A model generated the notes under the pieces. It saw only the letters and a list, made by a program, of their open reading frames with translations. It ran no database searches and had not been told where the DNA came from. Both the position numbers and the translations under genes were made by a program. A DNA stretch of 44,092 nt from an uncultured Clostridia bacterium (GTDB taxonomy: Bacteria; Bacillota; Clostridia; Christensenellales; UBA1242), in NCBI GenBank assembly GCA_944332315.1, contig CALVJT010000006.1, positions 1 through 44,092 of the forward strand, written 5' to 3'. Within the stretch, counting starts at the first letter, position 1, and every line of letters starts with the position of its first letter. Positions 1-44,092 of the stretch are shown here, piece by piece.

Positions 1-1474
1 GTTTTTGAAAATATTGCATATAATGTCACCGCTTCTGCTGGCATCTGCAATGAACTCAAAGCGCTTTGTGCGTTGCTATCTGTGTTCCAGCCGACGAATA
101 TCCAACCATCCGACTTCGTCGCATAACGGTTTGTTGTACTCAAATCCACTGCTTCACCTTCACCCAATACAACAGTACTTTCGTACCCACTAGCACTACC
201 AAAAGTTCCGCCATTGGTTGTAGCATCGTAAGTTACATCATAGCCAGGATTAAACACTTTCAGTGTTGGATAATTGTTGCCTATGATTTCCCACGTATCA
301 GTAAAGCTCCAAGATGTACTTGATGACCATTCTATTTTTTTAAATTCTTCTTCATTTATTACTTTACTAGGCAAATCAGGATCTTGTATACCAGTACCTC
401 TATATGTAGACCCTGTTGTGTTGTATGTTTGATTATAGTATGAATTAGCTGAAGCACCCCAAGACCCAGCAGTGATTCCACCTATACGTGTCCCGACACC
501 TTCGGAAGTCGCCTCCAATCCATTCCCGCTTTCAAAAACACTAAAACAATCTATAGCTATTGATGTATCACTATCGGAAAATGCTACGCCTAAAATACCT
601 CCAGAATATGCTTCCGTAAAAGAACCCACGCCTTTAGACTCCACTTTGCCTATATGATAGCAATTTTTTATAGTGACATTACTACTTGCTCCACCAACAA
701 CACCACCTGCACAATTATAAGAGTCGCCATCTGATTGAGCACTCATAGTTCCGATATGATAACAATTAGTAACTGAAGATTCCCCACCAGTGAGCGTCTG
801 TAAGCTCCCAGCAATTCCTCCAATTAGCGCAAAGGAACCGTCAGTTGATATATCACCTAATGAATAACAACTATCAATCTTAACATCATATCCACCACCA
901 ATAATTCCACCAACATCAGCCTGATAATATGTTGATTTTAATCCATTTTCCCAAATAACGCATAAATTTTTAATAGTGGCATCTCGTGCAAAACCTATAA
1001 GCCCAGCATAAGATACATTTGTTATAGTTATTGCATTTTCAAATGTAATTTTATGCCCATTCCCATCAAATACTCCATAAAAATAATTACCTTCGTTGGG
1101 CCCCTTGCCAATTGTCGTCCAAGTACTCGAAGTTACTGGTATATCGTCAGTTAACAATACATAGACAGGATCTGTAGCCGTCCCCCATTTTGTATCATCA
1201 TTTGCAAATTCCAATAGCTCCGTTTCATTGCTTATTGTATAATTGGGGCTCTCTGCTGTGCCTATTGCCATTGCAACTTTGTTGTATGATGGGTTTGGCA
1301 AACTCAAATAAATCGAAAAAGCTAACACAACTGCCAAAAGCCACACTATTATGTTTAGTGTAGCTAGTTTAGAACTTTTGCTATTTAGTTTTGTAGCTTT
1401 GCTTGCGTTCTTTTTTATTGGGTTAGAACTAAATACCCCCCCCCCCCCCCTACTTTTTTACTAAAATTAAACAT
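1..1474 (-). CDS. Large surface protein (GLUG-motif region followed by InlB B-repeat/Listeria-Bacteroides-type repeat); 3' end outside window; start out of frame at a poly-G tract
   Basis: Manual translation; missing from the ORF track because there is no stop in the window. RBS AAGGAG then ATG at 1474 (MFNFSKKV+G15). No stop found in the long frame 1436->1 in the stretches translated: hydrophobic segment LNIIVWLLAVVLAFSIYLSL, GTAESPNYTISNETELLEFAN, FDGNGHKI, YAGLIGFARDATIKNL, DVGGII/LIGGIAG/AGGVVG motifs, then GWIFVGWNTD...MPAEAVTLYAIF. Confidence 0.85.
1436..1450 (-). repeat. G15 homopolymer (C15 on +) inside the 5' coding region
   Basis: 15 consecutive C at 1436-1450 in a very AT-rich context, starting 24 nt after the first base of the ATG. 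Confidence 0.97.
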
Positions 1475-1510
1475 ACTTTGTTCTCCTTTTTCGCTTGTAT
1501 TGTTATCTTT

Positions 1511-1540
1511 AGTATAGCACAAATTAAAAATATTTTGCAA
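1511..1540 (-). promoter_or_regulatory. sigmaA-type promoter for the surface protein gene
   Basis: TTGCAA-18-TATACT with extended -10 TG. Confidence 0.6.
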
Positions 1541-1649
1541 TTATTTTGGTTTGTTTATTAGCATATTTTGTAATTTTTTATTTATTGTTAAAAAAATTAT
1601 AATTTTTGTAAATATTTTATTAAACAAATATATTAAGTTAAATATAATA

Positions 1650-1678
1650 TTGACATTTTTGACATTTTGTGCTATACT
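1650..1678 (+). promoter_or_regulatory. sigmaA promoter
   Basis: TTGACA-17-TATACT, followed by RBS GAGG before ATG 1701. Confidence 0.8.
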
Positions 1679-1700
1679 AAAAACCTAAAAGAGGTTATTT

Positions 1701-2573
1701 ATGAACATCAATGAAAATTTAGAAAAAGAAAAAAGAGATATCCTTAAAGCCGAAGGGTTGCAAAATAAAGTTCGTTCGTCCGCTTGGGATAAGGTGGTAA
1801 AATCTAAAGTCGTGCACGTAAGAATAAAGCCTACAGATAGAGCTATTGAACTTACTAAAAAAATGCCTATGCTTTCTGGCTACTCAAACTATAAAGAAAA
1901 CCTTATTAGTATGCTAGATGAACCTAGCAAAGAACAAGAACTTGCAAATTTTTTTGTAAACTCTACTAATGATGAACTTAAGTTTTTCCTTTCGCAGATG
2001 GTAGAGGATGGCGGGACAAGTTGGTTTGTTTTTGACTACTGCTTTAAGCGCCCTAATTTACATTCGGCAATAAACACTATGATGGAACAACAGCAATACG
2101 ATAAAGTGAGGACAATGTTTGCTTTTGCTTTTGATGATATTTTGGAATTGCGCCTAACAAAGCACACACATCCAAACTCATTTTCTGCTTATGCCGAAAA
2201 TCGTTGCGGGCAAGAAATATCATCATTCTTAGATACATATCTAAATCAAAACGCAATTATTTTTAATGATTATTTGACAAATGTACAAAACGAGTGTATG
2301 GACTACAAAACTCCAAAAGAATTTTTTGATGAAATTGCTACTTACAATGATGTAAAGCAATACGATTATGACAACTTAATCAGCACTCCCAACACTCTTT
2401 TTAAGGCATATCTATTATTCAAAAAACTAAATGAGCGCAAAGTTTGGGATACTGATATTATGCTATCTATAAACGAGTTTATTGAAAGAGATAAAAAACG
2501 CGCTATGTACGACGATTTTGATAACACTAAAATTAGCGAAGTGCAGAGACTTTATGACGAAATTATTAGATAA
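1701..2573 (+). CDS. Hypothetical soluble protein (290 aa)
   Basis: Long ORF with its own promoter, RBS and terminator; no motif recognised. Confidence 0.8.
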   Translation: MNINENLEKEKRDILKAEGLQNKVRSSAWDKVVKSKVVHVRIKPTDRAIELTKKMPMLSGYSNYKENLISMLDEPSKEQELANFFVNSTNDELKFFLSQMVEDGGTSWFVFDYCFKRPNLHSAINTMMEQQQYDKVRTMFAFAFDDILELRLTKHTHPNSFSAYAENRCGQEISSFLDTYLNQNAIIFNDYLTNVQNECMDYKTPKEFFDEIATYNDVKQYDYDNLISTPNTLFKAYLLFKKLNERKVWDTDIMLSINEFIERDKKRAMYDDFDNTKISEVQRLYDEIIR

Positions 2574-2592
2574 AGTGCGTAGCACTTTTTTT
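2572..2592 (+). terminator. Rho-independent terminator
   Basis: AAAGTGC-gta-GCACTTT followed by a T-run. Confidence 0.7.
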
Positions 2593-2630
2593 GTTTTAAT
2601 AGTACCTTATTTTAATATATGATTTATTTA

Positions 2631-2710
2631 ATTCTATAATATTCGTGGGGGGTATAGCAGAAAGACTTAGCAAAGGTTTGAATCTAGAGCTCACTATACC
2701 ATCATTAATT
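2631..2710 (+). repeat. Palindromic intergenic element, copy A (REP/MITE-like)
   Basis: Alignable with the reverse complement of 6903-6999; 20-nt exact match TTCTATAATATTCGTGGGGG; internal inverted repeat GGTATAG...CTATACC. Confidence 0.7.
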
Positions 2711-2857
2711 TTTACTAGCCGTTTATTTTACTCCACGACAAAAATCACTCACTCTATTTTTCATAGATAGTAAAATTTTATGCTTTATAATTCTATTATT
2801 TTGGGCAAACTATCGCCCCAATTCCACACTTATTTGATAAAAATTTGCGCTATAATG

Positions 2858-2886
2858 TTGACAAATCTTACCGCGTTTGATATATT
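2858..2886 (+). promoter_or_regulatory. sigmaA promoter
   Basis: TTGACA-17-TATATT upstream of ATG 2906. Confidence 0.65.
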
Positions 2887-2905
2887 ATAATATTATAGGT
2901 GTTGT

Positions 2906-4699
2906 ATGACAAACAAAAAGTTAAAGTTAAAAAGACAAAAAAAAGACATTAAAAGAAGTTCTCAAATAAATTCTTTGAATAGCAAAAACTCTCAATTAGA
3001 TACGAATTTAAGTAAAAACGAACCGCAAAATGTCCCTACTCCACAAAGCAACACCAATCTAGATACAAACACTATAGTTAATTCGATAGACCCCCAAATA
3101 GATAATGCACAAATAGACGATATAGCTAAAACTAATACAGAACATCCTTTGCATTTACCTATCAGTAATTTTCAAAAAGATGAAACTAGCAATAATTTGC
3201 AACTAGGTAGCAAAAATAGCGGTACTTTGCAAAATTCTAATGAAATATTGCCACGACACATCAGCCCACCACAAGAAGCTTTGCAAGAGCACAGTGATAT
3301 TCAGGCTTTACAAAACGCGGGAAATAGTGATACGCCAACAATTAATAATGCAGACTATAAACACTCCACTCACCTATATATATATAGCCTTATAAAAAGT
3401 GCCAAATCACCCGTTATATATAAATCGAATAAACAATTAAAAGGTTCGCACGAAAAAAATAAATTTAAGCTAAATGGTAAACTTATTTATAATGACGAAC
3501 TTTTTACCACTTGCACTAGTCCCGAGGACTGCAAAAGGCAAATTAAAATTGCCGAGAGCATTGCAGACGAAGCAGAGGAAAGAGCAAAAAAACAAAAATC
3601 TAAACGCAGTAAAATGTGGAGCCTATTTTTTCTTATCCTCAATATTGTAATTATAGTTGTAGCCGTTATAATATCTGCCTCACAAGAGGAAGGTATGGTA
3701 TCTATAGGAGGGATGTTTTCGGTTGCAAACTTTTGGTATCTGCTTGCAGCCTTAGTAGCTTTTATTTGCCTAATGGGATTTGAGGGCTTACGCTATTATA
3801 TTTTAATATGGCGCTCCACACGACATTCGCGACCATTTTTAAGCTACAAGGTGGCAGCAATTGGTAGATACTACGATAATATCACGCCCCTTTCCTCTGG
3901 CGGGCAACCCATGCAAATCTACTACCTAAAAAAACGCGGTATTAAGGCTAGCACTGCCTCCACTATGCCGTTTGCGGTATATGTATTTAATCAACTAATA
4001 ACACTGATAATTTCAATTTGCGTTCTAATTTTTAGCGAAAAGATTGCTGGGGGGCTATCCACGGCTGTGTTCACTGCAGCGGTGATTGGTGTTATTATAA
4101 ACACCTGTATGATGTTGTTTGTATTTGTGCTTTCGTTTAGTAAAAAAGTGGGACCCGTTCTTACTATTTGGGTACTAAAGCTACTTTACAAAATGCACAT
4201 TATTAAAGATTATACTGCTGTGTTTAGAAAGGTTATGAGATTTGTAAGTGAGTATCAAAAGACATTTAGATACTTCGTTTCAAACTTCAAAACATCAATA
4301 ATGCTTATTGGCTCCACCTTGCTTGTAATTTTGACAAAATTCCTTATTCCAGCCTTTGTGGTGTGTATGTTTAATAAAGATGGATTTACGTGGGAAGTTT
4401 ATAGTGCGGTATTTATTTGGTGCGTACTAATTGAATCAGTTCTTTCGTACATTCCGTGGCCGGGAGCGGGCGGTGTTGCCGAAGTGACCTACACTACAAT
4501 GTTTGCGTACTTTTCGCTCTCAACGGGTACCACAATTTGGGCAATGCTTATATACAGACTATTTCAATACTACTTTTTCCTATTGCAAGGCTTAGGCGTA
4601 CTTTGCTATGATTTCTTTGTAGGCAATAAAAAAATAGAAAAGGTGAACGCACATTTTAAGAGAATTGATGAGCAACGCAAACTGCAAAAAAAGAACTGA
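2906..4699 (+). CDS. Lysylphosphatidylglycerol synthase TM-region (UPF0104/flippase-like) membrane protein with long hydrophilic N-terminal extension
   Basis: Motifs GRYYDNITPLSSGGQPMQIYYL, IPWPGAGGVAE and IYRLFQYY; multiple hydrophobic helices after about aa 235. Confidence 0.85.
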   Translation: MTNKKLKLKRQKKDIKRSSQINSLNSKNSQLDTNLSKNEPQNVPTPQSNTNLDTNTIVNSIDPQIDNAQIDDIAKTNTEHPLHLPISNFQKDETSNNLQLGSKNSGTLQNSNEILPRHISPPQEALQEHSDIQALQNAGNSDTPTINNADYKHSTHLYIYSLIKSAKSPVIYKSNKQLKGSHEKNKFKLNGKLIYNDELFTTCTSPEDCKRQIKIAESIADEAEERAKKQKSKRSKMWSLFFLILNIVIIVVAVIISASQEEGMVSIGGMFSVANFWYLLAALVAFICLMGFEGLRYYILIWRSTRHSRPFLSYKVAAIGRYYDNITPLSSGGQPMQIYYLKKRGIKASTASTMPFAVYVFNQLITLIISICVLIFSEKIAGGLSTAVFTAAVIGVIINTCMMLFVFVLSFSKKVGPVLTIWVLKLLYKMHIIKDYTAVFRKVMRFVSEYQKTFRYFVSNFKTSIMLIGSTLLVILTKFLIPAFVVCMFNKDGFTWEVYSAVFIWCVLIESVLSYIPWPGAGGVAEVTYTTMFAYFSLSTGTTIWAMLIYRLFQYYFFLLQGLGVLCYDFFVGNKKIEKVNAHFKRIDEQRKLQKKN

Positions 4700-4785
4700 T
4701 ATCAATGCAAGCGTATAAAAATTAAAAACTCATAATATAATTTATAAATAACATAAACACACAAGTTGAAATAAATCAAACAAAC

Positions 4786-4824
4786 TAAAAAATACTATAA
4801 AGAAAGTCCTTTATAGTATTTTTA
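4786..4824. terminator. Bidirectional terminator between convergent genes
   Basis: AAAATACTATAAAG ... CTTTATAGTATTTT inverted repeat. Confidence 0.75.
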
Positions 4825-4887
4825 TATTTTAAGTACATGATTAAAAATATATAACAAACATATCGTTGTTTTAATAGCAAGCACTTT

Positions 4888-5655
4888 CTATGCAGTCAGA
4901 GCGCGCCCAAACAAAGTGGATACTGTAACAGTATTCAAATCTCTTGCCTTATTAAGTTCACTTGCGTATCCGCTGGCAATCTCAGACTGTGTGCTACCCT
5001 GATTTATTGCAGAATCGCTTTTTAATGAATAAATTTTAGCATTTGCAAATACAAAAACTTCGCTAGCATAATCTTCCTCGCCTCTTTCAAAGTAAATATT
5101 TTCGAGTTTTTCATCATCAAAGTTATACTTTATAGCCATACGTGTTATTATATAGCCTATATCTGCGTTATATTCGCCAGCGGTTGAAGTTGATATTTGA
5201 TAAAATGTTACATAATTATCATTAACTTCCACCTTCATTAAATGTGTGCCAATATTTTCGCCCATAACATATTGCTTATATGTTTGGTTAGGTGTCATAT
5301 AATTATCTAGTAGCATTGAAAGTGCTATATTTATAGTTGTCGATAAATATTTAGTTGTATCATAGTTTTGTACTGTCTTTTCCTCAAAATCTACCGAATT
5401 AATGCTGTATCCTGTTAACCCTTGGTAGCCCGTCATAGCAAGATTACTGGTGCCTATATCAGCAGTATTATTTTCGTCATAACCATTTGCCACGCGATAA
5501 GCATCGGATAAAGCTATTACCGCTTTGTTCCTTGCGTTTAATTGGGTACTCCTATTTGTAGAATCGCACCCCACAAACAAAAAGGCAACAACTAAAATCA
5601 TTAGTAAACTAAAAGAAACTAAAATGCCCTTGCTAGTTCTACTCTGTATTTTCAT
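4888..5655 (-). CDS. Putative lipoprotein
   Basis: Basic N-terminus, hydrophobic stretch, lipobox-like FVG-C; RBS GGGAGG; promoter TTGACT-17-TATAAT at 5706-5678. Confidence 0.75.
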   Translation of the reverse strand: MKIQSRTSKGILVSFSLLMILVVAFLFVGCDSTNRSTQLNARNKAVIALSDAYRVANGYDENNTADIGTSNLAMTGYQGLTGYSINSVDFEEKTVQNYDTTKYLSTTINIALSMLLDNYMTPNQTYKQYVMGENIGTHLMKVEVNDNYVTFYQISTSTAGEYNADIGYIITRMAIKYNFDDEKLENIYFERGEEDYASEVFVFANAKIYSLKSDSAINQGSTQSEIASGYASELNKARDLNTVTVSTLFGRALTA

Positions 5656-6126
5656 AATTCCTCCCTATAATAAAGTTATTATAACATAATGTAAAAGCAA
5701 AGTCAAGCATAAGTTGCGTTTATTATTTACCATGCGTTATTGCGTTTGTATTTAATGTAAATTGATAATTTTATATACAAATAAATGGGCAGTAAAATAA
5801 AATATTGCCGAAAAATAAAATCTTTAAATAAAACAATACTCTTTTGATTGACTTAGTTAATAATAATTGATAAACTATTGTATATTATATAGAGCAAATT
5901 GTGTGATAATTGTAACGTGATAGTTTGCTTTGAGCAATAGGTTTATTTATTTTTGTTTATTTTTTATTAAACTATAAGAATTTAATAATTGCGATTTTTT
6001 AATCTAAGTAAAATGAAGGCAATAAAAATAAATTATGATTATTCCATAATAAAGATTAAAAAACAGTATTCCACAAACATTGAATAAAAAGCCAATTTTT
6101 TAATATAATATTTTAGGAGAAAAATT

Positions 6127-6840
6127 TTGTTATTATATATTTTATTGGGAGTGATGATTATCCCTGGAATTATTTTGGGTATTTACGCCCAAAACAAGGT
6201 TACAAAAACTTATAAGATTTATAGTCAGGTGGAATCGGAGGGTGGACTTACGGCTAGCCAACTTGCTAGAACTGTACTCGACAACGCGGGACTACAAGAT
6301 ATTGAATTGAGGCGCGAAAAAGGCTTTTTGACCGACCACTATCATCCTAAAAAAAAGTATATTGCTCTTTCCGAGGATGTGTACGATTCAAAATCGGTTG
6401 CTGCACTGGGTGTAGCTATGCACGAGGTTGGGCACGCCATTCAAAAAAAGGAAAAATACTTTTTCTTGGGTTTTAGACAAGTGCTTGTACCAGTCACAAA
6501 CTTCGCTTCAACCCTACTATGGCCATTAATTATTATAGGATTTTTGCTAGGAGCTTTTTCTGCAACTGGTAGCCCTATTGGCGAAATTTTTGTATGGGCG
6601 GGCATAGGGTTTTATGGCATAACAGTACTATTAAATCTTATTACCTTGCCTGTGGAGTTTGATGCCTCGAACAGGGCGCTAAAGATGCTAGAAGGCGGAA
6701 ACTTTTTAACTGAAACTGAGCTTTATGGTGCTAAAAAAGTTTTAGGCGCGGCAGCACTTACTTATGTGGCAACTTTTGTTGTGGCAGTACTTGAACTTTT
6801 GAGATTTATCTTATTCATTTTCCTTTCGCGCAATAATTGA
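6127..6840 (+). CDS. Membrane-associated neutral zinc metallopeptidase (YugP/Zn_peptidase_2 family)
   Basis: LTDHYHP, HEVGHAIQ, LITLPVEFDASNRA and AAALTYV motifs; TTG start with RBS AGGAG. Confidence 0.92.
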   Translation: MLLYILLGVMIIPGIILGIYAQNKVTKTYKIYSQVESEGGLTASQLARTVLDNAGLQDIELRREKGFLTDHYHPKKKYIALSEDVYDSKSVAALGVAMHEVGHAIQKKEKYFFLGFRQVLVPVTNFASTLLWPLIIIGFLLGAFSATGSPIGEIFVWAGIGFYGITVLLNLITLPVEFDASNRALKMLEGGNFLTETELYGAKKVLGAAALTYVATFVVAVLELLRFILFIFLSRNN

Positions 6841-6902
6841 GGAAAATACTAAATACAAAAATATTAATAAGTTAAATTATAATAAGTTAATGAAATTTTT
6901 GG

Positions 6903-6999
6903 GTTCTTTATCATTTATGGGGGTATAGTAGTTATAGAATCGAATTTTAACGAAGTCTTTTTGATAAATATTTAACTACCCCCACGAATATTATAGAAC
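6903..6999 (-). repeat. Palindromic intergenic element, copy B (REP/MITE-like)
   Basis: Imperfect terminal inverted repeats GTTCTTTATCATTTATGGGGGTA / TACCCCCACGAATATTATAGAAC; homologous to 2631-2710. Confidence 0.7.
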
Positions 7000-7026
7000 T
7001 TATTTTTTATGATTTAATAAATTTAT

Positions 7027-7066
7027 AAAAAAGCTCTTGCACAACCATTGCAAGGGCTTCTTTATT
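7027..7066. terminator. Terminator between convergent peptidase and methyltransferase genes
   Basis: AAGCTCTTGCA-caaccat-TGCAAGGGCTT flanked by A- and T-rich runs. Confidence 0.7.
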
Positions 7067-7312
7067 TGTTTGCAAAAAGTATTTTGTTTACTATGCTTAA
7101 AAATTATTGCGGTATAAGAGCAATATTTTAGCATTATGCCATCAATATTTGCACAAAGATAGTTTTATTTTTTCTAACAAATAAGAATAATCACCAAAAA
7201 TACGATTTTTATGATTTTATAAAACTACATTTACCGCAAGATTTCAATATATAATATGATGTTAACAGTATAAAATAAATTGCTTAAATGTTGCAAGCCT
7301 ATGTAATCCATC

Positions 7313-8239
7313 CTATTGAGGTACGGTTATTAAAACAATTTCGGTTGGGTAGAGTTTGCCCCCATAATAGCGCAAATACATTTTATAATTCGGCGAAATT
7401 TTATGTATTAATTGTGGAAGTTCCCACAAATGCACATTATTGTGATATACCGAAACAAACAATGTTGGGGTATCGTTTTTTATATGATTTTTGGCCCCTA
7501 TAATGGCAGAGGGTTCATCCCCTTCAATATCCATTTTTAGCATAGTAATTTTTTCTTTTATATCGTCATCTAGTGTCACACAATCAATGTCCCCACCCTT
7601 TTGTGTGCGATTAGATGAAGCATCGTTTGCGTTAGCTAGCAAACTTATTTTGCCTTTTTTATCTTTTACGGCTTTTTGTTTGCATTGTACATTTGCCAAA
7701 TTTTTTGTGTTTTGCTTTAGGTAGGCAAAAATTGATGGGGTAATTTCGTACGCGTATATATTGTTATAACAATTTACTCCATAACAATCGATAAAATCTA
7801 GTATGGTATCACCCGTGTACGCTCCTAAATCAACAAATACTTCGTTTTCGCATTTTGGCACCAAATCGAGGTCAAAGTAGTGCTTAAATTTTTTGTTGAT
7901 GCATTTTTCTAGTTCAGCAGTGCTATAAAACACCCAATTGTTTAGTATGCCAAGCAACACTTGTTTAGATGTATAATCACTTAGTTTTTTGTACAACCAT
8001 TCTATTTTTTGCAAATTATTAAAAATATCTCTAGCTTTTAACTCAAAGTACTCATAATTATGATGTTCTAAATCAATTTTACCCCAAAAATTAAATTTAT
8101 CAAAGTAATTTTTGTATATTGACTGCAATTCAATAGGTAAAATCTTATAAACGCTTAATATATGTTCGAACAACCCTTTTTGTCCTTTGCTTTTGATAAA
8201 GTTTAGTGTCTGCTCAAAATTATTATCTATATAATTCAT
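7313..8239 (-). CDS. FkbM-family SAM-dependent methyltransferase
   Basis: FVDLGAYTGDT, IYAYE, LKMDIEGDE and SVYH motifs. Confidence 0.92.
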   Translation of the reverse strand: MNYIDNNFEQTLNFIKSKGQKGLFEHILSVYKILPIELQSIYKNYFDKFNFWGKIDLEHHNYEYFELKARDIFNNLQKIEWLYKKLSDYTSKQVLLGILNNWVFYSTAELEKCINKKFKHYFDLDLVPKCENEVFVDLGAYTGDTILDFIDCYGVNCYNNIYAYEITPSIFAYLKQNTKNLANVQCKQKAVKDKKGKISLLANANDASSNRTQKGGDIDCVTLDDDIKEKITMLKMDIEGDEPSAIIGAKNHIKNDTPTLFVSVYHNNVHLWELPQLIHKISPNYKMYLRYYGGKLYPTEIVLITVPQ

Positions 8240-8460
8240 AAAAACCTCAAAGTATTATATTACTAGCAAATAATATAAGTCACACACATTTTTATATAAT
8301 TTAATTGTTGATATAAGTTTACAAATAAATAATTGACTTCAAATACCTATAAAACTTTTAGATTCTTTATTATTAACAGAGATTATAGAAATTATAAATT
8401 CACATTTTTGTTAAATAATATCTAAATTTTAATTATTCCAAACATTATAGACCCAACTTA

Positions 8461-8494
8461 AAAAATCTACTTATGCTAGCATAAGTAGACTTTT
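8461..8494 (-). terminator. Perfect 24-bp palindrome; probable terminator of the ABC operon or a protein-binding site
   Basis: TCTACTTATGCTAGCATAAGTAGA (8466-8489) is its own reverse complement; A-run on the left, TTTT on the right. Confidence 0.6.
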
Positions 8495-8634
8495 AGTATA
8501 AAAAATCAACAAACCATTTACATCAATCCTCGCTTATAAACGCACTCAAAATAGCACCGACCTCCCTAGGGCAAGAGCAAATGCCTTTGACATGGGGTTG
8601 TGGGGAAGTGGCAACTACACAGACAAGAACAAAA

Positions 8635-10461
8635 TTACACATTTTCTGCCAAAAAGAGTTCCTTAAACGATTCATCACTTTCCATAAGCTCATCAAAAGT
8701 GCCTTTGTTGGTGATTTGCCCCTCTTGCAAATAGTAAATGCAATCGGCGTTTATAATAGTAGATAGGCGGTGTGCCACTATGATAACCGTTCTATCGCGC
8801 ATCTGCGAAATACTTTTTTGTACACAGCTTTGCGCTTCGTTATCAAGTGCACTTGTACTTTCATCAAAAATTACAATGGCACTATCGCGCAAAAATGCAC
8901 GGGCAATGGCAAGGCGCTGTTTTTGTCCACCCGATAGTTTTATGCCGTTTTCACCCACAACGGTATCTATCCCCTTATCTAAACCATCAATAAACTCTTG
9001 CATATAGGCCTTTTGGCACACATCCTCAATTTCCTCATCAGTGGCATCAGGTTTTACCATTAGCAGGTTATCCTTTATAGTACCATTAAAGATGTATGTG
9101 TTCTGAGATACCATACAAATGTTGTTTCTTAAAGTGTTTTTAGATAGTTCGTTTATGTCTACCCCATCTAAAAGCACTTGTCCACTCTTGCACTGCGAAA
9201 ATTTGGCAATTAAGTTTAGTATAGTAGTTTTGCCGCTGCCACTCTGCCCGACAAACGCCACAGTTTGCCCCGCTTCAATCTTAAAGCTCAAATCTTTGAA
9301 CACAGTTTTGTGAATAACTTCTTTTTCCGAATCATCTGCATACAAATCGTATAGTGTAGATTTCTTTCCAAACTCCTGCGCATAAAGAGTTTCGTAATCA
9401 GTTTTTATGGCATCGTTGTAGTATTTATACACATAATCAAATGATACATTTCTAAATTCTATATCGCCACGCAACCTTTCTATTTCAACATCGCCATAAG
9501 TATCCACAGCAAACTCTTTTTCGTCCATAAACTCATCAATACTATTTAGGTCTACTTTTGCTGCAAGATAATTATCAGTAACAATCATAATTTCATTACC
9601 AAGGTTGCGCGCGTATGCCCCATAGTTCGTCAAGAATATTGCCGACGCAATGGCAAGCCCATATTCGCCAATAAGTACGCTCATTACAATAGGAATCAAG
9701 CCCATATATGTTTGCCAAACATAGTTGTTGCCACCCAAAACATTGTTGCGATAAATTGCATTTTTGTAGTCCGCAATATCCATAACTTCGTGCGTACTAT
9801 TTATTTTTTCAAGCAAATATCCATCGCAGTTTAGCGCCTTCATATCTCGCTGACTGTTTATTGCTTCGTTGTTGATAGCTGAATAGTAGGTTCGGGCATT
9901 GCGGGCTATGTTTCCGTATTTTACCATTTTTTTGCGCGTTAGCACCAAAACGGTTATTGCTACTGCAAAAAATGCAAACATATATAGTCCAAACATCCAA
10001 TTTATGCAAAATATGTAAATGCATATTGCCGTATGGTAGATAATATTATTTGCATATATAACAAAACTAGATATCCACCCCATTGCCTGTATTGGGTAAG
10101 TTATCATTCGGTTAGTTATTGCACTACTGCTTGAAGCCTCTATGGTATCTGTCTTTAGTTTGCGCGAGTGTTCGATTAGATAGGTAGAATATTGATATTT
10201 TACTTTGCTAAGTAAATATTGCAACACGGTATTGCTCATAATATTCATAACACAAACTAGCAAGCCAAAAATAGTACACATAATTAGCAAGTGGACAATT
10301 GTTTGTGTAGTATCACTTGCAACAGAAGCTATTAAATTGGCAGAGTAACGCGCCTCAAAAAATGCGAACATACTTATCGATAATCCGCCAATTAAATATA
10401 GCGCTATAAGCCACATATTCTTTTTTAGTATAATTTTTAGTTGCTTATCTTTCATAAACAT
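8635..10461 (-). CDS. ABC exporter, fused permease/ATPase (subunit 2)
   Basis: N-terminal TM domain; Walker A GQSGSGKT, signature LSGGQKQR, Walker B VIFDE, H-loop VAHRL. Confidence 0.95.
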   Translation of the reverse strand: MFMKDKQLKIILKKNMWLIALYLIGGLSISMFAFFEARYSANLIASVASDTTQTIVHLLIMCTIFGLLVCVMNIMSNTVLQYLLSKVKYQYSTYLIEHSRKLKTDTIEASSSSAITNRMITYPIQAMGWISSFVIYANNIIYHTAICIYIFCINWMFGLYMFAFFAVAITVLVLTRKKMVKYGNIARNARTYYSAINNEAINSQRDMKALNCDGYLLEKINSTHEVMDIADYKNAIYRNNVLGGNNYVWQTYMGLIPIVMSVLIGEYGLAIASAIFLTNYGAYARNLGNEIMIVTDNYLAAKVDLNSIDEFMDEKEFAVDTYGDVEIERLRGDIEFRNVSFDYVYKYYNDAIKTDYETLYAQEFGKKSTLYDLYADDSEKEVIHKTVFKDLSFKIEAGQTVAFVGQSGSGKTTILNLIAKFSQCKSGQVLLDGVDINELSKNTLRNNICMVSQNTYIFNGTIKDNLLMVKPDATDEEIEDVCQKAYMQEFIDGLDKGIDTVVGENGIKLSGGQKQRLAIARAFLRDSAIVIFDESTSALDNEAQSCVQKSISQMRDRTVIIVAHRLSTIINADCIYYLQEGQITNKGTFDELMESDESFKELFLAENV

Positions 10462-12293
10462 TACCTCCTTACAGTGTAGAGTTCTGCAAAATCAGGACAA
10501 TTTTTCATAAGTTCCTTAAACTTGCCCTGTGCTTCGACTTTTCCATTTTTTATAAACACAATTCTATCGCAATTTAGTATTGTAGAAAGCCTGTGCGCTA
10601 CTATAATTACTGTTTTGCCTTTTATAGAATCGATGCTTTCCTGCACGCGTTTTTGCGCAAAGTTATCTAGCGAACTTGTGCTTTCATCAAACACCACAAC
10701 TTGCGTATCGCGCAAAAATGCTCGCGCAATGGCAACGCGCTGTTTTTGCCCGCCCGATAATTTTACGCCATCCTCACCGAGCAATGTATCCATACCATAA
10801 GGCAATTCCGTTATAAATTCAGTAAGGCACGCCTTTTGGCAGGCATTGGCAATTTCCTCATCTGTCGCATCGGGCTTTACCATTCTTAAATTTTCCTTTA
10901 GCGAAAGATAGTAGATGTATGGAAATTGATTTACAACTGTTATATTACCGCGTATGCTTTCTTTATCTAGCTCTCCTATCTCCACTCCATCAAGTAATAT
11001 CTGCCCCTCAGATTGCACAAGCGAGCGCGAAAGCAGGCTTACTAGCGTACTCTTTCCGCATCCACTTTTGCCAACAAATGCCACCTTTTCGCCAGCATTT
11101 ATTTTTAAGCTAAAGTTATCAAGCACCTTTTTAGGAGGTGTTTTATCATTGTTTTCCTGTTCAACTTGCTTAGACTTTTTCTTTTTATGCTTGCCCTTAT
11201 CCATATCCGCTTTAAGCCTATTTTTTAAGTCTAAATCGTTGTAAACAAAGCTCACATTCTTAAATTCAAGTTGTCCACTAAAATTTTGCAAATGTTGAGT
11301 TCCAAATGTTTCAATAGGCATAAGCTCATCATTAAACAGTTGATTTATCCGCCTACCATGCACACTTGCCCTGTTTTTGCCTGTAAATAACTGCAATAAA
11401 TCGTAAGCCACAGCATCTACCTGCTTGTAGTTATTTAACATATAAATTAACGCAAAATATGTTATATAATATTGCTCGTACAAAATTATACCATAATACA
11501 TAAGCCCTGCTAGCATAACTGCAAGCACAATATCAAACAAGCCATCTACAACAATCCACCAATTTTCGGATTTTCGTTGAGATTTTGCGTATTTAGAAAT
11601 ATGCTTATTCATATCTTTGGTAATTTCGTTATCCAAATTTAAGCACTTTATATCCTTGTGGCCACGCACAGTTTCCAATGCTCTGCCGTACATTTTATCA
11701 AAATCATCATTTGCCACGCGCATAAGTTTTTCTGATTTACTATTTATACAAAGCCTAAATACCAATACCACTATAATAATTCCAAGTAAAATTAGTCCTA
11801 TTATGTAGTTTAGGCACATCATATATATAACTACAAACGAATGGTAAATTAGCTGTGAAACTATTTGTACAAGCATAATTATTGCATTGTACAATTGCCT
11901 TGGAGAATGATCGACACGCGATGATATAGAACCAGCCGATAATGATTCGTAAACTTCATTTGTAATTTTTACCATTCTCTCGCCAATTTTACTTTCTACT
12001 ATGCCAAAAGTGTGCAACCTTATTTTGGCATCTAATAAATTTTGCAATATCCTTTTTGTAGCCATTATAAGAGCAAATACAATTAAATAAATACCATACT
12101 TTAGCAAGCTTTGGTAATCACCCAGCGTAAGAGCCTCAAGCGCCTTAGCATCAAGCATAATTATAACTATTGTAAGGGTTACATCTATAACAACGCACAA
12201 TAGCCATAAAATCGTAAGCAGCGGCTTTTGCCAAATAATTTTTAGTATATTTATGCCTTTATTTGTTGCGCTTTTATCTTTATTATTTTTCAT
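10461..12293 (-). CDS. ABC exporter, fused permease/ATPase (subunit 1)
   Basis: Walker A GKSGCGKS, LSGGQKQR, VVFDE, VAHRL; stop/start overlap (TAATG) with subunit 2, implying a translationally coupled heterodimer. Confidence 0.95.
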   Translation of the reverse strand: MKNNKDKSATNKGINILKIIWQKPLLTILWLLCVVIDVTLTIVIIMLDAKALEALTLGDYQSLLKYGIYLIVFALIMATKRILQNLLDAKIRLHTFGIVESKIGERMVKITNEVYESLSAGSISSRVDHSPRQLYNAIIMLVQIVSQLIYHSFVVIYMMCLNYIIGLILLGIIIVVLVFRLCINSKSEKLMRVANDDFDKMYGRALETVRGHKDIKCLNLDNEITKDMNKHISKYAKSQRKSENWWIVVDGLFDIVLAVMLAGLMYYGIILYEQYYITYFALIYMLNNYKQVDAVAYDLLQLFTGKNRASVHGRRINQLFNDELMPIETFGTQHLQNFSGQLEFKNVSFVYNDLDLKNRLKADMDKGKHKKKKSKQVEQENNDKTPPKKVLDNFSLKINAGEKVAFVGKSGCGKSTLVSLLSRSLVQSEGQILLDGVEIGELDKESIRGNITVVNQFPYIYYLSLKENLRMVKPDATDEEIANACQKACLTEFITELPYGMDTLLGEDGVKLSGGQKQRVAIARAFLRDTQVVVFDESTSSLDNFAQKRVQESIDSIKGKTVIIVAHRLSTILNCDRIVFIKNGKVEAQGKFKELMKNCPDFAELYTVRR

Positions 12294-12683
12294 ATTTTTC
12301 TCCTAAGTTATTTTCGACTTTTATCATTTTTGTTTAGTTTTTATAGTATAAAAATGCAATATGATTATAAAAAATGCATCTTATTTAGATTTATAAATTC
12401 CTTAAAATTTTTTATTCCTTCAAATAGATTGACTATTTTTGCATAAAAATAAAATGGTTCGCAAATTATTTTTGCGTGTGCTAAATTAATTGCTATTTTA
12501 TTTAAGCCATTAGCGCTATTTTTAGCACAATACTCCCACTTTATTGATGCTTTACCTTTATTTTAATACACTATAATTTAAATAAATAAAAAATGATGTT
12601 TTGCAATAATATAATTTTTTATTCATTATTCATACTCCTTGCCTTTTGTATTGCCACACATAAGGCTATTGATTAAAAGCTTA

Positions 12684-14189
12684 TCATTTATTTTTTTCAA
12701 ATTCATTATCCTGTGTAGCAACAGTATTTTCAGGAGCTTGCAAAGAATTGCTTTCAGTTTCTCTAACTAATTTAATAGCATTAAATATGCCATCGTACTC
12801 ACTTTTACTAAAATCATCGGCGCGCTGTTCTAACATTTTATTTAGCGCTTGCCTATCGTATTTAAGCTTACCGTACATAGTGTTTTCGTCCACTTTTATT
12901 AAAGTTTCATCCACATCAATATTAAATACTCTACTAATCAACTTTTTCGCATCAAACACTTGTTTTTTGTGTAAATCGTCCTGCTTTTGCATTTGAGCAT
13001 TGGCCTGCAAAATTCTACTGAATGTTTTATTAATAAAACTTAATTTTTGTGATACTTGTTCGTTCCCCAACGGGTTAGCGTTTTCAAGTTGCGCTAACTG
13101 CTTGCCTATTGCTTCTTGTGTAAGGCTTCTAAAAGATTCATAGTAGCGGGCATCATACTCAGGTGCTCGCGAAACCAGCGCCTCAGCAAACGAGTTATTT
13201 ACTCTAACAACTTCAGAATTCGCAAAATCACTATTTTCAATGTCGCTTAATAGCACATCATACATTAACAAGGGATCATTATTTACTACAGTTTTTAGCA
13301 AGTCATAGTTCGGGGTTTGAAGTTCCGTGTTTAGTTTTTCAATATCTGATACAAGTTCTGCATACCTCTTTTTGGTGCCATCCTCGTGATACAAAAAGTT
13401 TAGGATAGGAAATTCTTTTAATTTTTGCGGATTATTTTTTATTATGTCATCGCACATTTTTGCGTACTTAAACTGCGCGGTTATAAGCTGATCATCCACC
13501 TCTAAATCAATGTGTTTTATCTTATTAGGGTGTTTTACCTCATCCTCCCAAACTTTCGCCTTTTTTATATTGTTTTTATAAAACTTTTCGGCAAGTTCGC
13601 CATTAAACTCGCACAAATCTTTGTAGGTTTGCTTAAACGCATTCAAATTTGCATCAGTTTCAAACAAAACATGATTGTAGTTTACGGCATAGTTATTTTC
13701 ATCTATGGAACTGCCATACAGCTCGCAAAAAGCTCCATAATTCTCGGTAGCAAGAATTTCTTTTGCAAATAAGATGCTATTTGGGTTTATTTTTGAAATT
13801 TTATTTGGAGCATTATTAAAATCAACTTGAATTTCACTGCACTGTTGCTTGTGCCTTAACTCATGGTTTAATGTAAACATCAGTGAAACTACACTGCCTA
13901 AACCCGTAACATTTGTAGACTCGGCATCAATTTTAGCCTTATTAATTGCATCTGTGTTATAGATAACAGCATCCTCCTCCACATTATATCCCCCTTCTGG
14001 AATTTCTTTATCTTTACGAAATATTAAGGGAATATTGTAGTTATGTTTCGCGCACTGCACTACAAAATAACAGTTCAAAAACTCAGTAATATCACTTTTT
14101 TGTAAATTTTTATAATTTTGGCAAAAGTCTTTGACTTCCATTTTAGCCATTTGCAAAGTTTTATTTTTATCCGCATCTATCTCATTCAT
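12684..14189 (-). CDS. Hypothetical protein with HExxH zinc-metalloprotease motif
   Basis: TLNHELRHKQQ plus downstream FETDAN (candidate third-ligand Glu); promoter TTTACA-17-TATAAT at 14255-14227 and RBS GGAG. Confidence 0.7.
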   Translation of the reverse strand: MNEIDADKNKTLQMAKMEVKDFCQNYKNLQKSDITEFLNCYFVVQCAKHNYNIPLIFRKDKEIPEGGYNVEEDAVIYNTDAINKAKIDAESTNVTGLGSVVSLMFTLNHELRHKQQCSEIQVDFNNAPNKISKINPNSILFAKEILATENYGAFCELYGSSIDENNYAVNYNHVLFETDANLNAFKQTYKDLCEFNGELAEKFYKNNIKKAKVWEDEVKHPNKIKHIDLEVDDQLITAQFKYAKMCDDIIKNNPQKLKEFPILNFLYHEDGTKKRYAELVSDIEKLNTELQTPNYDLLKTVVNNDPLLMYDVLLSDIENSDFANSEVVRVNNSFAEALVSRAPEYDARYYESFRSLTQEAIGKQLAQLENANPLGNEQVSQKLSFINKTFSRILQANAQMQKQDDLHKKQVFDAKKLISRVFNIDVDETLIKVDENTMYGKLKYDRQALNKMLEQRADDFSKSEYDGIFNAIKLVRETESNSLQAPENTVATQDNEFEKNK

Positions 14190-14475
14190 AACTATTTAAC
14201 ACTCCAATACCTAAATATTATGTAAAATTATACCATACCTACCATTTTTTGTAAAGAGTTAACACAAAATCATATATGAATGGCTTTTATTAGATTGTTT
14301 TTGTTTAATGAATTTTTACCCCAATTTTTGTTTAGTCTAATATCACAATTTATGATAATCAAATTATGAATAATTACTTAAAGAACAAAAGCATAATAAT
14401 AATGACAAAGCAATTATTTCTCAAAATATTTACATTTACCTTTCAAGCGTTAAACAAAAATAAACTTATGTGCAA

Positions 14476-15021
14476 TTACATAAGTTTATCTATATTTGTT
14501 TGTAGAGTTTTTGAGTCCTGCTTTTGCGACTCAAACATTTTATCAACTTCCTCAGCAGGTTTATAGGTATTGTTAAATTCCTCTTGTTGAATGCCATAAA
14601 TATCGTTAGGTGCATTTACAACTAGGTATCCACCTTTTTCAATATTCATCTTTTCTCCCCAAGGCGCCATAAACGATATGTCTTCGTTTATTTGTACGGC
14701 TTTAACTGGCCCACCTTTTGGCCTATGATAGCCTTCAGCATCCACTTCAACCTCGTATTTTTTACGGAAAGTTTTATCGGGAACAATGTACTGCTCTCCA
14801 TCCGGATTAGTCACTATCCAATCTGGCTCATCAGTTTCTGGGTCCACTTTAACAACATTTTTAGTTTCTACTAGCCCATTTTTCATTTGGGTTATGACTT
14901 CTTGCCCTTCGCGCCCCTGTTCCGCTTTTACTCTTGCAAACTTTTTATAATCCTTAAGTTCAGCACCATTATCAACCATATCGCTTACATAAATATAAGC
15001 ATCAACATCCTTAAAATCCAT
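14476..15021 (-). CDS. PGDYG-like protein with two internal repeats
   Basis: Start reassigned to ATG 15021 (RBS AGGAG; promoter TTGACA-17-TATACT at 15087-15059). Repeats DWIVTNPDGEQYIVPDKTFRKKYE and GGYLVVNAPNDIYGIQQEEFNNTYK. Confidence 0.65.
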   Translation of the reverse strand: MDFKDVDAYIYVSDMVDNGAELKDYKKFARVKAEQGREGQEVITQMKNGLVETKNVVKVDPETDEPDWIVTNPDGEQYIVPDKTFRKKYEVEVDAEGYHRPKGGPVKAVQINEDISFMAPWGEKMNIEKGGYLVVNAPNDIYGIQQEEFNNTYKPAEEVDKMFESQKQDSKTLQTNIDKLM

Positions 15022-15083
15022 ACGATATCTCCTATAAATATATTTTTTATGATGAGTAAGTATAACATTTATAACTAAATTTG

Positions 15084-16595
15084 TCAACAACTCTTAAAAA
15101 CTTCTTTCAATTGGCAGTTTTGCAATGCGTATACTCTATCGGTTGTAGCATTAATAAAATCTAAATCGTGCGAAATTGTCAATACCGTACCCTTAAAGTT
15201 TGCCAATACCTTTTTAAGGAATTCTTTATTGGCAATATCTAAATGATTTGTTGGCTCATCTAATATTATAAAGTTGGCATCACTCAAAATAATTTGGTTC
15301 AACTTTATTCGCATACGCTCCCCTAATGATAGATATTTTGTTTTTGTATTAAATCGCGTTTTATCTATGTTCATATTAATCAAATTTGTTATAAAACTTG
15401 TTCTAAAATAGGCATCACCACTTTTAGACATTTCATTTATTGTCGTATTTTCGTCTAAATCGTAGATATCTTGTTCTAGATGTGCAATGTTCAGGCTACC
15501 CGCCTTTATTATATTGCCTTTTTGGCACTGCAATTTGCCTACAATTAAATTAATAAGAGTGGTTTTGCCTGTGCCGTTATTGCCTATTATTCCCACCTTT
15601 TCGCCAGATTTGATTTCAAAATTTAATGACTCGAAAAGTGCCCTTAGAGTTGAATATCCAAACTCGACATCCTCAAACTTTACTGCTACTTTAGATTTTA
15701 GTGGGTTAGCATCGAACCTATACTTTATCTCTCTTTCCACTTCTGGCTTATCAGGCGCATTATCAAGTTGATGCTCTAGTCTACTAATTCTGCTTGCAAC
15801 AGTTTTATTCATTTTTTTTGCGTGCACCATCGCTTTTGTTTTAGTTTGCATATAGCCGCTTCCGTTACCCCTATCTTGCCTGCCAACATCACGCTCTGCT
15901 TTATCGGCAAACTTGCGTATAAACTCTATATTTTCTTTTATCTCTTTAACTTTTTTTGTGTAGGTTATATAATCCCGCTCTTTGCTAATTAGCTCTAATT
16001 CTTTTTGATGCTTAAAACTATTGTAGTTGCCAGCGTACTCTTTTATTTTTGTGTTACTTATTTCTATAATCTTTTGAGCAAAAGCATTCAAAAAATCTAT
16101 ATCGTGCGAAACCGCAATAACTGTGCCCTCAAATGCGCCTATCAAATTTAATAAAACTTTTTTACCCCCAATATCCAAATGATTAGTTGGTTCATCTAAT
16201 AGCAAAGTTTGAGGATTTTTTATATACTCGAGTGCAAACGCAAGTTTTGTGCGCTCCCCACAAGATAATTTATCTACATTGTGTATATCCCCTACAAACC
16301 CCAACAGTTTAAGATTATATAGCAACCTACCCCTTTGTTCTTTATCCAAAAGCACACTTTTTAGCGTATTAAAATCGGTAAATGATGACTGCCTTAAAAA
16401 CGCCACAGTGCCATCTATTTTACACAGCCCGCTATAATCATCATCAAAACCAGCAATTATGTTTAGTAAAGTGGTCTTACCTACTCCGTTATCTCCTACA
16501 ATGCCTACCTTTTCACCATCATATATGGATAGGTCAATGCAATCAAAAATTGTCTTTTCTCCAAAATCTTTACTTAATTTACTTAAATATAGCAT
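15084..16595 (-). CDS. ABC-F ATPase, antibiotic-resistance (ribosome protection) type, VmlR/CplR-like
   Basis: Two NBDs (GDNGVGKT, GNNGTGKT; LDEPTNHLD twice), no TM segments, extended interdomain linker ending AKKMNKTVASRISRLE; start reassigned to ATG 16595 after AAAGGAGG. Confidence 0.85.
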   Translation of the reverse strand: MLYLSKLSKDFGEKTIFDCIDLSIYDGEKVGIVGDNGVGKTTLLNIIAGFDDDYSGLCKIDGTVAFLRQSSFTDFNTLKSVLLDKEQRGRLLYNLKLLGFVGDIHNVDKLSCGERTKLAFALEYIKNPQTLLLDEPTNHLDIGGKKVLLNLIGAFEGTVIAVSHDIDFLNAFAQKIIEISNTKIKEYAGNYNSFKHQKELELISKERDYITYTKKVKEIKENIEFIRKFADKAERDVGRQDRGNGSGYMQTKTKAMVHAKKMNKTVASRISRLEHQLDNAPDKPEVEREIKYRFDANPLKSKVAVKFEDVEFGYSTLRALFESLNFEIKSGEKVGIIGNNGTGKTTLINLIVGKLQCQKGNIIKAGSLNIAHLEQDIYDLDENTTINEMSKSGDAYFRTSFITNLINMNIDKTRFNTKTKYLSLGERMRIKLNQIILSDANFIILDEPTNHLDIANKEFLKKVLANFKGTVLTISHDLDFINATTDRVYALQNCQLKEVFKSC

Positions 16596-16877
16596 AGTTG
16601 TACCTCCTTTCCCGCAAGGTACTTTTGTTTTATAATACAATAAAATGCAGTTTTTGCACATTGATGTTATTTTTAGACGATATTTAATTTTGCTTATAAA
16701 TAACAAATTTTATTTGCTAAACAAGAAAGCCAAAAAATCCCCACAACATTAAAAGCAAAATTATATTTATTGTTTTTACCTATTTAATTTGCATTTTTAC
16801 AAAATAGTTTTTATCACTATACTTATTATACTGCATACTCTAGTTTGTTTTAGATACAACTAAATTTGATATAAAAC

Positions 16878-16912
16878 AAAAAAACACAAGGCGGATTTAT
16901 TTTATCAGCCTT
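16878..16912 (-). terminator. Second terminator-like hairpin in the ABC-F upstream region
   Basis: AAGGCTGAT-aaaataa-ATCCGCCTT followed by GTGTTTTTTT. Confidence 0.55.
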
Positions 16913-17113
16913 TTATAATATTAATTGTTGAAAGGCAAGTTTATATATTACAAAGTAAATAATCTCTAGCATAACATAACAAACATATCTACAAATGCAT
17001 AAGCTGATACACTACACATTCTACTAATTAAACTAGTATAATATATTTAGATTATTCTATACATAACAAATTACATTTGCTAACATAAAATGACGATATA
17101 TAAACAATTCCCA

Positions 17114-17195
17114 CAAATAAAATAAGGCTGAACAAGAAATCTTTGTTCGCCCCAAATACTTTATACCTATATTAAATGAAAGGACGACAAAGATA
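17114..17195 (-). promoter_or_regulatory. Terminator/antiterminator attenuator
   Basis: Terminator GGCGAACAA...TTGTTCAGCC+TTATTTTATTT; upstream ATCTTTGTCGTCC is complementary to the terminator 5' arm GGGCGAACAAAGAT. Confidence 0.8.
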
Positions 17196-17197
17196 TA

Positions 17198-17224
17198 TTA
17201 AATACTTAATATAATCATTATCAT
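17198..17224 (-). CDS. Leader peptide uORF MIMIILSI
   Basis: RBS GGAGGTG, then ATG ATA ATG ATT ATA TTA AGT ATT TAA directly before the antiterminator. Confidence 0.75.
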   Translation of the reverse strand: MIMIILSI

Positions 17225-17252
17225 TCTTTCACCTCCAACCTTTATTTGCGCC

Positions 17253-17281
17253 ATTATAACCCAAAATTTATTACTTGTCAA
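17253..17281 (-). promoter_or_regulatory. Consensus sigmaA promoter of the attenuator leader
   Basis: TTGACA-17-TATAAT. Confidence 0.88.
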
Positions 17282-17460
17282 TACTTTTTAAAAATTTTTT
17301 ATATAAAATTATTAATTTATTAGTTTAATTTGCTGTTTATAGCAAAAAAGAGAATTCATACAAAAAAAAATTAATTGCCAGTTTTTACAAAAAAGAAAGT
17401 TTGTTGAGCATTTCCGCCACATAACCCCTATTTGTATTTTACATTTTTATGAGGCTTTTA

Positions 17461-17489
17461 TTGACAATAATTTTTGCGTTTGCTATAAT
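17461..17489 (+). promoter_or_regulatory. Consensus sigmaA promoter
   Basis: TTGACA-17-TATAAT with extended -10 TG; RBS GAGG before ATG 17506. Confidence 0.88.
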
Positions 17490-17505
17490 TAATTGAGGTA
17501 GTTTT

Positions 17506-17997
17506 ATGGAAAATAATATAGATAAACACTTAAAAATTAAGAAAAAATTAAAAATTATTGGAATAATACTTATTGTAGTTGGTTTGGGATGTGTTATAGC
17601 AGGCTTTATAGATATTGCAAGAGCCAATAATAGTTATAGTGCTCCAAAATTGTTCTTTTTGCTCATTATTGGTTTCCCACTACTATTTGGCGGTATTGCT
17701 TGCACTTTGTGGGGCTTTGCTAAAGAGATGGCTAGATATGCTAAAAATGAGTCCGTTCCAATTTCTAATGAAGCAGGGCAAGAGATGAGTACAGGTTTAC
17801 AAGGCATCACGCACGCAGTTAAACAAGGGCTTAAAGATGAGGAAAAAATTATTTGCGAATGTGGACAACAAAATGATAAAGGTAGTAACTTTTGTAGCGC
17901 ATGTGGTCGTCCGCTTTCAAAAAAATGCCCAAACTGTGGGAATGTTCTAGAGCAGTACGACAAGTTTTGCAGTAAATGCGGAAAAGAAATGGAGTGA
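17506..17997 (+). CDS. Membrane protein (2 TM) with C-terminal double zinc ribbon
   Basis: Two hydrophobic helices; CECG...FCSACG...CPNCG...FCSKCG. Confidence 0.88.
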   Translation: MENNIDKHLKIKKKLKIIGIILIVVGLGCVIAGFIDIARANNSYSAPKLFFLLIIGFPLLFGGIACTLWGFAKEMARYAKNESVPISNEAGQEMSTGLQGITHAVKQGLKDEEKIICECGQQNDKGSNFCSACGRPLSKKCPNCGNVLEQYDKFCSKCGKEME

Positions 17998-18008
17998 AAA
18001 GATATTAA

Positions 18009-19118
18009 ATGCCCACTGAAAGAATATCAATACTAAAATCTAAAAAGTTTCTATTGCCTAGTAAATCTAAAACATTTAATAGCATTATGTGGTACACAAC
18101 AAATGGGCGCGATTATCTTTTTAAGTTTCCACAAAAAAACAATAAATCTTTTAAGCCTTTTATAAATGAGGTGCTAATTTCTGCTATATGCAAGCGCCTT
18201 AACTTGCCTTGCCAAAAAGCTACTTTTGCTGTTTTTCACAAAACAATGGGCGTGAAAATAGAGAGTTTTTTAAGTAATGGCGAAGTTGAAATTCCACTTT
18301 ATGATTTTATTGGCAAACGCTTTCAACAAAGGCTTTACGAAGTAGTAGGCGAAGACTTTTTTGAGGATGCAATTATTCCGATGATAGAAAAACAAGGCAC
18401 CAAAGGCAAATCGAGAATAGATAAACAGGAACTGCTAAACGATTTTTTTGAACAGGTAACCTTTTTAATAGATTGCAAACTAAAAATTAGAGAATGTGCA
18501 CCTGCCGTACTAAAAAAAATAGAAAAAAACTATGAACAAATATATTCCCTTTATGATGAATTTGAGCACAAACTTGACGATAAAAGTATTTATAATTATA
18601 TGAATGAGTATGCGCACGAACAAAATTTGCAGATAAACCCACAATTAAAAGTTAATTATTGTAGGCAAATAATTTTAGATTTACTAACTGGTCAAGAGGA
18701 TAGGCACCTAAACAACATAAGTTTGCTACAAAATAAAAAAACCATCCGCCTTGCCCCCATGTATGATAATGGTCATTGCCTTTTATATAAAAGATATGAC
18801 GAATCAAACAAAACACAAATTTCGCTGACCGATTTTACTTACAGTATGCTAACTACAAACTCTATGCTTATGCGAGATTTATACGAAATTCAGAATTTTA
18901 TAAAAAATAATAGAAACGATTTTATTAATGATTTTATAAAAGAAAATTTCGAAGCATTAAGTAAAATTATACCTACAAAGCAAGAATTAAACGGTACCCA
19001 ATGGCTTTATGAATATTTGGATAATATTTTTAATTATATGCAAACAAATATGCTAATACTAAATAAAAACATTGAAAAATTTAAGGCAAATGAAGCATCA
19101 TTATCCCAAAAACCTTAA
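18009..19118 (+). CDS. HipA/CtkA-like serine/threonine kinase
   Basis: YLFKFP (Lys), NEVLIS (Glu), DLLTGQEDRHLNN (catalytic loop) and LAPMYDNG. Confidence 0.85.
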   Translation: MPTERISILKSKKFLLPSKSKTFNSIMWYTTNGRDYLFKFPQKNNKSFKPFINEVLISAICKRLNLPCQKATFAVFHKTMGVKIESFLSNGEVEIPLYDFIGKRFQQRLYEVVGEDFFEDAIIPMIEKQGTKGKSRIDKQELLNDFFEQVTFLIDCKLKIRECAPAVLKKIEKNYEQIYSLYDEFEHKLDDKSIYNYMNEYAHEQNLQINPQLKVNYCRQIILDLLTGQEDRHLNNISLLQNKKTIRLAPMYDNGHCLLYKRYDESNKTQISLTDFTYSMLTTNSMLMRDLYEIQNFIKNNRNDFINDFIKENFEALSKIIPTKQELNGTQWLYEYLDNIFNYMQTNMLILNKNIEKFKANEASLSQKP

Positions 19119-19344
19119 ATTATTTATTTTTATCACTTATAACTTATGCAAAAGTAGTTATTGCATTTAAGTTCATGCATTTTAAGCTATTTTATTGCAC
19201 TTACAAATACTGTAGAATATTTTTATAATTTGCTTATTTTTACAAAATATAGTTTCCTAAAATAAATGCATTTAGCACTAAATCCCTTTGACTTAATATT
19301 TTAGATATGTTAAAATATTGTGCTTATTTATAAAGGGGCTAATT

Positions 19345-19941
19345 ATGACACAAATTATTGCAGTTGTGGGAAAATCTGGAAGTGGCAAAAGCACTTTTTG
19401 CGAATTGCTATCTCAAAACTTAAATTGCAACACAATTTACATTGATAAAGTTGGACATTTAATTTACGATAACCCACAGTTTATAGATTTTATTAATGAG
19501 CGTTTAGGTTCAATGTATCTAAACGAACACGGCAAAATAGCCGACCGCAAAAAAATTGGGGATTACATATTTTCGCACAAAGGAAGCAAAGTAGTTAAAG
19601 ATTTTAATGCTCTTACTTGGCAGTTGATGGAAAAAATTATAGATGCAGAATTAGAAAAAAGTGATAAATTTGTTATACTAGATTGGTTTAATTTGCCCAA
19701 CACTAAATATTTTGAACTTGCCGATTATAAAATACTTGTAAAAGCGCACGACGAGGAAAAGCGCATACTTATGGTGCGCTTGCGAGATAATATTTCCAAA
19801 GAGTATTTAGAAAAGCGCGAAAGCAATGGGATAGCTTATAATGAATGTGATTATGATTTCGTTATTGAAAACAACTACGATAATGATGATATTATAGAAA
19901 AGGCAAAAATTATCGGCAATATTATACAAAAAAAATGCTAG
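19345..19941 (+). CDS. coaE: Dephospho-CoA kinase
   Basis: IIAVVGKSGSGKST P-loop, IDKVGH, DRKKIGDYIF, DFVIEN; start reassigned to ATG 19345; promoter TTGACT-17-TAAAAT at 19288-19316. Confidence 0.8.
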   Translation: MTQIIAVVGKSGSGKSTFCELLSQNLNCNTIYIDKVGHLIYDNPQFIDFINERLGSMYLNEHGKIADRKKIGDYIFSHKGSKVVKDFNALTWQLMEKIIDAELEKSDKFVILDWFNLPNTKYFELADYKILVKAHDEEKRILMVRLRDNISKEYLEKRESNGIAYNECDYDFVIENNYDNDDIIEKAKIIGNIIQKKC

Positions 19942-19970
19942 TCGCTATTTATATTAGTGCTAGCATTTTT
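19931..19970. terminator. Terminator between coaE and gyrA
   Basis: AAAAATGCTAG ... CTAGCATTTTT inverted repeat. Confidence 0.65.
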
Positions 19971-20080
19971 ATATTATTTAGCATATAAGCAATAAAGAAT
20001 TTTATACAAAACAATATTAAATGATAAACAATTTATGCCTTTTTTATAATTTTTAGTATTTAACCTACATATATTTGAAA

Positions 20081-20122
20081 CTTTATGTGCTATTTTACTA
20101 GGCTTTATGTACTATTTTACTA
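20081..20122. repeat. 22-bp-period tandem duplication (2 copies)
   Basis: CTTTATGTGCTATTTTACTA-GG-CTTTATGTACTATTTTACTA, one mismatch. Confidence 0.8.
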
Positions 20123-20136
20123 TGTTAAATTAATAA

Positions 20137-22854
20137 TTAGAAATCGTCATCATTATCATCTGGGGTATTTTTATTTGTACTATCGTCGTCATCTAAATCT
20201 ATATTTAAGTCATCTACACTCAAAGTTTTATTCAAAAAATCATTGAGTTCTGCTGTTTGATCGTGATGTTCGTCATCCTCATCGATATCCCCCTCTTGCT
20301 CTAACCCCTCGTCCTCGGTTTCGATATCATCACTCTCATCATCATTAGTAAAATCTTTTAGGTTATCATTTTCCTCAACAGTTTCAAATTGCGCGTTTTC
20401 AATCACCTCGCTATCGCTTTCGGTCTCTTTATCAGCTACACCTACACTTACAACTACGTTATCGCCACGCACATTCATAATTTTTACGCCATAGGTCATT
20501 CTACCAAATATACCTATTTGCTCGGCGTGCACCCTTATAACTGTCCCGTTTACCGTAACAAGCATAACATCGTCATTTTCTGTAACCCTTTTTAGGCACA
20601 CCAACTTGCCAGTTTTGGTATTAAATCTACCAGCCTTTACACCTTTGCCTCCGCGCTTTGTTGTGCGAATATCACTTACGCGCATACGCTTACCAATGCC
20701 GAGCTCTGATACTACTAGGACAATATCCTCGTCATCAACAATAGTCATATCCACTAGTTTAGCATCGCCAAGCAACTTCATCCCGCGCACACCTTTGGCA
20801 GTTCTACCCATTGCGCGCACTTGCGTTTCGCTAAAGTGTATGCATCTGCCGTTATCGCTAGAAAGTATAATTTTTTTAGTGCCGTCGGTTAAAGATACGC
20901 CTATAAGTTCGTCATTATCAAGCAGATTTATTGCGTACTTACCGTTTTTGTTTATGCGTTCAAACGCACTCATATGCGTTTTTTTGATAAGCCCGTTTTT
21001 AGTAGACATTAAAAGGTAGCCATTAGTTCTATCATTTACAGGTATTATTGTAGTTATTTTTTCGTTAGAGCTCAAGTTTAGCAGGTTTACCATTGCTCTA
21101 CCTTTAGCAGTTTTTTGCGCTTCTGGCACCTCATATGCTCTAAGGCTATAAACCCTACCAAAGTTAGAAAAGCAGAAAAGGTGATCGTGAGAATTTGTGA
21201 TGAACATATGTTCCACAAAGTCCTCCTCTTTGGGCTTATGTCCAATTACGCCAACCCCTCCCCTGTTTTGCGATTTATATTCGCTTACAGCAAGGCGCTT
21301 GATATAGCCTGCGTGCGTTAAAGATATTACAACTTCCTCCTTAGGTATTAAATCCTCGATATCAATATCTCCGTAATCTATACTAATTTCGGTTTTTCTA
21401 GGAGTGTTGTACTTTTCCTTAATCTCCAAAATTTCTTTTCTAATAATAGCATCTATTTTTTGAGGGCTATCTATAATACTCCTCAACTCGGCAATAAGCG
21501 CTTTTAGGTCGGCAAGTTCTTTTTTGAGTTTTTCTACTTCAAGGCTAGTTAGCCTTTGCAGGCGCATTTCCAAAATAGCGGTGGTTTGTTTTTCCGAAAG
21601 CAAGAACTCCTCGCGCAACCTTTCGCCCGCTTCAACTTTATCTGCCGATTTTTTAATTATAGCAATAACCTCGTCAATGCTTGCGAGTGCAATTACTAGT
21701 CCTTCGATGATATGCTCTTTTTCTAGCGCTCTATCAAGTTCAAACTTAGTACGGCGCAAGATAACTTCTCGTTGATGTCGCAGATAGTGGTAGATGATTT
21801 CTTGCAAATTTAGCACTTTTGGCACGCCATCTACAAGCGCAAGCATAATAATGCCATCGCTAACTTGTAGGTTACTATGCTTATATAGCGTATTCAAAAC
21901 TACTTGCGGGTTAGCATCTTTCTTTACATCTATTACAATGCGCATCCCGCTTCTATCCGATTCCTCTTTAATATCTGAGATGCCATCAATGCGCTTAGAC
22001 TTTACGAGGTCGGCGATCTGCATAATTAGTTTTGCTTTGTTTACTTGATAAGGAATTTCGGTTACAATTATATGACTGCGACCGCCTTCCTCCTCAATTT
22101 CGGCTTTTGCGCGAACAACAATGCCCCCGCGCCCTGTTCTATATGCTTGCCTTATGGCGTTGCGCCCCATAATTATGCCCCCAGTTGGGAAATCGGGCGC
22201 AGGCATAATTTGGATTAATTCATCTACAGTAATATCGGGATTATCTATCATAGCCACAACGCAATCTATAGCTTCGCCAAGGTTATGTGGCGGTATGTTG
22301 GTTGCCATTCCCACAGCTATACCGTCCGAGCCATTTACAAGCAAGTTAGGGAACCTACTAGGCAAAACTGATGGTTGCATGTATGTACCATCAAAGTTAG
22401 GAATAAAGTCCACACTATTTTTATCCAAATCACGCAACATCTCGCCCGCAACTTTGGATAGCCTTGCTTCGGTATACCTCATTGCAGCAGCGCCATCTCC
22501 ATCCACCGAACCAAAGTTACCATGCCCATCTACAAGCGGACAGCGGATAGAAAAATCTTGTGCTAGGCGCACCAAGGCATCGTATACCGCAGAATCGCCA
22601 TGTGGATGGTACTTACCAAGTACATCCCCGACAATACGCGCACATTTACGATAGGGTTTATCGTTATACAAGTTCAATTCGCTCATTCCATAAAGGATGC
22701 GCCTATGCACAGGTTTTAGCCCATCACGCACATCGGGTATGGCGCGCGTGATGTTTACCGCCATAGCATATGACATAAAACTATCTGTCATCTGCTCAAC
22801 AATTGGCGCATCAAGAATTTTTGAATTGTCTTTATCCATTTTAATATCGTCCAT
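20137..22854 (-). CDS. gyrA: DNA gyrase subunit A
   Basis: [29 protein letters not shown] (catalytic Tyr), GyrA-box-like QNRGGVG, C-terminal pinwheel repeats, acidic tail. Confidence 0.97.
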
Positions 22855-22879
22855 AATATATTCCTTTGTTTTGAATAGT

Positions 22880-24826
22880 TTATATATCCAAATCCTTTAC
22901 TTTAGGAGCATTTTCCTCTATAAACTGCCTGCGCAACTCTGGATGCTCACCCATCAATAAATCAAAAATTTCCTCCGCAGCTAAGGCATCCTCCATAGTA
23001 ACTTTTAGCATAATGCGTCTTTCGGGATCCATAGTAGTTTCCCACAGCTGGTCGGCATTCATTTCGCCAAGCCCTTTATAACGCTGAATCTCTACGCCCT
23101 TATTGTCGATTGTTTTAAGGTAGGCATCTTTATCCTCCTCAGTATAAAAGTACTTTTCGTCCTTGCCTTTTGTAACCTTATAAAGTGGAGGTTGAGCAAT
23201 ATATACATGCCCTTGTGATATAAGCGGACGCATAAATCTAAAGAAAAATGTAAGCAATAGTATCCTTATATGACTGCCATCTACATCGGCATCTGTCATA
23301 CAAATTATTTTATGATACCTCAACTTGCTTTCGTCGTACGCTTCGTGTATGCCACACCCAAAGGCGGTTATCATGCTATTAATTTCGGCATTCTCCAAAA
23401 TTTTGCTGACACTACCCACTTTTTCGACATTCAATATTTTACCGCGCAGTGGCAATATTGCCTGAAAACGCCTATCGCGCCCTTGCTTTGCAGTACCGCC
23501 CGCACTATCACCCTCGACAATGTAAATTTCGCAATTTCTAGGGTCTTTATCGGTGCAATCGCTCAATTTGCCAGGCAAAGTTGTATGCTCAAGTATGCTT
23601 TTTCTACGAGTCAAATCACGCGCGTTTCGTGCGGCATCGCGTGCCTTTTGCGCGGTAAGACAGCGGGATACTAGCTCGCGTGCGGTAGTAGGGTTTTCCT
23701 CTAAAAACGAGCCAAAGCCATCTACCATTACCTTTTCCACATATCCACGCATCTCGGAGTTGCCAAGTTTGGTTTTGGTCTGCCCCTCGAACTGTGGGTT
23801 CGTAAGTTTTACACTTATAACAGCAGTCAAGCCCTCACGCACATCCTCGCCAGAAAGCTTATCACTTTCCTTAATCATCTTGTTGCGGATAGCATAGTCG
23901 TTGATAATTTTTGTAAGGCTATTCTTAAAGCCTGTCAAGTGCGTGCCGCCTTCAATAGTATTAATATTGTTGGCGTACGAATGAATATTTTCGGCATAGC
24001 CATCATCGTACTGCATGCAAATTTCTACCTCGTAGTTGCTTGCCACCTTTTGCAGATAAAGCACATCACCAAACAGTGTTTGCTTTTTAGATACCAGCTG
24101 TTGTACAAACTCTTTTATGCCACCTTCAAAACAAAAAGATACATTTTTATCATCTCTTTCGTCATTAAGTTCGATAGTAAGTCCACGATTTAGAAATGCA
24201 ATTTCGCGAAATCTAACTTTAAGAGTATCAAAATTAAAGTTTGTAGTTTCAAAGATTTCTGCATCTGGAAAAAAACTAATCTCCGTACCGCGCTCATCAG
24301 TATCCCCCACAACAGCTAGTGGCGCTTGCGGAACTCCGCGCTTATATTCTTGGTGATAATGTTTGCCATTTTGATAGATATCTGCCTTTAGCCACACCGA
24401 AAGTGCATTGACTACCGAAAGCCCCACTCCATGCAGCCCGCCAGATATCTTATAGCCGTTGCCTCCAAATTTACCGCCAGCATGCAATTTTGTAAGCACT
24501 ACTTCCACCGCTGATTTATGCTCGGTTTTGTGCATGCCTGTTGGAATACCACGCCCATTATCGCGCACACTTATACTGCCATCTTTGTGTATTGTAACTT
24601 TTACCTTAGTACAGTAACCAGCAAGAGCCTCATCTATACTATTATCAACAATTTCTATTATAAGATGATGTAGCCCGCGCTCGTCGGTAGAGCCAATGTA
24701 CATACCGGGACGCTTTCGTACAGGCTCTAAGCCCTCAAGCACCTGAATATCGCTTTCATCATATTTTTCCGAATGTCTTAATTGATTTTCGAGTTCCTCA
24801 ACATTTTCATTTTCAATATCGCTCAT
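22880..24826 (-). CDS. gyrB: DNA gyrase subunit B
   Basis: [58 protein letters not shown]. Confidence 0.97.
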
Positions 24827-25056
24827 AACTACTCCTAAGTTAAGACTATTTTATCTAAAATGGCTCGCTTTTTAGGATAATAAATATGTGGAAAACGCAC
24901 TTTTCCTAAATTTTTAATGAGCCTCCCCAATTGCTTTAATTAACAATTTTTATAGCCTTTTTAAACTTGATTAATTATACCACAAAAAGCATAAAAACAC
25001 AAGCAATTTTCTTAATTTTTGCCCCTTAAAAACTTAGAAAAATATGACAAAATATT

Positions 25057-25085
25057 GCATATTTTTGTAAAAAATGTCATAAATA
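25057..25085 (+). promoter_or_regulatory. Possible sigmaE-type sporulation promoter
   Basis: GCATATT-14-CATAAAT upstream of the yabP-like gene. Confidence 0.45.
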
Positions 25086-25122
25086 TATTTGAAACTAATA
25101 AATAGAAAAGGAGTTCATTTTT

Positions 25123-25419
25123 ATGGCTAATCAAAACCAAAATTCTAGCACCGAAAATTTAGTTTCTAACCACAAAATATCTATCGAATCACGCTCAAAA
25201 ACTACAATATCGGGCATTACTAATGTGGAAAGCGCCAACGAAACAGGACTAGTTATGTACATAGGCAAAACTTGCCTATCTGTGGATGGCGAAAACTTAA
25301 AAGTCCAAAAAATAGATGTAGATACCGGCAATGTGGAAGTTATAGGGCTCATAAAAAACATAAAATATAGCGATGCAAAACCTCATCGTAGTATCCTAAA
25401 AAAGCTTACAAATAAATAG
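25123..25419 (+). CDS. yabP: YabP/YqfC-family sporulation protein
   Basis: HKISIESRSKTTISGITNVES...GENLKVQKIDVDTGNVEVIGLIKNIKY pattern; 98 aa; RBS AAGGAG. Confidence 0.8.
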   Translation: MANQNQNSSTENLVSNHKISIESRSKTTISGITNVESANETGLVMYIGKTCLSVDGENLKVQKIDVDTGNVEVIGLIKNIKYSDAKPHRSILKKLTNK

Positions 25420-25590
25420 ACAACTTGCATAACTAAGCGCAAATCTTTTAAGTTATCTTGCAAGCCTAAAAATGGGCTTTAAATAAGTAAAACATCAAAA
25501 ATATAAATAGCAAAGATAAAGTATAATAGTTGTTATGTATGAAGCACCCCACAAAAATATGTTAATAAAAATAAGCCATTTTTACCAACA

Positions 25591-25628
25591 AAAAACTGTA
25601 AAAGAAATTTTCCTTTACAGTTTGTTTT
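25591..25628. terminator. Terminator between yabP and the collagen-like gene
   Basis: AAACTGTAAA ... TTTACAGTTT inverted repeat. Confidence 0.65.
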
Positions 25629-25644
25629 GCTATTAATATTTTAA

Positions 25645-27114
<1,470 letters not shown>

Positions 27115-27129
27115 TTAGTACTCCAATTT

Positions 27130-27159
27130 CAATGTATGCAAGCAGACAAAAAAATGTCA
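27130..27159 (-). promoter_or_regulatory. Possible sigmaK-type promoter
   Basis: GACA-16-CATACATTG upstream of the collagen-like gene. Confidence 0.5.
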
Positions 27160-27334
27160 AAAGTATTTCTTAATAACACTTTGTACTACTAATAAAAATC
27201 TTGTACTGTTGTTCCTTTCAACTTGCCGATTTTTGTATTTTTATTATAAGTATTTTGTTTGTACCTTTTATCTATAAAACATTAATGTGAATGATCGAAA
27301 AACGCTGATTAACCTAAAAACTCAACACGGTTAT

Positions 27335-27380
27335 AAAAAAATAGTGCGATTTAACATGATGTTTTGTATCGCACTACATT
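27335..27380 (-). terminator. Rho-independent terminator
   Basis: TAGTGCGAT ... ATCGCACTA with an A-run on + (U-run on -). Confidence 0.7.
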
Positions 27381-27385
27381 ATATA

Positions 27386-28135
27386 TTATTTAGTTTTTGC
27401 TTTTTCGCCCAATCTTGCTTTTTGTTTATTGCGTTCGGCTTCGACTTCCTTAAAGCCCTTTTTTACTTCATTGTATTTATTTTGCACGGAATTGTGTAAA
27501 TTTATAGTTTCCTCTTTAAGAGTTAAAAACTCTTGCACTTTTTGACGCGCTTGTCTATATTCTTTAATAAGTCCAGCACTATCAAATTTTTCCATATATT
27601 CATTGTTCAAAAATATTTGCTTCATATTATCAAGGCTTTCCTGCTTAAGGTCAAATATGCCGTTTTCCTTGTATTTTGCAAAAAGCTTATCGGCGTCATC
27701 AAACAGTGTTTTAGCCTGATTTGTTATGTCGTTCCATTGTTTATCGGTAGGCACAACCTTATCCGCCTTTATTTTTTGTTTGTTTTCGGCAATCCATTTT
27801 TTGTTTTGCTCAAAGTTGCCATCAAGTTTTTGCAAATCTTCTTTAACAAGTTCATAATTAGGCATATTTTCGAATTCGGCATCAAACAAATTCAAAATTT
27901 GCTTAAATTGTTCTATTTCCTCTTTGCTAACCTGAACAACTTTTCGTGCCGGTTTTTGGGGTGCCTTTTGTGGCGTCTTTTTTTGTGGCGCCTTTTGTTT
28001 ATTTTGAACTTCTTTTTTTATCTCTTGCTTTTCCTGTGGTGTCAATTCGTTTACATTTACCGATTCTTGTGGATTAGTATCATAAATGCCACCGATTCCT
28101 AAAATGTTTTCTTCTTCCATTTCCATAATACTCAA
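27386..28135 (-). CDS. Hypothetical coiled-coil, Lys/Glu/Gln-rich protein
   Basis: 249-aa ORF with promoter TTGACA-17-TAAAAT (28183-28155), RBS GAGG and terminator; short PQK repeats. Confidence 0.8.
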   Translation of the reverse strand: MSIMEMEEENILGIGGIYDTNPQESVNVNELTPQEKQEIKKEVQNKQKAPQKKTPQKAPQKPARKVVQVSKEEIEQFKQILNLFDAEFENMPNYELVKEDLQKLDGNFEQNKKWIAENKQKIKADKVVPTDKQWNDITNQAKTLFDDADKLFAKYKENGIFDLKQESLDNMKQIFLNNEYMEKFDSAGLIKEYRQARQKVQEFLTLKEETINLHNSVQNKYNEVKKGFKEVEAERNKQKARLGEKAKTK

Positions 28136-28511
28136 CCTCTCTTATTTTGTAGTAATTTTATCATATTGCAAAGTTTTTGTCAATATTAAATTTTCTGCTG
28201 CACATTAAATTTTTTACACTTTTAATTTTTTGCTACGCGTAAAATTTGAACCTTTATCATTTTTTGAACAATTTAAGTAGTATTAAAATACCTGTACCTA
28301 AAATTTAACTTTACGCCATTAATATATAAAACATTTTTGCAGTGTATGGTTCGCATTGTTTTACATTCCCACTACCACATAGTTAATTTGCACCCCTACT
28401 AAAATATTTATACCGCTTTAAGTTGATTGATTAATAAAAAAGTGTTATAATAAATTAATTGTTTTTTACGGTATTAAACCCGTGCTTTTAATTTATTCTT
28501 TAGGATGGATT

Positions 28512-29195
28512 ATGAACTATACTTTTTTTGACATAGAATGTTGCGATGGCGTACATATATGTAGTATTGGCTACATACAAACCTCTTTTAATTTTAGAAT
28601 GCTATCTAAATGCGATATATTAATAAACCCAGAGATGCGTTTTAGATTAGGCCCACGCAACAATACAGCATTATCACTTTCGTATCCTAATATGACATTT
28701 TTTAAGCAACAACCTTTTCCACATTTTTATGACAGAATAAAAAAGTTGTTGCTAAACAAAAATACTTTTTTAATTGGATTTAGCATTAATAACGACTTTA
28801 ATTTTATTAATCTTGCGTGTGAAAGATATGGCCTTAAGCAATTGAATATGCGCGGATTTGATGTGCAAAAACTACAAATGATTATTTCAAAAGACACGCA
28901 GGTGCGTTCGTTAGATAAAGTAGCAGAAATGCACAATATTTTTACAAACAAACTCAAACTACACAAAAGCTGTGATGATGCCGAACTTACTATGCTAATT
29001 TTACGCAAAATTTGTAAAGAACAAAACAAAACTATAAATGATATTATTAATGCTTATCCAAGCTGTTTAGTGCAATCTAAACTGTATGTGCGCAAAGTAA
29101 AGCCAAAAAGGAACACAGCAAAAACTCATTCTAACTTATTAAATAGTTCCCTACCCAAAATAGATTATAAAAAAACAAATACTAAACCTTTATAA
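28512..29195 (+). CDS. DEDDh 3'-5' exonuclease (DnaQ-like)
   Basis: FFDIEC (ExoI), GFSINNDFNF (ExoII), LHKSCDDA (ExoIII); start reassigned to ATG 28512; promoter TTGATT-17-TATAAT at 28423-28451. Confidence 0.88.
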   Translation: MNYTFFDIECCDGVHICSIGYIQTSFNFRMLSKCDILINPEMRFRLGPRNNTALSLSYPNMTFFKQQPFPHFYDRIKKLLLNKNTFLIGFSINNDFNFINLACERYGLKQLNMRGFDVQKLQMIISKDTQVRSLDKVAEMHNIFTNKLKLHKSCDDAELTMLILRKICKEQNKTINDIINAYPSCLVQSKLYVRKVKPKRNTAKTHSNLLNSSLPKIDYKKTNTKPL

Positions 29196-29206
29196 AAAAT
29201 TGAATA

Positions 29207-29249
29207 CAAAAGGCTCAACCTAAAAATTGGTGAGCCTTGTTTTATTTTA
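29207..29249. terminator. Rho-independent terminator
   Basis: AAGGCTCA ... TGAGCCTT followed by GTTTTATTTT. Confidence 0.75.
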
Positions 29250-29413
29250 TAAATTAGAACAAAAGATAATTTGCCTTTTAGTATGTTTATGCTTGAACCA
29301 CAATACACAATAAGATATTAATATAAAAATTTAGTGCGCTAAAAAATAATAAAGTTAATATACTTTTAATATTTTTATGCAAACTTTTATAAATTGCAAC
29401 TCTAATTGCATAC

Positions 29414-29749
29414 CTACTTACCCCCCTTTTTACAAGGTGTTTTTTTTATATATGTTCCGCAAAGGGGTTTATCATTAATATCTAGCACCATTATACCATT
29501 TGCAAGGCACCTACCATTTTGATTGAACATACAGTGCTCAATACACTCGATATTAGCTTTTTTGATGTGCCTAAAGTTTTCGTATTCGGGCGTTTTGCTG
29601 AACATTATTTTAGATAGATCCTCAACTTGCTTACCTTTATCTAAAATATAACTTTTACACTCCGAACTTTTGCTTATATTAATTACTTTAGCCGTGCAAA
29701 CGCATTTTTTATTATGTATGCAATTTAGTTTTCTACAATTTATATCCAT
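29414..29749 (-). CDS. DUF1540-type Cys-rich protein (two repeats)
   Basis: Two copies of C-x3/4-C-x2-N-x3/4-C-x-A-x2-I...C-x-[ST]Y. Confidence 0.75.
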   Translation of the reverse strand: MDINCRKLNCIHNKKCVCTAKVINISKSSECKSYILDKGKQVEDLSKIMFSKTPEYENFRHIKKANIECIEHCMFNQNGRCLANGIMVLDINDKPLCGTYIKKTPCKKGGK

Positions 29750-29783
29750 AGTTATATTATGGACAATTCTTTACTATCTATAC

Positions 29784-29980
29784 TTAATATGTAATAGAAC
29801 TTACTATGCCCAACATAAAAACAAAAAATACAACTATTATTATGATGTTTATCGCAAAAGCAATAGCCCACCCTTTTATAAAATCATCTTTTTCCTCCTT
29901 TCCTTCGCAACTTAGTAAGCCCCAAAGCCCCAATATGCCAAAAAAGAAACCTAAAAGAAATCCCAAACCTTTTTTGTCAT
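29784..29980 (-). CDS. Small two-TM membrane protein; ATG start is out of frame with the body (needs -1 shift at A_AAA_AAG)
   Basis: RBS AAGGAGGAG + ATG ACA AAA AAG GTT TGG GAT TTC TTT TAG; the -1 frame reads GLGFLLGFFFGILGLWGLL...FIKGWAIAFAINIIIIVVFF. Confidence 0.65.
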
Positions 29981-29997
29981 AATCTCCTCCTTATTTG

Positions 29998-30030
29998 TAT
30001 ATAATATAGATTTATAGTCTATATTATATA
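29998..30030. promoter_or_regulatory. 13-bp perfect inverted repeat, candidate operator
   Basis: TATATAATATAGA-7-TCTATATTATATA just downstream of the minus-strand promoter TTGACA-17-TATTAT (30060-30032). Confidence 0.55.
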
Positions 30031-30110
30031 TATAATAGCATACATATTGACATTTGTCAATCTATTAAAACACATTTTAAATGCAATATAATAGATTAAA
30101 AGGTGAAAAT

Positions 30111-30413
30111 ATGGATAAAGACGAAATTATATTAAGGATTAGTAAATTAAGGCAACGAAATAATTTATCGGCACGCGCTTTGAGCCTTAGAATAGGCAAG
30201 CACGAAACATACATCAATAGAATGGAACAAAATAGATTTGAACCATCTTTTAGTACCCTTAAAGAAATACTTGATGTTTGCAATTGTTCCTTTGAGGAGT
30301 TTTTTGCTGATGATTTTGAGCATTACAACACAAACATAATTCTACAAAAAACCATTCAAAAACTAACCGCCCCGCAAAGGGAAGCTCTTTTAGATTTTCT
30401 TAATAAATTATAA
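30111..30413 (+). CDS. XRE-family helix-turn-helix regulator
   Basis: RISKLRQRNNLSARALSLRIGKHETYINRMEQNRFEPSFSTL; start reassigned to ATG 30111 (RBS AAGGTG). Confidence 0.9.
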   Translation: MDKDEIILRISKLRQRNNLSARALSLRIGKHETYINRMEQNRFEPSFSTLKEILDVCNCSFEEFFADDFEHYNTNIILQKTIQKLTAPQREALLDFLNKL

Positions 30414-30666
30414 ATAAATTGATGAGTGCTTAAAACACTATTAAATTAAATAAGTATAATAAGTATAATGGATTTTGTATAAGTTTATAACTAAAATTTT
30501 TGCTTTTCAAACCTAATAGAAAGATAAAACTTAGCTGAGAGCATTTTACTTTACTAAATATTTTTAATTAAGTTTATGATGTTGCTTATAGCCCATCGCT
30601 TAATAGCAAAATACTAATAGTAGCTACAATATAAAAAGAATATACATATTGTTAAAAAGGAAATAT

Positions 30667-30933
30667 ATGGCAAGACGACCGACGAAAACTGTAGAAATAA
30701 ATTTACATGGCTTAAAAGAATATGAGGCACGCGCTAAACTCAACGAAGTATTAGAACGCCTACCAAACGATGTAAAAATATTAAAAGTGGTGCATGGATA
30801 TCACGGTGGACAAGTACTAAAAAATATGGTGCGCTATGAATATGTGCACTACCGCATAGACTACATCCAGCCCCTGTATGGCAATGATGGCGAAACCTGG
30901 TACTACCTAAAGCCCGACCCTGATAAAAACTGA
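30667..30933 (+). CDS. Stand-alone Smr (MutS2 C-terminal) domain protein
   Basis: EINLHG, VVHGYHGGQVLK, GNDGET; probable ATG at 30667 (RBS AAGGA). Confidence 0.85.
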   Translation: MARRPTKTVEINLHGLKEYEARAKLNEVLERLPNDVKILKVVHGYHGGQVLKNMVRYEYVHYRIDYIQPLYGNDGETWYYLKPDPDKN

Positions 30934-31043
30934 TTTTTGCACCCCCATCATTGACACAAAGTCAAAAAAAATTCTATAATCCATATTGTTTTGTCTATTC
31001 ATTACGATAGCCCCCAACATTTTTCATAGAATCGTTAAAAATA

Positions 31044-31084
31044 AAAAAATCATTCGCCTAACCCCTAGCGAATGATTTTTTTAT
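31044..31084. terminator. Strong bidirectional terminator
   Basis: AAAAAAATCATTCGC-ctaaccccta-GCGAATGATTTTTTT. Confidence 0.85.
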
Positions 31085-31221
31085 TATTTCAATTTGAATA
31101 TTTATTGTTGTATTGTAAATATTGATATATTATACATAGTTTATTATTTAGGTATATATAGTTATATAAAATTTATACTTAAATGCTATATAACCACATT
31201 TTACAAAGGCTTTTTTTGTTA

Positions 31222-34200
31222 TCAATGGCCTTTAGTATCAATCAATTCCCTAATTTTATCTCTGCTATGCTTCTTTTTATAAGCTTTAATACTCAAGTAA
31301 ACTACTAATGCTATAACTGCAAGGCAAAGAATTGCTCCAACAATTATTAGTGGTATTTTTATAAAGTTTTCTATACTTACATTTACAGTTAAATTGCCTT
31401 GTATGTTGGATAGACTTTGGTCATAGGCAACCCTATCGCCAAAACCTAGTTCAACTTGAGGCACATCGGTCAAAGTACCACCGTGTTCCACAGTTTTAAT
31501 AACAGTAGTGCCATCTGGCATTATAAATGTTACAGTGTAGACATTTATTGTATAAACTGCATTAAATACCATATTGCTGGTTATGACAAAATCGTCAAAG
31601 TAGATTTTTTCGCCATTAGCATTTTGTAAGTAATACCTAATGTTTCCATCAACAGTTTCTTGGTATACACGCCATGTCACATTGTTGCTATCAACATAGC
31701 TATAGTATGGAGCCACTTGCGTGTAGCCAGTTAATGAAGGCAATGTAGGCAATGTAAAGCCCGCCAAAGTTGAACCAAAGGTTGCGTATCTTAATTCAGT
31801 TTGTCCATTTATTACAAATGAAATTACCAAATCATTGAGTTCGTACCTACCATAGAGAGAAAGATTTCTATCAATTGTAGTATTAAAGTCGAACACACGA
31901 GTAAGATCGCTATCATAGTACCATGAAACTATATGATTGCCCTCTGGCACTTCAATATCGTTAGGTGCAATTACCTTGCCATTATAAGCCACTTGTCTTG
32001 TTGCGCGCAACTGACCATCAACATAGAACTCTACAGTAAACACAATTGCTTCGTATTTGCCATAAATATACATATCTTGCGTTACTGTTGTGCCCTCAAA
32101 ATCAAATGGTTGTTCAAAATTAGCATCTGCATACCAACCAATTAGATTGTAGCCCTCAATATTAACTATATTAGCTTCTGGTAGTGTTACAAATTCGCCA
32201 TAGTCTCTGTACTGTCTTGTAATAACTCTATTGCCGTTCATAAATCTAATTTCAAACGAATCAGCAATATAGTGCCCATACAACTCTATGTCGCCCGTAA
32301 CTTGCGAATTAAAGTTATATAATTCGCTTGAGCCATACAAACACCAACCCCAGAAATTATAGCCTTCCATATAAGGATCGGTAGGTCTTGTTGCAGTATC
32401 CATATAAGCAACATACTGCACTTGCCCGTACTGTTGAGGGTTTTCCTCGCTGAGATAGAATGTTACAGTGTAAGTTGCCCTTGTGTACTCGGCATACAAA
32501 GTGATATCCTCATATATGCGCTCGGTTGCAAAATCAAATTCTTGTGTAAGAGCGCTATCCTTATACCAAGCCACAAAATCGTAGTGCAATAGCGTAGGAT
32601 CCTCTGGCGGTTCTATCAAACTGCCGTAAGGAACGCTTGTATAAGGCGCTACATACGAGCCATCTATGGAGTTAAATGTTACAACATAGGTGTTTATTGT
32701 AAGCCCTTCTACCCTAACCATAATATTATCGGCAACTCTATTAATATAGTATACACCATTGATGTTTAGTATTGGAGTATCGTTAGCATATACTTGAAGT
32801 ACACTTTCGTTATACGCTTCCTTAACCTCGATGCTAAATGCAAAGTCGTTGTTATAGTAAACTTCATTAGGGTCGTACCCCTCTACTACATTTATTATAG
32901 CAGCATTAGAATCAAGTTGAGGTAAAGTTATAGTATACTTTTCAATTACCCAATATGCAACAAGTGTTAAATCATTTGTATAGTTGAACGGAGTACTTGG
33001 AGTAATTTCGTCACCCTGAGGTTCGCCATCAATAATTGCGGTGTACCATCCAGAGAATATATACCCCTCGCGCGTTGCGGTAGGCCAATCTGTAGCAAGT
33101 GCACCAAATGTACTACCATATTGCGCTTGCGTTGCGATTGGACGCGCAGTACCGTTGTTTGCATCGTAGTAAACATTATATATTGCACCTGACCACTGTG
33201 CTGTCAACTTAAACTCTTGCCCTTGTACTGTAGTCAAATTTTGTACAAGTGCTTTATCATCGTAGAATCTACCTTGCGTATCTACCCAACGATCAAACAC
33301 ATACCCTTCTCTTGTAAAGGTGTTTGTCGAAAGCACTTTTGCAACATCGTATGTAAATACTTGTGGCTCCATTGTACCTTCACCACCACCAGCATCAAAT
33401 ACAATGGTATATGTAATTGCTTTCCAACTTGCAATTAAGGTATAGTTACCAGCACCAATTGTAAATTGTCCATCTACCAAAGAGCCTTGCCCTTCAACAC
33501 TGGCAACCTCTGTCCAGCCTTCAAATGTGTATCCTTCTCGGATAGGATCAGATACTGTATAAGGTTCTCCGCCGTAAGGTAAAGATTTCTCGACTGCTGT
33601 GCTAGAACCTTCGTAAGTTCCACCATTAGGGTCTATTACAAGCGTAAAGTTAGAGCTCCTAAAGTCTGCAACCAAGGTTTGAGCTGTAAGCCACTCTATT
33701 TGATAGGTATTTGTGTACTGTTGATCATCTATAAACCAACCGCTAAATTCGTAGCCGTTTAGCGTTACGGTTGGCAAGATACCGAGCGTACCACCATACT
33801 GATATGTCCTTGATAAGGTTTTGTTACCTGAATTATAGTCCCACTCATCTTCATTGTAGGTACCAAAAGTACCGCCATTAGCATCAAGTGTTACTACAAT
33901 ATTTATAGCTTCAAATACGCATCTAATTACAGCATTGCCTTCGCCCATAGTAAATGTCCATTGGCTACCATCGCCACCATTAGGGTCGAGAGTTCCACCA
34001 CCAGATTCTACTACTTCGTATTCGATAAAGTCATATCCAGCTTTATGAGGCAACGAATCATCATCAAACTCTAAAGTAATTTGATTTGTAGCCGATGCTT
34101 GCACTGAGTAGCGAGTCAGCTCCTGCCCGTCAACGGTGATAGCCCCGCCATCTAGCTCAAGCGTGAGCAAGTAGGTGCTAGTGCCCCAGTGTGCATAAAC

Positions 34201-37200
34201 AATTGTATCATTCTCTATTTTTACTGTTACAATAGAAGTTATTTGATCGGCACCATCATCCTGTCCCAAGAACCAACCTAGGAACACGCTATTGCCATCT
34301 TTAGGCAATGCAGGCAATGCGCCGTATGGACTATCGTATGTTACAGTTTTTGTAGCCGTATTGCCATTAACTGTCCATCCATCAGAACCAGTAGAAGCAG
34401 GAATATCTACATCGTGACCATTCAAATCAAAGGTCAAGGTAAATTCTCTAGCTTCATATATAGCCTCTACAGAGGCATTGGAATCTGTAAATATAAACTT
34501 CCAAACACCATCTTCATTTGTAATTTGACCAGAGCCTGAAGTAATCCTAAATTCAATAAAATCATATCCTGTTTTTTGCGGGTCTGCACTAAATGTATAT
34601 GACTGCCCTATTTGCATTTGTTGAGGTGCAATAGTGCTTTGCCCACCAATTGTACCGCCATTTAGGTCAATAGTTAAAGTATATGTTATAGGAGTATATT
34701 TAGCGGTTAGCGTATGATCCTGAGAAATACTTACTGTTGTTGCACCAACAACAATGTTGCCATCGGATGTTTGCCAGCCATCAAATGTGTAGCCCGCTTT
34801 ATAGGCAGTAGGTAGAGTGCCATCTATGGCATCATATCTATCGCCAAAGTAAACGCTAATTTGTACAGTTTCGCCCAAATCACCTTCGGCGCCTTGAATA
34901 GTTCCGCCATCGGCATCCAAAGTAACCTTCAAGGTTTGTGCTCTATATGTTGCAGTGATGACTGCATCAGTTGAGCCAAATGTAAATGTATAAATTCTAT
35001 TTGCGCCCTCGCCAGTCGATGTCAACTCGCCATCATCGCTGAGTAAGGTATATGTATCAAACTCATAGCCTTCCTTAGTAGGCACACCAAATTGAATTGT
35101 AGAACCAAAAGGTCTTTCCCATTGAGTTAGCCCGCCTTCGGTAGCAAGCGTACCGCCATCCAAAATCAAAGTTAGGGTGGAGGTTTTTTCGCGCCAATCA
35201 GCATAAAGAGTGTGATTGCCCTCTACATTTACTGTGGTAGACGATATGATGTAATCTTGATCGCTAGGATTTTGTTTCCAACCAGCAAAGTTGTAGCCAT
35301 CTCTTGTAGGAGTAGGCAATGCCCCATAGGATAGTCCATAGGTTACATTTATTGTAGTTGTATTTAATCCACTTTCAAACATACCTAAACCAGCATCAAG
35401 GGTAACTACGCCCTGTTTAGCAAGCCAATTTGTAACAAGTACTACATCGGTATCGCCAAGCACGAAGCTAACAATACCACCTTGAATAGAGTATGTACCC
35501 TCTCCGCTTTGGTCAAAGCCATCAAAATCGTATCCATACCTTGTAGGCTGATTGAATTCTATAGTTTGCCCAAACTCGCCTGAGTATTCTTTATATGCAA
35601 CATTATCGCCTTCATCAATGGAGCCACCGTTAAGGATAACACGAAGCGTCCATTTTTGAATTTCCCAATGAGCATACAATGTGTGCGCTTCGGCACGCGA
35701 TACAAGTTGTGTAGAGTAGACAATATCGCCGTCCACGCTTTGAGTATACCAACCTGTAAAGTCATAACCAGTTCTTGTAGGTGTTGGCAATGTACCATAT
35801 GGCATACCATAAATTATATCCTTAGATGCCACGGTGTTGCCACCATCAGCGCCTTGATAATCGAAAGTTAGCAAGTAGGTTTCGGCTTTCCAACTAGCAG
35901 TTATTGTGCCGTTGCTTGAGCCAAAGGTGTAGATGAACGCATCGCCATCCTCTTCAATATTTCCGCCACCGGTTAGTACCCAGCCTTCAAACTCGTAGCC
36001 CGTTCTTGTAGGCATAGCAATAGGCTGTGTGGCATCTATACTGCCTGTATATTGCGTGATATCCGAAGTTCCGTTAAATGTTCCGTTGTTAGGGTTTACA
36101 AACAAAGTGTACTCTATTTTTTCATACTGAGCATAAAGTCTGAAATCTTCATCCATTTCAACTCTACTGCTTGTATTCATTTGCACTCCGCCATTGCCCG
36201 AAACAGTGAACCAGCCCTTAAAGCGGTAGCCATCTAATTGAGCAACTGGCAAATCGCCATAAGTTGCGCCAAAGTCGTAGGCCTTTGTACCGGTTTTTCT
36301 ATCCTCGCTTACAGATATACCTGTGCTTGTTATGATACCTTCAACAGCATCAAATGTTACAACTATTAGTTTAGGTGACCACTGAGCTACTATTGTTGTA
36401 GTGCCCTCGCCAAAGATAAACGCAAAGCCTTCCTCAACGCTTCCTTCAACGGAGCCATAGGTTGTAGTGTTGTTCCAGCCCGTAAATTCATAGCCATAAC
36501 GCTCAGGAATTAGCAAGTCAATTCTTGAGCCATAACTGTTTGTAAAGGTAGTTGTGCCACTTTCGCCATCATATGTACCCCCGTTAGGGTTGATTATAAG
36601 GTTATAATTGATATCCGAAAATTTAGCAGTTACGGTAAAGTTTTCAAGCAAAGATACATCCAATGTATCGTAAATTCGATTGCCATTTTCCATATACCAG
36701 CCATCGAACATCTGCCCTATTTTGTACATATTTGGCAAAATGCCAAATGGTTCGCCGTAGAATACTGTAAGGGTTGCTGAATCGTCATACACATCGCCCT
36801 CAAAGCCTACAGTATCAACATAACTTGCACCAGCAAAGTTAAATGTAACTTGTACCGAAATTGGGTTCCAGCGCGCAACAAGTGTATGATCCTCGGCACG
36901 CGTCACAATAGTTTCCTCGGTAATTTTTTCGTCTAGCAAATACCATCCATCAAACTCATAGCCAACGCGCTCTACTTCTGGCAACTCATAAGGATAGCCA
37001 ACAAACAATCTTATCTGCGAATACTCCAAAACGCCACCTTGCGCGTTAAAGGTTACATTGATGTATTCGGTATCGTAGCGAGCATACAAAGTTTGATCGT
37101 CTGCAAGTGTTAAAAGCGAATCACTAAACACTTGTGTACCAACTTGTGGTGATGTAAACCAGCCAAGGAATGCCATTGACCCGTGCGAAACGCTAGGCAA

Positions 37201-40200
37201 TGCCCCATACTGCTCGCCATAAGTAACTTGCTTTGTGGTTGTATGTCCGCCAACCTCGCCCTCAAAGCCTTCGTTGGCAATAATAGTACCCTCGCCAGCA
37301 TCAAATGTGATGGTGTACGAATTGGCTTTCCAATGAGCATAGAGCGTCATATTAGATGAAACTTGATAATCACTCTCAATTTTTTCGCCTTCCTCTAGCT
37401 CAGTATACCAACCAAGGAACTCGTATCCAGCGCGAGTAGCGGTAGGCATAGTTTCGAAAGTATTGCCATACCTAATTTCCATTACGCTGATGTTAGTAGA
37501 ACCTAAGTTAGCATCAAAGTTTACAGTAAATGTCAAGACATTCCACCTAGCATAAAGTGTAATTTGCCCATTAACCTCATCAGTTAGATTTGTTACGCTA
37601 GCGCCATCACTATAACTTTGACCAGTGCCATCAGCCCTACTGTTCCAACCAGCAAACTCATAGCCTAAACGAGTAAATGTGTTAGCTGGCAATATAACTT
37701 GGCTTCCGTATGTTGTTTTAACAGAGTCCATTGTGCCATTGCCACCATTGCTACTAAAGTAGATAGTGTATTCATTAGGCGCCCATTGAGCCGAGATAAC
37801 AGCATCTTGAGACCCAAAGGTAAAGCTGTTTCTATTCGCCGTTCCGTTGCCAGATGTTATATTCCACCCAGTAAAGGAGTGTCCTACACGGTCTGGGGTC
37901 AATAAATCTATAGTTCCGCCAGCTTCTCCAGTAAACTCTACTACATCAGTAGAATTATTATAGCTACCGCCATTAGGATTTATAGTAAGCCTATATAATT
38001 GTGGAGCATATTTAGCTGTTAGGGTGATGTTCTCTTCCCAAGAAACAGTGCTGGTGCTATAAACTTCTGAGCCATTAGGGTCTACCCACGCCTCAAAAGT
38101 GTAGCCTGCTTTTACTAGGTTAGCCGCTGTTGGCAAATTGCCAAACGTTCCATCCGATTGAACTTGCAAATCAATTGTATTATCCTCTTGCACCTCTCCA
38201 AAAGCATCAACGTTTTGCCATGTTCCTTCGTTAGGATCAAGCGTCACAGTTATGGTTATTCTCTCCCACCCAGCTGTTAATGTTATATTTGTATCAGGGA
38301 AAAGGAATGTATATCCATTTTCCTCATCACCAACAAGCGAAACTTCGATAGGAGTTTGCGTGCCTGTGATAGTTGCAGTGTAGCCAGTAAATGCATAACC
38401 AAACCTTGTAGGTGCTTGTACTGGTACAGTAGAACCATAATCTCTAATTATTGCAGTTACATTGTTAGAACCATTATAAAGTCCACCATTAGGGTCTATT
38501 GTGAGTGTGAGCGACATTATTTGCCACTGAGCAAATAGTGTAACCTCGCCATTGTTTTCGAGCGTAAGATCTACAACACTAGTCCCATTACGGTAAGCAG
38601 TGCCGTTGCCATCTTTATCGGTATTCCAACCAGTAAAGTTGTAGCCTGTTCTATCAAAACCATTTTCTGTTAAATCAATGTATGTGCCAACTTGCGCATC
38701 CAAACTACTCATAGTCCCACTTGTAGCGCCGTTGCCATCAAAGTGAATTGTGTAGTTATTGGCGTTCCAAATAGCTATAATGCTACCATTGCCATTACCA
38801 AAAGTAAATACATAGGAGCCCGTGCTATCATCAACACTGCCTTTATAGTAATCGTTTTGTTGTACATTCCAGCCACCAAAATCGTAGCCTGCACGCTTAG
38901 GAAGTGGAAGTGTGATAGTTGTAGGGTTTTCTACATCATAAGAACCTGTGTAGGTGCCTGTAAACTCCTCGTCATCTACAGTACCGCCATCTAGGTTTAC
39001 AGATAATGTATATATTTTTTGAGTCCAATTAGCATAGAAAGTAGTGCCAGCCGTATCTATAACAGTATCGGTAGCAACAACTACATTTTCAAAAGTTGCT
39101 TCCCTAAACCATCCGGCAAAGGTATAGCCTTCATATACATCATTTGAAAGTACAGGCAAGCTCGAATACTTTTGCCCCACATAAACAATAATTTCTGCAG
39201 GTTCCTGAGCGCCCGCAGGGCCGTAGTTAAGCGTGATAGTTATAGGCTGTGCCTCCCAATTAGCTTGAATGCTTGCGTTGTCGTTGCCGAACAAATATCC
39301 ATAACCATTAATAGGGTCATTTACAAGTTGTCCAGCACTTTCTGGGCCGACATTAAAACCAGTTAGTTGATACCCTGGGCGCGTTATATCCGCAAACCAA
39401 ATAGTTTGACCATAGTCGCCCCTAATTGTTATTGTACCTGTTTGAGGCCCATCCTCGCCATCGTATGTACCACCATTAAGGTCTATCCAAAGAGTGTAGT
39501 TGCTTGCTCTCCACGCAGCATATAAATAGAAGTTTGTAACAGAATTTACAGTGGAAGCTGCCGTGATTTCCTCGCCTTCACCATTAGGTTGAGTAAACCA
39601 GCCCAAGAATGTAAATCCTTGTCGTGTAGGCGTTGGCAATTCCTCATACACAGTTTCGTAGCCAAACGAAAGTGTCAAAACATTTTGAGTTTGCCCTTCA
39701 ACATCAATGCTACCGCCTCGTGCATCAAATGTAACAACAACATATACAGGAGCATACTCTACATAAACTGTAATTGTATCCTCTTCCGACCTTACAACTC
39801 TCATTTCTCCAACAGGAGTTTCATCGTCAAGCAAATATTGATTTACAGTATATCCGGTTAATGTAGCAGTAGGCAACGTTCCATATGTATCACCATAATC
39901 TTTTTCTATGGTAGCAGTTTTATAATCGTTCGAAAGCTCGTAGCCAAAACTTTCGTTTTCAGTATCAAATGTACCATCGCCAGCATCAAAAACAACTGTA
40001 ATTGTTCTTGGAGTAAATATTGGTTCCAAGGACATATTCTCTGTTACATATGTACTATAATCTACAGGTTCATCTGTATCAACATCTTTATAGCCATCAA
40101 ATGTATAGCCCTCGAGTTCAATTTCTGGCAAAGTGCCAAGCTGATCGCCGTGATAGTAGGTTTTTCTTGCCGATGTGCCGCTTTGCTCAAATTCGTACAA

Positions 40201-43200
40201 CACTGTAAATGTCCCGCCCAATGAAGCAATAGATACGGTATATTCATATTGTTGCCACAAAGCATAAAGCACTACAGTACTGCCGTTTGCAATAGATAAA
40301 TCTACCACATTTTGACCATCTAGGTAAATAGTACCAGAGCCATCGCTATATTGCGTCCAACCTATAAAATCTGCTGTAGGGCTAGAAAATAGGTTTTGTG
40401 GTAATACAACGCTTACGCCGTACTGAGCAGTGATAGGCTCCATTGGCCCGCCAACTGCATCATCGCGGTTAGCATCAAACTCAATTGTGTATGTTATAGG
40501 TGCCCAGCATGCATATAACACCATACTTTCAATAACTGGGTCATACTCGCTAACATATGTAGTACCATTATATTCTTTAGCCCACCCAAGCAAAGTGTAG
40601 CCCTCGCGGGTAGTTGATGGCAAGTAGCCCAAAACTTCGTTATAATTATAAGTTCTTTCGGAAATAGAGCAGAAGCCACCATTTGCATTGAATGTAACGG
40701 TATACTTTTCAGGGCTAAACACGGCATAGAGCGTGATGTTTTCGGTAATTTTTACCGTACTATTTGGCAAATACTGATTGCCATCTCCATAGCGATCGTC
40801 AAACCACCCTAAAAAGCTTGCACCCGCTTGCGATACGCTCGGGAATACTCCATACTCGCTATCATAGTACACACTTTTGGTTGCTCTATTGTTTTGGATG
40901 CTTTCGGTTGGAAAGTTTTCATCCGCAACCAAAGTACCTGTGTTGCCATCAAAAGTGATAGTTATTGCTGCTGGATCCCATTGCGCTACCAAAGTGATAT
41001 CGGATGTAACAGTATCATCCTCGTTTGCTACACGGCTTGTATCGGTGTTATATACCCAGTGCTTAAAGGTAAAGCCACCGCGCGTAGGCTCAGGTAATTC
41101 GCCTATAACACTGCCATAATCGCGCGAAACTGTTGGAGTACTAACCTCGCCACCGTTTGCATCAAACACTACCATAAGTCTGTTTACATTGTAGTGCGCA
41201 TAAATTTCTAAATTGTAAACATATGTATATAAACTTGTAGATACAAATTGATCTGTTTTATCTATTGGATCTCCAAACCATCCAACAAAGTTTGAACCAA
41301 CAAGTTTAGGAGTAGGCAAAGTGCCTAAAGTCGAATTATAATCTATAGTTCTAGATGCAGATAGGTTATCTTCACTATAATCCCAACCATCTACCTGCGA
41401 AAGCGTTCCGCCTTGCCCATATAAAGTTACGGTAAACTGCATTGGAGCATAGTGAGCATAGAATGTTGCCCCAGCGGTGACAACATAACCTTGCTCGATT
41501 TGTTCATCATCACTAGTAAACCACCCAAGGAAAGTATAGCCTGTGTACCGAACATCAGGTAGCACCTCAATGCGAGAATTGTACTGATAGGATACAGTAG
41601 ATGTCGACCTACCCGTAACGCCATCAAATCCGCCAGTTTCTTGAATTATACCGCCCACTGCATCGTAGATGACATCGTACATTATGCTTTGCCATACGGC
41701 ATACAAAGTTATTACAGTGCCATTAGTGGATGTTAGATTTAGTACATTGCTACCATCACCATAAATGGTACCACTGCCCATTGCATCTAAACTCCAACCA
41801 CTAAACCTAAAACCACTGCGCTCATAAGTATTGGTTTTTAATTGACTTAATTGCCCGTACTTAAACTCAGATCGAGTCATTTCGGTGCCACCAGTAGCCC
41901 CGTTGCCATCGTAATTTACATAGTATGTGATAGGGTCCCACTTCGCCTGAATTATGGTGTTGCCACTATCAAAAGTAAAGATACCACCCTTATAAGTTCC
42001 AGGACCAGATGTTATTTCCCAAGTATTTAAGGTATAACCTTCTCTGTGCGGAGTTGGCAAAGTAAATGTATTACCTGGTTGGCCCTCCTCGGTTTGGAGT
42101 GGGTCTCCATTAACTTTATTTATTGTTAGCACATATGTATTTTCGGCGTAGTGAGCGTACAGCGCCATATCGTCTGAGTTTTTATAAATAGTAGATTCAT
42201 TGTACTGCGTTCCGCCAGTGCCACTTGTGTACCAACCAGTAGGGTTATAGCCTATTTTGCCTACAGTTGGCATAGGCCCTATTGCCTGATCGTATGTTAC
42301 AGTTTTAGTGTAGTATACGGAGTTGCCAGAACCTACTTGCGTAAAGCCCTCTACACTTACCCATTTTGCATCATCATCATTTTTGTAGAACGAAAGTGTA
42401 TAGGTTCTAGCTGTCCAATTGGCTGTAACTGAGCCATTGCCCGCACCAAATGTGTATCTTGTGCCGTTTACGCTACCAGCCCCGCTAGAGTTAGACCAGC
42501 TTGCAAATTGGTATCCCACACGCGTGGTAGTTGGCAAGGTTATTTGCTCGTTGATATTGCCAACAATAGTTATACTGTTAGTGCTGTTGTTATATGTACC
42601 GCCATTAAAGTTTATAGTTAGTGTATAATCTATTTCTCGCCAATGCGCATATAGCGTAGTTGCGCTAGGAAAACGCACTAAACTGCCCACATCGTAGCGC
42701 GTGCCACCAGAACTGCTTGTGTACCAACCATCAAACTCGTAGCCCGAGCGCGTTGGCGTAGGCATACTGCTTATGATATCTCCATAATCAAAGTGCTGAT
42801 ATGCCGTTTTGTTGGAAGCCGTCCAACCATTCATCCCCGTCCACTGCGAAGCATCAAAATCGGCCTCGTTTGCCTGCAAGGTTAAATTATAACTTAATGT
42901 TTTCCACTCGGCATATAGTGTTATAGAATTTGCCGTGGATGGTAGCATTGATACTCTTAAAACGGTAGAACTTGTAACAACGCTAGATGACGAAAGTGAA
43001 CTATCATAGTGCCAGTTTACGAACCCCCAGCCCTCTCTAGCCGGCTTTGTAAGAGAGCCAAATGTGCTATCCAATCTAACCGTTGTTGGCGCAACATAAC
43101 TACCGCCGTTGGTATTAAACGATACTGTTATGTTTGCTGGGGTCCAATTAGCATAAAGGGTATCGCTAGCAACATCCTCTCCCCATGATTGATAGGATGT

Positions 43201-44092
43201 TCCAGATGAATTGTAGTACTTTGTTCCACTACCATTCCTTCCTGTATAGTACCCCTCAAAGGTGTAGTGCGTACGGCTAGGCACATTAATCCTTGGCATT
43301 GAACTGCCATAGGTTGCTTCTGTAGATTTCGTACCGCCAGAGCCCTCTCCAGGGTCAAAATAGATATTTGATGTTTTAGCAGTCCATTCGGCATATAACG
43401 TTGTATCGTTATAAAATACAGTACTAGAATATACTCGACTGCCCGAACCAGTCATCCAGTATTCAAAATAGTACCCCTCTCTACTTGGTTCTGGTAGAGA
43501 ATATCCATTTTGAGATAGCGTTGAACTATCGTCAATATCTGCACTAGCAGTCTTACCGCTGTAGTCCCAACCAGAAATATAATTCCAATACCGAGCATTT
43601 TCATCTGCCTCTGGTGCACGCAATGTTATGGTGATTGATGGTATTCCCCACACAGCGTATAGGGTAATTACATCATCAGCTTCAGTAGTCAAATTTTTTA
43701 CTGACTGGCCATTTGTATATCTAACTGTATTGCTATATGAACTAGTAGCCCAACCTAAAAATTCATACCCACTACGAGTAAATCGATTGGCAGAAAGTCC
43801 TTGTGAACGTCCGTAAGTAAATGTTTGGTCGGACATGCTACCACTTCCGCCATTACGATTGAACCTTACTTGATATTGGTTTGCCTCCCAATGGGCATAC
43901 CAAATATCATTGGCATTCATATCGTAATTTCTATTACCAACCCCGTTCGCGTTTATATATTGATCCCCACTACTAGCTGAAGTATAGTATCCGGTAAATG
44001 TATAACCTGTTCTAGTAGGGATGGTTACTGTTGGAGCCACTTTGCCATATGTTACTTGTATTGTTTTATCGCTACCGCTACCGCCGTTAGGC
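31222..44092 (-). CDS. Giant surface protein made of InlB B-repeat (Listeria-Bacteroides/Flg_new) domains, C-terminal TM anchor; 5' end outside window
   Basis: Dozens of ~70-aa units F[DN]xNGG...LPTPTRxGYxFxGW...TLYAxW; C-terminal IPLIIVGAILCLAVIALVVYLSI plus basic tail; frame stays open from 44040 to the window edge. Confidence 0.95.
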   Translation of the reverse strand, partial: PNGGSGSDKTIQVTYGKVAPTVTIPTRTGYTFTGYYTSASSGDQYINANGVGNRNYDMNANDIWYAHWEANQYQVRFNRNGGSGSMSDQTFTYGRSQGLSANRFTRSGYEFLGWATSSYSNTVRYTNGQSVKNLTTEADDVITLYAVWGIPSITITLRAPEADENARYWNYISGWDYSGKTASADIDDSSTLSQNGYSLPEPSREGYYFEYWMTGSGSRVYSSTVFYNDTTLYAEWTAKTSNIYFDPGEGSGGTKSTEATYGSSMPRINVPSRTHYTFEGYYTGRNGSGTKYYNSSGTSYQSWGEDVASDTLYANWTPANITVSFNTNGGSYVAPTTVRLDSTFGSLTKPAREGWGFVNWHYDSSLSSSSVVTSSTVLRVSMLPSTANSITLYAEWKTLSYNLTLQANEADFDASQWTGMNGWTASNKTAYQHFDYGDIISSMPTPTRSGYEFDGWYTSSSGGTRYDVGSLVRFPSATTLYAHWREIDYTLTINFNGGTYNNSTNSITIVGNINEQITLPTTTRVGYQFASWSNSSGAGSVNGTRYTFGAGNGSVTANWTARTYTLSFYKNDDDAKWVSVEGFTQVGSGNSVYYTKTVTYDQAIGPMPTVGKIGYNPTGWYTSGTGGTQYNESTIYKNSDDMALYAHYAENTYVLTINKVNGDPLQTEEGQPGNTFTLPTPHREGYTLNTWEITSGPGTYKGGIFTFDSGNTIIQAKWDPITYYVNYDGNGATGGTEMTRSEFKYGQLSQLKTNTYERSGFRFSGWSLDAMGSGTIYGDGSNVLNLTSTNGTVITLYAVWQSIMYDVIYDAVGGIIQETGGFDGVTGRSTSTVSYQYNSRIEVLPDVRYTGYTFLGWFTSDDEQIEQGYVVTAGATFYAHYAPMQFTVTLYGQGGTLSQVDGWDYSEDNLSASRTIDYNSTLGTLPTPKLVGSNFVGWFGDPIDKTDQFVSTSLYTYVYNLEIYAHYNVNRLMVVFDANGGEVSTPTVSRDYGSVIGELPEPTRGGFTFKHWVYNTDTSRVANEDDTVTSDITLVAQWDPAAITITFDGNTGTLVADENFPTESIQNNRATKSVYYDSEYGVFPSVSQAGASFLGWFDDRYGDGNQYLPNSTVKITENITLYAVFSPEKYTVTFNANGGFCSISERTYNYNEVLGYLPSTTREGYTLLGWAKEYNGTTYVSEYDPVIESMVLYACWAPITYTIEFDANRDDAVGGPMEPITAQYGVSVVLPQNLFSSPTADFIGWTQYSDGSGTIYLDGQNVVDLSIANGSTVVLYALWQQYEYTVSIASLGGTFTVLYEFEQSGTSARKTYYHGDQLGTLPEIELEGYTFDGYKDVDTDEPVDYSTYVTENMSLEPIFTPRTITVVFDAGDGTFDTENESFGYELSNDYKTATIEKDYGDTYGTLPTATLTGYTVNQYLLDDETPVGEMRVVRSEEDTITVYVEYAPVYVVVTFDARGGSIDVEGQTQNVLTLSFGYETVYEELPTPTRQGFTFLGWFTQPNGEGEEITAASTVNSVTNFYLYAAWRASNYTLWIDLNGGTYDGEDGPQTGTITIRGDYGQTIWFADITRPGYQLTGFNVGPESAGQLVNDPINGYGYLFGNDNASIQANWEAQPITITLNYGPAGAQEPAEIIVYVGQKYSSLPVLSNDVYEGYTFAGWFREATFENVVVATDTVIDTAGTTFYANWTQKIYTLSVNLDGGTVDDEEFTGTYTGSYDVENPTTITLPLPKRAGYDFGGWNVQQNDYYKGSVDDSTGSYVFTFGNGNGSIIAIWNANNYTIHFDGNGATSGTMSSLDAQVGTYIDLTENGFDRTGYNFTGWNTDKDGNGTAYRNGTSVVDLTLENNGEVTLFAQWQIMSLTLTIDPNGGLYNGSNNVTAIIRDYGSTVPVQAPTRFGYAFTGYTATITGTQTPIEVSLVGDEENGYTFLFPDTNITLTAGWERITITVTLDPNEGTWQNVDAFGEVQEDNTIDLQVQSDGTFGNLPTAANLVKAGYTFEAWVDPNGSEVYSTSTVSWEENITLTAKYAPQLYRLTINPNGGSYNNSTDVVEFTGEAGGTIDLLTPDRVGHSFTGWNITSGNGTANRNSFTFGSQDAVISAQWAPNEYTIYFSSNGGNGTMDSVKTTYGSQVILPANTFTRLGYEFAGWNSRADGTGQSYSDGASVTNLTDEVNGQITLYARWNVLTFTVNFDANLGSTNISVMEIRYGNTFETMPTATRAGYEFLGWYTELEEGEKIESDYQVSSNMTLYAHWKANSYTITFDAGEGTIIANEGFEGEVGGHTTTKQVTYGEQYGALPSVSHGSMAFLGWFTSPQVGTQVFSDSLLTLADDQTLYARYDTEYINVTFNAQGGVLEYSQIRLFVGYPYELPEVERVGYEFDGWYLLDEKITEETIVTRAEDHTLVARWNPISVQVTFNFAGASYVDTVGFEGDVYDDSATLTVFYGEPFGILPNMYKIGQMFDGWYMENGNRIYDTLDVSLLENFTVTAKFSDINYNLIINPNGGTYDGESGTTTFTNSYGSRIDLLIPERYGYEFTGWNNTTTYGSVEGSVEEGFAFIFGEGTTTIVAQWSPKLIVVTFDAVEGIITSTGISVSEDRKTGTKAYDFGATYGDLPVAQLDGYRFKGWFTVSGNGGVQMNTSSRVEMDEDFRLYAQYEKIEYTLFVNPNNGTFNGTSDITQYTGSIDATQPIAMPTRTGYEFEGWVLTGGGNIEEDGDAFIYTFGSSNGTITASWKAETYLLTFDYQGADGGNTVASKDIIYGMPYGTLPTPTRTGYDFTGWYTQSVDGDIVYSTQLVSRAEAHTLYAHWEIQKWTLRVILNGGSIDEGDNVAYKEYSGEFGQTIEFNQPTRYGYDFDGFDQSGEGTYSIQGGIVSFVLGDTDVVLVTNWLAKQGVVTLDAGLGMFESGLNTTTINVTYGLSYGALPTPTRDGYNFAGWKQNPSDQDYIISSTTVNVEGNHTLYADWREKTSTLTLILDGGTLATEGGLTQWERPFGSTIQFGVPTKEGYEFDTYTLLSDDGELTSTGEGANRIYTFTFGSTDAVITATYRAQTLKVTLDADGGTIQGAEGDLGETVQISVYFGDRYDAIDGTLPTAYKAGYTFDGWQTSDGNIVVGATTVSISQDHTLTAKYTPITYTLTIDLNGGTIGGQSTIAPQQMQIGQSYTFSADPQKTGYDFIEFRITSGSGQITNEDGVWKFIFTDSNASVEAIYEAREFTLTFDLNGHDVDIPASTGSDGWTVNGNTATKTVTYDSPYGALPALPKDGNSVFLGWFLGQDDGADQITSIVTVKIENDTIVYAHWGTSTYLLTLELDGGAITVDGQELTRYSVQASATNQITLEFDDDSLPHKAGYDFIEYEVVESGGGTLDPNGGDGSQWTFTMGEGNAVIRCVFEAINIVVTLDANGGTFGTYNEDEWDYNSGNKTLSRTYQYGGTLGILPTVTLNGYEFSGWFIDDQQYTNTYQIEWLTAQTLVADFRSSNFTLVIDPNGGTYEGSSTAVEKSLPYGGEPYTVSDPIREGYTFEGWTEVASVEGQGSLVDGQFTIGAGNYTLIASWKAITYTIVFDAGGGEGTMEPQVFTYDVAKVLSTNTFTREGYVFDRWVDTQGRFYDDKALVQNLTTVQGQEFKLTAQWSGAIYNVYYDANNGTARPIATQAQYGSTFGALATDWPTATREGYIFSGWYTAIIDGEPQGDEITPSTPFNYTNDLTLVAYWVIEKYTITLPQLDSNAAIINVVEGYDPNEVYYNNDFAFSIEVKEAYNESVLQVYANDTPILNINGVYYINRVADNIMVRVEGLTINTYVVTFNSIDGSYVAPYTSVPYGSLIEPPEDPTLLHYDFVAWYKDSALTQEFDFATERIYEDITLYAEYTRATYTVTFYLSEENPQQYGQVQYVAYMDTATRPTDPYMEGYNFWGWCLYGSSELYNFNSQVTGDIELYGHYIADSFEIRFMNGNRVITRQYRDYGEFVTLPEANIVNIEGYNLIGWYADANFEQPFDFEGTTVTQDMYIYGKYEAIVFTVEFYVDGQLRATRQVAYNGKVIAPNDIEVPEGNHIVSWYYDSDLTRVFDFNTTIDRNLSLYGRYELNDLVISFVINGQTELRYATFGSTLAGFTLPTLPSLTGYTQVAPYYSYVDSNNVTWRVYQETVDGNIRYYLQNANGEKIYFDDFVITSNMVFNAVYTINVYTVTFIMPDGTTVIKTVEHGGTLTDVPQVELGFGDRVAYDQSLSNIQGNLTVNVSIENFIKIPLIIVGAILCLAVIALVVYLSIKAYKKKHSRDKIRELIDTKGH

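Follow-up and report, generated by a model that had tools for sequence, protein, structure and literature searches.

The tract of exactly 15 G residues that follows the eighth codon of a predicted surface-protein gene probably acts (probability about 0.75) as the switch of a slipped-strand translational ON/OFF contingency locus, and this locus would be one of a large genus-wide family. As an interpretation rather than a demonstration, the switch seems to be well supported by the comparative evidence. The window, i.e. the whole stretch of 44,092 nt analysed here, is the complete contig C6 of an assembly of 1.33 Mb, 77 contigs and 36% GC.

Architecture of the locus and its predicted product

The gene lies on the minus strand, and its features are as follows.

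1511..1540, minus strand: promoter, with -35 TTGCAA, an 18-nt spacer and a TG-extended -10 TATACT (consensus scoring, alignment of paralogues)
1475..1510, minus strand: conserved 5' UTR with Shine-Dalgarno, AATACAAGCGAAAAAGGAGAACAAAGT (direct reading, alignment of paralogues)
1451..1474, minus strand: leader, ATG plus 7 codons, MFNFSKKV (direct reading, ORF list)
1436..1450, minus strand: poly-G tract of exactly 15 nt (poly-C on the plus strand), the proposed slippage site (direct reading, homopolymer census)
1415..1435, minus strand: end of the OFF frame, with 6 codons (YLVLTQ) before the stop TAA 1417-1415 (direct reading, ORF list)
1359..1433, minus strand: first 25 codons of the long frame, a Lys-rich tail free of acidic residues (translation)
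1299..1358, minus strand: hydrophobic helix LNIIVWLLAVVLAFSIYLSL, a signal-anchor or export segment (Kyte-Doolittle)
3..1298, minus strand: ectodomain with GGxxG / NCY-type repeats and a Flg_new / InlB B-repeat, continuing on contig C47 (Pfam profiles, translation)

The promoter matches 9 of the 12 consensus positions with the TG present, and the Shine-Dalgarno GGAG (1486-1483, within AAAGGAGAA at the end of the UTR) is placed 8 nt before the ATG at 1474-1472. At G15 the codons after the tract read TAT TTA GTT CTA ACC CAA TAA, and the ORF list gives a 19-residue product from this ATG, ending ...MFNFSKKVGGGGGYLVLTQ. Direct reading and the ORF list thus confirm what the first-pass annotation had described, namely the RBS, the ATG at 1474, eight codons, exactly 15 G and the TAA. 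Its further claim that G13 or G16 would join this start to a long frame agrees with the frame arithmetic, by which G13 and G16 are ON lengths and G15 is an OFF length.

The long frame is open from just after a TAA at 1460-1458 and through the G tract, as read directly, and it runs off the edge of the window (3..1346, minus strand, counted from GTG 1346, the first ATG, GTG or TTG after the upstream stop). Because this first start has no Shine-Dalgarno before it and would fall within the hydrophobic helix, the long frame is sensibly reachable only from ATG 1474. At G13 or G16 the part inside the window comprises at least 477 codons; the remaining ~275 codons are found on C47, which overlaps the end of the window at 100% identity, and lead to the stop ...NNWWIV*, making a full frame of ~750 codons. 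A change in repeat number is therefore predicted by arithmetic to toggle the locus between a full-length product and early termination.

Runs of G9 or longer occur at a single place in the window, giving 7 overlapping matches where 0.16 are expected, and none of 100 shuffles of the window reached 7. The tract is hence a simple sequence repeat well above chance length within a reading frame. Its apparent capture in the OFF state is read from one consensus assembly of a 15-nt homopolymer. A search for RNA families found none in the window, and nothing noticed at this locus hinted at an invertible element.

The predicted product appears to be adhesin-like, with a GLUG-like/InlB-B-repeat ectodomain. 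The first-pass annotation had named both GLUG and B-repeat domains: the latter is recovered as Flg_new / InlB B-repeat at residues 398-473 (positions 15-242) with 28.4 bits against a cut-off of 27, but GLUG reaches only 17 bits (positions 651-719), under its cut-off of 20.5. The hydrophobic helix corresponds to a 19-residue window at residues 23-41 (mean Kyte-Doolittle value 2.49), and the 22 residues ahead of it carry 6 K+R and 0 D+E. By eye, the C-terminus of the translation has neither an LPXTG motif nor a second hydrophobic helix; together with the one strong N-terminal helix, this points to a likely N-in, single-pass, membrane-anchored topology with a large ectodomain. The G tract would then be placed at the start of the predicted cytoplasmic N-terminal tail. 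The earlier assignment of the tract to a signal region stands in so far as it precedes the hydrophobic segment, but it is not inside a classic signal peptide and sits 22 residues upstream of the helix in a K-rich tail.

A cassette family in the genome and in the genus

G/C homopolymer lengths in the genome (G000) are bimodal, with 11 tracts of 7 nt, 5 of 8, 2 of 9, none of 10 and then 28 of 11-16 nt; about 0.02 tracts of at least 11 nt are expected from the base composition. A genome search for further genes with an RBS, ATG, short leader and at least nine G, as the first-pass annotation had advised, was productive: 21 of the 30 tracts of at least 9 nt match a cassette expression consisting of RBS, ATG, 15-26 nt and tract, and an additional copy with a weaker RBS on C20 brings the total to about 22. 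The tracts of C37_20 and C53 follow poly-A runs, and the 5' ends of both genes are cut by contig ends.

The cassette has a fixed order (own promoter, UTR, RBS, ATG, 7-9 codons, poly-G) and heads large surface proteins. Alignment of the upstream 200 nt of about 20 paralogues gives each copy a promoter of its own, with -35 TTGATA and extended -10 TGTGnTATACT, followed by the conserved UTR AATACAAGnGAAAAAGGAG and the leader M-F-x-x-x-K-K-V; the leaders on C2, C8, C21 and C55 are identical or nearly so to that of C6. Since every copy has its own promoter and similarity among paralogues stops upstream of the -35, the tract is not a promoter element here. Past the tract, 12 of the 13 members with at least 100 codons have a single hydrophobic helix preceded by a K/R-rich tail of 22-185 residues; the 13th runs off its contig. 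The ectodomains of the 13 paralogues match GLUG above the cut-off in 6 cases and DUF6273 in 3 (one also Flg_new), and 4 match no family. Promoter, UTR and leader are thus conserved while the ectodomains vary.

The pattern AAGGAG-N5-10-ATG-N18-24-G9 is present in the organism's own genome and in all other species of the genus (10/10 genomes, 9/9 congeners), and is absent from the other genera of the family (0/15) and from other families of the order (0/16), so that the comparison of related genomes called for earlier separates the genus from all 31 genomes outside it. The reversed pattern, used as a control, gave 0 matches. In any context, G/C tracts of at least 11 nt number 7-48 per genome in the genus, 0-8 in other genera of the family and 0-2 in other families; for this homopolymer count a reversed control is uninformative. 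Leaders vary by species (MIFRTKVL, MKYLTKW, MLQEMKNA, MKIQKNKIL), with a constant layout. Promoter-spacer tracts and dual G-polyA-G tracts also occur in the genus.

GyrB places the organism among uncultured Clostridia/Christensenellales MAGs, where the best named matches, under their submitters' names, share 68-73% identity across their full length; one partial match reaches 83%. The window is represented in 17 sequencing runs from 9 studies, which are recorded mostly as chicken-gut metagenomes, the best-matching ones included.

A flanking gene of 290 aa is conserved in 8 of the 9 congeners, and a cassette gene stands beside it divergently in G006 only and downstream in G007. The best cross-species homologues of the C6 protein are at most 41% identical and no closer than in-genome paralogues; the C6 gene therefore has no 1:1 orthologue, and as the neighbourhood is not conserved either, the tract is not traceable at one orthologous site. 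A 5' tract (G10-G16) is present at 8 of the 12 best homologue loci found in other species; 5 of the 8 are OFF, 1 is ON and 2 are unscorable (L149 is cut by a contig end; L156 has multiple tracts, leader cassettes that are OFF and no clear long frame), and the remaining 4 show no tract within the available stretch. The repeat thus seems to be kept at the same gene position in relatives, with differing length and frame state.

Frame states and alternative explanations

A locus was scored for its frame state if an RBS stood before the start and the long frame had at least 100 codons.

G000, whole genome: 13 scorable, 3 ON, 6 need +1, 4 need -1
G009, contigs C1-C5 (all 27 tracts listed there): 22 scorable, 5 ON, 4 need +1, 13 need -1
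G006, 39 of 41 tracts (2 at contig starts dropped; 11 of the 39 unscorable): 28 scorable, 7 ON, 5 need +1, 16 need -1
Three genomes together: 63 scorable, 15 ON, 15 need +1, 33 need -1

For G000 and G009 combined, 8 of 35 loci are ON, which is compatible with an expectation of 1/3 (p = 0.21) and incompatible with the 0.9 set for ordinary genes (p ~1e-20). Near-identical paralogues, such as the MVKYLTK group in G006, are not independent, and these locus counts therefore overstate the sample size. Loci one base too long, many of them such paralogues, are in excess in G009 and G006, and G000 shows both directions. Across the 35 loci the two other frames after the tract stop at a median of 1.5 codons (maximum 18).

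The out-of-frame copies might be pseudogenes of a decaying family on their way out of a shrinking genome, in keeping with the small size of 1.33 Mb and with some degenerate copies, i.e. those of C10 and C45, with 63 and 13 codons after the tract, and L118 of G009, with stops throughout. This we consider barely credible. In each of the 10 OFF copies that could be scored in G000, 130-1286 codons stay open, which chance would not preserve at a random-codon stop rate of roughly 7% (estimated from the base composition of this 36% GC genome); their sole lesion is always at the tract, and promoter, RBS and leader are conserved. Long open genes in the OFF state would rather be the signature of genes kept functional and switched at one site. 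The proposal of a contingency locus is to this extent supported in part, by a cassette that is genus-wide and has about 22 copies in this genome, most copies being out of frame with long intact reading frames.

Another explanation is that these are constitutive genes with in-frame poly-Gly, whose frameshifts are sequencing or assembly errors in homopolymers with no switching at all. No sequencing platform copes easily with runs of 12-16 G, in G000 a contig end lies within ~250 nt of 13 of the 30 tracts of at least 9 nt, and most OFF loci of G009 and G006 differ from ON by the same single base, such that a systematic +1 homopolymer call in these two assemblies would turn most of their OFF loci ON. 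In four public runs available as Logan contigs (depth 3-7), the contigs end inside or beside the C6 tract and none bridges it. However, errors would be required at 48 of 63 loci in three assemblies, and the offsets in G000 go both ways (6 need +1, 4 need -1), so a bias in one direction would not repair them. Stutter in PCR and on Illumina instruments mostly shortens homopolymers, yet the excess seen is of tracts one base too long. Errors would also leave unexplained why, in a genus of 36% GC, 7-48 long G tracts per genome follow codon 7-9 of surface genes and are absent in sister genera, and why both other frames stop immediately. We accordingly regard this explanation as very improbable.

Intact in-frame forms bear on the same question. 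The locus on C65 is a naturally in-frame member in the genome itself (MFKKNKKV-GGGGG-ESS..., 803 aa), and a search with its protein contributed to a pooled set of 121 proteins, in which nothing near-identical to the C65 protein was found beyond the genome's own. Seven of the 121, the genome's own included, open with the whole or the final part of a genus-type leader and then Gly3-5; those from other assemblies with an intact leader, Gly3, Gly4 or Gly5 and a long frame are P0021, P0032, P0045, P0073 and P0081, and P0078 is called from an ATG just before the tract. Since other assemblies thus contain in-frame forms of 3, 4 and 5 Gly, DNA lengths differ between copies. P0032, P0045 and P0073 were considered as alleles of C65 and rejected, since at ~30% identity they are paralogues. 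In G000, the loci on C20 (G13) and C38 (G12) are 98% identical across the 128 nt after the tract. Two exact-pattern metagenome scans, one with the tract edge and downstream flank and the other with the conserved leader, gave 0 matches.

Several of the 121 proteins have their first residue at the helix itself ("MWLL..."), the form expected of truncated calls. The same pooled set holds P0001, the same gene as that of C6 from an independent assembly (97% identical, 723 aa, same extent), which is called from the internal GTG, and the expectation that automatic annotation would truncate or miss the gene is thereby borne out. This call fits an out-of-frame leader in that assembly too, or a contig break at the tract.

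A third possibility is that RNA-polymerase slippage or ribosomal frameshifting is the main route, so that some in-frame product would come from every copy at any DNA length and the tract would serve as a dimmer rather than a heritable ON/OFF switch. Long homopolymers provoke transcriptional slippage, and 33 of the 63 loci need exactly -1, for which one recoding event could be the normal route. The offsets are nevertheless mixed (15 ON, 15 need +1, 33 need -1), therefore no single recoding event serves all loci, and the Gly3, Gly4 and Gly5 forms in other assemblies also speak against it. We judge recoding unlikely as the main route; it can coexist with DNA slippage and may well add leakiness. 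Frameshifting at hungry codons in particular is unsupported, given that the genome has a tRNA-Gly(CCC) and that GGG, at 17% of Gly codons, is not rare.

Proposed mechanism and relation to known systems

Under DNA slippage, the preferred reading, a near-consensus promoter would drive constitutive transcription and a strong RBS translation from ATG 1474, and after 8 codons the ribosome would read the G tract as glycines. With G15 it would meet a stop after six further codons and release the 19-aa peptide, and with G13 or G16 it would read through into the ~750-codon frame to give the N-in anchored adhesin-like protein. Replication slippage on tracts of 12-16 nt presumably gains and loses G's at high frequency, and each of at least 20 cassette genes may flip ON and OFF independently. 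Within a clonal population, cells would accordingly carry many different sets of surface proteins, most of the genes being OFF at a given time, and the likely benefit would be evasion of host antibodies or of phage, or a change in adhesion. A loss of mismatch repair of the Campylobacter or Helicobacter kind was considered as a cause and rejected: all 10 genomes of the genus have MutS_V and MutL_C matches above the cut-off, in frames that no internal stop interrupts. With this repair in place, the unusual length of the tracts may be what allows switching to be fast enough.

We lean slightly towards a wider reading, in which a genus of uncultured gut Clostridia with reduced genomes (1.0-1.3 Mb) runs one of the largest known homopolymer phasomes, with 7-48 tracts per genome that are mostly portable promoter-UTR-leader-Gn cassettes before fast-diverging, N-terminally anchored adhesin-like proteins, mismatch repair being intact and G12-G16 perhaps compensating. 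Stochastic surface variation would then be a core lifestyle trait, which may be linked to phage pressure or to the way the cells attach to a host or to partner cells, in a form not previously described for Clostridia. This commensal genus of animal guts appears to devote dozens of loci, and at least ~2.5% of the genome, to poly-G-switched surface proteins. If this is true, MAG annotation truncates or misses the main surface repertoire, as one database entry (P0001) already shows, and single consensus genomes hide large within-strain surface diversity. The conserved cassette offers an easy sequence pattern by which to detect such systems in metagenomes, and its loci an amplicon target set with which switching could be measured in vivo.

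Repeat-driven phase variation is textbook knowledge for a few small-genome pathogens, and in gut commensals attention has mostly been on invertible promoters. In function, the C6 family is closest to the opa genes of Neisseria, in which the repeat is CTCTT in the leader-peptide coding region. Published work describes opa as a family of ~11 genes with stochastic phase variation (PMC3745409) and as a phase-variable multi-locus antigen (PMC13183285). The opa and C6 families are both scattered multigene families of surface proteins with a repeat just after the start, where the frame sets each locus independently. They differ in that the opa repeat is a pentamer and that of the C6 family a homopolymer, in that opa encodes outer-membrane beta-barrels whereas the Clostridia proteins are N-terminally anchored with GLUG/InlB B-repeats, and in the number of loci, which is 2-4 times higher here; for the C6 family, moreover, switching is a prediction.

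Campylobacter tracts are ~G8-G11 at varied positions, mostly in genes for glycosylation or surface modification, in a background without MutS/MutL mismatch repair. In scale the poly-G tracts of the genus resemble this phasome, but here they are G11-G16 and placed in a single conserved 5' cassette, in genomes that have MutS and MutL. For Campylobacter, PMC6321876 describes tens of poly-G contingency tracts inside the genes of a small, AT-rich genome, a setting like the present one.

Single-gene cases in commensals of Gram-positive type are similar as well. For the sortase-pilus loci of Bifidobacterium breve, PMC9187656 states that an intragenic G tract sets ON/OFF by replication slippage and that switching was verified by error-excluding Maximum Depth Sequencing. 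Like the present organism, B. breve is a gut commensal of Gram-positive lineage with an intragenic G tract in a surface-structure gene; unlike it, B. breve belongs to Actinomycetota and has two pilus loci with no common leader cassette, against 20-48 genes here. Gardnerella nanH3, according to a preprint (bioRxiv 10.1101/2020.09.16.300947), has an 8-14-nt poly-C near the 5' end of a cell-surface gene, where most lengths lead to a peptide of 37-44 aa and only some to the full protein, and the length varies within strains. It shares with the C6 family a homopolymer near the 5' end of a surface-protein gene, at which most lengths truncate. However, nanH3 is a single gene with its tract ~100 nt in, after a cleavable signal peptide, and the C6 tract follows codon 8, before a long cytoplasmic tail.

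In a limited full-text collection, our literature search found no report of poly-G phase variation for Christensenellales or other uncultured Clostridia. The slippage mechanism is classical; what appears to be new is the gene family, its conserved cassette, how many loci there are and the lineage. Phase-variable surface proteins as such are already known in class Clostridia from the cwpV-type switches of Clostridioides difficile. These act by site-specific DNA inversion of a regulatory element, in contrast to the repeat slippage proposed for the C6 family.

Frame states, orientation and distribution of the tracts

Among scorable loci (an RBS-preceded start followed by a long frame of at least 100 codons), one OFF state is over-represented in two other species of the genus, G009 and G006: the tract is one base longer than the ON length at 13 of 22 loci in G009 and at 16 of 28 in G006. 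Common ancestry of the paralogues may account for this excess, as may biased mutation or a systematic error of assembly. The poly-G tracts of G006 are also strand-coherent within contigs, all lying on the plus strand in contigs C1 and C2 and all on the minus strand in C4 and C12, which suggests that the cassette genes are co-oriented across long stretches, perhaps along with replication. In other genera of the family, G/C tracts of at least 11 nt number eight (G013), four (G017) and three (G014), and a pattern search of these three genomes gave no match to the leader-cassette pattern (RBS, ATG, 18-24 nt and poly-G); the tracts there may sit in a different context.

Variant family members and tract positions within the genus

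In some members of the family there are two G tracts with long poly-A runs, coding for lysine, between them (G13-A17-T-A15-GAA-G16, for instance), and both G tracts of such genes would need to be in phase. In a sub-family headed by the same kind of tract, the hydrophobic helix is followed within a few residues by a conserved motif, LLSDSKTA[TS]G, with ALQSSKTATG and ALSSSKSAWG as nearby variants. The members of this sub-family have no Pfam match, and the motif resembles SipW-type (TasA/camelysin-like) signal peptides. Two short copies in the genome under study, G000, have in common the sequence found directly after the tract in the G15 gene of the window, C6 (tatttagttctaaccca...); their open frames span 63 (C10) and 13 (C45) codons, and each copy is probably what decay has left of a C6-like gene.

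Positions of these loci
Double tracts: loci L147 and L156 of G008, a further species of the genus; G000 contigs C53 (24837-24850) and C37 (20-33)
LLSDSKTA[TS]G sub-family: G000 C18:15224, C55:1023 and C68:15466; G009 locus L121
Short C6-like copies: G000 C10:2599-2611 and C45:8776-8788

At two G009 loci, L109 and L122, the tract occupies a promoter position rather than the leader (TTGACA-aaatga-G13-TATAAT and TTGACA-G14-tagtgg-TATACT, respectively). On G000 contig C19, a run of 16 C (40-55) directly adjoins, on the upstream side, the TTGCAA-17-TATAAT promoter of a 373-aa ORF. Transcriptional poly-G switches may also be in use in the genus, besides the leader tracts.

Other coding regions of the window

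Three further ORFs have domain or repeat matches.

31222-44091, minus strand: very large ORF, 4289 aa or longer, in which 19 stretches match Flg_new (the Listeria-Bacteroides repeat)
25645-27096, minus strand: protein of 483 aa; collagen triple-helix repeats are present, as is a match to a BclA C-terminal-like domain
18009-19118, plus strand: protein with a match to a HipA-like C-terminal domain

The length of the first is a lower bound, as its N-terminus is cut by the contig end, and the BclA_C match of the second scores 36.1 bits, under the 38-bit cut-off. The third is possibly a toxin-antitoxin kinase.
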